From: Escherichia phage phiEC1
Sequence record: KY608965.1
Strand: one strand, 5' to 3'
Length of the DNA stretch: 64,000 nucleotides
Numbering within the stretch: the stretch's first letter is position 1; every line of letters begins with the position of its first letter. Positions 1-64,000 of this stretch are shown here, one piece after another. The notes below the pieces were generated by a model that was given only the letters and a program-made list of their open reading frames with translations, did not search any database and was not told the origin of the DNA. The position numbers and the translations under genes are program-made.

Positions 1-441
1 AAGACCTATACCAGAGATTTTACCATTAATGCTTTTGTATTTGATGAAACCATTATCATTAGCATTACTAAGTGCTTTATCCAGAGAATACGTCTTACCA
101 ATACCAGCTGCACCTGAAATAATGAGTGAACGAATTTTGCCATCGATAATGCCATTCGTCATCATGTTCATTACTTTAAAGCGTTTGTTGATACGAGTTT
201 TCATATCTTCAGTGCTTTCAACAACTGCAACTGGTGATGTCTCAACTCCTTCCATTACGATGTCTGATTTGAAGACCCATACTCCACGTTCAGAACCATC
301 AATCATAACGAAAATTTTACCATCACCTAAGTGGGAACATTCAGGATTAAGCTTTGCCGGGAACCATGTCTTTGTGGCAACATAAGAACCAGAGATTTCG
401 TTATTACGATAGATACCTTTTTTGATTTGAACGTTGAACAT
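1..441 (-). CDS. P-loop NTPase, N-terminal part only (C-terminus lies beyond window start)
   Basis: Manual minus-strand translation from ATG at 441: MFNVQIKKGIYRNNEISG...; Walker A GAAGIGKT; not in ORF track because truncated by window edge. Confidence 0.5.
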   Translation of the reverse strand, partial: MFNVQIKKGIYRNNEISGSYVATKTWFPAKLNPECSHLGDGKIFVMIDGSERGVWVFKSDIVMEGVETSPVAVVESTEDMKTRINKRFKVMNMMTNGIIDGKIRSLIISGAAGIGKTYSLDKALSNANDNGFIKYKSINGKISGIGL

Positions 442-458
442 TTTATTCTCCTCTTGTT

Positions 459-500
459 TTGATAGGTCTATAATAACATATCCTAAAAGCATGTACACTA
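459..500 (-). promoter_or_regulatory. Early promoter cassette (PeSL-like), degenerate copy
   Basis: gataggtctataataacatatcc then gtacac; same layout as the other copies but weaker -35; sits just upstream of the gene starting at 441. Confidence 0.35.
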
Positions 501-549
501 CTTTTTAAAAATATTTTGACCCCCTAAAGGGACCCGAAGGTCCCCACAT

Positions 550-816
550 TTACTTATCGCACTTAGCAACATAATTAGGCATATCACAGAATACGGAGCG
601 TGTAACTACTCGACCCTTTGACCATGCTTCAGTTGCTTGTCCGGCTGTGCTATTAATATAGCTTGATTTAATGTTCTCAATACCCTGAGAATGTGATGCA
701 TTTACCGAACCGTTGGAAGGTGCAGAAGACTGGTTACCACCAGCTCCTGTACCTATGGTAGCACCAACAGAGAATGCCATCATTACTGCGAATAAACCAA
801 TTGCTAATTTTTTCAT
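550..816 (-). CDS. Small secreted protein, unknown function
   Basis: 88 aa ORF; N-terminal signal-peptide-like MKKLAIGLFAVMMAFSVGA; Gly/Ser/Asn-rich mature part. Confidence 0.45.
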   Translation of the reverse strand: MKKLAIGLFAVMMAFSVGATIGTGAGGNQSSAPSNGSVNASHSQGIENIKSSYINSTAGQATEAWSKGRVVTRSVFCDMPNYVAKCDK

Positions 817-843
817 ATTTACCTCAAGTTAAGGGTTATTTAT

Positions 844-1830
844 CTATTTATAGTAAGAATTATGATTTTCGAGATAGACTTGCTCAAGGAAGTCATCCCA
901 GAAACTCATATCTACTTTTTGCTGCATACCGTTCTTAGCGGCTTGTTCTGATGCTTGTTCAACTTGGTCAACAATATCTTCTAGGAATTCTTGTACAGTT
1001 TTAAACGTATGTTTACCAAGCTTAACATCGAGAATAAATGGAGCATCCTGAAGTGGGTAAACCAGGTCGCCGGTTTTGTAAATTTCCAATAATTGAAGTC
1101 CACCACGACATGCATGACTCAATGCTTTCCAGTCAATACCTTCGTTGGCTTCTGCCTTACGAGCACGTTCGCCATAGTTCTCTTCAAGTTTAACCAGGAT
1201 GGCATTGAACTCTTTATTGGTTAACGTGTCTTGGAATTTACGGTCTAACAGACTATAGAATGTTTGCTTACCTGTTTTCTCGTTTTCGGTTTCAACCCAT
1301 GAAGCAAATTCACCTACAGGCAGAACATTCTTCATATGTGATAAACGAATTACTGCACCGTTATCAAAGTATTGTCCCCATTCATTAGAACGTTTAAGGG
1401 CTTGACGAAGAACAGCCAGTCGAGAACCCTTGACACCGTATTTAGAAGCTTGCTTACGGACATACCCTAAATAAGATTTCATGTTAGTGGTATAGAAACG
1501 AGACCTGTTATCTTGAATATACTTCCATACATCAGGCAAATCAGATTTAACTACTAGACTTGGTGGAGTGTGAAGCATATCTAATGCGACGGTTTCACCA
1601 TCCGCAGCTAGTTTAAAGAAATATTTGAGACTATATAACTCATGGTCCACGTCGTCTTTTGTGTTCTTAGAAGATGTGTTATTCGTGTTCTTGCTCATAT
1701 GTTCTTTAACGTTACCGGTCAAAATATCACGAGCATGAGGGACATAAATTTCTTTAAAATCGACGTCAGATTCAGGAGTAGACGTTCCATAAAGGTGGCT
1801 ACCAAAGTAAGCCTTAACAATCGTTTTCAT
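844..1830 (-). CDS. Nucleotidyltransferase-fold protein (Pol-beta superfamily motif)
   Basis: 328 aa; N-terminal G-S x10 D-V-D (FGSHLYGTSTPESDVDF) plus a later acidic VALD; start codon overlaps stop of upstream membrane-protein gene. Confidence 0.5.
   Translation of the reverse strand: MKTIVKAYFGSHLYGTSTPESDVDFKEIYVPHARDILTGNVKEHMSKNTNNTSSKNTKDDVDHELYSLKYFFKLAADGETVALDMLHTPPSLVVKSDLPDVWKYIQDNRSRFYTTNMKSYLGYVRKQASKYGVKGSRLAVLRQALKRSNEWGQYFDNGAVIRLSHMKNVLPVGEFASWVETENEKTGKQTFYSLLDRKFQDTLTNKEFNAILVKLEENYGERARKAEANEGIDWKALSHACRGGLQLLEIYKTGDLVYPLQDAPFILDVKLGKHTFKTVQEFLEDIVDQVEQASEQAAKNGMQQKVDMSFWDDFLEQVYLENHNSYYK
845..852 (-). promoter_or_regulatory. T4-type late promoter motif TATAAATA
   Basis: tatttata on plus = TATAAATA on minus, about 29 nt upstream of the ATG at 816. 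Confidence 0.4.
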
Positions 1831-2303
1831 TATTTAGCCTTATATTCAAGAGTAGGACAGATTTTTTCTTTACGAGCTTTAAGGTATTCACCTATTAATG
1901 ATTTCTTACGTTCAATAGGCTCAAGTCCATTTTTAATTCGTTCTTGGTTTTGTGCAATGAGCTCAATTTCTTTATAATATTTTCTGTCGTTATATTTGTC
2001 TAACAACCAAGACGGACCAATTATCAACCCAACAGAAATAAGAGCCATGACTGCTACAATTAAAATGCCTACGCCAATTGAGGCTGGAACTAATGTCCAT
2101 AGACTGCTAAAAACAAAGAATTTAGTTAAAATTTCATGGCCGATGATTATGACTGCTGCTAAAATCGCAAATCCAATAATTGAAACAGCCAATGCCGGGA
2201 TTAACGTTTTCCAAAAATAAGCACACAACGTTTTCGGACGATTCCATGTACTATTAAACGCGGCATAAATTTTAAAGTGCCAAGAGTTTTCATTGATAAT
2301 CAT
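1830..2303 (-). CDS. Membrane protein (two predicted TM helices), unknown function
   Basis: 157 aa; hydrophobic stretches LIPALAVSIIGFAILAAVIIIG and VPASIGVGILIVAVMALISVGLIIG; basic C-terminal tail. Confidence 0.5.
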   Translation of the reverse strand: MIINENSWHFKIYAAFNSTWNRPKTLCAYFWKTLIPALAVSIIGFAILAAVIIIGHEILTKFFVFSSLWTLVPASIGVGILIVAVMALISVGLIIGPSWLLDKYNDRKYYKEIELIAQNQERIKNGLEPIERKKSLIGEYLKARKEKICPTLEYKAK

Positions 2304-2312
2304 AATAATTCC

Positions 2313-2855
2313 TTATTTCAAAGTTGGGATAATAGAATCGAGATAAGCTTTAAGAGCAACTGCTTCATCTTTGTCTAATGTAACGATATGTTGACGAAGG
2401 TCATCAATTTGGCGAATAACTACAACATCGCCATCTTCATAAGAAGGATTAACGCCTAGGACTGTTGTATAGTCAGGGCGGTCCTGATTTGTAATAAAAG
2501 CATTACGGCATTTAGCCCATTGAAGTTTGGCCTTTTTGGCTGTTTCAGATTCAATGAATTCTTTCACCTTAGTGACGAATGTTTTCCAATTATTAATAGA
2601 AAAACATTCGTCTTCAGTTTCGATATTAACCCCACTATAAAGTCCGTGATAAAAACGAACTTGAAGGTCTTCATTAATGTTAATTACAGATGCATGGCCT
2701 GGTGGATTGAGTTTCAAAATCTTGTCCAGTTCCATAGGAAGAATAGTAGCAGCATCATCTTCTTGTGTCAGAACATACACATAACCACGTTTTTCGATAC
2801 ATAAATCACCAAACAACTCGGTTGTTTCAATTACAGTTTTCATATTATTCACCAA
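2313..2855 (-). CDS. Hypothetical protein
   Basis: 180 aa ORF in tightly packed minus-strand early array. Confidence 0.45.
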   Translation of the reverse strand: MVNNMKTVIETTELFGDLCIEKRGYVYVLTQEDDAATILPMELDKILKLNPPGHASVININEDLQVRFYHGLYSGVNIETEDECFSINNWKTFVTKVKEFIESETAKKAKLQWAKCRNAFITNQDRPDYTTVLGVNPSYEDGDVVVIRQIDDLRQHIVTLDKDEAVALKAYLDSIIPTLK

Positions 2856-3146
2856 TTAAAGTTTCAACAAAATTCACCAAATCATTCAGACAAGCATCAA
2901 CCTGATTTTCATAAAAGTCTTCGTTATCATTTACTGCATGATAAGCTACATCATTCAAATCTGAATCGGCTTCACGTAAGTCACTGATAAGGTCCATCAA
3001 TTTATTAGCTTGTTCACGGGTCATTTTACCATACTCGTTTCAATAAGATTCACTATGCCGTTTACCATGTTATAAGTAAACATCGGATAATTGTATTGTA
3101 CTACAACATAAGCGATAAGCAAAAGTTTCATTTTGTTCTCCGTTCG

Positions 3147-3190
3147 TTTTGATAGGACTACTATAACATAGTCCTACCAAGATGTAAACT
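3147..3190 (-). promoter_or_regulatory. Early promoter cassette (PeSL-like)
   Basis: Inverted repeat gataggactactataacatagtcctac containing a -10-like TATAGT (minus), with GTTTAC -35-like box (gtaaac at 3184-3189 on plus). Confidence 0.5.
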
Positions 3191-3425
3191 ACCGATTGTG
3201 TTTTAAATGTTGATAAAGTTCTTCAACTTGTTTAGGGTCCAAAACAATTAAGTCATTTTCTTGGCGAAGATAAATCCATCCCTTATCCCCAGGGCCATTT
3301 TTACAAAACATCACCGTCGTCATATCATCATCTTCAGCGCTTTCAGGTAAAAGTTCAAGTACACCGTCTTCAGATTTTCCAGTATAATCGTAAAGCATAA
3401 TGTCCTCACATAATCTCGTTAACAT
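3189..3425 (-). CDS. Hypothetical protein
   Basis: 78 aa ORF, acidic. Confidence 0.4.
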   Translation of the reverse strand: MLTRLCEDIMLYDYTGKSEDGVLELLPESAEDDDMTTVMFCKNGPGDKGWIYLRQENDLIVLDPKQVEELYQHLKHNR

Positions 3426-3585
3426 ACATTTGCAATTCGGTGTGGGCGTCGGCCATCTTTTTCATAGCTCTGTTAATGTCGATGTCTCCATCTTCGCAAC
3501 CATGAGCATTTTCCCAATCAGATACCGCATTAGCGTACTCTTCAATCAAAAACATCAACTTAGAAATCTTTTCTTTACGTGTCAT
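3406..3585 (-). CDS. Hypothetical protein (rI.-1 position)
   Basis: Start moved to internal ATG at 3585 (MTRKEKISKL...) with GAGGAG Shine-Dalgarno; the longer ORF-track start would read through the upstream promoter cassette. Confidence 0.4.
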   Translation of the reverse strand: MTRKEKISKLMFLIEEYANAVSDWENAHGCEDGDIDINRAMKKMADAHTELQMYVNEIM

Positions 3586-3604
3586 AACGTTCTCCTCTAG
3601 TAAG

Positions 3605-3641
3605 TAAGGACTACTATAACACAACCTGAGGAAAAGTAAAC
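3605..3641 (-). promoter_or_regulatory. Early promoter cassette (PeSL-like)
   Basis: aaggactactataacacaacc followed by gtaaac at 3636-3641. Confidence 0.45.
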
Positions 3642-3651
3642 TGCTAAATGC

Positions 3652-3680
3652 CAAAAAGCCCCAACCATAAGGAAGGGGCT
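3652..3680 (-). terminator. Rho-independent terminator after rI
   Basis: On minus strand GCCCC-loop-GGGGC hairpin followed by TTTTTGG. Confidence 0.55.
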
Positions 3681-3686
3681 AGTAAA

Positions 3687-3989
3687 TTAGATAGATGTAG
3701 GCTCTAATTTTATTTTCATGAACTCGGCAAATTGTCTGGCAGTTTTTATGCCTTGTTCATGACATTCAAATGCATCATCACAGGGGCTATTTTTGTAATG
3801 CTTTGCCATATACTTATAGAATTTTTCAGAATTCTCGACATTTTGAATTTCAAACAAAGTATATACGTTTTTAATCCCTGATTCCATAAAGTTATCAAAA
3901 TATGGGTCAATATGTGCAGTACCAACGATAGGAGTTGTTGCTGCAAAAAACCCCAGCATCGCCATGACAGCTATCGCTCTTAAGGCCAT
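3687..3989 (-). CDS. rI: Lysis inhibition regulator RI
   Basis: 100 aa with signal-anchor MALRAIAVMAMLGFFA and DPYFDNFMESGI...PCDDAFEC, matching remembered T4 RI; lies next to tk as in T4. Confidence 0.8.
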   Translation of the reverse strand: MALRAIAVMAMLGFFAATTPIVGTAHIDPYFDNFMESGIKNVYTLFEIQNVENSEKFYKYMAKHYKNSPCDDAFECHEQGIKTARQFAEFMKIKLEPTSI

Positions 3990-4001
3990 ATAGGCCTCCT
4001 G

Positions 4002-4214
4002 TTAATTTTGGCCAGTATTTATTTTTCGCCTTTGGACGGCCTTAACATCTGTGAGGTATTTTTCCAGCTTGCGCTTGCGTGTATAATCAGCTTTAGAACC
4101 AGTTTGACGGATATCCTCGTTTAAATGAGAAATAGAATGTCCTAATTCTCTTCGGATTTCATCCAATTGGGTTACAGTAAGATTACGAAGTTGTCTTTCG
4201 TTTAATTGCTGCAT
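4002..4214 (-). CDS. Hypothetical protein (rI.1 position)
   Basis: 70 aa basic ORF between tk and rI. Confidence 0.45.
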
Positions 4215-4237
4215 ATATACCTCTTGGTTAGATATTA

Positions 4238-4245
4238 GTATTTAT
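4238..4245 (-). promoter_or_regulatory. T4-type late promoter motif TATAAATA
   Basis: tatttata on plus, about 24 nt upstream of the ATG at 4214. Confidence 0.4.
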
Positions 4246-4823
4246 AACAACCCTGTCAAATCATTCCAATGCTTCCGGCATAATGACACGTATCTATCGG
4301 TATCACCAATTTCAATTTGACTGCCATCTGTAATTGGAAGTCCATCTTCCGTGACTCTAGCTACCATTGTGGCCTTTTTACCGCAATGACAGACACCTTT
4401 AAGTTCAACAAGCTTATCGGCAATAGCCATTAATGCTTGAGAACCTTCAAATAGATTACCTTTAAAATCTGTTCGTAGTCCATATGCCATTACCGGCACA
4501 TTGTATACGTCAACAATACGACTAAGTTGATACACCTTTTCAGTAGTTAAGAACTGAGCTTCGTCAACAAATACACAGTGAATATCCTTTTGTGCTGCAG
4601 CCCATTTATAGAATTCAAAGATATCCATGTCTTTTGTAATTATATTGGCATCTTGACGAATACCAATACGAGAGACTATTTCACCTTTTGAATCACGAGT
4701 ATCAATAGCCGGTTTAAGAACTAATACACCCATGCCACGTTCTTTATAGTTATGTGCGGCAGTAAGTAATGAAGCAGACTTACCAGCGTTCATAGCGGCA
4801 TAGGTAAAAATTAAACTAGCCAT
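4242..4823 (-). CDS. tk: Thymidine kinase
   Basis: 193 aa; MASLIFTYAAMNAGKSASLL P-loop and C-terminal CHCGKKA...SLCRKHW zinc motif, near-identical to remembered T4 Tk. Confidence 0.95.
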   Translation of the reverse strand: MASLIFTYAAMNAGKSASLLTAAHNYKERGMGVLVLKPAIDTRDSKGEIVSRIGIRQDANIITKDMDIFEFYKWAAAQKDIHCVFVDEAQFLTTEKVYQLSRIVDVYNVPVMAYGLRTDFKGNLFEGSQALMAIADKLVELKGVCHCGKKATMVARVTEDGLPITDGSQIEIGDTDRYVSLCRKHWNDLTGLL

Positions 4824-4831
4824 AAGAGTCC

Positions 4832-5017
4832 TTATTCGGTAATTCGTTCTAGATAATCATCTAATGCCCTTTGAGCATCTTCCAGTTCTTGTGTTGCGAG
4901 CTGTTTTGCCAGTTTAGACGAGAAATACGATGAATGTTCCCATTCATAAGCTTGTTCAGCCAAACGTATTTCATTAGACAAATAAATTATCTCTTCTTTC
5001 TGTTGACGAGTAATCAT
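4832..5017 (-). CDS. Hypothetical protein
   Basis: 61 aa ORF. Confidence 0.35.
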   Translation of the reverse strand: MITRQQKEEIIYLSNEIRLAEQAYEWEHSSYFSSKLAKQLATQELEDAQRALDDYLERITE

Positions 5018-5196
5018 AATGAGTTCACATAATTAATGAGTTCTTGTTCTTTCCTGTCAAATGATTCCAACAATGCTTGATATTCTTCATCTGTTAAAGG
5101 AGCATATTCATCGTACGCATTGGTGGCTGCTTGCTCATCCAATAGGTCATGGATAAGTTCGAACAGTTTAGCTTTCTCTTCTTTAGTCAATTTCAT
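5014..5196 (-). CDS. Hypothetical protein
   Basis: 60 aa ORF, overlapping stop/start with neighbour. Confidence 0.35.
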   Translation of the reverse strand: MKLTKEEKAKLFELIHDLLDEQAATNAYDEYAPLTDEEYQALLESFDRKEQELINYVNSL

Positions 5197-5224
5197 TTAG
5201 CACCTGTAAGAATTTTTGTTTGAC

Positions 5225-5452
5225 TCATAACCATGTCACCTTTAAGCAATATTCTTCTACATGTTGTTTACGACCTTTCTTATCAATAAAGGTATATTCA
5301 ACGAATGTTCCGATGTAGTCTTTATCTACGTCATGTGGACTATTAATTGGACATTTAGTACGACAAATGCGTTCCCATTGACGAATAATTACTGCTTTAT
5401 TTTTAGGATCAAACGGATGTGGGTAATGTACTTTCATAGCAATGGTTCCCAA
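5225..5452 (-). CDS. Hypothetical protein
   Basis: 75 aa ORF. Confidence 0.4.
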   Translation of the reverse strand: MGTIAMKVHYPHPFDPKNKAVIIRQWERICRTKCPINSPHDVDKDYIGTFVEYTFIDKKGRKQHVEEYCLKVTWL

Positions 5453-5931
5453 TCAACAATCACAATTTCTAGTTTAGTGGAATACGTATCTAAAATTTCT
5501 TCGATGACATCCCAGTTTCCACCACCAATACCTGCACCAATTCTTGGCATATAAATTACAGGCTTTGTTATCTTATTCTTTCCGAATTTATTTAATTCTA
5601 TTATACAATTCATTAAAGCAGAGTACTCAAAATTAGGTCCCGGCTCAAACTGTGTATAAAGATTAAAGCAATAAGCTTTATGGGTCTTAAAATATTTTTC
5701 ATAAACCGAATAAGTCCCGAGTTTAGACTCGTCTCCGAATTCGGTTTGAAGTTTATCGGCTTCCAGAATTTTTGGATAAGCCTTTGCTAATTGACCTGCT
5801 ACACCAGCGCCCATTGTATGAAAACAATTACACCCATGAGCAATATTATTACCTTTAGAAAACAGGGCGACAATATCGCCCTTGATATAGTTTTTAATCA
5901 CTTGCTGCAAGTCCTCTAGTATAAGAGTCAA
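5434..5931 (-). CDS. Macro-domain protein (OARD1/TARG1-like ADP-ribose hydrolase family)
   Basis: 165 aa; IVALFSKGNNIAHGCNCFHTMGAGVAGQLAKAYP and later RIGAGIGGG resemble the TARG1-type macro-domain signature. Confidence 0.5.
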   Translation of the reverse strand: MTLILEDLQQVIKNYIKGDIVALFSKGNNIAHGCNCFHTMGAGVAGQLAKAYPKILEADKLQTEFGDESKLGTYSVYEKYFKTHKAYCFNLYTQFEPGPNFEYSALMNCIIELNKFGKNKITKPVIYMPRIGAGIGGGNWDVIEEILDTYSTKLEIVIVDWEPLL

Positions 5932-6241
5932 CTAGACGGTCCACCATAGAATTGCATGCTGCCTTATCTTTAGGTTCCGCCACCGAGCATTCTAATATTT
6001 GCCATTTTTTATAGTATCTTTTAATTAAAGTAGACGCCTTGAACCTACTAGACGCCCCATCTTTTTCTCCGTCTTTATACGCGTATAACAATTTTTGTGA
6101 AAAATCTACTTTACACTCTTGACTTTTACCACAGTAATCAGACGCCGTTCTGTTTGTATACTCCGTTACATCAGTATATGTAGTATTAGCAAGAGCGTTA
6201 AATGAAACCAAGCCAACTATTAAAGCCAACATTTTGGTCAT
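5894..6241 (-). CDS. Secreted protein, unknown function
   Basis: 115 aa; signal-peptide-like MTKMLALIVGLVSFNALA; four Cys. Confidence 0.45.
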   Translation of the reverse strand: MTKMLALIVGLVSFNALANTTYTDVTEYTNRTASDYCGKSQECKVDFSQKLLYAYKDGEKDGASSRFKASTLIKRYYKKWQILECSVAEPKDKAACNSMVDRLVDSYTRGLAASD

Positions 6242-6780
6242 TCTTTTATTTCCAGTAGTTTATTTGATTTAAGGTAATTAGCCTTTTCTAGGACTTCAGA
6301 AGCATATTTACTTCCAGCACTTGTCTTCCATCCCGCATTATATGAGGATATAGCTTTTCTTATATCCCCGTTATGTATATTTAACCAATAAGAAAATTCG
6401 ATATAAGCCCATCTGGCTGAATTAGACCGCTTAGATAGCATTTTCTTAATTTGGGCATCAGTCATATTATAACCAAGCTGGTTAATTCTTGCCCTCATTG
6501 TTGGTAGATAATTTTGGAACATTCCATACGCATGGTGACCTTTCTTATCTTTAAGATTAATACCGGCAGATGATTCCTGCCATAGTATTGCGGCCATTAT
6601 GTATCCAAGTCCTTTCTTATGCATATTTTCATGCGTTTTAAATTTTCCATCCTTAGAAAACTGTTCCCCAAACTGATAAGCATAATTCAAGTTATCGAGT
6701 TGGACATTACTAAAAGTATGCTCGGAGCTATGTGCTGATAACGAAAGAGCAAATAGACCAGCGAGTAGTGCTTTTCTCAT
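6238..6780 (-). CDS. Secreted lytic-transglycosylase-like (SLT-domain) protein
   Basis: 180 aa; signal peptide MRKALLAGLFALSLSAHS; SLT motif triad ES (WQESSAG), GMFQ (AYGMFQNY), YNAG (SSYNAGW). Confidence 0.55.
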   Translation of the reverse strand: MRKALLAGLFALSLSAHSSEHTFSNVQLDNLNYAYQFGEQFSKDGKFKTHENMHKKGLGYIMAAILWQESSAGINLKDKKGHHAYGMFQNYLPTMRARINQLGYNMTDAQIKKMLSKRSNSARWAYIEFSYWLNIHNGDIRKAISSYNAGWKTSAGSKYASEVLEKANYLKSNKLLEIKE

Positions 6781-6788
6781 GTTTACCT

Positions 6789-7247
6789 CTAGATTTTAAT
6801 CACTGCTTTAGAAGCTTTTCCTGGTAGTCGTTTACTGTTAATAATAGCCATTCTACATTGAAGAGTCTTCATTTTGAATGCTGGATTTTCGCGACAAACT
6901 GTAAGTCCTAACCAAAGATTTCCGTCAGTTATTTCTAAACGGCCTGGGCGATATTCGACACCTTCGACAAAATCTTCATCAACATCTGGACGTGCCGGCA
7001 TTGATAAAAATTCTGCAACTTCTTTAACATGATTTTTTACTTTATGAAATAATTCAAAAACGTAATTCTCATCTATTTCTCTCTGGATGGCACGATCTAA
7101 GAGATGTTGAGAATACTTGATATGAAAGCCTGGTAGCCCAAGAGACTTTGCAGCATCTTTTATACCGGCATTTATTTTGCGGAACTCCGTTTCAAAGATT
7201 CGACGAAGTTTATTACGGCGGATAAAAACGTCTGAATTGATAGTCAT
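6789..7247 (-). CDS. regB: RegB-like endoribonuclease (by length and synteny)
   Basis: 152 aa basic protein between the vs-region genes and denV; T4 RegB is of this size and position. Confidence 0.45.
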   Translation of the reverse strand: MTINSDVFIRRNKLRRIFETEFRKINAGIKDAAKSLGLPGFHIKYSQHLLDRAIQREIDENYVFELFHKVKNHVKEVAEFLSMPARPDVDEDFVEGVEYRPGRLEITDGNLWLGLTVCRENPAFKMKTLQCRMAIINSKRLPGKASKAVIKI

Positions 7248-7265
7248 TTTGATTTCTCCTCTAGC

Positions 7266-7304
7266 TGACAGGTCTATAGTAACACAACTAGAGGAGAAGT
7301 AAAC
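7266..7304 (-). promoter_or_regulatory. Early promoter cassette (PeSL-like)
   Basis: ggtctatagtaacacaac with gtaaac at 7299-7304; immediately upstream of the regB-like start. Confidence 0.45.
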
Positions 7305-7308
7305 TACT

Positions 7309-7524
7309 TTATTGATAAAATGGAGTTAAAGCCCAAGATTCTTTAGATACCATATCGGCGAAACGCCTCATCTCTTCGATTTGGCGACGACGCTGGTCAG
7401 CATAGTCTTCTTCGCCTTCTTCCTTACAATCTTCAAGGTCTTCTTCAAGATACTTTAAGTATTCACTACAAATTTTGTTGACCTTTTCTTGGAAGTCCAA
7501 TAACCCAGTAATAGTAGAAGCCAT
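7309..7524 (-). CDS. Hypothetical protein
   Basis: 71 aa acidic ORF. Confidence 0.4.
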   Translation of the reverse strand: MASTITGLLDFQEKVNKICSEYLKYLEEDLEDCKEEGEEDYADQRRRQIEEMRRFADMVSKESWALTPFYQ

Positions 7525-7790
7525 TAGTATTTTTCCTCAGGTCGAAATACTGCACGACAGGCCCACATGCTGGCTTCTTTTAGATGTTGCTTAGCATACT
7601 TAAGAGCCTGCACTGCATCCATATCTTCTTTGGTTTGTTGCTCTGTTTCATTTTCTTTCAAGATATATGCTTCTTCAATCAGAGCATCAAACAGCAATCC
7701 AAGACGGACTTCTGCATCTTTAATAGCGTTCACTTTACCGATTTTATCGTCGGTATGCGGCTTGTAGCCTTTGATGTCTTCAATCGACAT
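7524..7790 (-). CDS. Hypothetical protein (T4 vs.4 position)
   Basis: Start set at internal ATG 7790 (MSIEDIKGYK...) to avoid a 178-nt out-of-frame overlap with the upstream ORF. Confidence 0.4.
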   Translation of the reverse strand: MSIEDIKGYKPHTDDKIGKVNAIKDAEVRLGLLFDALIEEAYILKENETEQQTKEDMDAVQALKYAKQHLKEASMWACRAVFRPEEKY

Positions 7791-8004
7791 AAGGAATTTC
7801 CTCATCGGTGGCAAGGTCATATTCGACCAATTGGATAGGCTCATTAATACCATATCCACGTACAGTGATATCAGTTGTCGGATAGCTTCCAGTAATATCA
7901 CCCATTCTAAATGCTTCAATGAATGATTGCTCGCCTGAGCAACTAAACCAGGCGGCAAAACATTTTAAAACATCTTCAGAACCTTCAATAATTATTTTAG
8001 CCAT
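7780..8004 (-). CDS. Hypothetical protein
   Basis: 74 aa ORF. Confidence 0.4.
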   Translation of the reverse strand: MAKIIIEGSEDVLKCFAAWFSCSGEQSFIEAFRMGDITGSYPTTDITVRGYGINEPIQLVEYDLATDEEIPYVD

Positions 8005-8366
8005 TATAGACTCTCAGTAAAGGTACGAGCGATAACGTCGCGCTGCTGTTCCGGAGTCAGAGAGTTAAAGCGAACTGCATAACCGGATACACGGACGGTC
8101 AGCTGTGGATATTTTTCCGGATGCTTAACTGCATCTTCCAGAGTTTCGCGACGCAGAACGTTAACGTTCAGGTGTTGACCACCTTCAATTTTAACTTTAG
8201 GTTGATGTTCAATTTCAATTTCACGGGCATTCAAACCGTAGAAAATTTCCGGGTCTACAATAGCGTCTTCTTTAAAAGTCTTAGAGACAATAATCCGGGC
8301 TTGAGTACCATCTTCAAAATAAATAGTGCCTTTATGTGCACCTTCAAGAATTTGATATGCTTTCAT
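8004..8366 (-). CDS. Autonomous glycyl radical cofactor (GrcA/YfiD-like)
   Basis: 120 aa; C-terminus [60 protein letters not shown] carries the RVSGY glycyl-radical motif. Confidence 0.8.
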
Positions 8367-8372
8367 ATAACC

Positions 8373-8681
8373 TCAATTAGAAAATAAATTTATCCAAGTT
8401 TTTTCTTTAATCAAAAATGGGTCGGAATTAAACGCCATTAAACTTTGAGTGATTAATCCCTTAAATGGCCCATCAATAAATTCCATTTTGAAATGTGGAA
8501 TACTAGTCATCAACCGCGCATTAGGAGCAGTACAAAGAACCTGCTGCCCTGAGAACGGACCTTTAGTCAAACGATATCGTTTAGGTTTAAAATGGTAAAT
8601 CTCGTAATTTTCTACAAGAGCCCTTTTATTGCATACTGGGCTGTTATAACAATATTCAAAAACTTCAATAGTGGTCATCAT
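8373..8681 (-). CDS. Hypothetical protein
   Basis: 102 aa ORF. Confidence 0.4.
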   Translation of the reverse strand: MMTTIEVFEYCYNSPVCNKRALVENYEIYHFKPKRYRLTKGPFSGQQVLCTAPNARLMTSIPHFKMEFIDGPFKGLITQSLMAFNSDPFLIKEKTWINLFSN

Positions 8682-9217
8682 TGCATTCCAATCACAAAAA
8701 ATTGAGGACGAGCGTTACCGCCGATGCAATATTTGCTTTTGCAGCAGGGCTGTACTGTTTTAATGTGGACATTGTAAATCTTATCCATATCAGGAGCTTT
8801 AATAGGCTCGTCAATTATATACAGAATACGAGAAAGCGTTAATCCACGGAATTTAGAACCTTCATTGCCAATAAAACTACGAACAGAATCGGTAAATAAA
8901 CGGAATCGAATATCGTCGCTAGAATAACGCGAAAATTCTTTTTCAATGTTGCCAGCAGAAATTTTAGCATAAGCTGAAGTATTAGAAAGAACAATAACTG
9001 TTCCACCATCATACAGCCAATTAGCAGCAAAGTTAGTCACAGCAATTGATTTACCTGATTGTCGGCCGCCATCTAAACGAAGTGTACAGTACTGCTTGAG
9101 TACGTCTTCAAATGGTGGGACATAACCGTTCTTACAAATTTCTTCTACTCTAGCATCAGAATGGTGTGTAAAAGCATTCATCAGGGATAGATAAGGTCCA
9201 GTTAAAAATGTTCTCAT
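8678..9217 (-). CDS. Hypothetical protein with Walker-A-like motif
   Basis: 179 aa; GGRQSGKS. Confidence 0.45.
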   Translation of the reverse strand: MRTFLTGPYLSLMNAFTHHSDARVEEICKNGYVPPFEDVLKQYCTLRLDGGRQSGKSIAVTNFAANWLYDGGTVIVLSNTSAYAKISAGNIEKEFSRYSSDDIRFRLFTDSVRSFIGNEGSKFRGLTLSRILYIIDEPIKAPDMDKIYNVHIKTVQPCCKSKYCIGGNARPQFFVIGMQ

Positions 9218-9394
9218 TTAGTTTCTCTTAAGGTTGGGCCATTCCATGGCGCATGAATTGTCCGTTTCTGTATTTACCCATTACCGCACTTGGGCTCGAC
9301 CTTATTACAGGTTGGCGGGAATCCCTCATAGAATAATGAGGTCCAGGTTGTTCCCATTTTATTTAAATGTAAATAGGCCTATACTTAGGCCTTA

Positions 9395-9973
9395 TTAATT
9401 ACCACGGGCTGCATTAGCAACGGCGTAAGCGTACTGAACATTAGCGTCTTTAAACGTACCTTTAGAGGTATCTATTTCTGCCTTAAAGCCGCCTTTAGCC
9501 ATAACATCAGCAAATTCTTTACGGAAAGCCATTGCGTCAAGACCTTTCCATGATGATTTATGCTTGGCAAATTCAAGACCTGCGAAGTTGACAGCTTTAG
9601 CCAATTTATTATCAATGACCCATTTACCTGCTTTAGGCACAAACTTCGGGCCTTTTTGTTTAGAGAACAGTTTTAAATTCCAGCGACGAAGGTCACTGTC
9701 GGCTTTAACAAAAGCTGCGTCTAAGTTACTAGCAACAACATCTTCAATATGAGCAAATTTAAGACCATCAACTTCAATATTTAGATCGTTACGCCAGCGA
9801 AGTCCTTCCCAAGCGAAGGCTTTAAAGTCGGAAGCCTTTGTAGCTAAGTACCGTTCAATAGGAGCAGTTTTAGGGTCAAAGCCGTTTCCGCCACGATAAT
9901 TCCACTCGTCCTTATTAATGCCTTGAGCTTTTCCTGCAAAGGCCTCGGCGATAAATTCTTTATATGTTTTCAT
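9395..9973 (-). CDS. ipIII: Internal protein III-like capsid-targeted protein
   Basis: 192 aa; N-terminal capsid targeting sequence MKTYKEFIAEA; size and position fit T4 IPIII. Confidence 0.65.
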   Translation of the reverse strand: MKTYKEFIAEAFAGKAQGINKDEWNYRGGNGFDPKTAPIERYLATKASDFKAFAWEGLRWRNDLNIEVDGLKFAHIEDVVASNLDAAFVKADSDLRRWNLKLFSKQKGPKFVPKAGKWVIDNKLAKAVNFAGLEFAKHKSSWKGLDAMAFRKEFADVMAKGGFKAEIDTSKGTFKDANVQYAYAVANAARGN

Positions 9974-9999
9974 TTTTGTTCCTATTCTTTTAATTTATG

Positions 10000-10314
10000 T
10001 TATTCTTTAGGGAAGTTTTTAGAGTATGCGTCATAAAGTTTATTACCGATGCGACGGAAGACTTTAGCTGCAAAACGGTTTTCAGGGTTTTTAATCATGA
10101 TTTGCATCATGTAAGTTCCTGCATCCGAAAGAGCTTCTTCATAGTACCCATTAATTTCTTTAAGAGTCCTACGTTTACCACCAGGACCATCAACAGTAAT
10201 TTTCCATTTACCTGTAGAAGTGCGGCTCGGTGGCTCAACTTGTTCAATCCAAATATAACCACCTTCAACGCGTTGGTTGGCGGATTCTGCAATAAATTCT
10301 TTATACGTTTTCAT
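10000..10314 (-). CDS. ipII: Internal protein II-like capsid-targeted protein
   Basis: 104 aa; N-terminal MKTYKEFIAES leader. Confidence 0.55.
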   Translation of the reverse strand: MKTYKEFIAESANQRVEGGYIWIEQVEPPSRTSTGKWKITVDGPGGKRRTLKEINGYYEEALSDAGTYMMQIMIKNPENRFAAKVFRRIGNKLYDAYSKNFPKE

Positions 10315-10334
10315 TTTTGTTTCCTTGTTTGTTT

Positions 10335-10374
10335 TGATAGAGTAATTATACCATATTAATACTTAAGCGTAAAC
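10335..10374 (-). promoter_or_regulatory. Early promoter cassette (PeSL-like), degenerate
   Basis: gatagagtaattataccatatt with gtaaac at 10369-10374, upstream of the ipII-like start. Confidence 0.4.
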
Positions 10375-10377
10375 AAT

Positions 10378-10494
10378 TTAAGCTTTACCGCCAGAAATAA
10401 TTCCGAAGTTGTTAAAATCGTATCCAATATCGTCAACATCTACTTTAGGACCTTTGGCATCTGCTTCAATGATAAATTCTTGATACATTTTCAT
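10378..10494 (-). CDS. Small capsid-targeted-like protein (38 aa)
   Basis: Manual translation MKMYQEFIIEADAKGPKVDVDDIGYDFNNFGIISGGKA; CTS-like leader; AAGGA Shine-Dalgarno; below the 60 aa cutoff of the ORF track. Confidence 0.4.
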   Translation of the reverse strand: MKMYQEFIIEADAKGPKVDVDDIGYDFNNFGIISGGKA

Positions 10495-10500
10495 TTTTCC

Positions 10501-10914
10501 TTAGTAAATTGATTTACCATAGTATTTGTACCAAGTCGGACGTTGAGCAATTTTTTCATCTAAGCGTGCTTGACTTATCGCAATGGACGCTTCGGACGGG
10601 ACATAATTATTACGAAATTCGGCAGGAATGTCGGAAATATCCTGGACAGTCGTGTCCTTGATTTTGAAACCACGTTTCAAGCATTCAGCTATTAGCTCGA
10701 TTTGACGTAAACGTAAAAATTCGAGTTTGTCATAAAAGAATGTTACGTGACCTGTGCCTAAGATAAATGTTGGAGAGATTTTAAAATCCTTTACACGTTT
10801 ACCATTTTGAACATGTTTACGGACTGCACCAAATACGCGTGGTAATTCACGATACTCAGCCATAAGATGTTGGTCGGTCAGTTCAGAAACAAGTGTTAAA
10901 TTGATACGAGTCAT
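10501..10914 (-). CDS. denV: Endonuclease V (pyrimidine dimer DNA glycosylase)
   Basis: [12 protein letters not shown]...[10 protein letters not shown]...TWYKYYGK, matches remembered T4 DenV; start taken at MTRINL rather than the upstream MEEIM. Confidence 0.9.
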
Positions 10915-10930
10915 AATTTCCTCCAAGTAG

Positions 10931-10971
10931 TTGATAGATGTATAGTATCAAAACCCTTGGAGGAAGTAAAC
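10931..10971 (-). promoter_or_regulatory. Early promoter cassette (PeSL-like)
   Basis: gatagatgtatagtatcaaaac with gtaaac at 10966-10971, upstream of denV. Confidence 0.45.
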
Positions 10972-10972
10972 A

Positions 10973-11254
10973 CTATTTTTCTGAAGCGCCTGAAATATAT
11001 TTTTCAAGACGTTGTTTCATCAGCGAGCCGTTCTTAGCGATTTCTTCCGGTTTATCGCACATACGCAACAGTGCTTCAAGCTTAGCGATATCGCTGGTAC
11101 GTTCAAATTTGCGAGTATCTATCTTACTGGCAAGTTCAGAAATACGTGCTAATAGACTTTCAGCTTCAACCAAAGCTGCACCTAGCTTAGTTGCAAATGT
11201 GTCAGTAGCTTCGTTAAGAATAGATTCTGATAAAAATTCACTATATGTTTTCAT
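10973..11254 (-). CDS. Capsid-targeted internal-protein-like protein, no T4 counterpart recognised
   Basis: 93 aa from ATG 11254: [11 protein letters not shown] leader; start abuts the stop of lysozyme e. Confidence 0.5.
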
Positions 11255-11739
11255 ATATACGCTTTCCAAGTTCCTGTTTTAAATGTTGAGATTACGCGTT
11301 TTGCGCGATTAGGTGTCTGACGATACCATTTAGATTGGGCGAGATTTACTGCCGCTTCATCCCAACGTTTCTGTTGAAGCATACGAAGAGAATTAGTAAA
11401 ACCGGCGACGCCTGATACGCCCATTTGGAAGACCATATTGACTAATGCACATCGACGAACCGCGTCTAAAGAATCATACACCGGTTTAAGTTTAGCATTA
11501 CCCAAGATTCCGCGAACGGCTTTATCGACGTCTTCATTAAATAGCTTTTCAGCCTCATCAAGGGTAATTGTACCGTTGCATTTACGACCGATCATTCTGT
11601 CAAGTTCAGCTTTAGCTACGGCTAAAGACGGGTTCTTTGTTACTAAATGGCCTATGCCAATCGTCCAAAAGCCTTCAGTGTCTTTATATAAAGTCAGTCT
11701 AAGACCTTCATCATTACGAAGCATTTCAAATATATTCAT
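11251..11739 (-). CDS. e: Lysozyme (endolysin)
   Basis: [28 protein letters not shown] with Glu-Asp-Thr catalytic arrangement; clear homolog of remembered T4 lysozyme; start taken at MNIFEML. Confidence 0.95.
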
Positions 11740-11773
11740 AATACCTCCCACGTTTATAGGAGGTATTTATTAC

Positions 11774-12232
11774 TTATAGGAGGGTAGTGAGCACCTTATA
11801 TAATGATTTGCCCATTACATATTCCCATTGAGAAGGTTTAATTAAAGCGAATGCATCAAATTCAGGAATTTGTCGTCCGTCTGGGAATGTATGATAGGAA
11901 TTACAAACACTGTTTCTGAATTGCTCGTGCTCTACAGGGATGGTATATAGGAACAGATGAATATTCTTATTGTCTGAGTAATGATGTTCACCTAGGTCTT
12001 TCAGGAAGGCAGGGTCATATTGTGTAAACCCAGTTTCTTCTTCGCATTCACGAATAGCGGCTTCAATAGGAGATTCGCCAGGTTCGACACGGCCTTTAGG
12101 AATATCCCACCGATGAGCTAATGCACCTTTAGAACGAGAACCAGTTACACGACCCATGAATAATTCTTTATCTTCGGTAAGGAAAATAATACCGGCTGAT
12201 AGTTCTTTCACTTTATTTTTCTTACTCATCAT
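11774..12232 (-). CDS. nudE: Nudix hydrolase
   Basis: 152 aa; Nudix box GRVEPGESPIEAAIRECEEETG; downstream of e as T4 nudE. Confidence 0.75.
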   Translation of the reverse strand: MMSKKNKVKELSAGIIFLTEDKELFMGRVTGSRSKGALAHRWDIPKGRVEPGESPIEAAIRECEEETGFTQYDPAFLKDLGEHHYSDNKNIHLFLYTIPVEHEQFRNSVCNSYHTFPDGRQIPEFDAFALIKPSQWEYVMGKSLYKVLTTLL

Positions 12233-12473
12233 CTCGGTCCCATGATTTGGCCATTAATTCGGACATAAATTCTTCAATGCGTGTTTCTTTAGATGGACTT
12301 TCACTATTAGAGACCGCAAGTTTGTAATCTGCAATAGGACGGAACAAATCAAGGTCCATATTAAGATCGTCTTTGATTTTTTCTTCTGACACATCTTTAT
12401 CGTATGTGTATAGATAACTATCACATGATTCCGATTTAATGTAAATTGCTATACTCATCTCAAATTCCTGCAT
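12222..12473 (-). CDS. Hypothetical protein
   Basis: 83 aa acidic ORF. Confidence 0.4.
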   Translation of the reverse strand: MQEFEMSIAIYIKSESCDSYLYTYDKDVSEEKIKDDLNMDLDLFRPIADYKLAVSNSESPSKETRIEEFMSELMAKSWDRDDE

Positions 12474-12946
12474 TCGGTAATAAAACGTTCAACTTCGTTA
12501 TTCTTGGCCTTTATCTTGTCTTTACGTTCCTGTAAACTACTTTTAACAAGATTAATAATGATGCCTATAGTACCTCCACCAATTATACCACCAATTATAC
12601 TTACGATAGTAGATGCCAATAAGATAGCGATAATATCTGGTATGGCAAAGGCACTTACTTTAGTACTAAAAAACCATACCGACGGTACAAATATAATCCA
12701 TCCTGTTATCCATTGGCACTTATTGAAAAACTTTTCAAGATCAGCTTGAGTTGTTCGTATTACTTCATCGATAGGTTGATATCCATTAATGTATCTGTTC
12801 ACGATAATACCTGCTGGCTGGTCGATTTTAAATTCTTGGCAAATACGTTTCACTAAGTAGGATGGACATCCTGTCCAATCCACCGAATAGTACGAAATAC
12901 CTTCATTGCCGTCGTCAATATTAGACCAATATGTTTTGTTAATCAT
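12455..12946 (-). CDS. Membrane protein with conserved FITECR C-terminal tail
   Basis: 163 aa; hydrophobic segment plus Gly-rich IIGGIIGGGTIGII; C-terminus ERFITECRNLR. Confidence 0.45.
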   Translation of the reverse strand: MINKTYWSNIDDGNEGISYYSVDWTGCPSYLVKRICQEFKIDQPAGIIVNRYINGYQPIDEVIRTTQADLEKFFNKCQWITGWIIFVPSVWFFSTKVSAFAIPDIIAILLASTIVSIIGGIIGGGTIGIIINLVKSSLQERKDKIKAKNNEVERFITECRNLR

Positions 12947-13632
12947 TACCAGCCTTCCATAGGGAATTCCAGATAAACTTGGGCATTGACACGAATTTCA
13001 TTGGTAATCTTTTTAACTCGGTCTGTATTACGAGATACACGTCCGAACCAACGCCATCCATTACTAATTGCACGAGAACCAGTGTGCCATGTTTGCCAAT
13101 CAAACTGAAGAAGAGTACGGTCCGGAGCTTCCCATTTCTCTAGTTCACCTTTTTCAATTTTTTCGAGGACTTCTTTGTGCCACTGGCGATAGATAAGTTC
13201 GCCATCAGGAATCTGACTGAACTCTGCAGTTCCTGTTGCAAAATGAGTAGGACACACGTCAGCGTTAACAAGACCAAGAATATGTTCAGAATGGTAACGA
13301 GGGTTGTCATAATCAGGTTGTCCTGCAGTAATAAAATGTTGACCAACCGGAATATCCGGGCGTGGTACATCATCATGGTGATAACCTGGGATAGCAGGAT
13401 ACCAACCAGGCATCAGCATGTGGACTCGTGAATCAAATACAACCTGGTCTGTGTTCCAATCATCTGGCAAGTTCATGATGAAGCTGCGAGTAATAGGACC
13501 GCCGTTATTATAAGCAAATTCTAAACTACAGTTGAAGAACATAGGCTCGTTCTTGATTTTATCATTAGAAATACCGCCGGCAAAACCACCTACTGCACGA
13601 GCTTGACTATTAAACACTTTAGAACTATTCAT
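12946..13632 (-). CDS. Hypothetical protein
   Basis: 228 aa; His/Trp-rich, no motif I can assign. Confidence 0.45.
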   Translation of the reverse strand: MNSSKVFNSQARAVGGFAGGISNDKIKNEPMFFNCSLEFAYNNGGPITRSFIMNLPDDWNTDQVVFDSRVHMLMPGWYPAIPGYHHDDVPRPDIPVGQHFITAGQPDYDNPRYHSEHILGLVNADVCPTHFATGTAEFSQIPDGELIYRQWHKEVLEKIEKGELEKWEAPDRTLLQFDWQTWHTGSRAISNGWRWFGRVSRNTDRVKKITNEIRVNAQVYLEFPMEGW

Positions 13633-13633
13633 A

Positions 13634-13939
13634 TTATTTTCCTCGACATTCTTTAATGAAATTTTCTAGATTGGTAGATTCAATAGCTTTTTTACGAGCT
13701 TCTGCGTGTTCTTCTTCAGACAATTTACATTTATAATTAACCCAGACGTTATGGTCAAAACTAGTCGTGGCATATAATAACAAAGCCCCGACGAATAATA
13801 AAAATGGTGATAAGAATACAAAACCAGGAACACCATCCATATCGTAAGCCTTTTGTAATACTGCAACAGAAAGAGCTGCGTAAAAAGGTGATGCAAATAT
13901 TGTTAAAAGACCAATTCGGTTGGTTTCGCCTAATTTCAT
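13634..13939 (-). CDS. Small membrane protein with FIKECR C-terminal tail
   Basis: 101 aa; two hydrophobic segments; C-terminus ENFIKECRGK. Confidence 0.45.
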   Translation of the reverse strand: MKLGETNRIGLLTIFASPFYAALSVAVLQKAYDMDGVPGFVFLSPFLLFVGALLLYATTSFDHNVWVNYKCKLSEEEHAEARKKAIESTNLENFIKECRGK

Positions 13940-13959
13940 AATATTCTCCTCATGTTTTA

Positions 13960-13997
13960 ATAGGACTACTATAACATAGTCCTATAATTGGGTAAAC
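13960..13997 (-). promoter_or_regulatory. Early promoter cassette (PeSL-like)
   Basis: ataggactactataacatagtcctat with gtaaac at 13992-13997. Confidence 0.5.
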
Positions 13998-14009
13998 AGT
14001 TTTGTGAAG

Positions 14010-14966
14010 TTATTTGAAAGGTTTCACCATATGAAAATTTTCTTTAAACCGTTTGATGTAATCATTTTTGCCGAGCTTATGATACATAGCCACTACTTCA
14101 TAATAGTTCTCGTATGCGTACTCACGGAACCATCCTGACGTGATTGAAGTACAGACTTTTTCTAATGCCATCATGAAACTGGCTTCAGGGTTAATTTCAA
14201 AGTTATTAGGAATCTGAGAACGTTCTAATGCTAGTACACATGATTCTTCGTATACACCGGCCAATTTGACCATTTCCGGTAATGATTCGAACTTCTCGCG
14301 TGAGGTCATGACTTCAGAACCATCTTTCATGTAAAATGTATACGCTGGACGGTCTGTTAGTGCAATGGCTTCGTGAATAGTATCATGGTCATACGTATAG
14401 ATGTCATCTTTAAAGAATGCGCTTTTAGAAGTGTCAAGAACTGGGTGAGCATAGTTCAAGGTTTCTTTCTGGCGTTTCAGCATAATTTCAGTAAGTTCAT
14501 CGTTCAGTGTAACACCTTTACCACGAAGATACTGAATATGGTTCATAGTCTTTAAAAAGAATGGATTATTTTTCTTGAAACGATGGGACATCTTAATTGC
14601 AAGGCACATCTCAGGAGTTGCCCAGTAAAACCCGTTCAAACGGTCTTTAGTCAAATTTTTCTTGGCGTATTTTAAAAGGTCATAAGAAGACGTGAAATCT
14701 TCAGGAGTGAGTTCACCGACTAATTCACGGACATTAGTGATTGCCGGAACAATATATGCTTCAAAATGAGTTTCGCGTCCGTTATGAAAACATTTGAAAA
14801 CCTGGACGTCAGGGTTATCTTGGTGAACATATACACCCATCATTTGATTTTTGAATGCATTCCAAGAACCTTGGTCCGCAATAAAGTCCCAATCGCTATT
14901 TTTGATAGCGCTAGAATCAATAAGGCCGTGATAGTGAAGTGCACGAGAACCAATAACTAACATCAT
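14010..14966 (-). CDS. Hypothetical protein
   Basis: 318 aa ORF. Confidence 0.45.
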   Translation of the reverse strand: MMLVIGSRALHYHGLIDSSAIKNSDWDFIADQGSWNAFKNQMMGVYVHQDNPDVQVFKCFHNGRETHFEAYIVPAITNVRELVGELTPEDFTSSYDLLKYAKKNLTKDRLNGFYWATPEMCLAIKMSHRFKKNNPFFLKTMNHIQYLRGKGVTLNDELTEIMLKRQKETLNYAHPVLDTSKSAFFKDDIYTYDHDTIHEAIALTDRPAYTFYMKDGSEVMTSREKFESLPEMVKLAGVYEESCVLALERSQIPNNFEINPEASFMMALEKVCTSITSGWFREYAYENYYEVVAMYHKLGKNDYIKRFKENFHMVKPFK

Positions 14967-14991
14967 AATATTTTCCTCGAATTTAGATTAC

Positions 14992-15243
14992 TTAAATTTC
15001 ACGACATGCGATATTATATTCATCCCAGAGGTCGTCATGTGAAGCCTCTACCAAAGGAACGATTGTACCGTTTATGTCTTCATTATAAGGACAAATTGTA
15101 CAGTGCGCATCTTCGAATCGGATGCCTTTGTGTTCAGATTTTTTATAACGCATATCGAATATCTTTGCAAACTTTTCACGACTAATAGTTTTAGCAACTA
15201 CTTCGGTTCCGATACTTTCGTAATAAATCATTGTAGACTCCAT
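14992..15243 (-). CDS. Hypothetical protein
   Basis: 83 aa ORF. Confidence 0.4.
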   Translation of the reverse strand: MESTMIYYESIGTEVVAKTISREKFAKIFDMRYKKSEHKGIRFEDAHCTICPYNEDINGTIVPLVEASHDDLWDEYNIACREI

Positions 15244-15250
15244 TTAATTT

Positions 15251-15290
15251 GATAGGACTACTATAACATAGCCCTATCTTGTTGTAAACT
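15251..15290 (-). promoter_or_regulatory. Early promoter cassette (PeSL-like)
   Basis: gataggactactataacatagccctatc with gtaaac at 15285-15290. Confidence 0.5.
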
Positions 15291-15293
15291 GTT

Positions 15294-15491
15294 TTAGCAA
15301 GAATAACTAGATGATACCCAGCCTTGAACAGTAATACTATTATTTGATAACGAGATTGCGTCCTGGAGATTCAGACCTGCGTTATCTTCAATCCACAATG
15401 TAACTTCTTCACGTTCTTCGGTTGCAATTTGGAACAGGTTTTCCAGGGCAGCTACTGCCGTACGTACAGCACAATCTAATTCACGAGACAT
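15294..15491 (-). CDS. Small protein, member of tandem WVSSS..C-tail family
   Basis: 65 aa; C-terminus QGWVSSSYSC. Confidence 0.45.
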   Translation of the reverse strand: MSRELDCAVRTAVAALENLFQIATEEREEVTLWIEDNAGLNLQDAISLSNNSITVQGWVSSSYSC

Positions 15492-15500
15492 ATTATTTCC

Positions 15501-15773
15501 TTAACAAGTGTGAGAAGATGCAACCCAACCGCCATCTTCAAGGCTCAGGTTGTAGTCGTATTGGTAAACGTCGGCCCATTCAGCATAGCCGTTTTTTGTA
15601 CAACGTTCAAGATCGGCTTTAAGCTGTCCGGGTGAATGATAGGTTCCACCCATACCATAAGCTGGATACAAGTCGAATGTTGTGTTTTGTTTATCAGCAA
15701 TTTCTTTGGCAGCCTCAATAGCTGCATAGATTTTTGCTACAGCTTCAGCCAGCTCGGTTTGTTCTTTAGACAT
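15501..15773 (-). CDS. Small protein, member of tandem WVSSS..C-tail family
   Basis: 90 aa; C-terminus GGWVASSHTC; shares G.GGTY/GRTY core with next gene. Confidence 0.45.
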   Translation of the reverse strand: MSKEQTELAEAVAKIYAAIEAAKEIADKQNTTFDLYPAYGMGGTYHSPGQLKADLERCTKNGYAEWADVYQYDYNLSLEDGGWVASSHTC

Positions 15774-15782
15774 AATGATTCC

Positions 15783-16088
15783 TTAGCACAACGCAGAAGA
15801 CGAAACCCAAGCACCTTCAGTAATAACGTAACCATTACCTTCACGCTTAACATCGCCACCATTATTTTCAATTTCATTTTTCATCCACTGAGATACGATT
15901 TCACCCTTAGGATAATAAGTACGACCGCTACCATAATCACCTACAGAAAATGATACGGCATATTGGTCTGCGATCTTTGTTGCTTCTTCTTCGATACGTT
16001 CAGCTTGATTTAGAAGTTTATAAATTGCATCTGAAGCGGATTTGGCATCATTAAACTCTGGTACTTTAATTTCAATAATCTTACTCAT
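15783..16088 (-). CDS. Small protein, member of tandem WVSSS..C-tail family
   Basis: 101 aa; C-terminus GAWVSSSALC. Confidence 0.45.
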   Translation of the reverse strand: MSKIIEIKVPEFNDAKSASDAIYKLLNQAERIEEEATKIADQYAVSFSVGDYGSGRTYYPKGEIVSQWMKNEIENNGGDVKREGNGYVITEGAWVSSSALC

Positions 16089-16444
16089 TTTCTACATTCC
16101 TTAATAAAGTTTTCGATTGTTTCATTTTCACGTCTAGCTAGGAGTTCATTATAACTAATCATTTGAGAAGCGTAAACCTTTTTATTTTTCTTGTTATGGT
16201 TTATAAAATCGTAGTAAAAATAGACTACAGTACAAAAGGATGCTATTGATGCAAAGGCTTGGGTATACCGTAAGTCCTGCCATTGGTCTGTGAATCCACC
16301 AGTGTTACCTATAAATCCTAACACAACGCCGTCAATAAGAAATCCAACTAATCCAAAGGCAAATCCCATGCCGGCGCTCATGATAAAAATTAAAATATTC
16401 TCACCAAGAGAAGGCCATACGGTTAAGAGTTGAGGCTTTTGCAT
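16085..16444 (-). CDS. Small membrane protein with FIKECR C-terminal tail
   Basis: 119 aa; hydrophobic N-terminal half; C-terminus ENFIKECRK. Confidence 0.45.
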   Translation of the reverse strand: MQKPQLLTVWPSLGENILIFIMSAGMGFAFGLVGFLIDGVVLGFIGNTGGFTDQWQDLRYTQAFASIASFCTVVYFYYDFINHNKKNKKVYASQMISYNELLARRENETIENFIKECRK

Positions 16445-16848
16445 CTTATTTCCTTAACGAATTCCATAGCTTCTTCATATTCATACTTTTTAACAGCTTC
16501 ATCATACTGAGCTTGGGCTTTTGCGCACTGAACTTTCCACTCGCGAACTCGAGCTCTGTGATGACGGCCTTGGTGCCAATATCCTGCCCAATTAATAGGC
16601 ATTAATAAAAACGGTACAATAAGTGGTGCGACGAACATTAATGAAAACGCTGCATCAGACGATATAACTTTATTGGAATCTAAAATAGCTCCTATAATCA
16701 TAAAGATTAAAAATGCTAAAGCTAAAATAGGGCCAAATAGTACTTCGTTTGGGATTAATTTACGTTTGTATTCGTATGCCCAGGGCTTAATTGGCATGTA
16801 CAGGGTTGGCTTTGACATATTCTCTACATTCCATAATAAATTGCTCAA
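16423..16848 (-). CDS. Small membrane protein with related C-terminal tail
   Basis: 141 aa; two hydrophobic segments; C-terminus EFVKEIRCKSLNS. Confidence 0.45.
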   Translation of the reverse strand: MSNLLWNVENMSKPTLYMPIKPWAYEYKRKLIPNEVLFGPILALAFLIFMIIGAILDSNKVISSDAAFSLMFVAPLIVPFLLMPINWAGYWHQGRHHRARVREWKVQCAKAQAQYDEAVKKYEYEEAMEFVKEIRCKSLNS

Positions 16849-17410
16849 GGATTAAATTGTTAGTGAAATTAGGACTAACAACCATAGTTTCATAAAGCGC
16901 ATCAATAGCACTTAAAGCATCAACTCTTTTAAGCAAAGGCTCGCCTTCATACATAGTTTCAGAATCGACGATTAACGTAAAGTAATATTTTTTATTATCG
17001 ACTAGAACTTCAGTATCGATATAAAACATATTAGACCTCAGAAGCTTATCTCTAAAACCATAATAATCTTCAGAGCGTTCGCTGATATATTCCCATTCAG
17101 TGTTTAAACAACAAACAGACCATGTAGGAGCAACAAAATCGGTGAATCTAATATCATGGTCTGCAACTAGTTTAGCAATAGCTCCGATATCATGAATCAT
17201 AATACCTGGGGCTAATAAAGATTTTCTGCTATGGCCAGCCGTTTTCTCAGTGGTCTCATAAGAAGCTGACCAGTACCATTTACGTCCAGTTGCAACATAT
17301 CGTAATGAATCAACTAAAGACGTAGGTGGATTTACCTTATTTCGGAACTCTTCGAACATTGAGTCAATATCATTATTTTGGTTTCGCATGTTAACTCCTT
17401 TATTATCCAA
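16787..17410 (-). CDS. Hypothetical protein
   Basis: 207 aa; contains QFIMECREY near C-terminus. Confidence 0.45.
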   Translation of the reverse strand: MDNKGVNMRNQNNDIDSMFEEFRNKVNPPTSLVDSLRYVATGRKWYWSASYETTEKTAGHSRKSLLAPGIMIHDIGAIAKLVADHDIRFTDFVAPTWSVCCLNTEWEYISERSEDYYGFRDKLLRSNMFYIDTEVLVDNKKYYFTLIVDSETMYEGEPLLKRVDALSAIDALYETMVVSPNFTNNLILEQFIMECREYVKANPVHAN

Positions 17411-17438
17411 AAGGAGGACAAAAGTCCTCCGTATTATT

Positions 17439-18047
17439 TTATTTCAAAGAGTTAATATATTCTTGTACATCAGCAGAAGTGGTTTCGACACCAGCTGGAG
17501 TGCCATTGAACGTTTCAACACGAGTCAGAGTGTCTTCGATATCAACCTTAGTCAGTGCAGCGATTTCAATTACATCATCGGCCGTAGAGATACCAAGGGC
17601 ATTAGCTGCTCGAGTTTCACGAATGTATTCGAGTTTGATTGCCAGATTCTGACGAGCATCGTCAAGTTCAACAACCTTACGAGCAATTTCAATTCGCATA
17701 GCGGCATACCCGTCAGCTTTTGTATTAAGTTGTTCGGCCGTTCGACGATACAGAAGACCAAGCTTAGCATGCATGGTAACATCTTGTCCTTCAGCCAGGA
17801 GCTTACGAATTTCACGTTCCTTAGAAGCGGCTTGCTTGTTCTTTTCATTAACAAGTTCGCGAATACGTTTTTCTTCATTAATAGATTTAACAGAAGCCGT
17901 TTTTAGTTCTTTGATTTGGGTAATCAACTTATCTGCAGCTGCGTTATACTGTTCTTCGACAGTCAGATTTTTAGCCATAGCAGTACTCAGTTTAGTGCGG
18001 ATGAATTCAACAAGTTTCTTCAGTGTGTTCATATTATTACCTTTCAA
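17439..18047 (-). CDS. Coiled-coil protein, possibly PspA/IM30-like
   Basis: 202 aa; heptad-rich charged sequence of PspA-like length; no diagnostic motif. Confidence 0.4.
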
Positions 18048-18102
18048 TTGGTGGTTTATTATCCAATGAGAGCATTATACTCTGCTCTCAAGAGTTTGTA
18101 AA

Positions 18103-18330
18103 TTATTTTTTAATCAAATTGACATAAAACTCGGCGTCTTCCGGGTGCATGCCTTCACAGTATTCTTCAACCATGAACTTCTTAACGGCTTCATAAGGAC
18201 CACTCAGATTAAGCTCAGTTGTCCAGAACTTGGAATCTTGGACTGAATCGATACGAACTTCAGGGTGACGGTTGCGAATAACTTCTTCGGTGTATTCATA
18301 ATCAACAACATCAATACTAACTGTAGCCAT
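18103..18330 (-). CDS. Hypothetical protein
   Basis: 75 aa ORF. Confidence 0.4.
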   Translation of the reverse strand: MATVSIDVVDYEYTEEVIRNRHPEVRIDSVQDSKFWTTELNLSGPYEAVKKFMVEEYCEGMHPEDAEFYVNLIKK

Positions 18331-18349
18331 TTTGTTTCTCCTCTTGATT

Positions 18350-18389
18350 TGATGTGATTACTATAACATAAACTTACTTAGATGTAAAT
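18350..18389 (-). promoter_or_regulatory. Early promoter cassette (PeSL-like), degenerate
   Basis: gatgtgattactataacataaac with gtaaat at 18384-18389. Confidence 0.4.
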
Positions 18390-18542
18390 TATTTCAACGT
18401 CACCTTTAGCGGCTTTATAACCTTCAGCCCAAGATACAACAGAGTTTTTATCTGAGGATTCAAATTCAGGCATTGGACTTTCACCAATATTCACACAATA
18501 TGTTTCTTCATTTTCATCGAACCAAATAATTAAAGTAGTCAT
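18378..18542 (-). CDS. Small hypothetical protein (54 aa)
   Basis: Manual translation MTTLIIWFDENEETYCVNIGE...; leader and first codons identical to the ORF at 55176. Confidence 0.35.
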   Translation of the reverse strand: MTTLIIWFDENEETYCVNIGESPMPEFESSDKNSVVSWAEGYKAAKGDVEIIYI

Positions 18543-18554
18543 TTTGTTTACTCC

Positions 18555-18600
18555 TCTGTAGTTGATAAGTTTATAGTATCACCGTCCTTGGTGCTTGTAC
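18555..18600 (-). promoter_or_regulatory. Early promoter/leader cassette, duplicated at 55195-55236
   Basis: gtttactcctctgtagttgataagtttatagtatcac nearly identical to 55183-55222. Confidence 0.45.
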
Positions 18601-18610
18601 ATCATTATTT

Positions 18611-18943
18611 TTAATTTTTCCAACTTAACAACTTGTAGTGTCCTTCATTAACACGTGGTTTATCCCAAGAAATACTAATATATGATTCACTGTCAATAGA
18701 AGTCGCCGGGTTTTTCTCTACCGTAAGACCTTCACTTTCCAGCCATTCAATAGTATTTGCGCATAAATCAGAAGAACACCTCATTGGAAACCGGCAAGAT
18801 TTTTCACCTTTAGCTGCAGTGTTATACATCTTTTCTAAAATACGCTTTTGCACGTTTTTAAAAATAGTTTCAGCAGATTCTTCAGATTTTTTATTCAGTT
18901 CGGTATAAAGACTCATAACATTCTTCTCATTAATAGTGCTCAT
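18611..18943 (-). CDS. Hypothetical protein
   Basis: 110 aa ORF. Confidence 0.4.
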   Translation of the reverse strand: MSTINEKNVMSLYTELNKKSEESAETIFKNVQKRILEKMYNTAAKGEKSCRFPMRCSSDLCANTIEWLESEGLTVEKNPATSIDSESYISISWDKPRVNEGHYKLLSWKN

Positions 18944-18973
18944 AATATCTCAATCATAAGCCCGTGTAAACAA

Positions 18974-19249
18974 TTATTTCATATTATTGAAATAATCTTC
19001 CGCATCAAAATCGTTATCATGGTAAACTTTGGTAGACGATTTGGCGTAGCCTTCAGCAGAGAACATATTAATCACAACTTTAATTGTATACCACTGTCCA
19101 TCTTCATTACCCATTACTGCATAGGTTTCATACACCGGGTGTTCAGGTCCAATAACTTTAATATCATTCACTGTACGTCCGAAATCTTCTGGAACGCATT
19201 TCATAAAGAAGTTGAACAGTTCACCGTAATTATCCATTTCATTCTCCAA
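18974..19249 (-). CDS. Hypothetical protein
   Basis: 91 aa ORF. Confidence 0.4.
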   Translation of the reverse strand: MENEMDNYGELFNFFMKCVPEDFGRTVNDIKVIGPEHPVYETYAVMGNEDGQWYTIKVVINMFSAEGYAKSSTKVYHDNDFDAEDYFNNMK

Positions 19250-19270
19250 GTTTTTTCTGTATCGGTAGTT

Positions 19271-19309
19271 GATAGTTGTATAGTACCACGGAAGAACAGG
19301 GATGTAAAC
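19271..19309 (-). promoter_or_regulatory. Early promoter cassette (PeSL-like)
   Basis: gatagttgtatagtaccac with gtaaac at 19304-19309. Confidence 0.45.
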
Positions 19310-19443
19310 AGTTTTGTGAAAAAATTTTTAAAAAGTTTTGTGGAATTCTAGGGCAGGGAGAGGAAATTAAAAAGTAGGATAATATATTATAAAGGGTATA
19401 AACTAAATGATGTGCCTAGAGAGGCCCTGAAAGGCCTAGATAC

Positions 19444-19472
19444 CAAAAAGCCCCAACCTTTCGGAAGGGGCT
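19444..19472 (-). terminator. Rho-independent terminator downstream of tRNA-like region
   Basis: Minus strand AGCCCCTTCCGAAAGGTTGGGGC hairpin followed by TTTTTGG. Confidence 0.55.
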
Positions 19473-19511
19473 ATACCTTGTCGGGGTTCCACCTGCAAGG
19501 CAAGTGTTTGT

Positions 19512-19603
19512 ACGAAACGCCGGGATTCGAACCCGGTTATTGAGTAGTTGACGCTACTCAATATTTTTAAAAGGCCATATCTCGACCATATCCGAACATT
19601 CCG
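19512..19603 (-). ncRNA. tRNA-like element (canonical T-arm, non-canonical body)
   Basis: Minus strand has CCGGG-TTCGAAT-CCCGG T-arm (19520-19536) and a possible 7-bp acceptor pairing CGGAATG/CGTTTCG, but no convincing anticodon stem; T4 encodes tRNA-like stable RNAs in its tRNA cluster. Confidence 0.3.
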
Positions 19604-19771
19604 TCAAAAACGCTACTCGGCTTACGGCAAAGATATTTCCTCGAATCGATAATTCGGTGCGCCGTTTCTGCTGTGATGTAAGGGGATATTAACGAATCAT
19701 AAAGATTTATTAAGACCAGTCCTTAATCAGGGAACATCAGTCCGACGACTTGCCGGTAGCGACCCGGCTTC

Positions 19772-20116
19772 TTATTTTGACATATCATCAATTTGTTCTC
19801 TACGTCTACGCCATAGATTAATTACTTCATCAACACATTCGGCGTTTGATATATGACGGCAATAATATAATGATTCGCGTTTCTGGAACCGATGTTGCAA
19901 TGGGATTTCGTTTAAAAGGTCTTTACGGTCAAAGTATTCAAAACTAGTTAACCCAGAACGGTTTTTAAGGAACTTCCAATGACCAAATTCATTTTGAACA
20001 TAGACGTAATCGGCATGCTGATACAGCGAATTAATTAACCTATTGGAAATAACTGTTTCACGTTCGTTAAAATAAAACGTTAAATCATGAACTACCAGAT
20101 AAACATTGCCTTTCAT
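19772..20116 (-). CDS. Hypothetical protein
   Basis: Start moved to ATG 20116 (MKGNVYLVVHDL...) with GAGGA Shine-Dalgarno, because the longer ORF would overlap tRNA-Arg. Confidence 0.4.
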   Translation of the reverse strand: MKGNVYLVVHDLTFYFNERETVISNRLINSLYQHADYVYVQNEFGHWKFLKNRSGLTSFEYFDRKDLLNEIPLQHRFQKRESLYYCRHISNAECVDEVINLWRRRREQIDDMSK

Positions 20117-20134
20117 ATTTTCCTCACTTAAAGT

Positions 20135-20211
<77 letters not shown>

Positions 20212-20217
20212 AATATA

Positions 20218-20291
20218 TGACCCAGACCAGATTCGAACTGGTAACCTTTCCCTTATGAGGGGACTGCTGCTAACCATTGAGCTACAGGGCC
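20218..20291 (-). tRNA. tRNA with CAU anticodon (Met or Ile-type)
   Basis: Minus strand: anticodon loop CTCATAA, T-arm ACCAG-TTCGAAT-CTGGT, acceptor GGCCCTG/CTGGGTC with one mismatch; 6 nt from tRNA-Arg. Confidence 0.7.
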
Positions 20292-20370
20292 TAAATAACT
20301 TTCTATTATGAAAGGCACTTTAGAGCACCTTTGGTAATAGAGGGTATGAATTAATAATAACACATAATTC

Positions 20371-20886
20371 TTAAAGCAAATCAACCATTTTAACGGTCGG
20401 CAAAACGATTTCTTCTTCAATATAAGCAAATTCGACACGTTCAACTACACGCAAGAAATCGTAATCATAGTATTCAGAAGCATAGCCAAGAATATCAATA
20501 AGACCTTGAGATATCTCATCGCCTTTCACAAAGAACAGGTCGAATACACGTGATTCATCTTCTTCAGATTTATTACCGAGGTCGACTTCGATACCAAAGA
20601 CCTTTTTAATGAATTCCGGATAAAGCTGGTCTGAGAACAGTCCTTCAACCAAGTATTCATAGATTAAAAGCGAGCAATCACTGAATGGTGTATTACCACA
20701 ATAACGTTCGGCTTTGGTGCTAGAATGACGGCTCTTAAATTTCTTCAAGAGATATTTAAACTGTTGGAGCTCATGCTCTTCCACTTCAAACAATGTTTTG
20801 GTTTTATAGTTGTCACCATCATTTTCATAGGTAGTGACATCAATTACGTAACCCTTAGGAATTGTACTGCCTAAACAAATATTCAT
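20371..20886 (-). CDS. Hypothetical protein
   Basis: 171 aa acidic ORF. Confidence 0.45.
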   Translation of the reverse strand: MNICLGSTIPKGYVIDVTTYENDGDNYKTKTLFEVEEHELQQFKYLLKKFKSRHSSTKAERYCGNTPFSDCSLLIYEYLVEGLFSDQLYPEFIKKVFGIEVDLGNKSEEDESRVFDLFFVKGDEISQGLIDILGYASEYYDYDFLRVVERVEFAYIEEEIVLPTVKMVDLL

Positions 20887-20890
20887 TTAC

Positions 20891-21181
20891 TCACCGTACC
20901 ATATTAATGTAATTATATTCAATGCAACGTAATTTCAAAGGATTCTTGAAAATATCATATTCAAGAGGACCTTTTTCTGTTTCAATAAAGAAATCAAAGT
21001 TCACACTATTAAATTTGCGGTCTTCCCAAAGTAATTTAACCTGTGAAGATGAACGGTCGATGTAAACCTTTTCAACTTCAAAGTGGGTCAAAATACCATA
21101 GTAATCGACTAGTGCTTTAGCTGCAGCTCGGTCGCTTTCATATCCATTCTCAACGGATTTTACCTTAGCATAAAGAATCAT
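20891..21181 (-). CDS. Hypothetical protein
   Basis: 96 aa ORF. Confidence 0.4.
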   Translation of the reverse strand: MILYAKVKSVENGYESDRAAAKALVDYYGILTHFEVEKVYIDRSSSQVKLLWEDRKFNSVNFDFFIETEKGPLEYDIFKNPLKLRCIEYNYINMVR

Positions 21182-21558
21182 GAATGTTCCACCATTTCAA
21201 AGGTATGAGCATCAACAATATGATACCAGTCAAAATTTTCTTCTGCGTTTTTATAAATTTCGCGAAGAGCCTCAACAGTTTTTCCTGTAGCAACAAGGTC
21301 GTCAATACCACCAAGAGGATAACAGTCATAACCAGCAAACAGAAGGAAATTAATAGTTTCTGTAGGTTCTGGATACAGAACTCCGTTATCGTCTACCACT
21401 TCAAAGAAAGTGTAAGAAGGAGTACAAGTTTTAATCCAGGCCCATGCTTGAGCTGCTGAATCAAACGGATTACGGAATAAACGACAATCCGGGTCTTTAG
21501 AAGGATTTGCTTCAAAATCAGCATATACATGATATTTCATTTTACTCACCTTTTGCAA
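21178..21558 (-). CDS. Hypothetical protein
   Basis: 126 aa ORF, overlapping start/stop with neighbours. Confidence 0.45.
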   Translation of the reverse strand: MQKVSKMKYHVYADFEANPSKDPDCRLFRNPFDSAAQAWAWIKTCTPSYTFFEVVDDNGVLYPEPTETINFLLFAGYDCYPLGGIDDLVATGKTVEALREIYKNAEENFDWYHIVDAHTFEMVEHS

Positions 21559-21748
21559 TTTTATCCATAACGATAGCGATTAAGCCGATTAGAAATGCTA
21601 CTACCAATGAGATAGAATTTTCTGTTGTTGTCAGTAGTCCACAAATGAATCCTACAAACATCGAAAAACTAAAAGCCATTGAAGCAATTACTACAGCAAC
21701 ATTACGAATCAGTTCAGCGCGTTTCATTTTATTTCTCCATTTACTCAT
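21542..21748 (-). CDS. Small membrane protein
   Basis: 68 aa; two hydrophobic segments. Confidence 0.4.
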   Translation of the reverse strand: MSKWRNKMKRAELIRNVAVVIASMAFSFSMFVGFICGLLTTTENSISLVVAFLIGLIAIVMDKIAKGE

Positions 21749-21755
21749 TTGATTT

Positions 21756-21794
21756 GATAGGACTACTATAACATAGTCCTATCAGCATGTAAAC
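21756..21794 (-). promoter_or_regulatory. Early promoter cassette (PeSL-like)
   Basis: gataggactactataacatagtcctatc with gtaaac at 21789-21794. Confidence 0.5.
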
Positions 21795-21797
21795 TAC

Positions 21798-22085
21798 TTA
21801 TAGAAGAGTTTTTGCAATAATTTTAAGCTGAGCTACAGAAATATGCTTAGCTTTAAACAGTGCAGTCTCTTCAGCCGGAGAGATAACAATAGTAGCGCCA
21901 TCTTTCTTAGCAGACCATCCATCCCCTAAGTAAACAGTACCTTTTACTTCTTCACCATCAACCAGACTAATCATTGGTTTACCCTCACGTCCTTTATTTG
22001 TTTTAATAACTTCAGAAGTAAGGGATGCTTCGGTCAGAGTAGAAACGTTAGCAACAGGTGATATAAATTCTTTATAGGTTTTCAT
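21798..22085 (-). CDS. ipI: Internal protein I-like capsid-targeted protein
   Basis: 95 aa; MKTYKEFI leader; adjacent to 57B as T4 ipI. Confidence 0.65.
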   Translation of the reverse strand: MKTYKEFISPVANVSTLTEASLTSEVIKTNKGREGKPMISLVDGEEVKGTVYLGDGWSAKKDGATIVISPAEETALFKAKHISVAQLKIIAKTLL

Positions 22086-22110
22086 TTTATTTCCTTGAGG
22101 CTGTTTATTT

Positions 22111-22149
22111 GATAGGATGATAGTAACACACCATCATCCTTATGTAAAC
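22111..22149 (-). promoter_or_regulatory. Early promoter cassette (PeSL-like)
   Basis: gataggatgatagtaacacaccatcatcc inverted repeat with gtaaac at 22144-22149, upstream of ipI. Confidence 0.45.
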
Positions 22150-22162
22150 TGTTTTGTAAAAA

Positions 22163-22848
<686 letters not shown>

Positions 22849-22852
22849 TTTA

Positions 22853-23587
22853 TTACCTTAAGATTGTTTCAATTTTAGAATAAAGCTCTTCTAAAGAGCT
22901 GTCGTTTGTAATAACTAAATCGCCTTCTTCAATAGGCAACCCAGCTTCTGTAATATGTTTATCGGTGGATTCCGTACCAGAGCGAACCACATGAATAACT
23001 GTAGCACCCATCGCTCTAGCGGTTTCCATTTCATGGACTTGACGTGTATCGGTTACGACATAGTAATCGAAATCACTTCCAATATAATCCATATAGTTTA
23101 ATGCAAAAAGTTTAACCCAATACATACGGTCAAATAAATTAACGACAACATCCGTACCGAGGGCTTGCATAAGACGGCGGATTGACCATGTGTCGTTGAT
23201 ATTATTTATAGCTTCACGCAGGGCTTCATATGGTTTAATATCTAGATACGAATATCCACCTTCTAACGATGATAATACTTTAACATTATTAATTGGTAAA
23301 TATTGACTTTGCAAATAAATTAGCGCTTCTTCCAATAATTCAATAACATCCAACTTATTGAGATTTAATGGTGTTTCACGGTCATATCCAACGCCTTCAA
23401 AGTATTCATATTTCAACTCTGTGAATACATCAGGATTTTCAGCATGCCTACGTCCCCAGGCTATTGCTAGAGCGTCTTTAATCGGATATGCCAATTGATA
23501 TTTTACGGATTTAAAGTTTGAATTGATGTAATCAGCAGTGGTGTCTTTACCACTACGTTTGATGCCGCTTAAAAAGATTAGCTCCAT
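22853..23587 (-). CDS. 1: Deoxynucleoside monophosphate kinase
   Basis: 244 aa; FLSGIKRSGKDTTADYI P-loop and ...ARAMGATVIHVVR... matching remembered T4 gp1. Confidence 0.9.
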   Translation of the reverse strand: MELIFLSGIKRSGKDTTADYINSNFKSVKYQLAYPIKDALAIAWGRRHAENPDVFTELKYEYFEGVGYDRETPLNLNKLDVIELLEEALIYLQSQYLPINNVKVLSSLEGGYSYLDIKPYEALREAINNINDTWSIRRLMQALGTDVVVNLFDRMYWVKLFALNYMDYIGSDFDYYVVTDTRQVHEMETARAMGATVIHVVRSGTESTDKHITEAGLPIEEGDLVITNDSSLEELYSKIETILR

Positions 23588-23640
23588 AGGTTTTCCTCAT
23601 ATAATTTATGAGTGATTATAACATACGGAGCTAGAAGCGA

Positions 23641-24231
23641 TTAACGCAAAGAAGGGTGTCTAGAAATGGATTTAGATTCGACCGCTTGACGTGGTTGTTG
23701 AGATACAATGACTTCACCATCTTTTTCTATCGTCATATACGCGTAATGAATAGTTGCTACGCAAGTAACGGCAGGGTCAGAGTCTTCAGTGTAACTAAAT
23801 TCAATTTCACTCAAATCAGAAATCCATGGTTTATAGAAATTTGCTGTCAAAACTACTTCTGTTTTATTGTTGTTTAAAATGTGCAAAGTAACAAACTCAG
23901 GACCATCAGAGTGGGCCGTATTATGGCCGGTTATATAGTTATTAGTGCTGAGCATCCATTTATACATGTTCATCCAGGACGTCATGTCTTCATCAACTAT
24001 AAATCGTACAATAAAAGGGTCATATTCAAATGTGGTGCCTGCACGCATTGCACGTCCTAAACCCATTGTGCCTGTCACAGTTTCAACAACAGGAATTCTC
24101 ACACCTGGCAATGGTGCCGTTTGGGCATTGAGCACAAAACCTGAAGTTCGTGTACTATCCGGGATATCCACAACAAAGTTTGTTATATTTGTTTGGTTAA
24201 AAATCTGTCTCGCTGGACGAGTCATAAGCAC
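23641..24231 (-). CDS. 3: Tail completion / sheath stabilizer protein (gene 3), by synteny
   Basis: 196 aa ORF between genes 1 and 2. Confidence 0.55.
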   Translation of the reverse strand: MLMTRPARQIFNQTNITNFVVDIPDSTRTSGFVLNAQTAPLPGVRIPVVETVTGTMGLGRAMRAGTTFEYDPFIVRFIVDEDMTSWMNMYKWMLSTNNYITGHNTAHSDGPEFVTLHILNNNKTEVVLTANFYKPWISDLSEIEFSYTEDSDPAVTCVATIHYAYMTIEKDGEVIVSQQPRQAVESKSISRHPSLR

Positions 24232-24327
24232 CTCAAAAACGCTTTAATAAAAATGCAGTATAATGGTTTTAGGTCTCTTCCATTAATCCGGTTCAACAGA
24301 ATATCAGACGAACGGAAGAGAATAGAA

Positions 24328-25149
24328 TTAAGATTTCCAAACAGTATTTGCAGAGAAACGTTTTCCTTTTGACATAAACTGTTGAGTAGGTAACATGATT
24401 ATGTTAGCCCAGTCTTTAGGAGCTATTTCTGTTATTGTTCCTCTAATGTGACCTGGCAGGTATGCTTTAATCATTTTGTCAGCACCTTGAAATCCTTTCA
24501 CCTTACTCCAGTCTATTTTCAACTTTGTGTTATTAGTAATAGTAGTTGTGCTAGCATATTGCTTCAGCAATTCTTCAAGAAACTGTTGACGTGCTTTAGG
24601 TGGGATATAGTGCAAGTTTAACCCATACATCAAATTATGTTTACCTAATCCTAAATAAATAATCAAAGGATATCGGTCCCAGTATGGCAGAGTATCTTTA
24701 TGTTTAGCATCATAAACGTAAGTATAAATTTTGCCTGGCGTAGGCTTGACTACTTTATGGCCTTTTACACTTTTCTTAATTGTTTCAACAAACCACTTAG
24801 ATGATTTGTTGTTTACTGCTGCGCCTTCATTTCTAATCTTTTCTCGTATTGAACTGCGAAACGAGTTTATCATCAGAAGTTGACGTTCTTGCTTATTGAG
24901 TTTATTTTTAGGTTTAGATTCAAGCGTTTCAATTTTCTGTGCAGTCTTAATAGATGATGCATATCTAGACATTGCAGATGTAAACGACGAGTATTTTATT
25001 CCTTTTGATTCTGCAAATGCTTTTGCAGTGATTCCTTTCTCTTTAGCTTTCTTGTATTCTAATCCTATCTCAATCCATTTTCTTTCATTCATAGACTGAG
25101 CAATCTTAGGGGCTTGTACGCCTTCAGATATAATTTGGAATATGCTCAT
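24328..25149 (-). CDS. 2: DNA end protector protein (gene 2), by synteny and length
   Basis: 273 aa basic protein between genes 3 and 4. Confidence 0.7.
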
Positions 25150-25151
25150 AA

Positions 25152-25601
25152 TTACCCCTTGTATCCGAGTTTTCTAAGTCCGTCTTCGGTTAGAACTCGA
25201 AATTTTATATTTCTCTTTTCAGCAACAGCTGAGGCAGCTTTCCATTTGTCACAGTTCACAGACCACGTGTAGATTTCATTCATATAACGTTTCTTAGCCG
25301 CAGTTGTAAGATTCACCGGTTTAATAGGTGGCTGAGTTTCTTTCTTTGGTTTTATTTCTACAAAGAACTCTTGACCTGATGCATCTTTCATCCATATGTC
25401 CATATAGTATCGACGTTTCTTACCTTCAGCATTACAAAAATATGGAATTACTGCTGTTTCACTACCCCATGCAATAATTTCTGGATTTTTATCCAACCAT
25501 TCGAAAAAGAATTTTTCCCAGTTTGAACGATACGTTATTTTGGTATGGTCTCCACGGTATTTTTTTAAATTTTTTGGGACCCATTTACCAGAGTAGGCCA
25601 T
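25152..25601 (-). CDS. 4: Head completion protein (gene 4), by synteny and length
   Basis: 149 aa; divergent from gene 53. Confidence 0.7.
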
Positions 25602-25612
25602 GTTGTCCTCCT

Positions 25613-25620
25613 TATAAATA
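25613..25620 (+). promoter_or_regulatory. T4-type late promoter TATAAATA for gene 53
   Basis: TATAAATA about 43 nt upstream of the gene 53 start. Confidence 0.55.
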
Positions 25621-25627
25621 GTATTAT

Positions 25628-25635
25628 TATTTATA
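25628..25635 (-). promoter_or_regulatory. T4-type late promoter TATAAATA for gene 4
   Basis: tatttata on plus, 27 nt upstream of the gene 4 ATG at 25601. Confidence 0.5.
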
Positions 25636-25662
25636 CCAATTTCATATTGGAAGGAGACTATC

Positions 25663-26238
25663 TTGTTATTTACATTCTTCGACCCAATAGGATATAGTGC
25701 TAAAACAGTTGATAAGAATGCACCTACTATTCCTATGACAGATATATTTCGTAACTATAAAGAGTACTTTAAGCGTGTTGCTGCCAATTATAGATTACGT
25801 TCTTATTACATTAAAGGCTCTCCACGTCCTGAAGAACTAGCAAACATAATTTATGGAAACCCTCAATTATACTGGGTCCTTTTGATGTGCAACGATAACT
25901 ATGACCCGTATTATGGTTGGATTACATCTCAGGAAGCAGCGTATCAAGCTTCTATTCAGAAATATGCAAATGCCGGCGGAGACCAAATTCTTTATCATAT
26001 TAACGAGAACCGTGAGAAATTTTACAATTTGGTTTCATATCCGGACGAGCCTTTAGTGTGGTACGATAAAGGTGATGAAGCTCGTAAGTATCCGCAATAT
26101 AAAGGACCTTTAGCTGCAGTAGATACTTATGAAGCGGCAGTATTAGATAATGAAAAACTTCGTAAAATAAAAATTGTTGCAAAAGAAGATATAAACTCGT
26201 TTATCACAGATTTGATTCGAGAGATGGAGATTGCATAA
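25663..26238 (+). CDS. 53: Baseplate wedge protein gp53
   Basis: 191 aa MLFTFFDPIGY...GNPQLYWVLLMCNDNYDPYYGWITSQEAAYQ matches remembered T4 gp53; apparent TTG start after AAGGAG. Confidence 0.85.
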   Translation: MLFTFFDPIGYSAKTVDKNAPTIPMTDIFRNYKEYFKRVAANYRLRSYYIKGSPRPEELANIIYGNPQLYWVLLMCNDNYDPYYGWITSQEAAYQASIQKYANAGGDQILYHINENREKFYNLVSYPDEPLVWYDKGDEARKYPQYKGPLAAVDTYEAAVLDNEKLRKIKIVAKEDINSFITDLIREMEIA

Positions 26239-27971
26239 TGGAAATGATTAGCAGTAGCCTTAATTGGTTCGTGGGTGTTGTCGAGGACAGAATGGACCCA
26301 TTAAAACAAGGGCGAGTTCGAGTTCGAGTCGTTGGTCTTCATCCGGCACAGAGGGCACAAGGTGATGTACAAGGTATTCCTACAGAAAAACTTCCATGGA
26401 TGACTGTTATTCAACCTATTACGTCTGCGTCAATGTCAGGTATTGGTGGTTCTGTTACAGGTCCTGTTGAAGGAACTCGAGTATATGGTCATTTCTTAGA
26501 CAAATGGAAAACAAACGGGATTGTACTTGGTACATACGGTGGAATCGTACGTGAAAAGCCTAATAGACTCGAAGGTTTTTCCGACCCTACAGGTCAATAT
26601 CCACGACGTTTAGGTAATGATACGAACGTATTAAACCAAGGTGGTGAAGCTGGTTATTATTCGAACTCTAACGTAATTCAAGATAACAACTTGGATTATG
26701 GTATAAACCCAGATGATACAGATTTAGCAAATATTCCAGAAGATGATGACCCTAATTTTACAATAACAGAAATGTTACGTCGTGACGAAGGTCTTCGTGA
26801 TAAAGTGTATTGGGACCATCTCGGATATCCTACGGTAGGTATTGGACACCTTATCGTAATGGAAAAGACCCGAGATATGTCTCGAATTAATAAATTGTTA
26901 TCTGATCAAGTAGGGCGTGAAGTAACAGGAAATCCCGGGACTATTACATTAGAAGAAGCAACAGCGTTATTTGAGAAAGACCTTGCTAAGATGCAGAAAG
27001 ACATTCGTTCTAATTCTAAAGTGGGTCCTGTTTATGCTAAAATGAACAGATCTCGCCAAATGGCATTAGAAAACATGTGCTTCCAAATGGGCGTTGGTGG
27101 TGTAGCAAAATTCAATACTATGCTTAAAGCAATGGCCGAAGGTGATTGGAAAACTGCATACAAATCTGGGCGCGATTCATTATGGTTCCAACAGACTAAA
27201 GGACGCGCTTCACGTGTAACAACAATTATTTTAACAGGTAATATGGAATCATACGGTGTTCCTGTTAAAACACCTCCTTCACCAGGAGTTGGTGCCGATT
27301 TAGTTACTAGAAATACCGATTCAGAAGACCCGGCTGGTCCTCCTGTTCCATTAGATTCACGCATCCTTTTTAAAGAACCGGAATCAAGTTATCGTGGTGA
27401 GTATCCATACGTTCATGCTATGGAAACAGAAAGTGGTCATATTCAAGAATTTGACGATACTCCAGGTAATGAACGTTATCGCTTAGTTCATCCAACAGGG
27501 TCATATGAGGAAGTTTCTCCGTCCGGGCGTCGTACTCGTAAAACTGTAGAAGACCTTTATGACATCACTAATGGTGATGGGAACTTCTTGATTTCTGGCG
27601 ATAAGCTTGTTAACGTTGGTGCTAATGAAATATATTATAACATGGCAGACCGCCTCCATCAAATAGACGGCAATGACACAATCTTTATTCGTGGTAACCA
27701 AACTAAAACTGTTGAAGGCGATGGAACTCTTTACGTTAAGGGGAATATCAAAATAGTTGTTGACGGAAATGCAGATATTCTTGTTAAAGGTGATGCTAAA
27801 ACTCAGGTCGAAGGGAATCATGATTACACCGTCAACGGAAACGTTAAATGGACCGTTAATGGTAATGTTGATATGACTGTTGCCGGGGATTGGGCAGAAA
27901 CAATGTCTACAATGAGCTCAGTAGCTTCAGGACAATACACTGTTGACGGATCTCGTATTGATATTGGGTAA
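26238..27971 (+). CDS. 5: Baseplate hub / cell-puncturing protein with lysozyme domain (gp5)
   Basis: 577 aa; central lysozyme domain RRDEGLRDKVYWDHLGYPTVGIGHL; C-terminal VxGxxxxx beta-helix repeats. Confidence 0.95.
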   Translation: MEMISSSLNWFVGVVEDRMDPLKQGRVRVRVVGLHPAQRAQGDVQGIPTEKLPWMTVIQPITSASMSGIGGSVTGPVEGTRVYGHFLDKWKTNGIVLGTYGGIVREKPNRLEGFSDPTGQYPRRLGNDTNVLNQGGEAGYYSNSNVIQDNNLDYGINPDDTDLANIPEDDDPNFTITEMLRRDEGLRDKVYWDHLGYPTVGIGHLIVMEKTRDMSRINKLLSDQVGREVTGNPGTITLEEATALFEKDLAKMQKDIRSNSKVGPVYAKMNRSRQMALENMCFQMGVGGVAKFNTMLKAMAEGDWKTAYKSGRDSLWFQQTKGRASRVTTIILTGNMESYGVPVKTPPSPGVGADLVTRNTDSEDPAGPPVPLDSRILFKEPESSYRGEYPYVHAMETESGHIQEFDDTPGNERYRLVHPTGSYEEVSPSGRRTRKTVEDLYDITNGDGNFLISGDKLVNVGANEIYYNMADRLHQIDGNDTIFIRGNQTKTVEGDGTLYVKGNIKIVVDGNADILVKGDAKTQVEGNHDYTVNGNVKWTVNGNVDMTVAGDWAETMSTMSSVASGQYTVDGSRIDIG

Positions 27972-27974
27972 CAT

Positions 27975-28490
27975 ATGGCACAAATACTTCCTTTAAATAC
28001 CGACTTAGGAGAAGACATGGAAGGGGCGTCTATTGACGTCCTTTTTACTCCACAGTTAGAAACAACCGAAACTTTAGTGTCAATAAATATAACAGATTAT
28101 GAACCGACACAAGGCATTACGGTAGATGGTAATCGTTTATACGGAACATATGAAAGTGTGTTTAGCTTTTCTTCGGATGCATTGAAATACCGATTAAATG
28201 ATGATTTTGAAACCGCATCTTCATGGGATGATTTACCAAAAGATGAATCCACGCAGTTATATTTGTGGAGAGCTCCTCAGAATCTTCGTAAAGTGTTTAG
28301 TTATACGGTTGAAATGATTTATAACTACCAAGAAGAAAGTTCATCAGGCGGTTCTAGAAATGACTCTGGTACAGAACCTCCACCGGCTCCAGTACAAAAA
28401 ACTCTTACTAAGGTTTATACAAAAACTATAGTAGGAAATTGGAGCAAATGGGCTCATCAATTACGAAACTACGTTTATGTGAGGCCGTGA
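27975..28490 (+). CDS. 5.1: Gene 5.1 protein
   Basis: 171 aa ORF directly after gene 5. Confidence 0.6.
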
Positions 28491-28492
28491 AA

Positions 28493-28786
28493 ATGTCTGG
28501 CTTAAGTTACGACAAGTGCGTTACATCAGGTCATGAAGCATGGCCTCCTACTGTAATAAATGCTTCCCAATCTAAAGTGTTCACCGGCGGTATTCCTGTT
28601 CTTGTGGCAGGAGACCAAATAACACCTCATACAGAAATTAAAAAACCATACGAGACTCATGGAGGTGTTACTGAACCTCGTACATCTAAAGTATACGTCA
28701 CTGGTAAAAAGGCCGTTCAAATGGCTGACCCAATTTCATGCGGGGATACTGTTTCTCAGGCCTCGTCAAAAGTCTTTATAAAATAG
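28493..28786 (+). CDS. 5.4: PAAR-type spike tip protein gp5.4
   Basis: 97 aa from ATG 28493 ([15 protein letters not shown]...); Cys/His-containing small protein between 5.1 and 6. Confidence 0.65.
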
Positions 28787-28794
28787 GAATTAAA

Positions 28795-30768
28795 ATGGCA
28801 AACACTCCTGTAAATTATCAATTAGCCCGAACAGCGAATGCTATTCCCGAGATTTTTATCGGGGGCACATTTGCCGAAATCAAACAAAACATTATCGAAT
28901 GGCTCCATGGACAGAATGAATTTCTTGATTATGATTTTGAAGGTTCACGCTTAAACGTATTGTGCGACCTTTTAGCATATAACACTCTTTACATCCAACA
29001 GTTCAGTAATAGTGCAGTGTATGAAAGTTTTATGCGTACTGCAAACTTGCGTAGTTCTGTTGTACAAGCGGCTCAAGATAATGGATATCTGCCTTCATCT
29101 AAATCCGCAGCACAAACAGAAATTATGCTCACATGTACGGATGCATTAAATAGAAACTATATCACCATTCCACGTGGCACTCGTTTCTTAGCATACGCTA
29201 AAGATACTTCTGTTAACCCATATAACTTTGTTTCTACTGAAGATGTCATTGTAGTTAAAGACAAAAATAACCAATATTTTCCACGTCTTCGATTAGCTCA
29301 AGGACGTATTGTTCGCACTGAATTAACCTTTGATAAATTAAAACCTATCATTATTCGTGATAAGAATATTGACCGTAATTTGGTTAAGTTATACGTTGAC
29401 GGAGCAGAATGGATTAACTGGACTCGTAAGTCTATGGTTCACGCTGGTTCTACGTCAACAATCTATTATATGCGTGAAACAGTTGACGGGAACACCGAAT
29501 TTTATTTTGGTGAGGGCGAAATCTCTATTAACACATCAGAAGGTGCGTTAACATCTAACTATATTGGCGGCCTTAAACCTGTTCAGGGTTCTAAAATCGT
29601 AATTGAGTATATTTCTACTAATGGTGCAGATGCTAACGGAGCTGTAGGATTTTCTTATGCTGATACATTAGCTAATATCACGGTAATCGATATTAACGAG
29701 AACCCTAGCAATAACCCAGACTTTGTTGGGGCTGACGGTGGTGGTGACCCTGAAGATATTGAACGTATCCGCGAATTAGGCACAATTAAACGCGAAACTC
29801 AACAACGTTGTGTAACCGCTTCCGATTATGACACATTCGTCTCTGAGCGGTTTGGTTCTATTATTCAAGCCGTTCAAACATTCACAGATTCATCTAAACC
29901 AGGGTACGCATATATTGCTGCTAAGCCTAAATCTGGATTGTATTTGACTTCTGTCCAACGTGATGATATCAAAAACTATTTGAATGATTATAACTTAGGA
30001 ACTATTACTCCTGTTGTTATTTCGCCTGATTATTTGTTTATCAAAATGAATATCAAAGTTACATATGCTTTGAATAAGCTTCAAGAATCAGAACAATACC
30101 TTGAAGGGCAAATTATTAATAAAATTGACCGATATTATATTGAAGATGTAGAAATTTTTAACTCATCGTTTGCAAAATCTAAAATGCTAACTTATGTCGA
30201 TGATGCAGATATTTCTATTATTGGTTCTTCGGCTACTATTCAAATGGTTCGCGAAGTACAGAACTTTTATAAAACGCCTGAGGCCGGTATTAAATACAAT
30301 AATCAGATTAAAGATAGATCGATGGAATCTAATATATTCTCGTTTGATTCGCACAGACCTAATCCAGAAAATGCAAACGAAACTATTAAATACGGTGTTC
30401 GCATAGTATCTTCTGACCGTAATGACCGTGGCATAGGTCAAGTTATTATTGGTCCATTCGCAGACGGTGATGTTGTTGAAAACGAAAATATACAACCTTA
30501 TACAGGTAATGATTTTAATAAACTTGCTGTTACTGACGGACGAAACAAATACTATTCAATTGGTGAAGTGAATTATCCTGCCGATTCGATTTATTGGAAC
30601 ATTGCTAAAATTGACCTCACTTCAGACCGTTTTGAAGTTCAAACAATTGAACTTTATTCCGACCCTGCAGATGATATTATTTTTACAAAGGACGGTTCTT
30701 TAATCGTATTTGAAAATGACTTACGTCCCCAGTACTTAACTATAGATTTGGAGCCTATTTCACAATGA
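28795..30768 (+). CDS. 6: Baseplate wedge protein gp6
   Basis: Start at ATG 28795 (MANTPVNYQL); about 657 aa; colinear with T4 gene 6. Confidence 0.85.
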   Translation: MANTPVNYQLARTANAIPEIFIGGTFAEIKQNIIEWLHGQNEFLDYDFEGSRLNVLCDLLAYNTLYIQQFSNSAVYESFMRTANLRSSVVQAAQDNGYLPSSKSAAQTEIMLTCTDALNRNYITIPRGTRFLAYAKDTSVNPYNFVSTEDVIVVKDKNNQYFPRLRLAQGRIVRTELTFDKLKPIIIRDKNIDRNLVKLYVDGAEWINWTRKSMVHAGSTSTIYYMRETVDGNTEFYFGEGEISINTSEGALTSNYIGGLKPVQGSKIVIEYISTNGADANGAVGFSYADTLANITVIDINENPSNNPDFVGADGGGDPEDIERIRELGTIKRETQQRCVTASDYDTFVSERFGSIIQAVQTFTDSSKPGYAYIAAKPKSGLYLTSVQRDDIKNYLNDYNLGTITPVVISPDYLFIKMNIKVTYALNKLQESEQYLEGQIINKIDRYYIEDVEIFNSSFAKSKMLTYVDDADISIIGSSATIQMVREVQNFYKTPEAGIKYNNQIKDRSMESNIFSFDSHRPNPENANETIKYGVRIVSSDRNDRGIGQVIIGPFADGDVVENENIQPYTGNDFNKLAVTDGRNKYYSIGEVNYPADSIYWNIAKIDLTSDRFEVQTIELYSDPADDIIFTKDGSLIVFENDLRPQYLTIDLEPISQ

Positions 30769-33700
30769 CAGTAAAAGCGCCAGCAGTCACAAGTCTCAGA
30801 ATATCCAAGTTGTCCGCTAACCAAGTTCAAATACGCTGGGATGACGTTGGTGCTAATTTCTACTATTTCGTAGAAATCGCTGAGACTAAAACGGCAGACG
30901 GGGAAATAATTCCCCCTGCCAGCTACAGATGGATAAATTTAGGATATACTCCTAATAGCAACTGGTTCGAAAGTAGCTTAGACCCATTAACTTCTTATAT
31001 TATTCGTGTATCAACTGCCGCTGAAGGCTTCGAGAGATCCGATTGGGTATATACCGAAATATTTGAATCATTTCAGACTAACGCGTATACATTTCAACAT
31101 ATGATTGAAATGCAATTGGCTAACACTTTTATTAGAGAAAAATTTACAAATAACAACATGGCTTATGTCGATTTTAATAACGACACTATAATGGCAGCTC
31201 TAATGAATGAATCGTTCCAATTTAGCCCTGCTTATGCGGATATTTCATCTATTAAAAATTTCATTATTGGTGAAAATGAGTATCACGAAATTCAAGGTTC
31301 GATTCAACAGGTGTGCCATGATATAAACCGTGTTTATTTGATGGAATCTGAAGGAATTCTTTATTTGTTTGAACGGTATCAGCCTGTAGTTAAAGTCTCT
31401 AATGATAAGGGACAAACCTGGAAATCGGTTAAATTGTTTAATGACCGTGTAGGATACCCTGTATCAAGAACAGTGTATTACCAGACAGATTACACCACGT
31501 ATGTTCTTGGGTATGATAAATTATTTTACGGCCGTAAATCAACAGATGTTCGTTGGTCTGCTGATGATGTGAGATTTAGTTCTCAAGATATAACATTTGC
31601 TAAAATTGGTGACCAGTTAAATTTAGGATTTGATGTAGAAATATTTGGTAACTACGCATCATTACCTGCTAACGTATCACGTATTGCAGAAGCTATCGTT
31701 TGCAATGACGATTATGTATATGTTGCTGCTCGAGATAAAGTTCGTTTTATTAAAACTAGTAATGCCCCTATTGATTCAGACCCGTTATCTCCGACATATT
31801 CCGAACGTTTGTTTGAACAAGAAACATTTAACATCACAGGTAACCCTAAGGCAGTTTGCTATAAAATGGATTCTGTCGGTGGTAAAATATTTGCACTGAT
31901 TATCGGTGAAGTTGTTAATCTTAATGACGACCCAAGGACCACTCCTATTGTTGATTCTGCTGATAAGGGTGTTTACGTTCTAGACCATGATGCTGGCACA
32001 TTTAAACGTGTGTTTGGTAATACTGAAGAAGAACGCCGTCGTATTGAACCAGGGTACACCAGTATGTCTACTGATGGTGTTGAGTTATCTATTTCATCTA
32101 GTAATTTTAAATTTCTAGAATCAGATATTGTTGATGACCCAAAAACACAAGTCAAGTACGGTTTAATCGGTGCTGTTAAATATGAGTATCCTCGTGAATG
32201 GCTGGCTGATAAACATTATCATATGATGGCATTTATTTCAACTGAAGACTCTCAATGGGAATCGTTCACTCCTCAACCTATGGAATACTACGCTGAGCCA
32301 TTCTTTAGTTATTCTAGAAAGTCTGGTACTCGTTGTTGGATTAATAACTCAGACAAGGCCGTTGTAATTTATTCTGATTTACTTTACACTAAGGTTATTG
32401 AGAATCATCCACTTAGTTCTTCAGACCGTGAAGTTCATGAATATTGGAAGGACGGTGACTGTACAATAGTGATGCCTAACGTAGATTTCACCGGATTTAA
32501 AAAATATGCATCCGGCATGATTTTCTATAAATCATCAGGTGAGATTATTTCTTATTATGATTTTAGTTATCGTGTTAGAGATAATGTTTCTATAATTTGG
32601 AAGCCTACTAATATATTCTTAACAGCATCATTACAAAACCAAGAAAAAGATACCACATGGACTCCTGTAGAAGAGAACGGTATTGCAGACCCAGATTTAC
32701 GACCATTGCTCACTACAATGATGCCGGAGTCTTATCTTTTAGATAATACAAACTTCGAAGCATTCTGCGAGGCTTATATTCAGTATCTTTCTGACGGCTA
32801 TGGGACCCATTATAACAATCTTTTAAATCTTATTAAAAATCAATATCCACGCGAAGAACATGCGTGGGAATACTTATGGTCTGAGATTTATAAAAGAAAC
32901 ATTTACTTAAACGCCGAAAAACGCGATTTAGTGTCTCGTTTCTTTGAATCAAGAAGTTATGACTTCTATTCAACTAAAGGAACTGAAGCATCATATAAAT
33001 TCTTGTTTAAAGTGCTTTATAACGAAGATGTTGAAATTGAAATTGAATCTAGTTCCGGGACCGAATATGATATCATCATTGAATCTGATTCGTTGACAGA
33101 AGATTTGGTCGGACAAACCATATACACCGCGACAGGACGTTGTAATGTGACGTATATCGAGAGAAGTTACTCTAAAGGTAAATTACAATGGACCGTAACA
33201 ATTCACAACCTCTTAGGTCGTTTAATCCAAGGACAGGAAGTTAAAGCTGAAAGACTCCCTGGTTTTGAAGGTGAAATTGTTCGTGGTATTAAAGGTAAAG
33301 AGCTTTCTCAGAACAACATCGATTACATAAATCGTGGTAGAGCATACTACGTAATGAAGATTAAATCTAAACTTCCATCGTCTCGTTGGAAATCAGACGT
33401 ATTACGTTTTGTTCATCCAGTTGGATTTGGATTTATCGCAATTACACTTCTCACAATGTTTATTAACACTGGATTAACACTTAAACATGTTGAAACCATT
33501 ATTAATAAATACAAAAACTATAAGTGGGATTCTGGATTACCGACTAAATACGCAGACCGAGTGGCTAAATTAGACCCACAAGGAAATGTTGAGTTTGACC
33601 CTATTACAGGTAAAGCTATATATGAAATAGGCCCTATGGCTGGTCAAGATTATCCATTGCCTGAAGATTATAACGCTGAAAACAATAACTCTATATTTCA

Positions 33701-33863
33701 AGGTCAGCTTCCATCAGAACGACGTAAACTGATGAGCCCGTTATTTGATGCGTCCGGAACAACATTCTCTAGATTTAGAGATTTGGTTGAACAACGGTTA
33801 ATCGATAATGTAGGAAATCCAAGAGACCCCGTGAATCCACCACAGGTTAAATTAGATGAATGA
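30765..33863 (+). CDS. 7: Baseplate wedge protein gp7
   Basis: 1032 aa, same length as T4 gp7; overlapping stop/start with 6 and 8. Confidence 0.85.
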   Translation: MTVKAPAVTSLRISKLSANQVQIRWDDVGANFYYFVEIAETKTADGEIIPPASYRWINLGYTPNSNWFESSLDPLTSYIIRVSTAAEGFERSDWVYTEIFESFQTNAYTFQHMIEMQLANTFIREKFTNNNMAYVDFNNDTIMAALMNESFQFSPAYADISSIKNFIIGENEYHEIQGSIQQVCHDINRVYLMESEGILYLFERYQPVVKVSNDKGQTWKSVKLFNDRVGYPVSRTVYYQTDYTTYVLGYDKLFYGRKSTDVRWSADDVRFSSQDITFAKIGDQLNLGFDVEIFGNYASLPANVSRIAEAIVCNDDYVYVAARDKVRFIKTSNAPIDSDPLSPTYSERLFEQETFNITGNPKAVCYKMDSVGGKIFALIIGEVVNLNDDPRTTPIVDSADKGVYVLDHDAGTFKRVFGNTEEERRRIEPGYTSMSTDGVELSISSSNFKFLESDIVDDPKTQVKYGLIGAVKYEYPREWLADKHYHMMAFISTEDSQWESFTPQPMEYYAEPFFSYSRKSGTRCWINNSDKAVVIYSDLLYTKVIENHPLSSSDREVHEYWKDGDCTIVMPNVDFTGFKKYASGMIFYKSSGEIISYYDFSYRVRDNVSIIWKPTNIFLTASLQNQEKDTTWTPVEENGIADPDLRPLLTTMMPESYLLDNTNFEAFCEAYIQYLSDGYGTHYNNLLNLIKNQYPREEHAWEYLWSEIYKRNIYLNAEKRDLVSRFFESRSYDFYSTKGTEASYKFLFKVLYNEDVEIEIESSSGTEYDIIIESDSLTEDLVGQTIYTATGRCNVTYIERSYSKGKLQWTVTIHNLLGRLIQGQEVKAERLPGFEGEIVRGIKGKELSQNNIDYINRGRAYYVMKIKSKLPSSRWKSDVLRFVHPVGFGFIAITLLTMFINTGLTLKHVETIINKYKNYKWDSGLPTKYADRVAKLDPQGNVEFDPITGKAIYEIGPMAGQDYPLPEDYNAENNNSIFQGQLPSERRKLMSPLFDASGTTFSRFRDLVEQRLIDNVGNPRDPVNPPQVKLDE

Positions 33864-34860
33864 TTCAAGTGTTATCTATCGTGCAATAGTTACATCAAAA
33901 TTTAGAACAGAGAAAATGCTGAATTTTTATAATTCGGTTGGGGATGGAGATGATAAGAACTCCATTTATATTACGTTTGGACGTTCAGAGCCTTGGGCGT
34001 CAAATGAAAATGAGGTGGGCTTCGCCCCACCTTATCCTACAGATTCTGTTCTTGGTGTTACTGATATGTGGACCCATATGATGGGCACCGTTAAAGTTTT
34101 ACCTTCAATGTTAGATTCTGTTATTCCTAGGCGTGATTGGGGAGATGTGCGATATCCAGACCCTTACACGTTTAGAATTAACGATATAGTCGCATGTAAT
34201 ACTGCTCCGTACAACGCGACAGAAGTTGGAGCCGGTTGGTTAATTTACCGTTGTTTAGACGTCCCTGACGTAGGGCTCTGTTCAATAGAATCTTTAGATA
34301 ATAAAGATGAATGTCTTAAATTAGGTGGTAAATGGACCCCGTCTGTTCGTTCTATGTCTCCTCCTGAAGGCAGAGGCGATGCTAATGGGGTTATCGAAAC
34401 CGGTGATGGATATATTTGGGAATACCTTTATGAGATTCCTGCCGATGTGTCAATTAACCGTTGCACTAATGAGTATCTTGTAGTTCCATGGCCGGAAGAA
34501 ATTAAAGAAGACCCTACGCGTTGGGGATACGAAAATAACTTAACTTGGCAACAAGATGACTATGGCTTGATTTACCGTGTTAAAGCCAATACGATGCGGT
34601 TTAAAGCATATTTTGATTCTGTTTATTTCCCTGAGGCAGCTTTGCCTGGTAACAAGGGTTTTAGACAGATATCAATTATCACAAACCCATTAGAAGCTAA
34701 GAAAAATCCAAATGACCCTAATGTTAAAGCAGAAAAGGATTATTACGACCCTAGAGACCTGCAACGTCATTCTGGTGAAATGATTTATATGGAAAACCGA
34801 CCACCTGTTATTATGGCAATGGACCAAACAGAAGAAATTAACATTTTGTTTATGTTTTAA
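33856..34860 (+). CDS. 8: Baseplate wedge protein gp8
   Basis: 334 aa, same length as T4 gp8. Confidence 0.85.
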   Translation: MNDSSVIYRAIVTSKFRTEKMLNFYNSVGDGDDKNSIYITFGRSEPWASNENEVGFAPPYPTDSVLGVTDMWTHMMGTVKVLPSMLDSVIPRRDWGDVRYPDPYTFRINDIVACNTAPYNATEVGAGWLIYRCLDVPDVGLCSIESLDNKDECLKLGGKWTPSVRSMSPPEGRGDANGVIETGDGYIWEYLYEIPADVSINRCTNEYLVVPWPEEIKEDPTRWGYENNLTWQQDDYGLIYRVKANTMRFKAYFDSVYFPEAALPGNKGFRQISIITNPLEAKKNPNDPNVKAEKDYYDPRDLQRHSGEMIYMENRPPVIMAMDQTEEINILFMF

Positions 34861-34863
34861 TTA

Positions 34864-34888
34864 GGGAGCCTTCGGGCTCCCATTTTTG
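34864..34888 (+). terminator. Rho-independent terminator after gene 8
   Basis: GGGAGCC-TTCG-GGCTCCC hairpin followed by ATTTTTGT. Confidence 0.6.
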
Positions 34889-34892
34889 TATC

Positions 34893-34900
34893 TATAAATA
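34893..34900 (+). promoter_or_regulatory. T4-type late promoter TATAAATA for gene 9
   Basis: TATAAATA 33 nt upstream of the gene 9 ATG. Confidence 0.55.
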
Positions 34901-34932
34901 GAATATAATATCGGACAACAAAAGGCAGAATT

Positions 34933-35805
34933 ATGGCATTTTTTAAGCAAACTCCTAAACAATTAATCGATACCGGCGAAATTGGTAATGCCTCAACAGG
35001 TGATATCTTATTCGACGGTGGTAATAAAATAAATGACGATATCAACGCTATTTACAATGCATTTGGCGATCAACGTAAAATGGCCGTAGCAGATGGAACC
35101 GGACCTACAGGTCAAACTATTCATGCCACAGGTTATTATCAAAAAGGAAAGGCAGCTGATTATCAAACTCCTATTAAACCAGGCACTATGCATGATATTG
35201 ATGCTTCTGATGGTGGTGTGATTGTTATTATTGACCGTCCTGAATTAGGTGACTCTGTAGAATTCATAAACTCTAATGGGTCTATTTCTGTTAACAATCC
35301 TTTAAGTATCCAAGTAACCGATGGTTCGATTAAAGGTGTTCTTAATAATCTTGTTATTTCCACACCTTATACCCATGTTGTTCTTCGTTGTGTTGAAATT
35401 AATGGGCCGACTTCAGTATGGAATTATTCTACTGATAGCATGTTTGGACAGAAAGAATCTCCTGTTGATGGGACTTGGAGTCTTACAGGAAACACAGTTT
35501 CTATTCCTCTGTTTTATCGCACGGATTATAACATGGCTAAATTGCTTGTTACATGTCAATCCGCTGATGGTAGAAAAATAAAAACATGCGAAATAAATAT
35601 TCTAATAGATACAATTAACTCAGAAGTTCTTTCTACCGAATTTGCAGTAATGCGAGTTGGTAATGTAGATGAAACCGACGAGATTGCTAATATTAGCTTT
35701 AGTATTATTAACAACTTTGCTACTATGACGATTACATCCGATATTATTGGATTACGTTCAGCAGTTAAAATTATCTCAACTCAGAAAATTGGGGTCGCTC
35801 AATAA
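34933..35805 (+). CDS. 9: Baseplate wedge / long tail fiber attachment protein gp9
   Basis: 290 aa; colinear with T4 gene 9. Confidence 0.8.
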   Translation: MAFFKQTPKQLIDTGEIGNASTGDILFDGGNKINDDINAIYNAFGDQRKMAVADGTGPTGQTIHATGYYQKGKAADYQTPIKPGTMHDIDASDGGVIVIIDRPELGDSVEFINSNGSISVNNPLSIQVTDGSIKGVLNNLVISTPYTHVVLRCVEINGPTSVWNYSTDSMFGQKESPVDGTWSLTGNTVSIPLFYRTDYNMAKLLVTCQSADGRKIKTCEINILIDTINSEVLSTEFAVMRVGNVDETDEIANISFSIINNFATMTITSDIIGLRSAVKIISTQKIGVAQ

Positions 35806-37610
35806 TGAAACAAAATATTAAAATTGGTAACGTCGTTGATGACGGACAAGGCGATTACCTTCGTCGAGGTGGTGAAAAGATAAATGAGAACTTTGACGAA
35901 ATCTATTATGAATTAGGTGATGGTGAAGTTCCTTATGCCGCTGGTGCATGGAAGACTTATGATGCGGCTGATGGTCTTAATCTTAAGGCTGCTTGGGGTA
36001 AATCTTATGCAATTAATACTACTTCTGGGCGAGTTTCGGTAAATCTTCCTAAAGGGACAATTGCAGACTATAATAAAGTTATTCGTGCTCGTGACGTATT
36101 TGCAACTTGGAACATTAACCCTGTTACTTTAATTCCGGCAAACGGAGACACGATTAAAGGTTCTTCATCTCCAGTAGAAATTAACGTTCAGTTCTCTGAT
36201 TTAGAATTAGTTTATTGTGCTCCTGGACGTTGGGAATACATCAAGAACAAACAAATTGATAAAATAGTTAGCTCTGACATTAGTAACGTTGCTCGTAGAG
36301 AATATCTGGTTGAAACCCAAGGTCAGACCGATTTCATGGATGTTTTTAACGGGACCTCTTATAACGTTAACAACATTCGCGTAAAACATCGTGGCAACGA
36401 ATTGTATTATGGTGATGTATTCAGTGATAATAGTGATTTTGGTTCCCCAGGCGCTAATCCTGGTGAACTGGTTGCACTTGATGGATTTAATATTAGATTA
36501 CGCCAACCATGTAATGTTGGGGACACTGTACAAATTGAGACATTCCTAGATGGTGTTTCTCAGTGGCGTAGTTCATATACTCGTCGCCAAGTTCGCATTT
36601 TAGATAGTAAATTGACTGCTAAAAAGTCTATTGATGGAAGTATTTACGTCACTGATTTGAGTACGTTCCGATCTATTCCATTTACAGCATTTGGTATTAA
36701 TCCTACAGAACCACCTAACCCGAATTCGTTAGAAGTTCGCTTCAATGGTATTCTCCAAGAATTAGCTGGTACTGTTGGAACTCCTATTTTCCGTTGTGAA
36801 GGTGTGGATGCTGATTCTGAAGAGTCATGCGCTAATCTCGGTGGGACATGGACTCAATCATATACAGATTATGCGATTGAATATACTGATAATATCCCTA
36901 GCGCAATTCTGTTTGACCGTCAATTTGAAGACCAGGACATTATTACCATCACATGGTTTAATAACGATTTAGGAACTCTTCTTGAAATGGAAGAAATCCT
37001 TGATGTCGCTGATGAGAAATATGTTTCTCAAGGGTCTAACATTGAAATTACCGGTGACGTTGCATTAACCGATTTCGATAAAATTGGATGGCCTAATGTA
37101 GAACCTGTTCCTAAGTACGAACGTGAATTCTCGACTATCTCAGCAATATTTGATACAATTTATCCTGTCGGGACTATTTACGAAAATGCGGTTAACCCTA
37201 ATAATCCGGCCACTTATTTAGGTTTTGGTTCGTGGAAAATTTGGGGACAAGGCAAAGTATTAGCAGGTTGGAATGATGACGCGTCGGATCCTAATTTTGC
37301 ATTAAATAATAATGACCTTGACATCAACGGTAACCCTACTCATACCGCAGGTGGTACTGTTGGTGTAACAACTATCACATTAGAAAATGCCGATTTACCA
37401 GCTACACAAACAGATGAAAAGGTTCTTATTTCTGATGATAATGGTACGGTAATTATAGGCGGTTGCCAATATGACCCAGATGCAGAAGGTCCTATTTACA
37501 CTAAATATCGTGAAGACCATGCAAAGACTAACGGATCTCATGTTCCAGCGCGTTCTATAACTAATATTCAGCCATCTATAACTGTATACCGTTGGGTAAG
37601 GATTGCATAA
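35805..37610 (+). CDS. 10: Baseplate wedge / short tail fiber attachment protein gp10
   Basis: 601 aa; colinear with T4 gene 10. Confidence 0.85.
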
Positions 37611-38269
37611 TGACTGTACTTAATACAAAGGCGGGAGTTATTTCCCGTCATGCTGATTTTTTGAATTACAGAAAAAATCCAGCTCAAATTGATGTTTTAA
37701 ACAACCAAGCTGTAGGTTCCGTGACTATTTCTCAGTTAGCTCGTGGTTTTTATGATGCTAACGTAGAATCTGCAATAAATGATGTCCATAATATGGCACG
37801 AGCTGATATTGGTACTGTTGTAACAAACACTTCAGGCATATCGCCTGAAGGTACAGCACAAGTTGATTATTGGACTTTTTCTGGTGATGTTCTCGACGAT
37901 ACTTTGGCCCCTGGAACGCCGGTCGTTATTAACGTATTTGGACTTGCTGTTAAAGCAACAATTGGTATGACTGATAACGAATTAACTGCACAAGTTCGTA
38001 TAGCTTTACAAGAAGCCATTGCTAATCAAATCGCTATTTCTTCTTATAAAGACCATCCATCCGAAGGTAATAAACTTCAGGTGACATATTTAGATAACCA
38101 ACGTCATGTGTTGCCAACATATGCTTCGTTTGGTGTAACAATTTCGCAAGAAATTTTGTCTGAAGCAAAATCCGGATACGGAACATGGAATTTATTGGGT
38201 GCCCAAACGGTTACTCTTGATAACCATGATACTCCTACCGTTTTCTACCACTTTGTGAGAGCCTCATGA
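37610..38269 (+). CDS. 11: Baseplate wedge protein gp11
   Basis: Start at ATG 37610 overlapping gene 10 stop (TAATG); 219 aa as T4 gp11. Confidence 0.8.
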
Positions 38270-39849
38270 GTAATAACAATACATACCAACACGTTTCAAA
38301 CGAATCCATTTACGTTGAATTCGACCCTACGGGGACGAATTTTCCAGATACAGTCACTAATGTCCAAGCCGCATTAGCTGCTATTTCTCCTTCAGGTGTT
38401 AATGGTGTACCGGAAGCAACAACTACTACACCAGGAATTATTCAAATAGCTACTCCACAAGAAGTTATTGATGGATTAGATAATAATAAAGCTGTTACTC
38501 CAGCATCACTGAATGCTCGTCTACAATATCCTAATGCAACCGAAACTCAATATGGCTTAACTCGTTATGCTACTGAAGATGAAGCAGTAACCGGAACTAT
38601 TGACGATGCATCAATTACTCCGCTTAAATTGAATCAAAAAATAGACAATGTATTTCAGACAAAAGTGTCAACAGAAGCAACAAATGGTGTAATTAAAATT
38701 TCAACTTCTGCTGCCGCATTAGCTGGTTCTGATGATACAACGGCAATGACTCCGTTAAAAACGCAACAATTAGCAATTAAACTTATTTCACAAATTGCTC
38801 CAAATAATAGTGACGCCACCGAATCTATTACAGGTGTTGTTCGTTTGGCTACAGTTGCTCAAGCACAACAAGGCACCCTGCGTGAAGGCTATGCAATTTC
38901 GCCTTATACCTTTATGAATTCAGTAGCATCAGAAACTAATAAAGGCGTCGTTAAACTAGGGACACAGACTGAAGTAAATAGTAACAACTCTTCAGTTGTA
39001 GTGACCGGCGCAACATTAAACGGGCGTGGGGCTACAACTTCTTTACGTGGAGTTGTTCGTTTAACTACACAAGCGGGTAGCCAATCAGGTGGTGATGGTT
39101 CTTCTGCTCTTGCTTGGAATGCTGATGTTATCCACCAACGAGGCGGACAAACTATTAATGGCACACTTCGCATTAATAATACGTTGACGGTTGGTTCTGG
39201 CGGCGCTAATATAACTGGTAATGTCAATATGACAGGTGGTTATATTCAAGGCAATCGTATTGTGACTCAAAATGAATTAGACCGAATTCTTCCAGTTGGC
39301 GCTATTACAATGTGGGCTGCAGATAGTTTACCGAGTTCCGACTGGCGCTTCTGTCACGGTGGGACTGTTTCTGCTTCAGAATGTCCAGTATATGCTTCCA
39401 GAATTGGGACACGATATGGTGGTAGTTCTTCTAACCCAGGCTTGCCTGATATGCGTGGATTATTTGTTCGTGGCTCAGGTCGTGGCTCTCACTTAACAAA
39501 TCCAAATGTTAATGGTAATGACCAGTTTGGTAAGCCTAGATTAGGTGTAGGTTGTACTGGTGGATATGTTGGTGAAGTACAGAAACAACAGATGTCTTAT
39601 CATAAACACGCTGGCGGATTTGGTGAGCATGATGATTCTGGAGCATTCGGTAATACCCGTAGATCAAATTTTGTTGGTACACGTAAAGGACTTGACTGGG
39701 ATAACCGTTCATACTTCACCAATGACGGATATGAAATTGACCCGGCATCACAACGAAATTCCAAATATACATTAAATCGTCCTGAATTAATTGGAAATGA
39801 AACACGCCCATGGAACATTTCTTTAAACTATATCATTAAGGTAAAATAA
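38266..39849 (+). CDS. 12: Short tail fiber protein gp12
   Basis: 527 aa, same length as T4 gp12. Confidence 0.85.
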
Positions 39850-41297
39850 TGGCTGATATATCTCTGGTAGATTTACCATATGTTGACGGCCCGCCAGACG
39901 CGGGTCAGAGTCGTATTGAATGGATTAAAAACGATGAAGAAATAACAGGTGCCGACACAAAATACGGTTCTGAAGGTGTAATGAACCGTCCTATTGTTGA
40001 AGTTCAACGTAACGTAGAAGCGTTAGATGTTAATATTAAAACTATAGCATCTTCTTTGAATACGGCCAATGAAGATATCAAAGTTATTCAAGGTATTTTA
40101 GATGTTTCTGGGGATGTTGATGCTCTTGCACAGATAGGCCAGAACACCCAAGATATCGATGTCATTAAAGTCACAGTTCAAACTCATGCCAGTGAATTGA
40201 ATGATTTGAATGAACATATTGATGCGAATACTGATGATATTGGTGTTTATAATCAGGAAACAGATTCAGTTTATAGAACGGTTCGTAATGACCTGCTTTG
40301 GATTAAAAATGAATTAGGACAATATACTGGTCAAGATATTAATGGGGTTCCTACTCCAGGAAATGATAGCACTGGTATGAAACGCCGTATTATGACTAAT
40401 AGCTCCGTAATTGTTGACCACGGCGTTCGATTAACTGATTTAGAAACTAAATTTGCTGATTCTGACGTCGGCTCTTTAACTATTGAAGTCGAACGCTTAC
40501 GCGAAGAAATGGGACCTCGTACTTCTTTCACTACTCCAGTGTTTAGTCGTCTTTCCGGTATTGATTTAACCTTGTCGCGTCAAAATGCTGACTTGGACGG
40601 CATTAAACAGTCTATTGGATATCCTAATACGACTTCTATTATTACTACCACTAATGCAAATAGTTCAGCAATAAATGACATTAATCTTGAGCTCAATCAA
40701 TCAGGTGGTATTAAACCTCGTTTGACTACAGTAGAAACTGCCATTGGCGCTGATGATTTGCCTACTACAATCCAAGGTCGTATTAAACTCAATACTGATG
40801 CTATCGGAGCATTGAACACTGTTGTCGGCTCTGATTCTTCGTCAGGATTGCGTTTTAATGTGTCATGGTTAAATAACGTAGTTGGTGTTGACGCTTCAGG
40901 TGGGAAACCGGAACCAGCCGGCTCTTTGCTTTATCGTACTCGAGAGCTTGAAGGAACTATCAGTGGGATGAGTAATGACATTCAGAACATTCAAACTGAT
41001 GTTGGGACTACTACCACAGGAATTAAGGGTTCTGTAAACACATTAAATACTCTTATAAATGGCACCAACCCAAATGGTTCGACTGTTGAAGAACGCGGTA
41101 TATTGCCTACAGTTAAAAGTCATGATACGACAATTAATAGTTTAACTTCTAGAATTGCTACTCTTGAAACTGATTTGGCCGCTGCAGAAGCTGAAATCCA
41201 AACTCTTAAGGAAGCTGGATATATTGAAGATGCTCCTTCAGACGGTAAATTCTATGTTCGCAAAGATGGTGCATGGGTTGAACTTCCTACAGCTTAA
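39849..41297 (+). CDS. wac: Fibritin (whisker antigen control)
   Basis: 482 aa; N-terminus like T4 fibritin and C-terminal foldon GYIEDAPSDGKFYVRKDGAWVELP. Confidence 0.9.
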   Translation: MADISLVDLPYVDGPPDAGQSRIEWIKNDEEITGADTKYGSEGVMNRPIVEVQRNVEALDVNIKTIASSLNTANEDIKVIQGILDVSGDVDALAQIGQNTQDIDVIKVTVQTHASELNDLNEHIDANTDDIGVYNQETDSVYRTVRNDLLWIKNELGQYTGQDINGVPTPGNDSTGMKRRIMTNSSVIVDHGVRLTDLETKFADSDVGSLTIEVERLREEMGPRTSFTTPVFSRLSGIDLTLSRQNADLDGIKQSIGYPNTTSIITTTNANSSAINDINLELNQSGGIKPRLTTVETAIGADDLPTTIQGRIKLNTDAIGALNTVVGSDSSSGLRFNVSWLNNVVGVDASGGKPEPAGSLLYRTRELEGTISGMSNDIQNIQTDVGTTTTGIKGSVNTLNTLINGTNPNGSTVEERGILPTVKSHDTTINSLTSRIATLETDLAAAEAEIQTLKEAGYIEDAPSDGKFYVRKDGAWVELPTA

Positions 41298-41303
41298 TGA
41301 AAA

Positions 41304-41326
41304 GGGCCTTCGGGCCCTAAAGGATT
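41304..41326 (+). terminator. Hairpin / weak terminator after wac
   Basis: GGGCC-TTCG-GGCCC hairpin followed by TAAAGGATTT; T-run is weak. Confidence 0.35.
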
Positions 41327-41329
41327 TAT

Positions 41330-42256
41330 ATGTCAGGTTATAATGCACAAAACCCTAAAGAATTAAAGGACGTAATATTACGTCGTTTAGGCGCTCCTAT
41401 TGTAAATGTTGAATTAACTACAGACCAAATTTATGATTGTATTTCACGAGCGTTAGAACTTTATGGCGAATACCATTTTGACGGGTTGAATAAAGGTTTC
41501 CATGTATTTTTTGTTGATGACGAAGAAAAATACCGTCACGGCGTATTTGATATGCGTGGTTCTAACGTATTTGCTGTAACAAGAATTATAAGAACAAATG
41601 TTGGCTCTATTACTTCAATGGATGGTAATGCAACTTATCCATGGTTCACTGATTTCCTTTTAGGAATGGCAGGTGTTTCAGGTGGTATGGGTAGTAATTG
41701 TGGTAAATTCTACGGCCCTAACGCTTTTGGCGCTGATCTCGGGTATTATTCTCAATTAGTATCTTATATGGGTATGCTTCAAGATATGATTGCTCCTCTT
41801 CCAGATTTTTGGTTTAACTCTGCAAACGAGCAATTAAAAGTAATGGGTAACTTTAGACAAAAAGACGTCATTATCGTTGAATCGTATGTTCGCTCTTATA
41901 TCGAGACCCATAAGATGGTAGGAAATACAGTAGGGTATGGTCAGGTCGGTCCTCGTGATTCATGGTCTATTTCTGAACGTTATGACAACCCAGACCATAA
42001 TTTGGTCGGACGACGAGTCGGTGAAGATCCTGCAACCAAACAAGGCGCATATAACAACCGTTGGGTTAAAGATTATGCGACTGCATTAGCTAAAGAGCTT
42101 AATGGACAAATTCTTGCTAAACATCAAGGTATGATGTTACCTGGTGGTGTCACTGTTGACGGTGTTCGATTAATTGAAGAGGCTCGTTTAGAAAAAGAAG
42201 CTTTACGAGAAGAGTTATATTTACTGGACCCTCCTGCAGGTATTTTGGTAGGTTAA
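41330..42256 (+). CDS. 13: Neck protein gp13
   Basis: 308 aa; colinear with T4 gene 13. Confidence 0.8.
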
Positions 42257-42257
42257 T

Positions 42258-42893
42258 ATGGCGACATACTACAGATTGTATATTACAACATTTGAAACAT
42301 CCACTGGTATAAAGATTTATGGTGGTAAACACAAATCAGTTTACGAAGACCCTTCAAAAGACCCTTATACTGGGTCTGGTACCTTTATACGAAGGGCCAA
42401 AAGAAAATACGGTCCGTCTTGTATAAAAGAAATTATATGGTCTAAGCCATTTGAATCTAAAGCTCTAATGGATGAAGCTGAAGAGTTACTGGTAGATGAA
42501 TTATCCATTTTAGAAAATTGCGCAAATCTTGTTAAAGGTGGTGCAGGCGGAAGGTCGTATATTAACCCAGAAGATAATCCATCTATAGGACAAAAACGTT
42601 CAGCCCAATCTAAAAAGAAAATGTCTGACGCCGCAAAATCAAGAAAATGGACTGAAGAAGGGTTAAGAAAACGTAAAGAATCTACAGCAAGAATGTGGAA
42701 AGATTTCAAACATAGACATCCTGATTTTTCTGGTTCAAAAAATCCAGCAGCTCGAAAAGTTAGTGTAAATGGTAAAATATTTAACACCTGCAAAGAATGT
42801 GGTGAAGAATTTAATATCACATCAAGCGCGGTTATAGGCCGATGCAAAAACAACAAACCTAAATGGGCAGGATGGAATTATGTCGACGTATAA
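42258..42893 (+). CDS. GIY-YIG homing endonuclease (Seg / I-TevI-like)
   Basis: 211 aa; N-terminal YRLYI-(x12)-KIYGG GIY-YIG-like motif; basic linker; C-terminal [39 protein letters not shown] resembles the I-TevI DNA-binding tail. Confidence 0.75.
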
Positions 42894-43644
42894 TTCAAAT
42901 TTATTTGCAAAGTTAGAAACCCGAGAAGGCTATTCTAAAACTAATGAAACCGAGATTTTAAACAAATACGTGAACTTCAACAAATACGAAAATAGTCAAA
43001 CCCTAGCTGATGTGTTAGTAGCAGAAAGCATACAGATGCGCGGTATTGAGTGTTTTTATGTTCCACGTGAATATGTTGCCGTGGACCTTATCTTTGGTGA
43101 GGACCTTAAAAATAAATTTACTAAAGCATGGAAATTTGCTGCATATCTGAACTCTTTTGAAGGTTATGAAGGAGCGAAATCGTTCTTCAGCAACTTCGGA
43201 ATGCAAGTTCAAGACGAAGTTACATTATCTATTAACCCAGGTCTTTTCAAACACCAGGTCAACAATCAGGAGCCCAAGGAAGGTGATTTAATATACTTCC
43301 CAATGGACAACAGTTTGTTTGAGATTAACTGGGTTGAACCATATGACCCATTCTATCAAGTAGGTAAAAATGCGATTCGTAAAATTACTGCAGGCAAGTT
43401 TATTTACTCTGGCGAAGAAATCAATCCGGTGCTTCAGAAAAACGAAGGTATCAATATACCTGAATTTAGTGACTTGGAACTTAACCCTGTTAGAAATCTT
43501 GACGGTATCCATGACATTAATATCGATGAATATTCTGAAGTTGAGCAAATCAATTCAGAGGCAAGTGAATACGTTGAGCCGTATGTAGTAGTTAACAACC
43601 GTGGTAGACAAAATTCACCATTTGACGATGGGTTTATGAATTAA
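42880..43644 (+). CDS. 14: Neck protein gp14
   Basis: 254 aa; start lies within the last 14 nt of the endonuclease ORF. Confidence 0.8.
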
Positions 43645-43693
43645 TAAATAGATAAGATAAAGCAAACACCGGTCGAAAGGCCGGTTAGGAGAA

Positions 43694-44518
43694 ATGATGT
43701 TTGGTTATTTTTACAACTCGTCGTTCAGGCGATATATCACAATGATGGGCGATTTGTTTTCAAATATCCAAGTTAACCGTCAATTGTCTACAGGCAATAA
43801 ATTAATTAGAGTTCCTATTACGTATGCATCTAAAGAGCACTTTATGATGAAACTTAATAAATGGACCTCTATAAACTCACAAGAAGATGTGGCTAAAGTC
43901 GAAACTATTCTACCACGTATAAATCTCCAAATGGTAGATTTCGTTTATAACCCAACGTTTAAAACGAATATATTGAATAACTCTCTTTTGAGTAAATCGA
44001 CTAAGGATATTGTAGACCAATACAACCCATCACCAATTAAAATGATTTTTGAACTGAGCATCTTTACTCGTTATGAAGATGATATGTTCCAAATCGTTGA
44101 GCAAATTATTCCATATTTTCAGCCGCATTTTAATACGACTATGATTGAGCAATATGGGCAGGATATTCCATTTGAAAGGGATATTAAAGTCGTATGGATG
44201 GCAGCAGCAATGGATGAACAAATAGACGGTGATAATTTATCCCGTCGACGTTTAGAGTGGTCATTAACATTTGAAGTAAATGGATGGATGTATCCTCCGG
44301 TAGGCGCAGCTGAAGGCCTTATTAAAACGACTTATCTTGATTTTCATGCTAATGAACGAGACCTTCAAACAGCCGCCAGCGTTTTTGAATCAGTTGATAC
44401 AGAAATTAAACCGAGAGACGTTGAAGCACAAGATTGGAATGGTGAAGTTGAACAAACTTATACTCATGATATTCCAATCCCGACTCCACCAACCCCTCCT
44501 GGTCCTAGAAAACAATAA
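43694..44518 (+). CDS. 15: Tail sheath stabilizer / completion protein gp15
   Basis: about 272-274 aa; colinear with T4 gene 15. Confidence 0.8.
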   Translation: MMFGYFYNSSFRRYITMMGDLFSNIQVNRQLSTGNKLIRVPITYASKEHFMMKLNKWTSINSQEDVAKVETILPRINLQMVDFVYNPTFKTNILNNSLLSKSTKDIVDQYNPSPIKMIFELSIFTRYEDDMFQIVEQIIPYFQPHFNTTMIEQYGQDIPFERDIKVVWMAAAMDEQIDGDNLSRRRLEWSLTFEVNGWMYPPVGAAEGLIKTTYLDFHANERDLQTAASVFESVDTEIKPRDVEAQDWNGEVEQTYTHDIPIPTPPTPPGPRKQ

Positions 44519-46841
<2,323 letters not shown>

Positions 46842-46871
46842 ATAAAATAAAGCAAATTAAGAGGAATTAAA

Positions 46872-48854
46872 ATGTCACTTCTCTCTCCGGGCGTTGAGCT
46901 CAAAGAAACTACCGTACAGAGTACTGTAGTTAATAACTCCACTGGTACTGCTGCCTTGGCTGGAAAATTCCAATGGGGACCTGCATTCCAGATTAAACAA
47001 ATCACTGATGAAGTTGCATTGGTTGATATGTTTGGTACTCCTAATACGGATACAGCAGATTATTTCATGTCTGCTATGAACTTCCTTCAATATGGTAATG
47101 ACCTTCGTGTTGTACGCGCAGTTGACCGTGATACTGCTAAGAACTCATCTCCTGTAGCAGGCAATATTGAATTCACAATCTCTGCTGCTGGTAGTAACTA
47201 TGCAGTTGGTGATAAAATTATCGTTAAGTATTTGACCGAAACTGTTGAAGCAGATGGTTATGTCACTTCAGTTGATGTCGATGGTAAAATTCTTAACATT
47301 TATATCCCAACCGGTAAAATTATTGCTCGTGCAAAAGAAATTAATGAATATCCGGCATTGGGTTCTAACTGGACCGCCGAAGTTGCCAGTTCTTCTTCTG
47401 GACTCTCTGGCGTTATTACAATTGGTTCTATCGTAACCGATTCGGGTATTCTGTTAACTGAAGTTGAAACTTCTGAAGAAGCTATTACTTCTCTAACTTT
47501 CCAAGAATCTATTAAAAAATATGGTGTCCCAGGCGTAGTTGCTCTTTATCCTGGTGAACTTGGCGACCAGCTCGAAATTGAAATCGTATCTAAAGCAGAC
47601 TACGACAAAGGTGCTTCAGCCCAGTTAAAAATTTATCCTGATGGTGGTACTCGCGCATCTACTGCTAAAGCAATCTTTGGGTATGGCCCACAAACTGATG
47701 ACCAATATGCAATTATCGTTCGTCGTAACGATGCTGTAGTCCAGAGTGTAGTTCTTTCTACTAAACGCGGTGAACGCGATATTTATGGTAGTAATATCTT
47801 TATTGATGATTTCTTTGCTAAAGGCGCAAGCAATTATATTTTCGCTACAGCACAAGGTTGGCCAAAAGGTTTCTCTGGCGTAATCAAACTTGGCGGTGGC
47901 TTATCATCTAATGAAACGGTTGACGCTGGCGATTTAATGGAAGCTTGGGATTTGTTTGCTGACCGCGAATCTGTTAATGCGCAGTTGTTTATTGCAGGTT
48001 CTTGTGCAGGTGAATCTTTAGAAGTTGCTTCTACAGTTCAGAAACATGTTGTAGCAATTGGTGATTCTCGCCAAGATTGCTTGGTTCTTTGCTCACCGCC
48101 ACGTGCAACTATAGTCGGTATTCCTGTTAATCGTGCAGTTGATAATCTGGTTGATTGGCGTACTGCGTCAGGAACTTACACTGATAATAACTTTAATGTA
48201 AGTTCTACTTATGCCGCTATTGACGGTAACTATAAATATCAATATGATAAATATAATGATGTGAATCGTTGGGTTCCATTAGCTGCTGATATTGCTGGTC
48301 TTTGTGCTCGCACAGACAATATTTCTCAGCCTTGGATGTCTCCTGCCGGTTATAACCGTGGACAAATTCTTAACGTTATTAAGCTTGCGATTGAAACTCG
48401 CCAAGCACAACGTGATCGTTTGTATCAGGAAGCTATTAACCCTGTTACTGGTACCGGTGGTGATGGGTATGTTCTGTACGGTGATAAAACTGCCACTTCC
48501 GTTCCTTCACCATTTGACCGTATTAACGTTCGTCGTTTGTTCAATATGGTTAAAACGAACATTGGTTCAGCATCTAAATATCGCCTGTTTGAATTGAACA
48601 ACGCATTTACCCGTTCTTCTTTCCGTACAGAGACTTCTCAATATCTACAGGGTATTAAAGCTCTCGGTGGTGTATATAACTTTAAAGTTGTTTGTGATAC
48701 TACCAATAATACCCCAGCAGTTATCGACCGTAATGAATTTGTAGCTACTTTCTACTTACAACCTGCCCGCTCGATAAATTATATTACGTTGAACTTTGTA
48801 GCAACAGCAACTGGTGCCGATTTCGACGAACTGATTGGTGCTGTAGGTGGTTAA
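46872..48854 (+). CDS. 18: Tail sheath protein gp18
   Basis: 660 aa; MSLLSPGVELKETTVQ N-terminus typical of T4-type sheath. Confidence 0.9.
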   Translation: MSLLSPGVELKETTVQSTVVNNSTGTAALAGKFQWGPAFQIKQITDEVALVDMFGTPNTDTADYFMSAMNFLQYGNDLRVVRAVDRDTAKNSSPVAGNIEFTISAAGSNYAVGDKIIVKYLTETVEADGYVTSVDVDGKILNIYIPTGKIIARAKEINEYPALGSNWTAEVASSSSGLSGVITIGSIVTDSGILLTEVETSEEAITSLTFQESIKKYGVPGVVALYPGELGDQLEIEIVSKADYDKGASAQLKIYPDGGTRASTAKAIFGYGPQTDDQYAIIVRRNDAVVQSVVLSTKRGERDIYGSNIFIDDFFAKGASNYIFATAQGWPKGFSGVIKLGGGLSSNETVDAGDLMEAWDLFADRESVNAQLFIAGSCAGESLEVASTVQKHVVAIGDSRQDCLVLCSPPRATIVGIPVNRAVDNLVDWRTASGTYTDNNFNVSSTYAAIDGNYKYQYDKYNDVNRWVPLAADIAGLCARTDNISQPWMSPAGYNRGQILNVIKLAIETRQAQRDRLYQEAINPVTGTGGDGYVLYGDKTATSVPSPFDRINVRRLFNMVKTNIGSASKYRLFELNNAFTRSSFRTETSQYLQGIKALGGVYNFKVVCDTTNNTPAVIDRNEFVATFYLQPARSINYITLNFVATATGADFDELIGAVGG

Positions 48855-48886
48855 TAAGACGCCTGATGGGCTATTTCGGTAGCCCA

Positions 48887-48894
48887 TATAAATA
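48887..48894 (+). promoter_or_regulatory. T4-type late promoter TATAAATA for gene 19
   Basis: TATAAATA immediately after the TGGGCTA-TTTCGG-TAGCCCA hairpin, 73 nt upstream of gene 19. Confidence 0.5.
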
Positions 48895-48966
48895 TACTAT
48901 ATCGTTTAAAAATTAATTCTATGGGCGTCTGGTTAATCCTAAGCCCATATTACTACAGAGGCTAAT

Positions 48967-49458
48967 ATGTTTGTAGATGACGTAACTCGCGCCTTCGAAT
49001 CTGGTGATTTCGCTCGCCCTAACCTGTTCGAAGTAGAAATCTCTTATCTTGGGCAAAACTTTAGCTTCCAGTGTCGTGCTACGGCTCTTCCTGCTGCAAT
49101 CGTTGAAAAGGTTCCTGTTTCTTATATGAACCGTAAAATTAACGTGGCCGGTGATCGTACATTCGATGATTGGACTATTACAGTAATGAACGATGATGCT
49201 CATAGCATTCGTCAGAAATTTGTTGATTGGCAAGGTATTGCAGCAGGACAAGGTAATGAAATTACCGGTGGTAAACCTGCTGAATATAAAAAGACTGCTA
49301 TCGTTCGTCAATTTGCTCGTGATGCTAAAACGGTCACTAAAGAAGTTGAAATTGTCGGCTTGTGGCCTACTAACGTTGGTGAAGTATCTCTTGATTGGGA
49401 TTCGAATAACGAGATTGAAACGTTCGAAGTAACTCTTGCTCTTGATTGGTGGGAATAA
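48967..49458 (+). CDS. 19: Tail tube protein gp19
   Basis: 163 aa, same length as T4 gp19. Confidence 0.85.
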   Translation: MFVDDVTRAFESGDFARPNLFEVEISYLGQNFSFQCRATALPAAIVEKVPVSYMNRKINVAGDRTFDDWTITVMNDDAHSIRQKFVDWQGIAAGQGNEITGGKPAEYKKTAIVRQFARDAKTVTKEVEIVGLWPTNVGEVSLDWDSNNEIETFEVTLALDWWE

Positions 49459-49506
49459 TCCGGTTGGGGAGAAATCCCCAGCTTCCCGTGATGACGGAGA
49501 AGTCCA

Positions 49507-49514
49507 TATAAATA
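49507..49514 (+). promoter_or_regulatory. T4-type late promoter TATAAATA for gene 20
   Basis: TATAAATA 29 nt upstream of the gene 20 ATG. Confidence 0.55.
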
Positions 49515-49542
49515 TAACTATAATTCCCATTTGGAGAATACA

Positions 49543-51114
49543 ATGAAATTTAATATCTTAAGTTTGTTTGCTCCATGGGCAAAAATGGACGAACGTGATT
49601 ACAAAGACCAAGAAAAAGAAAATTTAGAATCTATCACCACACCAAAATTAGACGATGGCGCTAAAGAATACGAAGTATCTGAAAATGAAGCACAGCAAAC
49701 ATATAATGCTATGTTTCAGAGAATGTTCGGTAGTCAAGAACCAGGGCTCAAATCAACCCGTGAATTAATCGATACGTATCGAAATTTGATGACGAACTAT
49801 GAAGTGGATAACGCGGTCTCTGAAATAGTTTCTGATGCTATCGTATATGAAGATGATACAGAAGTCGTTTCTATAAATTTAGACAACACAAAATTTAGTC
49901 CAAATATAAAATCAATGATGTTGGATGAATTTAACGAAGTGTTGAATCATTTATCTTTCCAACGTAAAGGTTCAGACCATTTTAGGCGTTGGTATGTAGA
50001 TTCTCGAATTTTCTTCCATAAAATTATTGACCCTAAACGCCCTAAAGAAGGTATTAAAGAGCTTCGTCGTTTAGACCCACGCCAAGTTCAATATGTCCGT
50101 GAAGTTATTACAACCACTGAAGCCGGTGTTAAAATAGTCAAGGGTTATAAAGAATATTTCATTTATGACACATCACACGAATCTTATGCTTGTGATGGTC
50201 GCATATATGAAGCTGGCACAAAAATAAAAATCCCTAAAGCCGCGATTGTTTATGCCCATTCTGGTTTAGTTGATTGTTGTGGTAAAAATATCATCGGTTA
50301 TTTGCATCGGGCTATTAAGCCGGCGAACCAATTAAAACTTCTTGAAGATGCCGTCGTAATTTATCGTATTACTCGTGCTCCCGATCGTCGTGTATGGTAC
50401 GTTGATACAGGTAATATGCCTTCAAGAAAAGCAGCAGAACATATGCAACATGTTATGAATACGATGAAAAACCGTATTGCATATGATGCTACTACAGGCA
50501 AGATTAAAAACCAGCAGCATATTATGTCGATGACCGAAGATTATTGGTTACAACGACGTGATGGTAAAGCAGTAACAGAAGTTGACACATTACCAGGTGC
50601 AGATAATACTGGAAATATGGAAGATGTACGTTGGTTCCGTAATGCGCTTTATATGGCTTTACGTATTCCTATTACCCGTATTCCAAGTGACCAAGGTGGT
50701 ATACAGTTTGATGCTGGTACTTCTATTACACGAGATGAATTATCATTTGGTAAATTTATTCGTGAGCTGCAACATAAATTTGAAGAGATATTCCTAGACC
50801 CGCTTAAAACTAATTTAATTCTTAAAGGAATTATTACAGAAGATGAGTGGAATGATGAAATAAATAATATTAAGATAAAATTTCATCGGGATAGTTATTT
50901 CTCGGAATTAAAGGATGCTGAGATTCTGGAGCGTCGAATTAATATGCTTCAGATGGCCGAACCATTTATTGGTAAATATATTTCTCACAGAACAGCTATG
51001 AAAGATATTCTTCAGATGTCTGACGAGGAAATTGAACAAGAGGCTAAGCAAATTGAAGAAGAGTCGAAAGAGGCTCGTTTCCAAGACCCCGACCAAGAAC
51101 AAGAGGATTTTTAA
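49543..51114 (+). CDS. 20: Portal vertex protein gp20
   Basis: Start at ATG 49543 ([18 protein letters not shown]) rather than the TTG at 49531; about 523 aa. Confidence 0.9.
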
Positions 51115-51350
51115 TGGACGATTTAATTCAAGCTATTAAATCAAACGACCTCGTTGCTACTCGAAAGTTTTTTGAAAGTGCAATGGCAGAAAAAGCGGTT
51201 CGTTTGATTGAAGCGCGTAAAGCAGAAATCGCTTCTCAATTTTTGATTGAAGGCGAAGAACCTGAAGAAGAAAAGAAAGCTAAAGCTTCGGAAGACGACG
51301 CTGATGAAGGCGATGACGACGAAGACGAAGATGATGAGGACGATGAATAA
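51114..51350 (+). CDS. 67: Prohead core protein gp67
   Basis: 78 aa with acidic C-terminus [11 protein letters not shown]; position 20-67-68-21 as in T4. Confidence 0.7.
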
Positions 51351-51775
51351 TGTATCTTATCCCTGAATCTTATGAATTGGTACTCGAAAATGTCGAAGCA
51401 CTTATTCCTGAAGCACAGGGCCGAATCGATGCATTGTCTTCTGCTCTCGATATTGACGATATAAATACTATTATCGAGAACATGCTTGAAACTGAAACGG
51501 ATTTAGCTGTTGCAATGGCTTCCATTATTAATGAAGAACAGTTAAATGAGTTTATCGTTAAACATGTTTCTTCTCGTGGTGAAGTCACCCGCACTAAAGA
51601 CCGTAAAACTCGTGAACGTAACGCGTTCCAAACCACTGGTCTTTCTAAAGCAAAACGTAGACAAATCGCTCGTAAGGTCGTTAAAGCTAAAAAAGCTAAC
51701 CCTTCAGGCCAAGTTAAAGGCTTGCGTAAGCGTAAAAAGGCTCTTAAACGTCGTAAAGCATTAGGATTAAGCTAA
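51350..51775 (+). CDS. 68: Prohead core protein gp68
   Basis: 141 aa, same length as T4 gp68; basic C-terminus. Confidence 0.7.
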
Positions 51776-52422
51776 TGAATAAACCCGAGTTACTTATTGA
51801 AACTTGGGGTCAACCCGGTGAGATTATTGATGGCGTTCCAATGTTGGAATCTCATGATGGAAAAGATTCTGGCTTAAAACCAGGGCTTTATATAGAAGGT
51901 ATTTTTCTTCAGGCAGAGGTTGTTAACCGAAATAAACGTTTATATCCTAAACGCGTTTTGGAAAAAGCAGTAAGTGACTATATTAAAGAACAAGTCGCAA
52001 CCAAACAAGCCCTTGGAGAATTAAACCATCCACCTCGTGCAAATGTTGACCCTATGCAAGCCGCTATCATTATTGAAGATATGTGGTGGAAAGGAAACGA
52101 TGTATATGGACGTGCTAGAATTATTGAAGGCGACCATGGTCCCGGCGATAAATTAGCTGCTAATATACGAGCTGGTTGGATTCCGGGTGTTTCCTCTCGT
52201 GGTCTTGGTTCTTTAACCGACACCAATAAAGGGTACCGTATCGTGAACGAAGGATTTAAATTAACCGTCGGCGTAGATGCCGTATGGGGACCTTCTGCTC
52301 CAGATGCTTGGGTTACTCCTAAACAAATATCAGAATCAGAATCAGAAAATTCGGTGGAAATCACCAAAAACAGTGCTGACGAAGCATTTAAAGCTCTCGC
52401 AGAGAGTTTAAAAGCATTATAA
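51775..52422 (+). CDS. 21: Prohead core protease gp21
   Basis: 215 aa; colinear with T4 gene 21. Confidence 0.85.
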   Translation: MNKPELLIETWGQPGEIIDGVPMLESHDGKDSGLKPGLYIEGIFLQAEVVNRNKRLYPKRVLEKAVSDYIKEQVATKQALGELNHPPRANVDPMQAAIIIEDMWWKGNDVYGRARIIEGDHGPGDKLAANIRAGWIPGVSSRGLGSLTDTNKGYRIVNEGFKLTVGVDAVWGPSAPDAWVTPKQISESESENSVEITKNSADEAFKALAESLKAL

Positions 52423-52425
52423 ATA
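52418..52425 (+). promoter_or_regulatory. T4-type late promoter TATAAATA for gene 22
   Basis: TATAAATA overlapping the gene 21 stop, 31 nt upstream of gene 22. Confidence 0.5.
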
Positions 52426-52455
52426 ATAATGTAATCTAAACCACAGGACACTAAA

Positions 52456-53268
52456 ATGATCAAAGAACAACTTTTGAAAGAAGCTCAGAACATCGAGACT
52501 TCAGTTGCTCTTAATAGTGTTTTCGAATCAGTAGAACTGTCTCCGGACGTTAAAGCTAATTTCAGCACTGTATTCGAAGCCACCGTTAAGCAGGAAGCAG
52601 TCAAACTGGCTGAATCTCATATCAAAGCCATCGCCGAAAAGGCTGAAGAAGAAGTTGAAAAGGCTAAAGAAGATGCTGAAGAGAAAGCTGATAAAAAATT
52701 GGCTGAACAAGCTTCTAAATTCCTGGACCATCTTGCAAAAGAATGGCTCGCAGAAAACCAAATCGCAGTTGATAAAGGCATTAAAGCTGATTTGTTCGAA
52801 TCCATGCTTGGTGGTCTGAAAGAACTGTTTGTTGAACATAACGTTGTTGTTCCAGAAGAATCTGTAGATGTTGTAGCAGAAATGGAAGAAGAGCTGGCCG
52901 AACATAAAGAAGAAACCGCTCGTTTGTTCGAAGAAGTTACCAAACGTGATGCATATATCAATTACGTTCAGCGTGAAACCGCTATTAATGAAAGCGTAAA
53001 AGACCTGACTGAATCTCAGAAAGAAAAAGTTATTGGCCTGGTTGAAGGTATGGATTATTCTGACGCATTTGGTACTAAGTTAACTGCTATTGTAGAAATG
53101 GTTAAAGGTTCTACTAAAGAAGAAGCCGATATTACCGAAAGTATAAATACAGTTGACAATGACGCTGCCGGTCTTAATTTTGTTGCCGAAGCAGTTGACA
53201 CTACCACAACTCAGGTAGAACAGAATTCTAATGTAAGTTTATATGCGAAAGTCGCATCTCGTTTCTAA
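52456..53268 (+). CDS. 22: Prohead core scaffold protein gp22
   Basis: 270 aa, Glu/Lys/Ala-rich helical scaffold-like. Confidence 0.8.
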   Translation: MIKEQLLKEAQNIETSVALNSVFESVELSPDVKANFSTVFEATVKQEAVKLAESHIKAIAEKAEEEVEKAKEDAEEKADKKLAEQASKFLDHLAKEWLAENQIAVDKGIKADLFESMLGGLKELFVEHNVVVPEESVDVVAEMEEELAEHKEETARLFEEVTKRDAYINYVQRETAINESVKDLTESQKEKVIGLVEGMDYSDAFGTKLTAIVEMVKGSTKEEADITESINTVDNDAAGLNFVAEAVDTTTTQVEQNSNVSLYAKVASRF

Positions 53269-53285
53269 TTTAAAGGTTAACACAA

Positions 53286-54854
53286 ATGACTACTATCAAA
53301 ACTAAAGCTCAGCTCGTAGACAAATGGAAAGAACTGCTGGAAGGTGAAGGCCTGCCGGAAATCGCTAATAGCAAGCAGGCTATTATCGCTAAAATCTTCG
53401 AAAACCAGGAAAAAGATTTCGAAGTATCCCCTGAATATAAAGACGAGAAAATCGCTCAGGCATTTGGTTCTTTCTTGACCGAAGCTGAAATTGGTGGTGA
53501 CCACGGTTATAATGCTCAGAATATTGCAGCAGGTCAAACCTCTGGTGCAGTAACCCAAATTGGGCCGGCAGTTATGGGTATGGTTCGTCGTGCTATTCCT
53601 AATCTGATCGCTTTTGATATTTGTGGTGTTCAGCCTATGAACAGCCCGACCGGTCAGGTATTTGCTCTCCGTGCAGTATATGGTAAAGACCCTATCGCTG
53701 CTGGCGCTAAAGAAGCTTTCCATCCGATGTATGCCCCAGACGCGATGTTCTCTGGTCAGGGTGCTGCTAAGAAATTCCCAGCTCTGGCTGCTGACACTAC
53801 TACTGTTGTAGGTGATATCTATACTCACTTCTTCCAAGAAACTGGTACTGTATATCTGCAAGCTTCTGCTATCGTAACACTTGATTCTGGTGCAACTGAT
53901 GCAGCTAAATTAGATGCAGAAGTTAAGAAACAAATGGAAGCTGGTGCACTGGTAGAAATCGCTGAAGGTATGGCTACTTCTATCGCTGAACTCCAGGAAG
54001 GTTTCAACGGTTCTACCGATAACCCATGGAATGAAATGGGCTTCCGTATCGATAAACAAGTTATCGAAGCTAAATCTCGCCAGCTGAAAGCTGCTTACTC
54101 TATCGAATTAGCACAAGACCTCCGTGCAGTACACGGTATGGATGCTGATGCTGAACTGAGCGGTATTCTGGCTACAGAAATTATGCTAGAAATCAACCGT
54201 GAAGTTGTTGATTGGATTAACTACTCTGCACAGGTTGGTAAATCTGGTATGACCCTGACTCCGGGTTCTAAAGCTGGCGTATTTGACTTCCAGGACCCGA
54301 TTGATATCCGTGGTGCTCGTTGGGCCGGTGAAAGCTTTAAATCTCTGTTGTTCCAGATTGATAAAGAAGCAGTTGAAATTGCTCGTCAAACCGGCCGTGG
54401 TGAAGGTAACTTCATTATCGCTTCCCGTAACGTAGTTAACGTACTGGCTTCAGTTGATACTGGTATTTCTTACGCTGCACAGGGCCTGGCTTCTGGTTTT
54501 AATACCGACACTACTAAATCTGTGTTTGCCGGTGTACTTGGTGGTAAATACCGCGTATACATCGACCAGTATGCTAAACAGGATTACTTCACCGTTGGTT
54601 ACAAAGGCGCTAACGAAATGGATGCAGGTATTTACTATGCTCCTTACGTTGCACTTACCCCACTGCGTGGTTCCGATCCTAAGAACTTCCAGCCGGTAAT
54701 GGGCTTTAAAACTCGTTACGGTATCGGTGTTAACCCGTTTGCTGAAAGTTCCCTGCAGGCTCCAGGTGCTCGCATCCAGTCCGGTATGCCGTCTATCCTG
54801 AACAGCCTTGGTAAGAACGCTTACTTCCGCCGTGTATATGTAAAAGGCATCTAA
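53286..54854 (+). CDS. 23: Major capsid protein gp23
   Basis: 522 aa; colinear with T4 gene 23; strongly biased codon usage typical of a highly expressed gene. Confidence 0.95.
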   Translation: MTTIKTKAQLVDKWKELLEGEGLPEIANSKQAIIAKIFENQEKDFEVSPEYKDEKIAQAFGSFLTEAEIGGDHGYNAQNIAAGQTSGAVTQIGPAVMGMVRRAIPNLIAFDICGVQPMNSPTGQVFALRAVYGKDPIAAGAKEAFHPMYAPDAMFSGQGAAKKFPALAADTTTVVGDIYTHFFQETGTVYLQASAIVTLDSGATDAAKLDAEVKKQMEAGALVEIAEGMATSIAELQEGFNGSTDNPWNEMGFRIDKQVIEAKSRQLKAAYSIELAQDLRAVHGMDADAELSGILATEIMLEINREVVDWINYSAQVGKSGMTLTPGSKAGVFDFQDPIDIRGARWAGESFKSLLFQIDKEAVEIARQTGRGEGNFIIASRNVVNVLASVDTGISYAAQGLASGFNTDTTKSVFAGVLGGKYRVYIDQYAKQDYFTVGYKGANEMDAGIYYAPYVALTPLRGSDPKNFQPVMGFKTRYGIGVNPFAESSLQAPGARIQSGMPSILNSLGKNAYFRRVYVKGI

Positions 54855-54878
54855 TCTTAATTGATTAAATCTTATTTT

Positions 54879-54910
54879 GGGAGACTTCGGTCTCCCATTT
54901 TTGGTTTTAT
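54879..54910 (+). terminator. Rho-independent terminator after gene 23
   Basis: GGGAGAC-TTCG-GTCTCCC hairpin followed by ATTTTTGGTTTT. Confidence 0.7.
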
Positions 54911-55176
54911 TTCTGTGCAATTTCGATGTAAGTTTTCAAAATATTTTGCCAATTAGGCATACCTTCTTGGACATATGCCGGAGAACCGTCTTTGTTTTTG
55001 AATGATGCAAGTTTATCAGTGGCCCAATAACCTTTAGCTCGAGCTTCAGAATCAACTTTCATCCATACTTTGTTGAAGGCATTACCATTAACTTTTGCAC
55101 CATATTTTTCTACTAACTTAACTGCTTCAGCTTCCAGAACTTTTAAAGTATCTCGTAAGAAACGTGCTTTAGTCAT
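54907..55176 (-). CDS. Small hypothetical protein, antisense-oriented in the 23-24 intergenic region
   Basis: 89 aa; occupies the position where T4 carries segD but shows no endonuclease motif; own early-type promoter cassette upstream. Confidence 0.45.
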   Translation of the reverse strand: MTKARFLRDTLKVLEAEAVKLVEKYGAKVNGNAFNKVWMKVDSEARAKGYWATDKLASFKNKDGSPAYVQEGMPNWQNILKTYIEIAQK

Positions 55177-55194
55177 TTTGTTTACTCCTCTGTA

Positions 55195-55236
55195 GTTGAT
55201 AAGTCTATAGTATCACATACCAAATACGTTGTAAAC
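55195..55236 (-). promoter_or_regulatory. Early promoter/leader cassette, duplicate of 18555-18600
   Basis: gtttactcctctgtagttgataagtctatagtatcac with gtaaac at 55231-55236. Confidence 0.45.
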
Positions 55237-55242
55237 AATCTT

Positions 55243-55250
55243 TATAAATA
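55243..55250 (+). promoter_or_regulatory. T4-type late promoter TATAAATA for gene 24
   Basis: TATAAATA 27 nt upstream of the gene 24 ATG. Confidence 0.55.
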
Positions 55251-55276
55251 ATCTATATCACATAAGGAAAAATGCA

Positions 55277-56560
55277 ATGAGTAAAATCCAAAAATTATTG
55301 CGTGAATCTACAACGTCTACTAGCAACTCAATCGGTCGCCCAAATCTCGTTGCTTTGACTCGCGCTACGACTAAATTAATATATTCTGACATTGTGGCAA
55401 CACAAAGAACTAATCAACCTGTTGCTGCTTTTTATGGTATTAAATATCTTAACCCAGACAACGAATTAACATTTAAAACTGGTGCTACTTATGCAGGCGA
55501 AGCTGGATATGTAGACCGAGAAAAAATTACTGAGCTCACAGAAGAATCAAAAGTCACACTAAATAAAGGTGATTTTTTCAAATATAATAATATCGTCTAT
55601 AAAGTGTTAGAAGATACGCCGTTTGCAGATATTCAGGAAAGTGATCTAGAATTAGCTCTTCAGATTGCGGTCGTTCATTTAAAGGTACGGCTATTTTCAG
55701 ATGCAGCGGTAACAAGCAAATTTGAAAGCTCTGGTAGCGAAATTTCTGATGCAAGATTCCAGATTAATAAATGGCAAACTTCAGTCAAATCTCGTAAACT
55801 TAAAACCGGCCTCACGGTTGAATTAGCGCAAGATTTAGAAGCGAATGGATTTGATGCCCCTAACTTCTTAGAAGATTTGCTTGCTACTGAAATGGCTGAT
55901 GAAATTAATAAAGATATTCTTCAGTCTTTAATTACTGTATCTAAACGTTATAAAGTTACTGGAATTACTGACACCGGATTTATTGACTTGAGTTATGCAT
56001 CTGCTCCGGAAGCAGGTCGTTCGTTATATCGAATGGTGTGTGAAATGGTTTCGCATATCCAAAAAGAGTCAACTTATACTGCAACGTTTTGCGTAGCTTC
56101 AGCTCGTGCAGCTGCTATTCTTGCTGCTTCTGGTTGGTTAAAACATAAGCCGGAAGATGATAAGTATCTTTCACAAAATGCTTATGGATTCTTGGCAAAT
56201 GGATTACCTCTTTACTGCGATACCAACAGTCCGTTAGATTATGTTATTGTGGGTGTTGTAGAAAATATCGGCGAAAAAGAGATTGTAGGGTCCATCTTTT
56301 ATGCTCCATACACTGAAGGAATGGATTTAGACGACCCGGAACATGTCGGTGCATTTAAAGTTGTAGTTGATCCGGAAAGCTTACAACCGTCTATAGGTTT
56401 ATTGGTTAGATATGCTTTATCAGCAAATCCTTACACAGTAGCAAAAGATGAAAAAGAAGCGAGAGTAATTGATGGCGGGGACATGGATAAAATGGCAGGA
56501 CGTTCAGACTTGTCTGTTTTACTCGGTGTTAAATTGCCTAAAATTATTATAGATGAATAA
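55277..56560 (+). CDS. 24: Capsid vertex protein gp24
   Basis: 427 aa, same length as T4 gp24. Confidence 0.9.
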   Translation: MSKIQKLLRESTTSTSNSIGRPNLVALTRATTKLIYSDIVATQRTNQPVAAFYGIKYLNPDNELTFKTGATYAGEAGYVDREKITELTEESKVTLNKGDFFKYNNIVYKVLEDTPFADIQESDLELALQIAVVHLKVRLFSDAAVTSKFESSGSEISDARFQINKWQTSVKSRKLKTGLTVELAQDLEANGFDAPNFLEDLLATEMADEINKDILQSLITVSKRYKVTGITDTGFIDLSYASAPEAGRSLYRMVCEMVSHIQKESTYTATFCVASARAAAILAASGWLKHKPEDDKYLSQNAYGFLANGLPLYCDTNSPLDYVIVGVVENIGEKEIVGSIFYAPYTEGMDLDDPEHVGAFKVVVDPESLQPSIGLLVRYALSANPYTVAKDEKEARVIDGGDMDKMAGRSDLSVLLGVKLPKIIIDE

Positions 56561-56563
56561 ACG

Positions 56564-56590
56564 AAAAAGGGACCGTAAGGTCCCTTTTTT
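56564..56590. terminator. Bidirectional rho-independent terminator between gene 24 and rnlB
   Basis: AAAAAGGGACC-GTAA-GGTCCCTTTTTT; A-run and T-run flank the hairpin. Confidence 0.65.
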
Positions 56591-56591
56591 G

Positions 56592-57590
56592 TTATGATAC
56601 TAATTCAATCCATGCAGGACGCAGAACATCTTGCACCATTCTAATTAATTCTTTCTTAACAAGACTCGGGTCATTGGATGATGTTAATACAATACCTTCA
56701 CGAGAAGTTTCTTCTAGAATATCTTTAACAGTCAATCCAGTCACTTTACCGAAATCTTTTGGCGTTACAGTCCCAATCTTAGAAATCACATTGTTAACAC
56801 GATTTAGTGTAACATAACAAGCTAGAACATCAAGCAAGTTTTTGTCAATTTCAGTTAATTGAACCTTAGTTTTAATAGGCTTATCAGACTTTTTCTTTTC
56901 ACTGAATTTAGAGTTCTTGCACTTAATCGCTACACGAGTACCGTTTGGCAGCCATTTAGGGAAACAAGGCTTCAGAACATAACCTTCTGCAGTATTATCA
57001 CCAATAACATTAGCATCAAATACACAATTATTTGCTTCGACAAGGTCTTCCGATGCCGTAGCGTTATAAGCGGCTAAGACGGAATCAAGGTCATTTGGAA
57101 TCATGATAAGAGAATCAAATGTTCCACGTCCAAGCATTGGTGCCATTTTAAAGCCGAATTCATTACAGAAATCTTGCATTTCGTAATCGGTCAAATACGT
57201 ATTATCACCACTTTCTGTATTGATAATGATATCGAACACATAAAAATCTTTTTCACCGTAGTCAACACCTTTCTGGATTCCACCACCAGCGAATTCACCG
57301 AATACTTGATATGATACGGCTCGAGCTGTGTACATGACTTCTTGAACGGCTTTAATAGCCTTATCATACTTCTTGAGTACGATTTCATAACCATAAAAAT
57401 CTTCTGCTGGAAGAATAGGGCCTGTGCGCTTGGCGCATGTGACGTTGTCACGTTCAATTATTAACGAGAAGTTGGTCCCGTGGATTTTCTCACGTGCTAC
57501 CCAAACACCAGTAGTCAAACCATTAGTGTAGAGTTTTTCAATAAACTTAGAGTTGTAGTGGTTTTCAAGACTGCTGTATTTCTTAAACAT
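56592..57590 (-). CDS. rnlB: RNA ligase 2
   Basis: 332 aa; [12 protein letters not shown]...[14 protein letters not shown] ligase motif I; matches remembered T4 Rnl2. Confidence 0.9.
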
Positions 57591-57709
57591 AAATCACCAT
57601 TATAAATAATAATATCAAAATAATTAGCAGAGACTCTATCTCCGACCCGATGTTTAATTTGAATGGATAGAACCTAGATTCATTATACCATCAAAAAATG
57701 TAAAGCATA

Positions 57710-57961
57710 TTAGAACTTGATTTCTATCCAATGTCCATCACGTTGGTCGTGATTAATTTTGTACTGAAAGCCGTTATCACGAAGCCATTGACCGATTTGC
57801 TCGGTGATAGTTAAATCATTCTTTGACGGATAGTACGTGAATTGTGTCTGGCCTTTGTCAGCGGCTTTCTCTGCCATCACAGAGAAGTTAGTAATAAAAT
57901 CACTCAACAAATTGGCCTTAGTGGCCAGAGCCCTTTCTCTTAATTCCTGTGCAAAACTCAT
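57710..57961 (-). CDS. Hypothetical protein
   Basis: 83 aa ORF between rnlB and hoc. Confidence 0.4.
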   Translation of the reverse strand: MSFAQELRERALATKANLLSDFITNFSVMAEKAADKGQTQFTYYPSKNDLTITEQIGQWLRDNGFQYKINHDQRDGHWIEIKF

Positions 57962-58152
57962 TTCTTCACCTTTTTGTTAATCAAACGTTTACGGTATACA
58001 ACTTTTTCTTTTGCTTTAAACTTTGACCGAGCTGTCTCGGCTTTAGTCCATAGTAATCCAACTTCTTTAGGTTGTAAACCAATTTTTTGAGCAATTTCTA
58101 CGAATGAAAATCCCGCCTCATGTAATGTATAAACTTCAACTTCAGCTCTCAT
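57958..58152 (-). CDS. Hypothetical protein
   Basis: 64 aa basic ORF, overlapping start/stop. Confidence 0.4.
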   Translation of the reverse strand: MRAEVEVYTLHEAGFSFVEIAQKIGLQPKEVGLLWTKAETARSKFKAKEKVVYRKRLINKKVKK

Positions 58153-58215
58153 AATCGATCCCGTATTATTTGGTTTGTGCCATTATATACATCAATCTCA
58201 AGTTGTGTTTTGTAT

Positions 58216-58248
58216 GCTTTAAAAACGAAGAAAGGGGCCGAAGCCCCT
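58216..58248 (-). terminator. Rho-independent terminator after hoc
   Basis: Minus strand AGGGGC-TTCG-GCCCCT hairpin followed by TTCTTCGTTTTT. Confidence 0.55.
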
Positions 58249-58253
58249 TACGA

Positions 58254-59384
58254 TTATGGATATGTATAGATGATACCAGTTTCTAAAGCAGTTTTATTGA
58301 TGACGTATCCATTACGTGATTCTTGAACATCAACTTCCGGATAGTCTTTCATCATCTTCTGAAGCGTATAACGATGCAGGTAGTATTTACTATCTAGATC
58401 GTCAATTTTCCAATCTTTACCTTCTTCAGTCATTTTTTGGATTTCATCCATAACCCACCAACCGCACCAGATGTAAGCTGAAGTACGATGTGGAAGAGGA
58501 TGAACATAAGGTAATTCACCTTCTGGTTCCGGAGCAACTTTATCAGTCACTTGAACTTGACCTTCTGCTGTAATAGTTTTGCTATCATAGTCATCTGCAG
58601 TAACGATGGCAGTCACTTCAATAGTTTGACTTCCAACAGATGAAGTATCAACGGTATATACATTAGTTGACCCTTCTACAGGAGAAGAATCTTTCTTCCA
58701 TGAATATTCAATTTGCGCTTCTTCTGGGGCATCAGTGACATTAACAGTAAATGTAGCTGAAGCATCTTGCTGAACGTTAATAGAAGGAGGAGTCAATGTA
58801 ACCTGTGGATTCATTGTCTTCTTATTAACCGTTAATGATACTTCATTCGAAGTAACTTCCTTTGCATCATAATCTGTCGCAGTTACTTGAGCTACACATT
58901 TAATTCTTTTTACTCCACTTGTAGTTGGAGTATAGCTAAATGTAGAGTTAGTTTCTCCACCAACCTGTGAATCATCTACATACCACTGATACGTAGCAGA
59001 CGCTCCAGCCGGTTGAGAAGCTAAGGCAGCAGTAAATTGAACTGGGGTTCCAATTACTCCAGCTGAAGGACTATTGGGAGTTACTGCCAACGTAGTTGTC
59101 TGAGTTTTATTTTTAACCGTGATAGTCGTAGTAATTTCTGCCGTTTCAGCGTCAGTATCAGGAATAGTATTTGTTGCAACAACTTTAATTGTTTTTGTTC
59201 CGGCAGGTCCTTTTAACACATAATCAAAAGTTTCTGCCGATCCTACTTGAGGAGCATCATCCACAGTCCAAGCATATGTAATAGTTCCACCTTCAGTTTC
59301 ACCACTGGGAGTGGCAGTAAACTGCTTAGTCTCATCTATAACTCCAGTAGGTGTTTTAGGAGTTATATCAACTGTAAAAGCCAT
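58254..59384 (-). CDS. hoc: Highly immunogenic outer capsid protein Hoc
   Basis: 376 aa; tandem Ig-like repeats and C-terminal capsid-binding region, very close to remembered T4 Hoc. Confidence 0.95.
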   Translation of the reverse strand: MAFTVDITPKTPTGVIDETKQFTATPSGETEGGTITYAWTVDDAPQVGSAETFDYVLKGPAGTKTIKVVATNTIPDTDAETAEITTTITVKNKTQTTTLAVTPNSPSAGVIGTPVQFTAALASQPAGASATYQWYVDDSQVGGETNSTFSYTPTTSGVKRIKCVAQVTATDYDAKEVTSNEVSLTVNKKTMNPQVTLTPPSINVQQDASATFTVNVTDAPEEAQIEYSWKKDSSPVEGSTNVYTVDTSSVGSQTIEVTAIVTADDYDSKTITAEGQVQVTDKVAPEPEGELPYVHPLPHRTSAYIWCGWWVMDEIQKMTEEGKDWKIDDLDSKYYLHRYTLQKMMKDYPEVDVQESRNGYVINKTALETGIIYTYP

Positions 59385-59393
59385 AAGTTATCC

Positions 59394-60062
59394 TTATTTT
59401 AATGTTACGAAAGAAGAATTACGAGTTTCACGAATTAGGACTGATCCATCGCGATTAATATAATAAATTAAGCTAAATAATGTTTGGTGAGCAGAAGCAT
59501 GCACAAAACTAGTTGGGCGGGATTTCCAATCAGGTGTTTCGGCTATCCATTGATAAATCCACCAAGGAACAGTAACATACCCTGGGCCTTTGCCTAATTT
59601 AATAAGTGTAGGACTAAAATTTTCAGGCAGAACAAATTTTACTTCTTTATTTACCTCTGACTCAGGCTCTTTTTCAGATTCAACAACCTGAGTAATTGCT
59701 TCTTCGAATATATCATGGTCGAATTCTTTTTCTTGTTCGACAACTTCTAATACTTCAACTTGTTCTGTTGGAGAATCAAACAACAGAATAGCTTCTTCTT
59801 TAACCTCTTCGTTGGTGAAATTAACACCGTCCACATCATCTGCGGCAGTAATTAAATCGGTGATAGATAATCCATCAGTTTCAGGTAACGGTTCATCAGC
59901 CAGTGCGTTAAGAGCTTCTTCAATATCAATAACAATATTATCGAATGATTTTGTTTTCTTAACACTAATGCCAAATTGTTCCGCATATTCAAACAGTTTA
60001 GCTTTGGCTTCCTTTTTATCGGAAAGAGCACGTAACTCTTCAATATAGTCTTTATCGATCAT
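59394..60062 (-). CDS. inh: Inhibitor of prohead protease (inh), by synteny
   Basis: 222 aa acidic protein between hoc and uvsW. Confidence 0.65.
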   Translation of the reverse strand: MIDKDYIEELRALSDKKEAKAKLFEYAEQFGISVKKTKSFDNIVIDIEEALNALADEPLPETDGLSITDLITAADDVDGVNFTNEEVKEEAILLFDSPTEQVEVLEVVEQEKEFDHDIFEEAITQVVESEKEPESEVNKEVKFVLPENFSPTLIKLGKGPGYVTVPWWIYQWIAETPDWKSRPTSFVHASAHQTLFSLIYYINRDGSVLIRETRNSSFVTLK

Positions 60063-60075
60063 AGTATTTCCTCAT

Positions 60076-60083
60076 TATAAATA
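60076..60083 (+). promoter_or_regulatory. T4-type late promoter TATAAATA for uvsW
   Basis: TATAAATA 30 nt upstream of the uvsW ATG. Confidence 0.5.
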
Positions 60084-60112
60084 TAACTATATTTATTACA
60101 TGGTAATTTGAC

Positions 60113-61627
60113 ATGACTGACATTAAAGTACATTTTCATGATTTTAGTCACGTTCGCATTGAATGCGACGAAAGTACGTTTTACGAACTTCGTGACTTTT
60201 TTAGCTTTGAAGCTGACGGGTATAAATTTAACCCAAAATATCGCTATGGGCAATGGGATGGTAGAATTAGACTTTTAGATTACAATCGTTTGTTACCATA
60301 TGGACTTGTAGGTCAAATAAAAAAGTTCTGTAACAATATGAGTTATTCTGTATGGATTGACCCTAAAATCTTTGAGACTGAAGACCTTACCAGGGAAGAT
60401 TTTGACGCATGGCTTTCTAAACAAGAAATTTATTCGGGCAACACCAAAATCGAACCACATTGGTATCAAAAAGATGCAGTATATGAAGGACTAGTTAATC
60501 GTCGTCGAATTTTAAACCTTCCGACATCAGCAGGTAAATCACTAATCCAAGCACTTTTAGCTCGGTATTATCTAGAGAACTATGAAGGTAAAATTCTCAT
60601 TATCGTCCCTACAACAGCATTGACAACCCAGATGGCTAATGATTTTGTTGATTATAGCTTGTTTAGTCATTCGATGATTAAGAAAATTGGCGGTGGTGCT
60701 GATAAAGCGGACAAATCTAAAAACGACGCTCCAATTATTGTTGGCACATGGCAAACGGTAGTTAAGCAGCCTAAAGAATGGTTCTCTCAGTTCGGTATGA
60801 TGATGAATGATGAATGCCACTTAGCAACAGGCAAAAGTATTTCTTCAATCATCTCAGGATTAAATAATTGCATGTTTAAATTCGGTTTATCTGGCTCATT
60901 AAGAGACGGAAAAGCCAATGTAATGCAGTACGTAGGTATGTTCGGCGAAATCTTCCGTCCTGTTAGCACGTCTAAATTAATGGAAGACGGACAGGTAACT
61001 GAGCTTAAGATTAATAGTATTTTCCTTCGTTATCCGGACGAATTCACGGTTAAATTAAAAGGTAAAACATACCAAGAAGAAGTTAAAATTATTACCGGAC
61101 TAAAACGTCGTACAAAGTGGATTGCTCAACTTTCGGTCAAATTGGCTAAGAAAGACGAGAACGCCTTTGTAATGTTTAAACACGTTACACACGGTAAAGA
61201 AATATTTGAAGCTATTAAAGAGCTTGGATACGAAAAAGTTTATTACGTATCGGGTGAAGTTGATACTGAAACACGTAACGCGCTTAAAGTCATGGCAGAA
61301 AATGGTAAAGGCATTATTATTGTCGCATCATATGGAGTATTCTCTACTGGTATTTCAGTCAAGAATCTTCATCATGTTATTTTTGCCCATGGTGTTAAAT
61401 CAAAAATTATCGTACTTCAAACCGTAGGTCGTGTGCTTCGTAAGCACGGTTCTAAAGCTGTTGCTACAGTTTGGGATCTCATCGATGACGCAGGTGTAAA
61501 ACCTAAATCATTAAATACTAAAAAGAAGTATACTCATCTTAATTACTTGTTAAAACACGGTATTGATCGTATCCAGCGTTACGCTGATGAGAAATTTAAC
61601 TATGTAATGAAAACAATTAATTTATAA
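60113..61627 (+). CDS. uvsW: UvsW DNA/RNA helicase (SF2)
   Basis: 504 aa; Walker A LPTSAGKS, DECH box MMMNDECHLATG. Confidence 0.9.
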   Translation: MTDIKVHFHDFSHVRIECDESTFYELRDFFSFEADGYKFNPKYRYGQWDGRIRLLDYNRLLPYGLVGQIKKFCNNMSYSVWIDPKIFETEDLTREDFDAWLSKQEIYSGNTKIEPHWYQKDAVYEGLVNRRRILNLPTSAGKSLIQALLARYYLENYEGKILIIVPTTALTTQMANDFVDYSLFSHSMIKKIGGGADKADKSKNDAPIIVGTWQTVVKQPKEWFSQFGMMMNDECHLATGKSISSIISGLNNCMFKFGLSGSLRDGKANVMQYVGMFGEIFRPVSTSKLMEDGQVTELKINSIFLRYPDEFTVKLKGKTYQEEVKIITGLKRRTKWIAQLSVKLAKKDENAFVMFKHVTHGKEIFEAIKELGYEKVYYVSGEVDTETRNALKVMAENGKGIIIVASYGVFSTGISVKNLHHVIFAHGVKSKIIVLQTVGRVLRKHGSKAVATVWDLIDDAGVKPKSLNTKKKYTHLNYLLKHGIDRIQRYADEKFNYVMKTINL

Positions 61628-61652
61628 GGGCTTCGGCCCTTAGGAGATAAAA

Positions 61653-61886
61653 ATGGTACTTGAATTTAAACAATTTTTATACGAAGCATCTATTGACGAA
61701 TTCATGGGTAAAATTGCTAGTTGTCATACCTTAGAAGGGCTTGAAGAATTGGAAGCTTATTATAAGAAACGTATAAAAGAAACGGAATTAAAAGATACAG
61801 ATGATATTTCTGTCAGGGATGCCTTAGCAGGTAAGCGTGCCGAACTTGAAGGCGACGATGATGAGGATGAGGAAGAAGACTTCTAA
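61653..61886 (+). CDS. uvsW.1: UvsW.1 small acidic protein
   Basis: 77 aa with acidic C-terminus DDDEDEEEDF directly after uvsW. Confidence 0.6.
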   Translation: MVLEFKQFLYEASIDEFMGKIASCHTLEGLEELEAYYKKRIKETELKDTDDISVRDALAGKRAELEGDDDEDEEEDF

Positions 61887-61918
61887 TTAAAAAAAGGCCC
61901 GACCTTTTTGGAAGGGCC
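61886..61918 (-). terminator. Rho-independent terminator (minus strand), end of uvsY operon
   Basis: Minus strand GGCCC...GGGCC hairpin followed by TTTTTTT. Confidence 0.45.
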
Positions 61919-61944
61919 AAAAACCATAGGCAAAAAAGGTAACA

Positions 61945-62112
61945 CTATAGTAAAAGTTGGGTTTCGTTCAATTGCTCTTCTGAACTTTCTGAAACCGGCA
62001 ATTGTTGTACATAATTATAACAAGGACCAGGATGTGCTGGACCTTTGTCTGTTTCAACAACCAATGCAGAATCGATTGGAGTTTTACAGACAACACAAAT
62101 CTTATCTGACAT
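61945..62112 (-). CDS. Small Cys-containing protein (uvsY.-2 position)
   Basis: Manual translation MSDKICVVCKTPIDSALVVETDKGPAHPGPCYNYVQQLPVSESSEEQLNETQLLL; AGGAGG Shine-Dalgarno; replaces the plus-strand ORF 61908-62114. Confidence 0.5.
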   Translation of the reverse strand: MSDKICVVCKTPIDSALVVETDKGPAHPGPCYNYVQQLPVSESSEEQLNETQLLL

Positions 62113-62144
62113 GATTGCCTCCTAAGTTGAAATTACATATCTAT

Positions 62145-62369
62145 TTATACCATTCGCATGCACATATCGATACCCATATCTTTTGTATAAAAATACTCGT
62201 CGATGTACCCAGCAAACTTCCCTTTAATATAAAGGACGTCTTCGCCACAAGGATGGTCTGCCAGGATACGAATATCCTGACGACGTAGATGATACTTTTC
62301 CATTAAGAATTTAATTTCAGTTTCAAATTCTTCATCATTATTAAAGGCATCTTCAATTGAATAACGCAT
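62145..62369 (-). CDS. Hypothetical protein (uvsY.-1 position)
   Basis: 74 aa ORF, stop overlaps uvsY stop region. Confidence 0.5.
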   Translation of the reverse strand: MRYSIEDAFNNDEEFETEIKFLMEKYHLRRQDIRILADHPCGEDVLYIKGKFAGYIDEYFYTKDMGIDMCMRMV

Positions 62370-62782
62370 TATTGCCCCGCTTCAAATTCTCGCATATCTT
62401 GGATATGTTTAAGTGCAAAACTACGAGACTTAACTGCGTCAAGTGCACCACTACAGAACTCAAGTAAAATTCCCCAGTATTGTAAAGTAGTCTCTATTTT
62501 AAGCACATCTTTATCTGCGGCCAGGACAGTTTTCATTTCAGATTTCTCATATCGGTCCATACTGAATTCATCACCATCACCTCGTCCCGAGTAGTAGTCT
62601 AATCTTGCTTTTAGAGCAGTTTTCTTCTGAGTCTCTATACGCAACATTTCTTTACGAATAAATGAGTGCTTACGTAGCCATTTGCTGTATAACTTAACAT
62701 TATTCGCCGTCTCATATTGCAACTTTGTCGTATCAATAGCTAAGTCTGCGTCTAACTCTTCCTGTAAATCTTCCAGCTTCAT
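62369..62782 (-). CDS. uvsY: Recombination mediator UvsY
   Basis: Start at ATG 62782 (MKLEDLQEEL); 137 aa; LKARLDYYSGRGDGDEFSMDRYEKSEMKTVL matches remembered T4 UvsY. Confidence 0.9.
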   Translation of the reverse strand: MKLEDLQEELDADLAIDTTKLQYETANNVKLYSKWLRKHSFIRKEMLRIETQKKTALKARLDYYSGRGDGDEFSMDRYEKSEMKTVLAADKDVLKIETTLQYWGILLEFCSGALDAVKSRSFALKHIQDMREFEAGQ

Positions 62783-62862
62783 AATGTTCTCTCTTTTAAC
62801 TAATAATCTCCCGGCTGTATCGGAAGGACCTAAAACCATTATACATAGGTTGCCTTGAAGCA

Positions 62863-63261
62863 TTACACTCTATTGCTTGATGCTAACTGAAGTTTGATTT
62901 GTTCGATATCATCAGGGTTATCTACGACCGAAAATCTAATCTCTACTATAACTGTATAGTCATCATATACTGGCATTACACTTACAGAAAGTTTGTCGAT
63001 GCGCGGCTCATAGTTACGGACGGCTGCCTGGATATTACGCTCAATCGTATCAGCTGTAAGTGGTGTCATGTTCTCGAAAAGTTCATCAACCAAATCGCAT
63101 CCAAATTCAGGGTCGAAGGGGCGTGAGCCTTTTCTAGTTGTCACTATACCAAGAAGACTATTTTTAATAGAACGAAGTCCTACAGAACGAGCAACGTCCT
63201 TGTTCCAATCCATACGCATTTCTGGGTCGATATCTGAATAAAGTTTATTGATATTAGACAT
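62863..63261 (-). CDS. 25: Baseplate wedge protein gp25
   Basis: 132 aa; MSNINKLYSDIDPEMRMDWNKDVARS...IEQIKLQLASSNRV matches remembered T4 gp25. Confidence 0.9.
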   Translation of the reverse strand: MSNINKLYSDIDPEMRMDWNKDVARSVGLRSIKNSLLGIVTTRKGSRPFDPEFGCDLVDELFENMTPLTADTIERNIQAAVRNYEPRIDKLSVSVMPVYDDYTVIVEIRFSVVDNPDDIEQIKLQLASSNRV

Positions 63262-63887
63262 TATAGTAACTCAAAGAATTCTTTGAGGCCTCGTATTGTG
63301 TGAACGTGTGACGCCCCACATTTGGGACATTTAATAGGCGTTGCCAGATAAATTGATGGCGATACCAAAAGATTTTTAATATTGATCATGTCATCTTCTG
63401 TTATAAGGCCGTAAAGGTCGTTTATTTCGGCTTCAGTTAAATCTTCAACAGGGATGGACTCTCCATTGACAAAAACGGCCTCAATACATGAAGCAATCAT
63501 TAATGCGATATTTTTATCGTCAAATAATTTAGGTTGGCGGAACTTAATTTTAATACCACTAAACGAATACCAGGGATCGGCCTGTTCATCCAATTGAGTA
63601 TGCAATAAATTCATATAGACTTGAAATGAATGCCCACAGGAACAATTCCAGGTGTGTTCTTGATTCACTTCACCTAACGAATGTGCCCACAGATTTACCA
63701 ACAATAGCTCGGCTTCTTGTTTAGTCAAGTTTTTAGCATTAGAGCAATTAGTGATAATATTGTTCACTGCTGATTCAATAGTACCGGTAGCCCGCGCACC
63801 TATGAGTCCTAAATATTCTTTTAAAGTAAAGGCTCTACAATTCACTTCTTTATCGCCTAAACGTACGGTAAACGTATATTTGTACAT
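63261..63887 (-). CDS. 26: Baseplate hub subunit gp26
   Basis: 208 aa, same length as T4 gp26; divergent from gene 51. Confidence 0.8.
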   Translation of the reverse strand: MYKYTFTVRLGDKEVNCRAFTLKEYLGLIGARATGTIESAVNNIITNCSNAKNLTKQEAELLLVNLWAHSLGEVNQEHTWNCSCGHSFQVYMNLLHTQLDEQADPWYSFSGIKIKFRQPKLFDDKNIALMIASCIEAVFVNGESIPVEDLTEAEINDLYGLITEDDMINIKNLLVSPSIYLATPIKCPKCGASHVHTIRGLKEFFELL

Positions 63888-63905
63888 GTTAACTCCTTTA
63901 TTGTT

Positions 63906-63913
63906 TATTTATA
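63906..63913 (-). promoter_or_regulatory. T4-type late promoter TATAAATA for gene 26
   Basis: tatttata on plus, about 20 nt upstream of the gene 26 ATG. Confidence 0.5.
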
Positions 63914-63917
63914 AATA
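63910..63917 (+). promoter_or_regulatory. T4-type late promoter TATAAATA for gene 51
   Basis: TATAAATA overlapping the minus-strand motif; 18 nt upstream of the gene 51 ATG. Confidence 0.5.
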
Positions 63918-63934
63918 ATAGAAAAGGAGTAATT

Positions 63935-64000
63935 ATGGCTAATATAATTCGTTGTAAATTACCGGATGGTGTTCATCGTTTCAAGCCGTTCACCGTGGCG
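63935..64000 (+). CDS. 51: Baseplate hub assembly protein gp51, N-terminal fragment (runs off window end)
   Basis: ATG at 63935 after AAGGAG; [22 protein letters not shown]; divergent from gene 26 as in T4. Confidence 0.7.

Follow-up and report, generated by a model that had tools for sequence, protein, structure and literature searches.

In T-even phages, the proteins IPI, IPII, IPIII, and Alt carry an N-terminal capsid-targeting sequence (CTS; MKTYQEFI...), which directs packaging into the prohead and is cut off by the gp21 protease at L/I-x-E. Translational coupling in T4 makes use of Shine-Dalgarno sequences located inside the upstream gene and of ATGA stop/start overlaps. PspB/PspC and LiaI are small membrane partners of PspA-family proteins. 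This superfamily has been described previously (PMC8281802), as have the PeSLs, cassettes of an early promoter and a stem-loop that mediate modular shuffling in T4-type phages (PMC2839356, PMC4122927). Here, we describe a 64-kb stretch of DNA (the window) from a Mosigvirus, an RB69-like T-even phage, in which five adjoining early genes (e.5, e.4, e.3, RB69ORF133c, and e.2), all on the minus strand, each end with the motif F-I/V-x-x-C-R. This C-terminal segment is referred to below as the tail. The features of the locus are as follows.

17439 to 18032, minus strand: e.6 homologue, predicted to be all-helical with a long hairpin; candidate shared partner only.
17413 to 17430, minus strand: hairpin resembling a terminator, made up of GGAGGACTTTTGTCCTCC and a subsequent T run; located between e.6 and e.5.
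16787 to 17389, minus strand: e.5 homologue, soluble, 200 aa; tail core FIMECR at 16823 to 16840, followed by EYVKANPVHAN.
16423 to 16818, minus strand: e.4 homologue, two-transmembrane (2-TM) inner-membrane protein, 131 aa; tail core FVKEIR at 16444 to 16461.
16085 to 16444, minus strand: e.3 homologue, 2-TM, 119 aa; tail core FIKECR at 16091 to 16108.
13968 to 13996, minus strand: early-promoter-like site in a hairpin, TTTACC, 17-nt spacer, TATAGT; upstream of ORF133c.
13634 to 13939, minus strand: RB69ORF133c homologue, 2-TM, 101 aa; tail core FIKECR at 13643 to 13660, with Arg encoded by CGA.
12455 to 12946, minus strand: e.2 homologue, 163 aa, in which a soluble N-terminal domain precedes the 2-TM hairpin and the tail; tail core FITECR at 12467 to 12484.

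All five tails reported by the first-pass annotation are present, and the observation turned out to be wider than first noted. The ends of e.2 (...ERFITECRNLR), ORF133c (...ENFIKECRGK), and e.3 (...ENFIKECRK) lie exactly where they had been placed, each directly before the stop codon, and the tails of e.4 and e.5 end with ...EFVKEIRCKSLNS and ...QFIMECREYVKANPVHAN, respectively, again directly before the stop. For the latter two genes, the tails stand but the proposed starts do not. The start of e.4, a gene previously placed at 16423 to 16848, is most likely ATG 16818 rather than TTG 16848, giving a protein of 131 aa (MSKPTLY...) in agreement with the RB69 and T4 annotation; that of e.5, previously a soluble protein of 207 aa, is most likely ATG 17389 (200 aa) rather than TTG 17410.

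The tails are interwoven with the starts of the genes that follow them. The final 32 nt of e.5 overlap the start of e.4, and GAATGTAGAGAATATGTCAAAGCC is nucleotide-identical in T4 because it also encodes the MSKP start of e.4; the T4 orthologue of e.5 is 46% identical, and its tail reads FVKECREYVKA. The e.4 core is a Cys-to-Ile variant of the motif (FVKESR in the T4 orthologue, FIKEVR in those of Jiaodavirus and a Dhakavirus-like phage); its K-E codons, AAGGAA (16450 to 16455), form the Shine-Dalgarno sequence of e.3, and its RCKS is encoded in the overlap with MQKP of e.3. In e.3, AAGGAA (16097 to 16102) lies 8 nt upstream of the ORF139c ATG (16086 to 16088), the stop and start overlap as ATGA, and the junction sequence quoted earlier, ATTAAGGAATGTAGAAAATGA, was found at this boundary. 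ORF133c, whose homologues are restricted to Mosigvirus, shares eight identical residues with the e.3 tail (ENFIKECR) and shows four synonymous differences from it, and its R-G-K codons (13639 to 13644) contribute GAGGAA as the Shine-Dalgarno sequence of ORF132c. That of ORF130c is AGGAA, drawn from the R-N codons of e.2 (12465 to 12469), and the e.2 stop overlaps the next ATG (12456 to 12458). The early-promoter-like site at 13968 to 13996 marks the start of the transcription unit ORF133c-ORF132c-e.2 and resembles PeSL elements (PMC2839356, PMC4122927); two PeSL-like sites are located within the tail-gene locus. Phage SA79RD has a terminator annotated at the place equivalent to the e.6/e.5 hairpin.

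The tail pattern occurs far beyond chance, and the motif is confined to this locus. In the six-frame translation of the 64 kb, F[IV][KTM]E[CI]R has exactly five matches, all at the five tail-gene ends; the looser F[ILV].E[CI]R recovers the same five only, in frame and 1 to 11 residues before the stops. Within the last 26 residues, F[ILV]xx[CIV][RK] is found in 5/98 window genes, compared with 0.39 on average and at most 3 for residue-shuffled window proteins (2000 shuffles). The complete T4 genome (273 ORFs) contains F[ILV]xxCR three times (shuffled mean, 0.028), in e.2b, e.3, and e.5, always in the last 24 residues. A scan of IMG/VR for ExFIKEC[R/S] yielded 46 matches. Those that are in frame, C-terminal, and preceded by a substantial ORF are e.3 (L004, L038), a T4-like e-region gene (L015), and an uninspected protein on a 128-kb contig (L028) with the motif 7 residues before the stop; the remaining matches lie inside larger proteins or very short reading frames (in L052, the motif ends a 22-codon frame) or are cut by contig ends.

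When the motif was looked for in other T-even phages, we obtained 47 nonredundant tails across 13 T-even-type loci, a sample of related phages in which counts are only partly independent, even per family. They were found in Mosig-, Tequatro-, Dhaka-, Karam-, Jiaoda-, and Roskildevirus, a Citrobacter phage, an unclassified 171-kb contig, and an Aeromonas Biquartavirus, and the number and order of tail-bearing genes differ in every genus. The carriers comprise 2-TM membrane proteins and many soluble proteins, the latter being 93 to 273 aa long and devoid of the TM hairpin. The carriers had been taken for a family of small membrane proteins. A common architecture is indeed seen in e.2, ORF133c, e.3, and e.4, each with a hydrophobic hairpin of 55 to 60 residues, K/R-rich termini, and a charged C-terminal segment of 28 to 51 residues behind the hairpin; a family by descent, however, was not borne out by significant similarity outside the motif. 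With the tails removed, BLAST (E < 1e-3) divides the carriers into at least 8 separate families and ~20 singletons. The best cross-family hhalign probabilities were 65% (F57 to e.2) and 58%, with 15% for e.3 versus e.4 and <5% for ORF133c versus everything, all based on shallow multiple-sequence alignments (MSAs); at this MSA depth, BLAST and hhalign on the tail-less bodies gave no convincing homology between families.

The tails may nevertheless be remnants of common descent, with the carriers being ancient tandem duplicates that are no longer recognizably related outside the tail, which would have been kept for a structural role within each protein (helix cap, homo-oligomerization, or stability), with no shared partner. 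Such a history would fit the alike N termini of e.3 and e.4 (M[SQ]KPxL) and their similar junctions, the hairpin/charged stalk/tail plan of the four membrane carriers, the weak e.3-e.4 link and those of F57 and L063_11576 to the C-terminal half of e.2 (58 to 65%), and the match of ORF133c to the e.2 PHROG (E = 0.002). We consider it possible but rather unlikely: soluble proteins without any hairpin bear the motif too, the tail is the sole conserved element over all of these families and singletons, and fixation of the same four residues on bodies this dissimilar is poorly explained by a purely local structural role.

The F-[IV]-x-x-C-R core is selected as protein and not as RNA. Synonymous sites are not conserved over the entire motif; Phe and Cys codon use is near background (TTT/TTC, 35/10; TGT/TGC, 22/17), and all six codons are used for the Arg. 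The same motif is located at a fixed terminus of unrelated bodies and is better conserved than these bodies, with within-family values for the core and the remainder of 1.00 versus 0.38 in e.2 and 0.85 versus 0.19 in e.5K; across five genus-level groups, the core positions of e.2 are 100% identical, compared with 38% for the remainder of the protein. The core is also intact in 11/12 tails whose downstream ATG is 14 to 65 nt away, and its distance to the stop ranges from 0 to 15 residues. The motif has no sharp limits, since about one-quarter of the tails have I, V, M, or S in place of Cys and some members are degenerate (FIRGIR, WVGDIR).

A position-dependent Shine-Dalgarno overlay is superimposed on this core. 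A Shine-Dalgarno sequence was defined as a purine-rich run 5 to 11 nt upstream of the next start and dependent on that start, and tails were assigned to a near class (next ATG ≤6 nt from the Arg codon; 24/47 tails) or a far class (14 to 65 nt). The two middle codons of the motif are all-purine only in the near class, where they read AAGGAA, AAAGGA, GAGGAA, or AGGAGC and the encoded residues vary (K-E, K-G, E-E, and R-S); with the ATG 8 nt away, nothing unusual is seen in the middle codons, and it is the rare AGG Arg codon plus AAx that forms the Shine-Dalgarno sequence. The middle hexamer encodes [KRE][EG] in 18/24 near tails versus 1/12 far tails (Fisher p = 2e-4), and with one value per family, all-purine hexamers account for 9/13 versus 0/8 (p = 0.005). 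Five or six purines are present in 23/24 near tails, compared with 3 to 5 of 6 in far tails (MWU p = 1e-6; family level, p = 5e-4), and AGA/AGG makes up 55% of near-class Arg codons against a background of 21% (p = 9e-4). The tail-borne Shine-Dalgarno sequences are spaced 7 to 11 nt from the next gene start. Tight packing of each gene against the start of the next is why the Shine-Dalgarno sequence of the following gene coincides with either the purine-rich middle codons (K-E = AAGGAA) or the Arg codon (AGG-AAx). The dual constraint proposed by the first-pass annotation therefore holds for the protein core and the ribosome-binding site, which are separable by position, but not for a special coupling element beyond an ordinary Shine-Dalgarno sequence: none of the five junctions has a more stable fold than shuffled sequence does (z = +0.08 to +1.54), with no RNA structure detected.

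These codon data also bear on whether the motif is a by-product of the downstream initiation region, with UUUAUUAAGGAA... serving as an A/U-rich enhancer plus Shine-Dalgarno sequence and the peptide being incidental. The Shine-Dalgarno-like middle codons of the 24 near tails, the enrichment of AAG and AGA/AGG, and junctions as unstructured as those of good initiation regions would agree with this, as would the natural e.3 deletion in phiE142, which retains the last 90 nt out of frame. However, synonymous codons are free at F, C, and R (Arg including CGT, CGA, CGC, and CGG), the core persists in the far class, in some cases across intergenic promoters, and the motif-to-stop distance is variable; moreover, the Shine-Dalgarno sequence has relocated from the middle to the Arg codon within the e.2 family without any change to F, I, C, and R. 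The by-product explanation is largely refuted for the core, and as an account of the tails we find it highly implausible. Alternatively, by analogy with the SecM/MifM-type arrest peptides of membrane proteins, the nascent tail might act on the ribosome through pausing or termination tuning and set re-initiation on the next gene. The position of the tails at gene ends, the ATGA overlaps, and the basic last residues could be read in this way; yet the variable spacing to the stop, the retention of the motif where no gene closely follows, and the lack of similarity to known arrest motifs make a nascent-peptide role scarcely credible.

Tails occasionally serve as crossover points. Among Tequatroviruses, e.2 is precisely present or absent, and the crossover of this indel falls inside TGCAGGAAA, which is common to the e.3 and e.2 tails; the short form, found in at least 33 of the 40 records listed, lacks e.2 and has a hybrid tail, FVIDCRKLK, joined directly to nudE. 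Together with the genus-to-genus variation in tail-gene number and order, this crossover would be expected if the tail-coding sequence were maintained for recombination, as the coding counterpart of PeSLs, to allow in-frame insertion and excision of cassettes. We regard such a purpose as very improbable, given that the conservation is of amino acids and that other indels, namely, a 3.1-kb Mosigvirus insertion ending at ORF132c/e.2 and the e.3 deletion in phiE142, do not use tails. Gene conversion between tails was not detected as an excess of within-genome codon identity (45.9%, versus 45.7% between genomes; permutation p = 0.47), and this equality indicates neither homogenization nor selection for nucleotide identity.

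The position table of the 47 tails gives the consensus hydrophobic(−3)-[E/D/N](−2)-x-F(0)-[I/V](+1)-x-x-C(+4)-R(+5)-(K/R). In this heptad-like pattern, residues −3, 0, +1, and +4 line up along the same side of an α-helix, so that the tail most likely forms a short amphipathic helix carrying an L/I-F-I/V-C stripe plus flanking Arg; a structure model of e.5 has the tail helical at low confidence but is unusable (pLDDT 37). From the K/R-rich termini and the positive-inside rule, all four membrane proteins are predicted to be N-in/C-in, so that the tail would be cytoplasmic, as the first-pass annotation had suggested. In membrane carriers, it would end a charged cytoplasmic stalk (25 to 50 residues) behind the 2-TM hairpin, and in soluble carriers, it would sit directly before a short basic extension. 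A helix of this kind might instead target membranes, like the C-terminal helices of MinD and FtsA, taking soluble carriers to the inner membrane and laying the tip of membrane carriers on it. The amphipathic pattern, in which F, I/V, and C make up one face bordered by K/R, and the occurrence on both soluble and membrane proteins are compatible with membrane targeting, but acidic residues are common (E at −2 in 17/47 and at +3 in 22/47 tails), which is unusual for helices that bind anionic lipids, the hydrophobic face is short, and lipid binding does not account for the near-invariant Cys and Arg. We judge it decidedly improbable.

The best overall explanation, to which we assign a probability of about 0.5, is that the tail is a portable, protein-selected C-terminal peptide motif acting as a docking or assembly helix, with the Shine-Dalgarno overlay on top. 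The fast-evolving and mostly unrelated early accessory proteins of the e-to-e.6 hyperplastic region would engage one conserved partner through it, which could come from the host or, like the adjacent e.6, from the phage. An intramolecular role (helix cap or self-oligomerization) would predict an identical sequence signature.

In all loci examined, the gene for the candidate partner e.6 lies directly upstream of the first gene with a tail. Its homologues also occur in phages without tail-bearing genes (Pseudotevenvirus EBPL and Morganella Mm5), and the link between e.6 and the tails is therefore not obligatory. The best Foldseek matches of e.6 are Vipp1/PspA; assignment to the ESCRT-III fold, which consists of an N-terminal helix, a long α1-α2/3 hairpin, and then α4-α5, is not secure. 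It is conceivable, though improbable, that the tails are docking helices for the highly conserved e.6 as a PspA/Vipp1/ESCRT-III-like membrane-remodeling protein, a scaffold that the variable 2-TM and soluble carriers would recruit or tune on the host inner membrane at an early stage of infection. If this were true, the locus would encode the phage's own "phage-shock-like" module, with adaptors exchanged in the form of cassettes.

The e.2 to e.6 genes are conserved and early expressed but have no assigned function even in T4, and a motif common to dozens of unrelated proteins at one locus offers a concrete handle on them; a single tail peptide could be used as bait or as a mutation target for whatever the carriers all touch. 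The locus is also a clean natural case of protein and ribosome-binding-site constraints overlapping within six codons, the two codes being distinguishable by the distance to the next start codon, and it illustrates that accessory genes can be gained or lost through in-frame crossovers for which a conserved coding motif happens to provide the site.

Compared with PspB/PspC and LiaI, the membrane carriers are likewise small inner-membrane proteins with cytoplasmic helical tails, as predicted here, encoded beside the long-hairpin e.6, but they share no sequence similarity with them (no Pfam matches). Ordinary T4 coupling resembles the present arrangement in that the Shine-Dalgarno sequence lies within the upstream gene and the stops of e.3 and e.2 share nucleotides with the ATG that follows; however, it accounts only for positions +2/+3 and the choice of Arg codon and leaves unexplained the conserved F, I/V, C, and R and the tails with no nearby downstream start. 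The CTS, whose N-terminal form is visible on IP genes in the tail loci examined, is similarly a short, portable terminal peptide on otherwise unrelated proteins of the T-even hyperplastic region, and its coding sequence can likewise double as short homology for cassette exchange. Unlike the N-terminal CTS, the tail is C-terminal, is carried by early membrane and soluble proteins, and has no gp21 cleavage site in register (its hydrophobic residue and E are adjacent). PeSLs occupy the same kind of region and are also short repeats at gene boundaries where indels occur; the papers describing them do not mention the tail motif (PMC2839356, PMC4122927). PeSLs, however, are regulatory DNA between genes in which the nucleotide sequence itself is conserved, whereas the tail is coding sequence that is conserved in its amino acids and free to vary at synonymous sites.

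The window belongs to an RB69-like T-even phage (Mosigvirus), and positions 12300-17500 share 95 to 96% identity with Shigella phage Shf125875 and many other Mosigviruses (94.7% with RB69). Five genes located between e.6 and nudE/e encode proteins ending in a tail with the core F-[I/V]-x-x-C-R (F at position 0, I/V at +1, C at +4, and R at +5); their names are taken from the RB69 annotation.

16787-17389, minus strand: e.5
16423-16818, minus strand: e.4
16085-16444, minus strand: e.3
13634-13939, minus strand: RB69ORF133c
12455-12946, minus strand: e.2

All five tails are exactly as the first-pass annotation described them. Two gene starts need correction: for e.4, the ATG at 16818 is more probable than the TTG at 16848, and for e.5, the ATG at 17389 is more probable than the TTG at 17410. 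A local Pfam library gave no family for any tail-bearing protein, and PDB sequence searches gave no match. Each of the five genes falls into its own PHROG without known function, with the exception of ORF133c, which weakly matches the e.2 PHROG (E = 0.002), and precomputed database labels (PF26896 for e.2, PF26876 for e.5) indicate that the individual e.2 and e.5 families have already been catalogued. Word-indexed protein searches with e.2 and e.5 found only relatives of >80% identity; an exhaustive HMMER search with e.5 returned Mosigvirus and Tequatrovirus clusters and nothing beyond, so that a deep alignment was impossible and the e.5 structure model was poor (pLDDT 37). Between e.6 and e.5, a GC-rich hairpin with a run of T behind it (17413-17430) is likely a leaky terminator that sets e.6 apart from the e.5-e.4-e.3 operon.

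The tail pattern is far beyond chance in both the window and T4. In the six-frame translation of the 64 kb, F[IV][KTM]E[CI]R gave five matches, as did F[ILV].E[CI]R, a looser form, all in frame and 1 to 11 residues ahead of the stops of the five genes. The expression F[ILV]xx[CIV][RK] occurs within the last 26 residues of 5 of the 98 window genes, against a mean of 0.39 in shuffled proteins; among the 273 ORFs of the complete T4 genome, F[ILV]xxCR is found three times (expectation, 0.028), each time at a gene end (e.2b, e.3, and e.5). Two candidates from relaxed expressions were rejected: thymidine kinase (4242-4823, minus strand), ending in ...DRYVSLCRKHWNDLTGLL (YVSLCRKHW), was judged a chance match within the tk C-terminal Cys/His region, which we take to be zinc binding, and Frd.3 (FYVNLIKK) is too weak. 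Across 2.9 million IMG/VR contigs, ExFIKEC[R/S] gave 46 matches. Those that are in frame and C-terminal with a substantial upstream ORF include e.3 (contigs L004 and L038), a T4-like e-region gene (contig L015), and a candidate protein on a 128-kb contig (L028); the remaining matches lie inside larger proteins or in very short frames or are cut by contig ends, and on contig L052 the motif closes a 22-codon frame.

A search of other T-even proteins, as the first-pass annotation had suggested, revealed that the motif is far more widespread than the five genes. The IMG/VR search for related loci gave few loci, and annotated phage records were used instead; the e-regions fetched were those of Dhakavirus IME08, Yersinia phage P8, two Karamvirus-type phages, Jiaodavirus JD18, Citrobacter phage Ursula, Roskildevirus FBB1, Aeromonas phage avDM2, and a 171-kb IMG/VR contig. 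Each contains one to about six genes ending in the motif. In T4, the tails are FVKECREYVKA... (e.5), FVKESRCKSQS (e.4), and FVIDCRKIK (e.3), and e.2, intact in other Tequatroviruses (162 aa), exists as two fragments, e.2a (102 aa) and e.2b (63 aa), of which the tail-bearing one (...NNFITECRKLK) is retained. The consensus of 47 non-redundant tails in total is a hydrophobic residue at -3, E/D/N at -2, any residue, F (43/47), I/V (45/47), K (20), E (22), C (36; otherwise I, V, M, or S), and R (43; otherwise K), after which come 0 to 15 residues, often basic. Several kinds of carrier occur: hairpin proteins with two transmembrane segments (94 to 195 aa); a soluble protein always next after e.6 (184 to 273 aa), with at least four BLAST-unrelated versions; and small soluble proteins (93 to 131 aa). 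In the searchable library, a full-text literature search for the motif strings FIKECR, FITECR, FVKECR, and FIMECR gave no papers, and searches by gene name yielded nothing pertinent. The observation of a shared tail is confirmed and extended by these data.

The carriers had been regarded as a family of small membrane proteins, a view that we replace with a shared motif on unrelated bodies. After removal of the tail and the six residues before it, BLAST (E < 1e-3) separates the bodies into at least 8 multimember families and about 20 singletons. Profile-profile comparison yields weak links: 58 to 65% between two short Karamvirus/Citrobacter families and the C-terminal half of e.2, 52% between one e.5-position protein and another, 15% between e.3 and e.4, and below 5% between ORF133c and everything else. 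The four membrane proteins of the window each have a hydrophobic hairpin of 55 to 60 residues, K/R-rich termini, from which an N-in/C-in topology is predicted, and a charged C-terminal segment of 28 to 51 residues. The carriers therefore have a motif in common and, in some cases, an architecture as well; descent of the complete proteins from one ancestor cannot be demonstrated. Among orthologues, conservation is far higher at the four core positions than in the remainder of the protein, with identities of 1.00 versus 0.38 in e.2, 0.85 versus 0.19 in the carrier family e.5K, 0.72 versus 0.42 in e.3, and 0.68 versus 0.44 in e.4.

The proposal that this conservation reflects both a shared peptide and a translation signal is borne out and can be resolved position by position; both constraints act, at different positions. 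Codons were counted over non-redundant tails. Synonymous codons of the core vary freely across the gene ends: Phe is TTT in 35 and TTC in 10 (background, 61/39), Cys is TGT in 22 and TGC in 17 (background, 59/41), all common codons of Ile and Val are in use, and Arg uses all six (AGA 17, CGT 10, AGG 9, CGA 6, CGC 2, CGG 1). The octapeptide ENFIKECR, identical in e.3 and ORF133c, is encoded with four synonymous differences. Selection on the core therefore acts at the amino acid level. Two biases stand out, AGA/AGG at 58% of tail Arg codons (background, 21%) and AAG at half of the +2 Lys codons (background, 27%), and both are explained by how far the ATG of the next gene lies from the Arg codon.

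Tails grouped by distance to the next ATG (middle codons, +2 and +3).
Within 6 nt (n = 24): middle codons form all-purine Shine-Dalgarno hexamers (AAGGAA, AAAGGA, GAGGAA, AAGGAG, AGGAGC, GGAGAT); AGA/AGG in 11/20 Arg codons; core 12/24
At 8 nt (n = 9): middle codons ordinary (ACCGAA, ATTGAT, TCCAGA); core 8/9
At 14-65 nt (n = 12): middle residues unconstrained (KY, MQ, NL, NY, DQ, DY, NS, AK, EY, RM...); Arg mostly CGT; core intact 11/12

In the nearest class, the encoded middle residues vary (K-E, K-G, E-E, R-S, G-D), and in the 8-nt class Arg is usually encoded by AGG, a rare codon, with AAx next to it, so that an AGGAA Shine-Dalgarno is generated. The residues [KRE][EG] occupy the middle positions in 18/24 tails near an ATG versus 1/12 far from one (Fisher, P = 2e-4), and the purine content of the middle codons is higher in the near class (Mann-Whitney, P = 1e-6), also with one value per BLAST family (13 versus 8 families, P = 5e-4; all-purine hexamers in 9/13 versus 0/8, P = 0.005). 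The shift of the Shine-Dalgarno is visible even inside one orthologue set: e.2 proteins with the next ATG 1 to 2 nt away end in FIKGCR or FIEECR with a purine-rich middle, and those with the ATG 8 nt away have FITECR with AGG-AAx. A third constraint acts at e.5/e.4 and e.4/e.3, where the tail overlaps the first codons of the next gene (ECREYVKA with MSKP and RCKS with MQKP, respectively).

We also considered and rejected GAATGY, in which the ATG within the E-C codons would serve as a downstream start; it opens a real reading frame in two cases only, and the RB69 annotation takes a later ATG. The T4 RefSeq start of nudE (MQEIKMK...) is an ATG inside the E-C codon pair (GAA-TGC) of the e.2b tail (T4 locus L003, 5485-5502, minus strand, and the e.2-nudE gap; T4T record HM137666), and the later ATG (MKTLSAG...) adopted in other records has an AGGAAA Shine-Dalgarno. 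None of the five junctions has a stable RNA structure, with z values (+0.08 to +1.54) no better than shuffled sequence, which fits open initiation regions rather than a structured form of the coupling element suggested by the first-pass annotation.

Tails can also serve as in-frame crossover sites, as indicated by an e.2 indel whose endpoints lie within them. Among Tequatroviruses, the whole e.2 gene is either present or precisely absent; the short form, found in at least 33 of the 40 records listed (including PST, RB32, RB33, and PP01), reads ...TTTGTGATTGATTGCAGGAAA|TTAAAATGAAAACA... (relative locus L008, 6708-6760), the e.3 tail being fused to the last part of the e.2 tail and nudE. The crossover lies inside TGCAGGAAA, 9 nt common to the e.3 and e.2 tails, and leaves the hybrid tail FVIDCRKLK. 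No gene conversion between tails was found by permutation comparison of codon identity: nonorthologous tails share 45.9% of synonymous codons in the same genome versus 45.7% in different genomes (P = 0.47). With no within-genome codon excess, and with the other indels of the region not using tails as endpoints, crossover at tails looks opportunistic rather than selected.

Several further features of the region were observed. A deletion has removed most of e.3 in the phiE142-type Mosigvirus (relative locus L005, 5975-6090) and likewise in G2469 and p000v; the remnant keeps the last 30 codons, out of frame with the kept ATG, and the AAGGAA Shine-Dalgarno for ORF139c, so that e.3 is dispensable there. 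Window positions 15783-16088 form a single 101-aa ORF, as in other Mosigviruses; the RB69 GenBank record (L001, 2913-3219) has it split into ORF139c and ORF138c, a difference suggestive of a frameshift in RB69 or an error in its sequencing. This ORF and its tandem neighbors at 15501-15773 and 15294-15491 (RB69ORF139c/137c/136c, minus strand) each end in G-x-W-V-S/A-S-S-x-x-C at the extreme C terminus, and ends of the type ...WVSSSxxC or ...W(Y/Q)xSSC recur in IME08, Yersinia P8, Karamvirus-type phages, Ursula, the 171-kb contig, and Aeromonas Assk; they constitute a second C-terminal motif family of the same hyperplastic region (PHROGs 899 and 4882). RB69ORF132c (12946-13632, minus strand; 228 aa), labeled a 2OG-Fe(II) oxygenase in one record, has a C terminus (...NEIRVNAQVYLEFPMEGW) that is near-invariant from Mosigvirus through Aeromonas phages and, where present, usually immediately precedes e.2; its neighbor ORF134c (14010-14966) contains DUF7275 and DUF7277.

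The hydrophobic tail positions -3, 0, +1, and +4 follow an i, i+3, i+4, i+7 pattern, flanked by Arg/Lys and with acidic residues at -2 and +3, a signature from which we infer that the tail would form a short amphipathic helix; the tail is also helical in the low-confidence e.5 model. In the membrane carriers, this helix would sit at the tip of the long charged segment, which is predicted to be cytoplasmic. About a quarter of the tails have I, V, or M in place of Cys, which suggests that the Cys acts as a small hydrophobic residue without need for thiol chemistry. One set of four residues is fixed on numerous unrelated bodies that evolve fast and are encoded at one locus; the most economical and best-supported reading is that the tail may be a helix for docking or assembly with one conserved partner.

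The gene directly upstream, e.6, encodes by far the best conserved protein of the block (88% identity to Tequatrovirus), still detected by tblastn in Morganella phage vB_Mm5 (about 24% identity, E = 5e-8). Its AlphaFold model (36-sequence alignment, pLDDT 77) comprises an N-terminal helix, a helical hairpin of about 55 plus 60 residues, and shorter C-terminal helices, and the top PDB matches in Foldseek are Vipp1/PspA of the ESCRT-III superfamily (PMC8281802), at probability 1.0 and E values between 3e-3 and 7e-2. The e.6 profile is colinear with Vipp1 (5-139 to 5-141), but at E = 1 to 2; given this mixed evidence, a Vipp1/PspA-like fold is assigned tentatively. Tails are seen solely in loci with e.6, and e.6 also occurs in phages without tail-bearing genes; docking of the tails onto e.6 as candidate partner is offered only as a lead.

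Cassette shuffling in the same regions is accounted for by early promoter plus stem-loop (PeSL) elements, which are intergenic and conserved as nucleotides (PMC2839356, PMC4122927); the tail is absent from both papers. Two sites in the tail locus resemble the published elements.

15260-15288, minus strand: PeSL-like early-promoter site
13968-13996, minus strand: PeSL-like early-promoter site

They are near identical (GTTTAC, 17-nt spacer, TATAGT) and lie in hairpins (ATAGGxCTA...TAGTCCTAT) upstream of ORF135c and ORF133c. In our judgment, the closest analogue of the tail is the N-terminal capsid-targeting sequence of T-even internal proteins, likewise a portable terminal peptide carried by unrelated bodies in a hyperplastic region; the two differ in the terminus they occupy, in their processing, and in the class of carrier protein.

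What the first reader, a model, noticed from the sequence alone, without database searches (positions are those of the whole stretch)
15294..16088. Three tandem paralogs ending in W-V-[SA]-S-S-x-x-C
Consecutive small genes (65, 90 and 101 aa) end with QGWVSSSYSC, GGWVASSHTC and GAWVSSSALC. Their N-terminal regions have diverged, though two share a G.GGTY/GRTY core. The TAA stop plus GGAAAT Shine-Dalgarno explains only the last codon; the WVSSS tail is conserved at protein level. A terminal Cys after a Ser-rich tail could mark a modification or recognition site.
Basis: seen in the sequence. Interest (0 to 1): 0.5.

Follow-up and report, generated by a model that had tools for sequence, protein, structure and literature searches.

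The report
Cys-tailed phage proteins paired with nucleotidyltransferase
Three neighbouring small genes of an RB69-like phage belong to a large, unstudied phage protein family with a conserved Trp-x-x-Ser-Ser-x-x-Cys end, and such genes almost always sit just upstream of a nucleotidyltransferase-like enzyme gene, which points to an undescribed two-part phage system.

Summary
Three adjacent minus-strand ORFs of 101, 90 and 65 aa end in AWVSSSALC, GWVASSHTC and GWVSSSYSC. Their codons differ at synonymous sites, so selection acts on the protein.

The window is an RB69-like Mosigvirus, and the genes correspond to RB69ORF136c-139c. They belong to a phage-restricted family of small acidic proteins. 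An exhaustive search found at least 172 clusters at 50% identity. The family has no Pfam or NCBIfam model, no literature and no PDB fold match. Its hallmark is a C-terminal W-x-[SAP]-S-S-(x0-3)-C.

The key new result is a gene pairing. One to six such genes lie directly upstream of, and co-directional with, a ~300-aa DUF7277-DUF7275 protein (window 14010-14966). This holds in T4-like, rV5-like, Otagovirus and jumbo phages. All 24 evaluable family-anchored loci and about 75 of 80 enzyme-anchored loci show it. That protein has the Pol-beta G-S...D-x-D motif, and its closest solved folds are MenT/AbiEii toxins and ANT/Lnu enzymes.

My best reading is that the tail is the element recognised by this nucleotidyltransferase, probably as an acceptor.

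The parts
15783..16088 (-). Paralog 1, 101 aa (RB69ORF138c+139c equivalent). It has an N-terminal helix, a YGSGRTYYP hairpin and the tail AWVSSSALC.
   Evidence: phrog_899, E=1.8e-22; family HMM E=1.7e-27
15501..15773 (-). Paralog 2, 90 aa (RB69ORF137c equivalent). It has a YGMGGTYH hairpin and the tail GWVASSHTC. The AF2 model has pLDDT 96.6.
   Evidence: (phrog_899)
15294..15491 (-). Paralog 3, 65 aa (RB69ORF136c equivalent). This is a reduced form that lacks the YGxG hairpin but keeps the tail GWVSSSYSC.
   Evidence: phrog_4882; family HMM E=2.6e-4
15786..15809 (-). Tail codons W-V-S-S-S-A-L-C of paralog 1
15504..15527 (-). Tail codons W-V-A-S-S-H-T-C of paralog 2
15297..15320 (-). Tail codons W-V-S-S-S-Y-S-C of paralog 3
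14010..14966 (-). Partner enzyme, 318 aa (RB69ORF134c equivalent). It carries Pfam DUF7277 (N-terminal) and DUF7275 (C-terminal). It has a Pol-beta nucleotidyltransferase fold with G6-S7...D25-x-D27 and E69. The helical C-terminal domain has invariant K125, H128, H194-D195, H198, E240-E241, E248-R249 and C272.
14992..15243 (-). 83-aa ORF (RB69ORF135c equivalent) lying between the tail genes and the enzyme. It has no tail. It is conserved at this position only in T4-like loci, so it is probably an accessory rather than a core part.
   Evidence: (phrog_3723)
16148..16176 (-). Promoter-like site (TTTACG-17-TATAAT) about 60 nt upstream of paralog 1. Consensus match only.
   Evidence: sites not enriched over shuffles
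15260..15288 (-). Promoter-like site (TTTACA-17-TATAGT with TG) in the only sizeable intergenic gap, upstream of the 83-aa ORF and the enzyme. Consensus match only.

Best explanation
The three genes are paralogous members of a phage-restricted family of small acidic alpha/beta proteins. These proteins work together with the nucleotidyltransferase-fold enzyme encoded just downstream (window 14010-14966).

The conserved C-terminal W-x-x-S-S-(x0-3)-C tail is the part of each small protein that this enzyme recognises. On this reading Trp and the terminal Cys/carboxylate act as anchors. One of the two invariant Ser hydroxyls is then presented to the G-S/D-x-D active site and is most likely O-nucleotidylylated. 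Alternatively, the tail only docks and a Tyr of the YGxGxTYY hairpin is the acceptor, as in known protein-modifying Pol-beta enzymes.

The variable, acidic bodies and linkers of the 1-6 paralogs would then give different client or effector specificities.

Shown: paralogy, protein-level conservation of the tail, the family's breadth, the near-obligate gene pairing, and the enzyme's fold and catalytic motif.

Inferred: physical interaction, the role of the tail in it, and the chemistry.
For: (1) The tail is the most conserved feature of the family. In a 148-sequence alignment only W, S and C are invariant and the second S is over 90% conserved. 186 of 199 retrieved proteins carry the motif, 178 of them exactly at the C-terminus.

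(2) Reduced paralogs lose the YGxG hairpin but keep the tail.

(3) Gene pairing, anchored on the small family by a DNA pattern: 18 of 25 loci have the enzyme directly downstream on the same strand. Six of the other seven are cut at that end, but they lie on contigs where the enzyme is found.

(4) Gene pairing, anchored on the enzyme: 70 of 80 loci have family-HMM hits upstream. Of 5,788 ORFs in these loci, 198 carry the tail, and every one is upstream of the enzyme and co-directional with it. Divergent tails in four more loci bring the total to about 75 of 80.

(5) The pairing holds in unrelated genome backgrounds where no other neighbour is shared: Mosigvirus and other T4-likes, ESCO5 (Phapecoctavirus), phiPsa347 (Otagovirus), Acinetobacter phage Melin, Shewanella Thanatos-2, and ~370-kb jumbo contigs.

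(7) Distant enzyme homologs without tail genes (Gordonia, Streptomyces and Vibrio phages) keep the catalytic residues. They lack R129, H174, C272 and S277, which are fixed in the tail-associated clade. This suggests enzyme-side adaptation to the tail.

(8) Extra internal W-x-[SAPD]-S copies occur in the linker of 37 of 186 members, against 3.2 expected. One subtype carries an internal DW(L/N)xSSCYGE as well as a terminal W-x-x-S-S-C. This is the behaviour of a short linear recognition motif.
Against: There is no direct evidence of binding or modification.

Known protein-directed Pol-beta nucleotidyltransferases (GlnD, GlnE, DrrA, MntA) modify Tyr, not Ser (my knowledge, not tested here).

The closest solved folds, MenT and AbiEii, act on tRNA 3' ends (PMC10435456). 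Distant homologs of the enzyme sit beside RNA ligase or tRNA genes. RNA may therefore be the real substrate and the small proteins only regulators.

In the AF2 monomer model the tail is folded onto the domain (strand 81-85, helical turn 86-89, pLDDT about 91) rather than free.

The Ser-to-Cys spacing varies from 0 to 3 residues, which is loose for a precise active-site register.

About 5 of 80 enzyme loci lack any tail gene.
Confidence: 0.4

Rival explanations
1. The small proteins are antitoxin-like regulators. They would be inhibitors (pseudo-substrates or nucleic-acid mimics) of a MenT/AbiEii-like tRNA nucleotidyltransferase. The acidic body would occupy the RNA-binding groove. The tail would plug the active site without being modified, or would ligate its metal through the terminal thiolate/carboxylate.
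For: The gene order, small gene(s) upstream of the NTase, matches MenAT/AbiE modules, and MenA1 is a 68-aa protein that blocks MenT1 active sites (PMC10435456).

The enzyme's best structural matches are MenT1, MenT3 and MenT4, and a distant homolog gives a weak AbiEii Pfam hit (E=0.018).

The family is strongly acidic: median net charge -9, pI 4.46.

Against: Up to five or six distinct paralog types are stably maintained per single enzyme across genera, which is unnecessary for inhibiting one enzyme.

The module is essentially absent from bacterial genomes: 5 MAG contigs among 185,579 species. It sits in virulent phages, where addiction or abortive-infection logic does not apply.

Tail-less homologs of the enzyme exist without any obvious inhibitor.
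Confidence: 0.25
2. The small proteins are targeting adaptors. The constant tail would dock each one to the enzyme. The divergent body and linker would bind different host or phage targets (proteins or RNAs), which the enzyme would then nucleotidylylate.
For: The architecture is a constant tail on a hypervariable acidic linker of 5-54 residues.

Several conserved paralog types accompany one enzyme.

The genes lie in a hyperplastic early-gene region between e.2 and e.3.
Against: Most of the body (the helix ending in IADE and the YGMGGTYYP hairpin) is itself conserved rather than diversifying.

No target is known, and nothing here distinguishes docking from being the substrate.
Confidence: 0.15
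3. The tail has an intrinsic role unrelated to the neighbouring enzyme, such as fold stability, or a metal, Fe-S or disulfide site formed by terminal cysteines in an oligomer. Adjacency would then reflect only co-inheritance or co-expression.
For: AF2 places the tail within the folded domain with high confidence.

86 of 186 members have a single Cys, the terminal one, which would fit an inter-subunit site.
Against: Pairing with the enzyme persists across unrelated phage lineages in which all other neighbours differ. No tail-bearing ORF was found anywhere else in 80 loci.

Enzyme residues co-vary with the presence of tail genes.

Internal repeats of the motif in disordered acidic linkers are not explained by a fold requirement.
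Confidence: 0.1
4. The tail undergoes RiPP-like chemistry. A tail Ser would be activated (nucleotidylylated or phosphorylated) and eliminated to dehydroalanine. The terminal Cys would then add to it to give a lanthionine-type C-terminal ring (Ser i to Cys i+3). Alternatively the terminal Cys would be decarboxylated as in AviCys peptides.
For: S-x-x-C with a C-terminal Cys has the spacing of common lanthionine and AviCys rings (my knowledge).

A conserved enzyme with an extra conserved His/Asp/Glu-rich domain sits next door.
Against: No dehydratase, cyclase, HFCD decarboxylase or radical-SAM gene is in the neighbourhood.

The proteins are predicted to be folded domains, not leader-core peptides.

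The short subtype W-x-x-S-S-C leaves no room for an i+3 ring.

Pol-beta enzymes are not known to do this.
Confidence: 0.05

Closest known systems
MenAT / AbiE nucleotidyltransferase toxin-antitoxin modules (MenT1-MenA1, MenT3/TglT, AbiEii-AbiEi; DUF1814)
   Different: The window enzyme gives no Pfam AbiEii hit; only a weak E=0.018 hit appears on a distant homolog. The module is phage-restricted rather than chromosomal. There are 1-6 partner paralogs per enzyme. The partners form a distinct family with a signature W-x-x-S-S-x-x-C tail and a fold with no PDB match. Toxicity and tRNA activity are untested.
Protein-nucleotidylylating Pol-beta enzymes with a dedicated protein client (GlnD-PII, GlnE-glutamine synthetase, MntA-HepT)
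   Same: A Pol-beta nucleotidyltransferase is encoded with, or acts on, a small dedicated protein. In MntA-HepT the two are neighbours in an operon. The enzyme has an additional conserved His/Asp-rich helical domain, loosely reminiscent of the NTase plus HD layout of GlnD.
Small-molecule O-nucleotidyltransferases ANT(2'')-Ia and LnuA
   Different: Those enzymes are about 160-180 aa, act on antibiotics, and have no partner proteins. The phage enzyme is about 300 aa with a much larger conserved C-terminal domain.
RlaP-type RNA-ligase-associated Pol-beta nucleotidyltransferases of phages (Burroughs and Aravind; discussed in PMC7824862)
   Same: Both are phage-encoded Pol-beta NTases. Distant DUF7275 homologs lie next to RNA ligase genes (Streptomyces phage TunaTartare, roseophage DSS3_PM1) or tRNA genes.
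   Different: No Pfam RlaP hit was found. In the tail-associated clade the conserved neighbour is the tail family, not an RNA ligase.
Lanthipeptide / AviCys RiPP precursors
   Same: The C-terminal Ser-x-x-Cys spacing, with Cys as the last residue.
   Different: These are folded 60-140-aa proteins rather than leader-core peptides. No Lan or HFCD enzymes are nearby. See the rival explanation.

Membership tests
W-x-x-S-S-(x0-3)-C tail family (PHROG phrog_899 / phrog_4882; no Pfam entry) | Small (about 60-140 aa), acidic protein | tested here: met
   The three proteins are 65, 90 and 101 aa with pI 4.05-4.69. The family median pI is 4.46.
W-x-x-S-S-(x0-3)-C tail family (PHROG phrog_899 / phrog_4882; no Pfam entry) | C-terminal W-x-[SAP]-S-S-x-x-C ending the protein | tested here: met
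   All three window proteins have it. So do 186 of 199 retrieved homologs.
W-x-x-S-S-(x0-3)-C tail family (PHROG phrog_899 / phrog_4882; no Pfam entry) | N-terminal helix ending in IAD-like residues, followed by a YG(M/S)G(G/R)TY(Y/H) beta-hairpin | tested here: met
   Met for the 90- and 101-aa proteins and absent from the 65-aa protein. Hairpin-less members are common elsewhere.
W-x-x-S-S-(x0-3)-C tail family (PHROG phrog_899 / phrog_4882; no Pfam entry) | Encoded upstream of, and co-directional with, a DUF7277-DUF7275 gene | tested here: met
   The window enzyme at 14010-14966 lies 328 nt downstream of the 65-aa gene. The general rule is shown.
MenAT / AbiE (DUF1814) nucleotidyltransferase toxin-antitoxin | Toxin matches Pfam AbiEii/DUF1814 (PF08843) | tested here: not met
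   The window enzyme gives no hit at E<=0.1. A distant homolog gives only E=0.018, below the cut-off.
MenAT / AbiE (DUF1814) nucleotidyltransferase toxin-antitoxin | Pol-beta motifs I/II (G-[GS]...D-x-[DE] plus a third carboxylate) and a MenT-like fold | tested here: met
MenAT / AbiE (DUF1814) nucleotidyltransferase toxin-antitoxin | Toxicity of the NTase, neutralised by the upstream partner; tRNA 3'-end extension | not testable with these tools
   This requires expression and tRNA assays.
MenAT / AbiE (DUF1814) nucleotidyltransferase toxin-antitoxin | Resident in bacterial chromosomes, plasmids or defence islands | tested here: not met
   Only 5 MAG contigs among one genome each of 185,579 species, against 733 of 50,697 phage records.
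YefM/Phd/RelB-type antitoxin fold (small protein) | Significant structural match | tested here: inconclusive
Lanthipeptide / AviCys RiPP precursor | Neighbouring dehydratase/cyclase or HFCD decarboxylase | tested here: not met
   No such Pfam or PHROG hit among the 8 ORFs scanned across window 14010-17410. RB69's own annotation names none among the flanking genes. No other gene family is shared across related loci.
Lanthipeptide / AviCys RiPP precursor | Short leader-core peptide with an unstructured core | tested here: not met
   The AF2 model is a compact domain with pLDDT 96.6 that includes the tail.
Protein-nucleotidylylation pair (GlnD-PII / MntA-HepT type) | Covalent NMP on a defined residue of the partner protein | not testable with these tools
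   This requires mass spectrometry or radiolabel assays.

The most novel reading that the evidence does not exclude
The module is a previously unrecognised phage protein-nucleotidylylation system. A MenT-like Pol-beta enzyme would covalently modify a serine (or the terminal cysteine/carboxylate) in the W-x-x-S-S-x-x-C tail of a diversified set of 1-6 small acidic client proteins. This would switch them on or off as host-takeover or anti-defence effectors. If true, it would be the first Ser/Cys-tail-directed nucleotidylylation by this enzyme class, and a new short linear 'tag' in phage biology.
Probability: 0.25. Interest if true: 0.8.

Novelty: new variant of a known kind. Interest (0 to 1): 0.62.

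Why it matters
T4-like phages are among the best-studied viruses, yet this module has no name, no Pfam entry for the small proteins and no literature. It is present in at least 733 of 50,697 sequenced phage records and in many metagenomic contigs.

The analysis turns three anonymous ORFs into a defined, testable two-component system: a conserved peptide tail plus a nucleotidyltransferase-fold enzyme related to tRNA-modifying toxins. It lies in an early-gene, hyperplastic region typical of host-takeover and counter-defence functions.

If the tail is a modification tag or an active-site plug, it would reveal a new way in which phages deploy or control a MenT-like enzyme. It could also provide a compact recognition motif for tool building.

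It also gives annotators a simple rule. ORFs ending in W-x-x-S-S-x-x-C upstream of DUF7277/DUF7275 belong together. Several current annotations of the enzyme ("prohead scaffold", "baseplate hub") are unsupported by its Pfam domains, catalytic motif and fold.

Tried and rejected
1. Nucleotide-level explanation (stop codon plus Shine-Dalgarno). Rejected: synonymous codons differ, and only 2 of 3 junctions have TAA-GGAA.

3. Literature. Searches for phrog_899, RB69ORF136c-139c, RB69ORF134c, DUF7275/DUF7277 and PF23940/PF23942 found nothing relevant. Broader searches on phage NTase and C-terminal cysteine found no description of this module.

4. The search for related loci with the small-family alignment failed because no conserved 7-10-residue stretch exists. 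I replaced it with a degenerate DNA pattern for YGMGGTYY.

5. The 'sulfurtransferase' and 'host specificity protein' annotations seen in related genomes fall on the e.4 and e.6 homologs, not on this module.

6. N-terminal extensions of longer family members were inspected for extra domains. Only coiled-coil-like helices were seen.

8. The promoter/terminator scan gave plausible early-type promoter matches, but no enrichment over shuffles.

Full report
**Observation**

The window region 15294-16088 holds three consecutive minus-strand ORFs of 101 aa (15783-16088), 90 aa (15501-15773) and 65 aa (15294-15491). They end in EGAWVSSSALC, DGGWVASSHTC and VQGWVSSSYSC.

A three-way alignment leaves G-W-V-x-S-S-x-x-C invariant at the end. 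The two longer proteins share YG(S/M)G(R/G)TY. Pairwise BLASTP gives E=1e-6 (90 vs 101), 0.002 (65 vs 101) and 7e-4 (65 vs 90).

Among 409 six-frame ORFs of at least 35 aa in the window, only these three carry the tail.

The eight tail codons are only 15-16/24 nt identical between paralogs. They use different synonymous codons, for example TCT vs AGT for Ser and TGC vs TGT for Cys. The TAA-GGAA junction follows only two of the three genes.

**Genomic identity**

The window is 96-97% identical to RB69-like Mosigvirus genomes. In RB69 the genes are ORF136c (65 aa), ORF137c (90 aa) and ORF138c+139c, all annotated hypothetical. ORF138c+139c is the 101-aa gene, split in RB69. The genes lie between e.2 and e.3.

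**The family**

- Pfam, NCBIfam and PADLOC give no meaningful hit. PHROGs places the 90- and 101-aa proteins in phrog_899 and the 65-aa protein in phrog_4882, both of unknown function.
- An exhaustive profile search of 1.84 billion cluster representatives found 172 clusters at E<=1e-3. Nearly all are 65-143 aa.
- Of 199 proteins retrieved, 186 end in W-x-[SAP]-S-[ST]-x-x-C, and 178 of these have Cys as the very last residue.
- In a 148-sequence alignment with 18% mean column identity, the only invariant columns are W83, S86 and C90. S87, Y39, G40, G42, Y45 and A26 are over 90% conserved.
- The proteins are strongly acidic (median net charge -9, pI 4.46). A variable linker of 5-54 residues, rich in Asp/Glu, separates the hairpin from the tail.
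- That linker contains extra W-x-[SAPD]-S copies in 37 of 186 proteins, against 3.2 expected from shuffles.
- A further subtype, common in T4-like and rV5-like phages, has an internal DW(L/N)xSSCYGE and ends in W-x-x-S-S-C with no spacer.
- The general motif is therefore W-x-x-S-S-(x0-3)-C.

**Structure of the small protein**

AlphaFold2 on the 90-aa protein with this alignment gives pLDDT 96.6. The model has a long N-terminal helix, a beta-hairpin carrying YGMGG in its loop, two short helices, then a strand (G-W-V-A-S) and a helical turn (S-H-T-C).

**The decisive context result**

I first searched viral contigs with a degenerate DNA pattern for YGMGGTYY, which is independent of any neighbour. 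This returned 24 loci from contigs of 7 to 389 kb.
- A family HMM showed that about two thirds of them carry 2-3 tandem paralogs. These include reduced forms that keep only the tail.
- Clustering all neighbouring ORFs showed one family present in 18 of 25 loci (the 24 plus the window). It always lies directly downstream on the same strand. It is the homolog of window 14010-14966, a 318-aa protein with Pfam DUF7277 and DUF7275.
- Six of the seven remaining loci are simply cut at that end, and they lie on contigs where the enzyme was later found.

I then ran the reverse test, on 80 loci anchored on the enzyme.
- 70 have family-HMM hits upstream.
- Of 5,788 six-frame ORFs in these loci, 198 end in the tail motif. 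Every one is upstream of the enzyme and co-directional with it. There are 1-5 per locus by this count and up to six by HMM.
- Four of the apparent negatives carry divergent tails such as ...WVQSSC...NWDSSTC or ...WFPSDVNC.
- No other gene family is shared across these backgrounds.

Cultured examples include the following:
- ESCO5: gp205, gp207 and gp208 with gp209.
- phiPsa347: gp082, gp084 and gp085 with gp081.
- Acinetobacter phage Melin: gp073 with gp069.
- Shewanella phage Thanatos-2: TH2_096 with TH2_097.

The enzyme occurs in 733 of 50,697 phage records. In one genome each of 185,579 bacterial and archaeal species it appears on only 5 contigs, all from MAGs. The module is therefore phage-restricted.

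**The partner enzyme**

A 48-sequence alignment shows the following invariant residues:
- G6-S7, D25-x-D27 and E69.
- K125, H128, H174-P175, H194-D195, H198, E240-E241 and E248-R249.
- The stretch K-V-C272-T-S-I-T-S-G-W-F-R.

The AF2 model (pLDDT 91.6) puts G-S at the first strand-helix junction, D-x-D on the next strand and E69 on a later strand. About 190 mostly helical residues follow.

The protein is thus a Pol-beta-superfamily nucleotidyltransferase whose nearest solved relatives are the MenT/AbiEii toxins. Those toxins extend tRNA 3' ends and are neutralised by upstream-encoded antitoxins, one of which (MenA1) is a 68-aa active-site blocker (PMC10435456).

Distant DUF7275 homologs (27-35% identity) in Gordonia, Streptomyces, roseobacter and Vibrio phages have no tail genes upstream. 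They sit beside RNA ligase or tRNA genes. All four keep the NTase residues. R129 and H174 are replaced in all four. C272 and S277 are replaced in three of them, the exception being roseophage DSS3_PM1. These four residues are fixed in the tail-associated clade.

**Interpretation**

Firmly shown:
- The three ORFs are paralogs of a large phage-specific family.
- The tail is the family's most constrained feature.
- The family is genetically coupled to a nucleotidyltransferase-fold enzyme.

The mechanism is inferred. I favour (0.4) the reading that the tail is the enzyme's recognition element, with a Ser hydroxyl as the probable acceptor. The reasons are:
- The enzyme class transfers NMP to hydroxyl groups.
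- The tail behaves like a reiterated short linear motif.
- Tail-only paralogs persist.
- Enzyme residues co-vary with the presence of tail genes.

Known protein-directed Pol-beta enzymes modify Tyr. The invariant Tyr residues of the YGxGxTYY hairpin are therefore an alternative acceptor, with the tail acting as the docking element.

The main rival (0.25) is an antitoxin-like inhibitor or nucleic-acid mimic of a tRNA-directed enzyme. The MenAT analogy, the acidity and the RNA-repair context of distant homologs support it. The stable maintenance of up to five or six distinct paralog types per enzyme, and the absence of the module from bacteria, argue against it.

The other readings and their confidences are:
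- Adaptor (0.15).
- Enzyme-independent structural or metal role (0.1).
- RiPP-like ring formation (0.05).

**Novelty and score**

No publication or curated family describes the small proteins or the pairing. The enzyme exists only as two DUFs.

The module resembles known NTase-plus-small-partner systems. It differs from them in its partner family, its multiplicity, its signature tail and its phage restriction. I therefore rate it a new variant of a known kind, with interest 0.62.

Noticed in passing
L001 (RB69, AY303349) 4787-5093; window 15783-16088: In the RB69 reference genome the ortholog of the 101-aa gene is split into ORF138c and ORF139c by a frameshift. Its tail reads AWVSSPALC (Ser to Pro), so that copy looks like a pseudogene. 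Another Mosigvirus (mar005P1, P0046) has a frameshifted 75-aa version of the 90-aa paralog. Individual paralogs therefore seem dispensable.
   Followed up: partly
window 14992-15243 (-): An 83-aa ORF (phrog_3723) with a conserved RFEDAHC...PY.E segment sits between the tail genes and the enzyme. Homologs occupy the same slot only in T4-like loci. It has no tail and no known domain.
   Followed up: partly
window 14010-14966 (-), residues 272-279: The enzyme's invariant stretch C-T-S-I-T-S-G-W is the mirror image of the partner tail W-x-S-S-S-x-x-C, with the same 7-residue Cys-Trp spacing and a Ser/Thr-rich middle. C272 is replaced by Ile in the Gordonia, Streptomyces and Vibrio K354 homologs, which have no tail genes, but is retained in roseophage DSS3_PM1. 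W279 is Arg in a tail-less subclade (L066, L067, L069, L095). The mirror symmetry may be coincidence.
   Followed up: partly
L114 (Streptomyces phage TunaTartare) 2162-3636; L115 (DSS3_PM1) 265-3891; L121 (Thanatos-2) 3504-4606; L113 (Gordonia phage Cucurbita) 2809-5355: Distant or related DUF7275 enzymes lie next to RNA ligase and metallophosphoesterase genes, or directly beside tRNA genes. In Thanatos-2, tRNA-Arg(TCT) and tRNA-Met follow the enzyme. RB69 has the same two tRNA genes about 5 kb away. This hints at an RNA/tRNA-related activity.
   Followed up: partly
Klebsiella phage vB_KpnM-VAC36, Yersinia phage vB_YenM_P8; L026 3427-3822; L027 4443-5036: Public annotations look wrong. The enzyme is labelled 'prohead assembly scaffold protein' or 'baseplate hub subunit' in some genomes and 'putative nucleotidyltransferase' in a few others. 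The e.4 homolog is labelled 'sulfurtransferase' and the e.6 homolog 'host specificity protein'.
   Followed up: partly
window 17413-17430 (both strands): A perfect 7-bp GC-rich hairpin (GGAGGAC-TTTT-GTCCTCC) with T-runs on both strands. It looks like a bidirectional terminator and lies between the e.5-like and e.6-like genes.
   Followed up: no
window 16085-16088: The start codon of the 101-aa gene overlaps the stop codon of the upstream e.3 homolog (ATGA). This suggests translational coupling within the early-gene operon.
   Followed up: no
L105 413-1901; L102 2395-3999; L070/L072/L073 about 1790-3900: Some metagenomic phages carry five or six tail-bearing paralogs in a row. Their terminal variants are unusual (e.g. 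...WEGSAC, ...WYSSHC, ...WISSSICW, ...WLSSDAGC), which shows how far the tail can drift.
   Followed up: no
L108-L112 (genome contigs): The only 'bacterial' hits for the enzyme are five MAG contigs (Saccharibacteria, Bacteriovoracales, unclassified). These are probably phage contigs binned with bacterial genomes.
   Followed up: no

Follow-up and report, generated by a model that had tools for sequence, protein, structure and literature searches.

The window analysed here, a 64,000-nucleotide stretch of Escherichia phage phiEC1 (KY608965.1), belongs to a T4-like phage. On its minus strand, downstream of two tRNA genes and one ORF, an earlier note made from the sequence had described one tRNA-like stable RNA, either of the kind that T4 encodes as RNA C and RNA D or a decayed tRNA. 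The two canonical tRNAs (Met and Arg) and the ORF lie upstream as described, and tRNA-like features are indeed present; however, the interval 19441-19780 holds what we read as two RNAs, rnaD and rnaC, and its tRNA-like part falls wholly within rnaC. Along the minus strand, the features of the locus are:

20218-20291, minus strand: tRNA-Met(CAU), upstream in the same transcription unit as rnaD and rnaC (ARAGORN and Rfam).
20135-20211, minus strand: tRNA-Arg(UCU), likewise upstream in the same transcription unit (ARAGORN and Rfam).
19772-20116, minus strand: small ORF of 114 aa (phrog_3355), between tRNA-Arg and rnaD.
19656-19775, minus strand: probable rnaD orthologue (T4 species 2 RNA), 120 nt, from alignment to T4 T4s002.
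19650-19655, minus strand: spacer GAAUUA from rnaD to rnaC, 6 nt; the T4 spacer is AAAUUA, of equal length.
19511-19649, minus strand: probable rnaC orthologue (T4 species 1 RNA), 139 nt, from alignment to T4 T4s001.
19490-19506, minus strand: 3′ trailer hairpin CACUUGC-CUU-GCAGGUG, which folds in the window.
19445-19472, minus strand: intrinsic terminator of the tRNA/stable-RNA unit, a stem plus U5 that folds as predicted.
18974-19237, minus strand: e.8-like gene (phrog_2678), after the terminator.

In phiEC1 the stop codon of the phrog_3355 ORF overlaps the 5′ end of rnaD. The ~330 nt between this ORF and the terminator contain ORFs of 22-43 aa and none longer than 43 aa, and none of these is conserved across copies; the earlier note, too, could not find an ORF here. 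The strong terminator of the earlier note is likewise confirmed: it reads AGCCCC..GGGGCT followed by T5 (19472..19445), has its homologue in the terminator that follows species I RNA in T4, and was missed by a simple terminator scanner because its stem is interrupted. The sequence of the trailer hairpin is also found in the alignment rows of T4, RB68, Kha5h and VIPECOMC06.

RNA C and RNA D have been known in phage T4 since the 1970s. There, transcription from a middle promoter yields a single RNA of ~1.75 kb, which covers the tRNA genes and then species II and I and terminates downstream of species I (PMC2330249, citing Broida and Abelson). RNAC has been confirmed in T4 infection by Northern blot (PMC9697503, 2022), and the same study places both RNAC and RNAD in the late class, with accumulation late in infection (PMC9697503). 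On the minus strand of the window, no dedicated late promoter (TATAAATA) occurs between 19780 and 23203, and a sigma-70 promoter scan returned background level only.

A megablast search with positions 19400-19800 of the window matched 740 phage records, nearly all of them T4-like phages of enterobacteria, with a Mosigvirus as the top match (96.5%). In RB68 and Kha5h, ncRNAs named ‘rnaD’ and ‘rnaC’ are annotated beneath the match at the same position, and the T4 reference (NC_000866) carries the misc_RNA features T4s002 (rnaD, species 2 RNA) and T4s001 (rnaC, species 1 RNA) at the same place. The interval 19441-19780 aligns base for base with T4 rnaD and rnaC and is co-linear with them, which bears out the earlier suggestion of an RNA of the C/D kind. 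For rnaC, 136/139 positions are identical to T4s001 (97.8%) over the full, collinear length; two of the three substitutions preserve a base pair and the third is unpaired. For rnaD, 102/121 aligned positions are identical to T4s002 (84%), again over the full length. Gene order follows T4 as well (rnaD, 6-nt spacer, rnaC, terminator, e.8): rnaD lies directly upstream of rnaC in the tRNA unit, with a spacer of 6 nt as in T4, and rnaC lies downstream of rnaD and upstream of e.8 as the final gene ahead of the terminator.

Compared segment by segment with T4, rnaC (97.8%) is the best-conserved part of the neighbourhood, against 85% for e.8, 84% for rnaD, 79% for the 3′ trailer and 54% for tRNA-Arg, and this rank speaks against the ‘decayed tRNA’ that the earlier note had kept as its alternative. 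The rnaC signal is far beyond chance, given its identity to T4, the ~800 matching records and a fold z-score of -4.8. From alignment, position and comparative folding, we put the probability at roughly 0.85 that 19656-19775 and 19511-19649 are the orthologues of T4 RNA D and RNA C, the last two products of the tRNA unit, each with the comparative fold described below. As such they are already known elements, and their presence is expected in a T4-like genome.

The phiEC1 copies resemble and differ from their T4 counterparts in a few respects. rnaC occupies the same slot before the terminator of the tRNA operon and has the same predicted fold as T4 RNA C, and differs in its phage background, the best match of phiEC1 being a Mosigvirus. 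rnaD shares with T4 RNA D the invariant 5′ and 3′ core blocks and the position 6 nt upstream of rnaC. However, T4 RNA D begins 1 nt after tRNA-Arg with no phrog_3355 ORF, whereas in phiEC1 the ORF intervenes, as an ORF does in RB68; and T4 RNA D ends in ...ACCA, whereas phiEC1 rnaD ends in ...ACCG.

We modelled the fold of rnaC from 32 distinct copies out of more than 10 phage genera, with subsets of 21 copies for pair counts and 27 for minimum free energy (MFE) folds and ARAGORN calls. The copies come from Tequatrovirus, Mosigvirus, Gaprivervirus, Karamvirus, Winklervirus, Moonvirus, Kanagawavirus, Gelderlandvirus and Marfavirus, together with unclassified Citrobacter and Erwinia phages; a Proteus phage matched by BLAST was left out. 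The phiEC1 copy has an MFE of -50.6 kcal/mol (z = -4.8), and its single-sequence MFE fold coincides with the RNAalifold consensus of 21 copies; 26 of the 27 independent MFE folds have the same architecture. In that consensus 99.3% of cells are paired and 12 pairs show compensatory change (21 copies). Shuffled controls were as good in 0/500 cases on four of five measures and in 1/500 on the fifth, and slid controls reached only 39-45%. The model that emerges is a four-way junction of an acceptor-like stem (P1), a long rod, a 10-bp hairpin (P7) and a canonical T arm, with these predicted elements:

19642-19648, minus strand: P1 5′ strand CGAUUCG, pairing with 19513-19519.
19572-19641, minus strand: rod P2-P6, which holds the former ‘D/anticodon’ region and the internal CGGAAUG.
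19602-19607, minus strand: rod-apex hexamer UUGACG, fully complementary to the loop CGUCAA of P7 at 19548-19553.
19538-19563, minus strand: P7, a 10-bp hairpin TATTGAGTAG-CGTCAA-CTACTCAATA with its loop CGUCAA at 19548-19553.
19520-19536, minus strand: T arm CCGGG-UUCGAAU-CCCGG, whose middle pair covaries.
19513-19519, minus strand: P1 3′ strand CGUUUCG, followed by U-ACA-A.

The T arm that the earlier note had read on the minus strand (CCGGG-TTCGAAT-CCCGG) is present at 19536..19520; across the 32 copies its middle pair is U-A in 15, G-C in 14, A-U in 2 and U-G in 1, and four copies carry a non-canonical T loop. The hairpin described beside it is present too (19563..19538), although it has 10 bp and not 8-9, and compensatory change occurs in 9/10 of its pairs. 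P1 consists of 3 + 2 Watson-Crick pairs flanking two U.U and is paired in 32/32 copies (100%), its third pair being A-U in 12 copies and G-C in 20; in the rnaC pair counts C137 pairs with G4. The acceptor pairing of the earlier note holds in part. CGGAATG (19603..19597) and CGTTTCG (19519..19513) can form 7 bp, two of them G.U, but the 3′ strand has its true partner at the other end of rnaC, in the 5′ terminus, while the internal CGGAAUG (19597-19603) pairs inside the rod, with A49 opposite U42. The pairs A49-U42 and C137-G4 account for the bases that differ among copies in the internal acceptor. The terminal P1 is weak, and the internal strand would give a stronger 7-bp stem in the T4-like copies, so that the internal pairing may represent an alternative conformation. 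In Marfavirus, rnaC ends in ...CGUUCCG-U-CCA-A, a discriminator and an encoded CCA right after the terminal acceptor strand.

The rod tolerates wholesale replacement. Its helices at columns 15-20/67-72 covary, and in 10/32 copies its interior has been swapped for unrelated sequence with no change in length, the interior measuring 64-66 nt in 32/32 copies of either rod type. Folded alone, the ten swapped-rod copies reproduce the four-way junction, with compensatory change in 15 pairs; outside the rod they keep both P1 ends (the 5′-terminal UCGGUUCGAGGA and the 3′ strand) as well as P7 and the T arm. Rod and P7 are separated by a linker of A and U, 8-9 nt long, that has single-base indels among copies. 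In T4-like copies this linker contains CUUUUAA, which we take to be the anticodon-loop heptamer of E. coli tRNA-Lys and target of PrrC; a decoy of that anticodon loop was considered and rejected, as the heptamer is unpaired and not conserved (other genera have UUUGAAA, UUACAAA or UUUAUAA, among others).

The complementarity between the rod apex and the P7 loop extends across the whole sample. UUGACG and CGUCAA are invariant in 29/32 copies, and the three Marfavirus copies have UUGGCG/CGCCAA, in which an A-U has become G-C at a paired position; because this sole change is compensatory, loop-loop pairing is kept in 32/32. The covariation thus amounts to one evolutionary event in one clade. The rod hexamer starts at nt 42-43 in 32/32 copies. 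With a rod of ~27 bp and a hairpin of 10 bp leaving one junction, the contact demands a sharp bend of the rod, and a conserved bulge of 3-4 nt lies just below the rod apex. The pairing might instead be intermolecular, forming a dimer, or both hexamers might be read by a shared external target.

rnaD is also structured. The phiEC1 copy has an MFE of -32.7 kcal/mol (z = -2.2), and the consensus fold of 19 distinct copies has 96.7% of cells paired and 8 compensatory pairs, with 0/500 shuffles as good. Its 5′ end (AUAAGAA) is predicted to be single-stranded and is followed by a covarying 5-bp hairpin with the loop GUCGCUA (19768..19752), a closing helix (19749..19743 with 19664..19657) that stops 1 nt short of the mature 3′ end of the T4 annotation, and inner helices that covary. 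Among the 19 copies the 5′ and 3′ blocks are invariant and the middle domain occurs in at least four unrelated versions. rnaD is not tRNA-like, because it has no T arm. The distribution of the two RNAs makes them separable modules: rnaD-like elements are found without rnaC in Dhakavirus and directly after tRNA-Met in Vequintavirinae phages, rnaC is flanked by tRNA genes in Karamvirus, Winklervirus and Gelderlandvirus, and at least one Karamvirus phage has a diverged rnaD-like element ~1 kb upstream of rnaC. A search of 185,579 bacterial genomes gave 0 matches to the rnaD pattern. The 44 bacterial matches to a loose rnaC pattern were rejected as unrelated, all of them lying within protein-coding regions of high GC content where no tRNA is called.

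The literature of the 1970s and 1980s describes the 5′ end of T4 RNA C as a product of host RNase P, and the mature ends given here follow the T4 annotation. By analogy with T4 and with tRNA maturation, the stacked acceptor and T arm of RNA C would form a minimal substrate for host RNase P and for the enzymes that trim 3′ ends; a cut by RNase P at the 5′ end of RNA C would excise it from the tRNA transcript. The same cut would free RNA D, whose 3′ end would then be shortened across the 6-nt spacer as far as the closing helix, and the burial of their ends in helices would let both RNAs persist. It is possible, at odds clearly below even, that RNA C acts as a non-decoding tRNA mimic, its acceptor/T end being read by a tRNA-end factor and its locked body blocking use in translation.

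Two further groups of known RNAs can be compared with rnaC. The tRNA-like domain of tmRNA resembles rnaC in having paired termini that form an acceptor stem, a T arm that immediately precedes the 3′ strand, and a large insert in place of the D and anticodon arms. rnaC differs in having no tag reading frame, in a third pair that is not the G3.U70 alanine identity pair, and in being far shorter at 139 nt; for tmRNA there was no ARAGORN call and no Rfam match. The mascRNA of MALAT1 and the tRNA-like module of bacterial YrlA/Y RNAs are non-decoding tRNA mimics that are recognised by the tRNA maturation machinery and persist as small stable RNAs. Their likeness to rnaC would be one of mechanism; the body architecture differs, there is no sequence or Rfam relationship, and a loop-loop lock is not known to be a feature of mascRNA or YrlA/Y RNAs.

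An alternative is that both RNAs are functionless by-products, with structures that serve in cis as RNase P punctuation and as a stable 3′ cap while the excised RNAs stay idle. T4 phages with the tRNA region deleted are viable on laboratory hosts, which suits this explanation, as does the place of rnaC at the 3′ end of the unit beside the terminator in T4-like phages. Some 50 years have also passed without a function being found (PMC3014915, PMC9697503). However, rnaC is conserved beyond every neighbour, its loop hexamers, which processing does not need, are invariant or change only together, and its rod keeps a fixed length despite replaced sequence. Furthermore, Karamvirus and others carry rnaC in mid-cluster, between tRNAs that have RNase P sites of their own, and rnaD-like modules recur in the unrelated Vequintavirinae phages. 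The literature up to 2025 holds one functional hint for RNA C or RNA D: in an experimental evolution study of that year, an rnaD SNP (placed at ‘about position 41’ and in the ‘3′ region’) appeared independently in three lines while a T4-like phage was adapting to the host ECOR34, with virulence rising from 0.17 to 0.98 (PMC12685909), and such convergence is not what idle by-products would lead one to expect. Because of the conservation, the invariant loops, the fixed geometry and the spread across genera, we consider it unlikely that the two RNAs are mere by-products.

Far less probable is a class II tRNA of ~94 nt (19511-19604), genuine or decayed only recently, in which the internal strand would be the acceptor and the hairpin a long variable arm, with 45 nt of 5′ leader. 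rnaC does resemble a class II tRNA: its canonical T arm is immediately preceded by a long hairpin, it has an acceptor-like stem of 7 positions, and it is located in a tRNA cluster; the 7-bp internal pairing exists, and a permissive Rfam scan gave a weak tRNA-Sec alignment of fitting shape (16.6 bits, E = 1.9), although the gathering score is 47 and the other permissive matches (ceN54, isrK and GA-cis) are noise as well, all far under their gathering scores. ARAGORN also calls a tRNA in 5/27 rnaC copies; the anticodons (Stop, Lys, Phe and Met) disagree, and these few, differing calls account for the stray labels tRNA-Lys(ttt) and tRNA-Met that the G4507 and PG7 records place on the element. In phiEC1, neither ARAGORN nor Rfam at the gathering threshold made a call over 19441-19780, and only the two upstream tRNAs were reported. 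The earlier note had looked to an Rfam match for a decision; none exceeds the threshold, but the documented RNA of T4 falls equally below it, and because T4’s own RNA has no family above threshold either, the absence refutes nothing.

A canonical tRNA would have an anticodon arm with a 5-bp stem and a 7-nt loop, and its absence, already remarked in the earlier note, is confirmed: the candidate stem is 82% paired without compensatory change, and its strands covary with other partners. rnaC has no D arm, no anticodon arm and no stable anticodon, and a 70-nt rod takes their place. The 94-nt cloverleaf with the internal acceptor, which the earlier note implied, also fails, since that stem shows no compensatory change, has A.C at its third pair in 8/21 copies and has its internal strand replaced in 10/32, whereas the 5′ terminus is invariant. 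A T arm with a GTTCGAATC-type loop does lie beside an acceptor stem; in that stem the partner strand comes from the 5′ terminus of the full 139-nt molecule, and the mature T4 RNA is likewise annotated as 139 nt from this 5′ terminus.

The hexamers admit another explanation, which we also regard as very improbable: TTGACG...CGTCAA could be an inverted repeat in the DNA that is bound by a protein, or the two could pair at long range in an RNA that folds differently. A symmetric change of both half-sites would be expected of a palindromic DNA site as well, and an intramolecular kiss is geometrically demanding. However, the half-sites lie ~48 bp apart, both hexamers sit at hairpin apices that are backed by covariation in two unrelated rod types, and pairing at long range would break up both P7 and the rod. 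That the region codes for protein through its short ORFs is scarcely credible: several GenBank records do place a ‘hypothetical protein’ over the homologous stretch, but no such frame is conserved across copies, substitutions track base-pairing and not codons, the linker has single-base indels, and documented T4 RNAs occupy this very place.

Returning to RNA C as a non-decoding tRNA mimic, a more specific proposal, and one that we hold to be quite doubtful, is that it is no degenerate tRNA but an RNA built for this purpose, with an encoded CCA in Marfavirus, and retained in more than 10 genera of T4-like phages. Its trans target would be a host factor that recognises the acceptor/T-arm end of tRNAs; it might, for instance, decoy or inhibit an enzyme of tRNA-directed defence or processing. 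Its body would be locked or dimerised by the 6-bp loop-loop contact of fixed geometry, while RNA D would be an independently mobile companion that affects host-specific growth.

Most of the ~800 records leave the rnaC element blank, and in others it bears a wrong label (‘hypothetical protein’, ‘tRNA-Lys’ or ‘tRNA-Met’), so that the coordinates and model given here are of value for annotation. The comparative model of rnaC, with its terminal acceptor stem, its replaceable rod of fixed length, its co-changing loop hexamers and an encoded CCA in one genus, is a useful lead on the old question of what RNA C and RNA D do, and it points to precise mutants.

In most of approximately 800 public records, RNA C (rnaC, the orthologue of T4 species 1 RNA) is without annotation, and in the records of G4507, PG7, Marfa, EI and Ursula the element is wrongly labelled as tRNA-Lys(ttt), tRNA-Met or small hypothetical-protein CDSs, at the following positions (each locus has its own numbering):
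L036:747-840, mislabelled rnaC of G4507
L037:1247-1341, mislabelled rnaC of PG7
L088:416-553, mislabelled rnaC of Marfa
L086:426-563, mislabelled rnaC of Klebsiella phage EI
L084:371-481, mislabelled rnaC of Ursula

In Marfavirus copies, the acceptor 3′ strand is followed by an encoded U-CCA in place of the U-ACA of T4-like copies, and the same Marfavirus copies carry the compensatory loop pair UUGGCG/CGCCAA.
L086, L088 and L090, ~400-555 in each locus, Marfavirus rnaC copies

In four rnaC copies (L005 from Kc304, L029, L032 and L034), the T loop is non-canonical (UGCAUUC or UGCAUGC), without the usual A at loop position 5; their T stem and remaining fold are kept.

The tRNA-Arg(UCU) gene of the window (20135-20211, minus strand) is only ~54% identical to T4 tRNA-Arg, by contrast with 97.8% identity for rnaC, which lies 500 nt away. 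The tRNA genes of the window appear to differ in history from the stable RNAs. Between tRNA-Arg and RNA D (rnaD, the orthologue of T4 species 2 RNA) lies the phrog_3355 ORF, whose stop codon overlaps the first rnaD bases (19772-19775, minus strand); unlike the window, T4 is without this ORF, and its rnaD starts 1 nt 3′ of tRNA-Arg. In the closest relative, vB_VIPECOMC06, the slot between tRNA-Met and the phrog_3355 ORF is occupied by a homing-endonuclease gene (L003:509-1177), whereas the window has tRNA-Arg there.

There are 19 copies of the T4 late-promoter motif TATAAATA in the whole window where 8.5 would be expected, and most of them are on the plus strand from 46 to 64 kb. A terminator scan flagged two plus-strand "terminators" (19538-19563 and 19752-19768), both followed by T runs, which are simply hairpin P7 of rnaC and the 5′ hairpin of rnaD, respectively, in mirror image.

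In Enterobacter phage myPSH1140 (L006:150-250), the 3′ end of a tRNA is followed by a diverged sequence of rnaD type (AAGUCGUCGG ... ACGGCGCC), ~1 kb upstream of the rnaC of that phage. It is therefore possible that both RNAs are present in Karamvirus at unlinked sites.

Between invariant 5′ and 3′ cores, rnaD has an inner domain that comes in at least four versions with no sequence relationship to one another (T4-type, JS10-type, L014-type and A7_1-type).
19680-19727, minus strand, rnaD middle domain of the window (columns 50-103 of alignment A5)

An rnaD-like RNA of the A7_1 type shares the conserved core but has a short middle hairpin that differs; it is immediately 3′ of tRNA-Met in a phage unrelated to T4, Escherichia phage A7_1 of the Vequintavirinae (L011:1195-1307), and such RNAs also follow tRNA-Met in UPEC06, A5-4, A73, W70 and LTH01. 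Their presence in phages unrelated to T4 suggests that the rnaD module has spread horizontally.

Follow-up and report, generated by a model that had tools for sequence, protein, structure and literature searches.

What is a complete 211-codon ORF doing between genes 13 and 14, two core neck genes in an essential late operon of a T-even phage, and by what route did it come to lie there? The ORF is found in a 64,000-nucleotide stretch of Escherichia phage phiEC1 (KY608965.1), here called the window, and an earlier note made from the sequence alone read it as a free-standing GIY-YIG homing endonuclease, wedged between the two genes at a new insertion site. We compared the ORF, referred to below as HEG, and its surroundings with related phage genomes and with known homing endonucleases.

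Position and domains of the ORF

According to the ORF list and the sequence of the window, HEG occupies 42258..42893 on the plus strand, begins with ATG and encodes 211 aa. Its packing is as tight as the earlier note had described: gene 13 (41330..42256, plus strand; neck/head-tail adaptor, 308 aa, with a Pfam Phage_T4_gp13 match on identical neighbours) stops at TAA, a single T follows and the HEG ATG comes next, and gene 14 (42880..43644, plus strand; neck/head closure, 254 aa, present as a HEG-linked allele) starts at 42880 and overlaps the last 14 nt of HEG. T4, as the same note stated, has no insert there; its gp13 and gp14 are 1 nt apart. The note was also right that seg ORFs are missing from the window where T4 has segD (23/24; here a 422-nt gap holding only an unrelated 89-aa ORF) and segE (inh/uvsW; here a gap of 50 nt); the segC position (5.1/5.4) of the window has no seg ORF either. 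The 89-aa ORF of the 23/24 gap (54907-55176, minus strand) was rejected as a seg gene, being not seg-like in the family search; it has a weak, sub-threshold match to Pfam DUF4859 (E 0.003). An antisense 163-aa ORF at 42365..42856 has no family match, is not seg-like and was taken as spurious. The flanking genes of the window are 95-99% identical to those of ~140 deposited phages, none of the matched records being identical to the window, and the window phage is assigned to the RB69-like T-even group (Mosigvirus).

Both elements of the GIY-YIG-like N-terminus noticed earlier are present, YRLYI at residues 5-9 and KIYGG at residues 19-23, and profile-profile comparison supports a protein of the Seg/I-TevI type. 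The profile search proposed as a check on the fold gave a divided result, in that Pfam PF01541 misses HEG, whereas hhalign with an I-TevI/Seg profile recovers it. Specifically, comparison of the HEG family profile with a reference profile built from I-TevI, T4 SegC, SegD and SegE, Phi1 SegC and an Acinetobacter-phage Seg homologue yielded a probability of 99.5% (E 8e-23) over 194 columns, covering both halves of the protein. The Pfam GIY-YIG models PF01541 and PF19835 (SegE_GIY-YIG) do not match the whole of HEG at E<=10, nor HEG residues 1-101 or six homologues at 53-63% identity at E<=1. T4 SegC, SegD and SegE themselves pass narrowly on PF19835 and fall below the cut-off on PF01541. Given the hhalign result, we regard the Pfam miss as a limit of sensitivity and not as evidence of non-membership. 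In PHROGs, HEG falls into the 'homing endonuclease' family PHROG_314 (E 2.6e-37); pairwise blastp against T4 gave 33% identity to SegC (E 9e-16), 32% to SegD and 34% to SegE, and tblastn in a 2.3-Gb phage collection matched T4 SegC at E 4e-9. A phmmer search of the PDB sequences was discarded, since it returned noise only, plus a weak match to the I-TevI DNA-binding domain. Taken together, HEG encodes a Seg/I-TevI-type GIY-YIG endonuclease of a divergent subfamily, and the escape of this subfamily from the Pfam GIY-YIG models is a new, if modest, observation.

The putative catalytic domain comprises residues 1-98 (42258..42551, plus strand) and is arranged beta-beta-alpha-beta-alpha, an order reproduced with a pLDDT of ~90 over residues 1-92 in an AlphaFold2 model built on 12 homologues. 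Its alpha/beta core, a three-stranded sheet flanked by helices, matches solved GIY-YIG domains. The candidate catalytic residues Tyr8 (of RLY; 42279-81), Tyr21-Gly22-Gly23 (YGG; 42318-26), Glu75 (42480-82) and Asn90 (42525-27), all on the plus strand, align with I-TevI Y6, Y17-V18-G19, E75 and N90, and Y8, Y21/G23, E75 and N90 are invariant among the 12 homologues aligned. The I-TevI helix that carries Arg27 is absent from HEG, as it is from T4 SegC, SegD and SegE; alignment offers K24, R45/R46 and K50 as candidates but singles out none of them, and an Arg27 equivalent is not identifiable in the active T4 SegC and SegE either. Directly after YGG, residues 24-27 (42327-42338) read KHKS in the window protein and in its carriers at >=99% identity, and KRHS in 11/11 homologues at 53-63% identity. 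The KHKS of the window protein matches the G-K-H-S/T spacing of T4 SegE.

The catalytic domain is followed by a basic helical linker (residues ~105-150; 42570..42707, plus strand) that resembles NUMOD3 weakly, at a sub-threshold E of 0.006 in Pfam, and has helices at 116-128 and 133-149 in the AlphaFold2 model. A linker zinc finger was rejected because the linker has no conserved cysteines: there is no conserved Cys/His cluster, C55, C88 and C181 being the only invariant cysteines, and a zf_Tbcl match (E 0.16) was noise. The remaining part, an I-TevI-type helix-turn-helix DNA-binding domain (residues ~157-207; 42726..42878, plus strand) that ends in KWxGWNY, bears out the resemblance of the tail to I-TevI and Seg proteins suggested before. 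The HEG family profile aligned residues 145-206 with I-TevI 1i3j_A at E 2.7e-5, and Foldseek matched the same structure with a probability of 1.00, the full-length model matching the DNA-binding domain only. Pfam PF20987 reached the HEG C-terminus at E 1e-4 and 22.6 bits, below its 27-bit cut-off. This helix-turn-helix subdomain is homologous to I-TevI residues ~184-245.

Filled and empty sites among T-even phages

The 13-14 region was matched by 205 phage records, 12 of which hold the insert at 98.0-98.8% identity; these records represent 11 phages, F2 having been deposited twice. Measured against the 139 records with 95-99% identical flanks, HEG is thus present in 12 (~9%, about one in twelve), and the other records of this band match in two pieces that meet at a clean junction, 622 bp shorter. 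An uninterrupted 13/14 junction is found in ~724 T-even records. Since HEG is absent from T4 and from ~90% of close relatives, empty-site alleles exist, and the comparison across T-even genomes that the earlier note proposed therefore sustains its reading of an insert that some relatives lack. Furthermore, MATYDKNLF, the native start known from T4, is retained at the empty sites, which therefore represent the ancestral state. HEG is free-standing: it lies outside any intron or intein, in or between conserved genes, and occurs sporadically among close relatives.

At loci 4-16 kb away, the carriers moskry, mogra and NicPhage are interleaved with non-carriers, and in gene 13 the HEG-positive and HEG-negative phages are intermixed, with 0.9-3.7% divergence in all comparisons. 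Nor does the remainder of gene 14 (0.4-4.9%) separate them: there the window differs by 0.4% from NicPhage, which has HEG, and by 0.8% from NRG-P0074 and KAW3E185, which do not. Two values, the gp12/wac distance of SQ17 and the downstream distance of NicPhage, were ignored as indel artefacts of the ungapped comparison. HEG itself differs among carriers by only 0.3-0.6%, less than the flanks, a range taken from an unbiased set, the alternative set being biased by 8 loci that had been retrieved by exact protein identity. That HEG is less diverse than its flanks points to a recent common origin across different genomic backgrounds. The pattern is compatible with biased inheritance of HEG in mixed infections, although low diversity within mosaic flanks could equally result from a single acquisition with normal recombination afterwards.

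The exact HEG protein is listed in 112 blocks of the index of public assemblies, and in all 8 of the contigs displayed (out of 23, metagenomic or genomic) it lies between gp13 and gp14. Records of 11 deposited phages label the identical protein a homing or GIY-YIG endonuclease. A scan of IMG/VR with the family alignment returned 3 loci only and added nothing. Several of the records call for comment. A Shigella flexneri 'hypothetical protein' on a 90-kb contig is identical to HEG and presumably represents phage DNA in a bacterial assembly. Phage F2 (MN864145 / NC_054913) is filed as 'Tequatrovirus efftwo', yet its region is 98.8% identical to mosigviruses, so that the label looks inconsistent. 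Near HEG, gene 15 of NicPhage is annotated as two CDSs (L014 5368-6316) and wac of a metagenomic carrier is called as two genes (L030 627-2040), in both cases likely owing to a frameshift or an assembly error.

RB69, the type phage of the lineage, was reported to be without homing endonucleases (Petrov et al. 2010, PMC2993671). Relatives of HEG at ~30% identity are annotated in mosigviruses and other T-evens by nrdD, by the helicase-loader gene and by the major head protein gene, and one in ESCO10 lies between gp5- and gp6-type baseplate genes. Because relatives are annotated at these other, classic homing endonuclease sites, mosigviruses as a group are not free of homing endonucleases, unlike what was reported for RB69.

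Anatomy of the insertion

Comparison of filled and empty sites shows how the cassette is joined to its neighbours. The first four codons of HEG, ATGGCGACATAC (MATY; 42258..42269, plus strand), match the native start of gene 14, which in empty-site phages and in T4 is ATGGCnACTTAT (MATY). In the empty-site mosigviruses and T4, gene 14 continues ATGGCnACTTAT GAT AAA AAT, encoding MATYDKNLF, whereas the HEG ORF continues MATY-YRLY. Because its first codons match this start, HEG would use the original translation start of gene 14 together with the ribosome-binding context of that start and its 1-nt coupling to the gene 13 stop. In T4-type hosts, the HEG ORF is thus fused to gene 14's own first four codons, and homologues in hosts whose gp14 is without a MATY start begin MQF.. 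or MHY.. and have their own Shine-Dalgarno sequence.

At its other end, HEG appears to return what it took. The conserved tail ..K-W-x-x-W-N-Y is encoded by ..AGGATGGAATTATG and holds a candidate new gene 14 start (42869..42882, plus strand), consisting of an SD-like AGGA (42869-72), a 7-nt spacer and an ATG (42880-82) that arises from AAT TAT G (..W-N-Y). An embedded gene 14 start is also present in RZ, phT4A, Kiwi_ER50 and Phi1, with GGAGG-like SDs. We infer that gene 14 is translated from the ATG at 42880 donated by HEG. This refines the earlier description, 'wedged between neck genes 13 and 14': with the original start taken over at one end and a replacement supplied at the other, the cassette is, as far as can be read from sequence, located within gene 14, inside its first codons, and not between two intact genes.

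The donated start is followed by a recoded block at the 5' end of gene 14 (42883..42927, plus strand). Nucleotides 4-48 of gene 14 carry 17 substitutions relative to empty-site alleles (MATYDKNLFAKLENRG), and the remaining 717 nt only 6. At >=95% identity, the block occurs in the 12 HEG-positive records and nowhere else (12/12), the next best match anywhere being 79%. Searches of the phage collection with a synthetic junction and with the recoded block alone detected no recoded gene 14 start without HEG, that is, no 'resistant empty' allele. The block probably marks the target site of the HEG endonuclease, so that the predicted target in HEG-free phages lies at this location, and it is predicted to be the basis of donor self-immunity. 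The resulting amino-acid changes in gp14 affect residues 2, 5, 6, 14 and 16. The published structure of the T4 neck shows an N-terminal loop at residues 5-37 of gp14, its model as described not extending to residues 1-4 (PMC12929587), and because the changes fall in these parts they are probably tolerated. One substitution in the otherwise invariant block is private to the window: at 42920, in codon 14 of gene 14, it reads ACC (Thr), against AAC (Asn) in 12 other carriers. New, though again modest, is the way in which one start is captured and another donated, which in combination with the linked 48-nt block yields a sharp target prediction.

The expression context fits an element that relies on its host operon. 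The canonical late promoter TATAAATA is absent from 34893 to 46837 (genes 9 to 17), the nearest approach to it in the cassette being the 1-mismatch TATAAAGA at 42308, and sigma-70-like sites at the cassette are at or below chance. In the whole window, the TATAAATA core occurs in 19 copies against 8.5 expected (0/100 shuffles reach 19), mostly just upstream of late genes. RNA hairpins that sequester the RBS are known for some T4 endonucleases; none was detected at the HEG or gene 14 start, where folding z-scores were ~0. Two GC-rich hairpins bracket the 13-HEG-14 unit: the palindromic AAGGGCCTTCGGGCCCT in the wac/13 spacer (41302..41318), annotated as a terminator in related records, and ACCGGTCGAAAGGCCGGT in the 14/15 spacer (43668..43685), annotated as a terminator in SA79RD. 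RB49 and Phi1 have different hairpins, in their 13/14 spacers (L024 2841-2876; L009 1435-1500). Since there is no TATAAATA between 34893 and 46837, a transcript carrying HEG is assumed, and with the late promoter absent and the sigma-70-like sites at chance, the cassette looks promoter-less and, by inference, translationally coupled, like T4 segC, segF and segG (PMC2988022).

The insertion site is not new, contrary to the earlier note, because the 13/14 position already holds seg genes in three further genera: Gaprivervirus (RZ, P8, TH40, pEC-M719-6WT.2, VR26 and the Shigella phage SP18, whose copy has the annotation 'segC'), Slopekvirus (phT4A, Kiwi_ER50 and Klebsiella phages) and Krischvirus (Phi1, phi1p149.1, annotated 'segC'). 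The Phi1 segC has been described as a gene absent from RB49 (Arbiol et al. 2010, PMC2839356). The window protein shares 56-60% identity with its counterparts in RZ, phT4A and Kiwi, whereas Phi1 SegC is only 29% identical to it and is nearer to T4 SegC (35%); the site has therefore been occupied by at least two diverged seg lineages. The HEG-linked diverged tract covers ~90 nt of gene 14 and the last 22 nt of gene 13 when RZ is compared with DK-13, and ~450 nt with 110 differences when Phi1 is compared with RB49, the last 291 nt showing only 2. In each of three genera, the tract starts at the HEG and extends one-sidedly into gene 14, as would be expected of co-conversion from a break in gene 14. 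The shortest linked tract is 48 nt, which bounds the likely target to that length. A related seg gene, in Acinetobacter phage phi1_092060 (L010 1501-2151), shows 35% identity over the N-terminal 140 residues and is situated at another neck/head-completion junction, between genes for a 'head closure protein' and a 'DNA end protector', with a 4-nt overlap with both neighbours.

At the predicted target (native gene 14 nt 1-26), a single position differs between T4 and the mosigvirus empty sites, which makes cutting and exclusion across genera conceivable. The suggestion that the 5' end of gene 14 may be a cross-genus hot spot, used by at least two seg lineages through the embedded-start trick, and that the enzyme could cut and exclude Tequatrovirus, is a tentative one.

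Proposed homing, its rivals and known systems

The reading we prefer, at a probability of roughly 0.75, is that HEG is an active endonuclease that would be made late, cut the gene 14 5' end of HEG-free phages and be copied in together with the recoded block, the donor being immune. The enzyme would have two domains, an N-terminal GIY-YIG nuclease and a C-terminal I-TevI-like helix-turn-helix joined by a basic linker, and would be produced late, from the 13-14 late transcript. During co-infection with a HEG-free relative, it would bind and cut the native gene 14 5' end, approximately within the first 50 bp. The break would then be mended by T-even recombination-dependent repair with the HEG-bearing genome as the template, and HEG would be copied into the recipient with the rewritten block, in a case of intronless homing with localised marker exclusion. 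The donor genome would be immune because the insertion divides its own site, which has in addition been recoded. Such homing has precedents in T4 SegF, SegG, SegE, SegB and SegC (Edgell et al. 2010, PMC2988022). In the literature, we found no study of the HEG gene and no cleavage, homing or exclusion experiment for it or a close homologue.

It is unlikely, in our assessment, that HEG is instead an inactive or decaying copy that no longer homes and persists because precise loss is rare, a deletion having also to restore the gene 14 start. Decay would fit the lack of a Pfam GIY-YIG match, the KHKS found at residues 24-27 where the family has KRHS, the embedding of the gene 14 start in HEG, which would make simple deletions lethal, and the occurrence of the gene in only ~9% of close relatives. 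However, the ORF is full-length and the Tyr/Tyr/Glu/Asn set is intact in every copy and in the 53-63% homologues, across four genera, and KHKS agrees with the G-K-H-S/T arrangement of T4 SegE. Moreover, the 0.3-0.6% diversity of HEG, below that of the flanks, indicates a recent common origin across backgrounds.

Quite improbable is a co-opted nuclease or DNA-binding protein that benefits the phage, with homing secondary. The roles proposed for it are the exclusion of rival T-evens, local recombination or amplification in the manner of SegB, and repression of transcription in the manner of I-TevI. I-TevI represses transcription at its own operator, and HEG does have an I-TevI-type DNA-binding domain; likewise, attack across genera is conceivable, with one differing target position between T4 and mosigviruses. 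One report credits SegB with promoting the amplification of anti-defence loci (PMC13096335). Nevertheless, the HEG locus has no cargo or defence-related neighbour, its flanks being core neck genes, and sporadic carriage (~9%) fits a selfish element and not a beneficial gene.

It is very improbable that the gene was present ancestrally and then lost repeatedly, or that recombination simply reassorted an old insertion without any spread driven by the endonuclease: T-evens recombine freely and a conserved insert can acquire mosaic flanks with no homing involved, but the empty sites of Mosigvirus and T4 share the native start and the 1-nt spacing, which marks them as ancestral and not as deletion scars, in three genera the foreign tract always extends out of the HEG and into gene 14, as co-conversion predicts, and the diversity of HEG is below that of its flanks.

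Databases, and in part the literature, already contain elements of this kind, of this architecture and even at this insertion site, and nothing here is conceptually new. What the locus adds is a further free-standing homing endonuclease for the T-even phages, in the lineage of RB69, and a natural experiment in which dozens of near-identical genomes with and without HEG fix the insertion to the base. The 48-nt recoded block is a precise, testable prediction of the recognition site, and the anatomy suggests how an essential late operon may host such an element at little cost, the start of the host gene being borrowed and a new one donated. Many of these phages, as isolates for phage therapy or biocontrol, go into cocktails, and a homing endonuclease in the neck genes could bias the outcome of recombination when related phages are mixed in them.

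Among known systems, T4 SegC is the nearest T4 protein, with 33% identity over 198 aligned positions (HEG residues 4-197). The two share a three-part architecture of GIY-YIG domain, NUMOD3-like linker and I-TevI-type HTH in proteins of 198 and 211 aa, and both appear to be encoded by promoter-less cassettes that lie in a late structural operon and overlap their neighbours (PMC2988022). T4 SegC differs in that it is located between genes 5.1 and 5.3, with another site and target, and in that it reaches the Pfam SegE_GIY-YIG cut-off and HEG does not, the YIG motif of HEG being YGG. I-TevI, encoded in the td intron of T4, is the protein whose structures match both domains best (1ln0 for the catalytic one, 1i3j and 1t2t for the DNA-binding one); it has the catalytic Tyr, Tyr, Glu75 and Asn90 in common with HEG, and likewise a C-terminal KWxW.Y tail. 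By contrast, I-TevI is intron-encoded and has a linker zinc finger and a helix alpha-1 with Arg27, whereas HEG is free-standing, has no conserved Cys cluster and is without that helix, in the last respect like T4 SegC, SegD and SegE.

The seg genes of Phi1 (SegC), SP18/RZ/VR26 and phT4A/Kiwi_ER50 have the same position as HEG, with the gene 14 ATG in the final W-N/Y-Y codons, and resemble it further in being polymorphic for presence or absence relative to close relatives (RB49, DK-13/TH41) and in having a linked tract. Phi1 SegC is unlike HEG in having its own 66-nt upstream spacer and SD and no captured start, and its tract is ~450 nt against 48 nt. For the mode of action proposed here, the closest models are T4 SegF and SegG, which cut a neighbouring essential gene of a HEG-free relative and, through co-conversion of the HEG and flanking polymorphisms, leave the donor resistant (PMC2988022; PMC2993671). 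Cleavage and exclusion have been demonstrated experimentally for SegF and SegG; for HEG, both are predictions.
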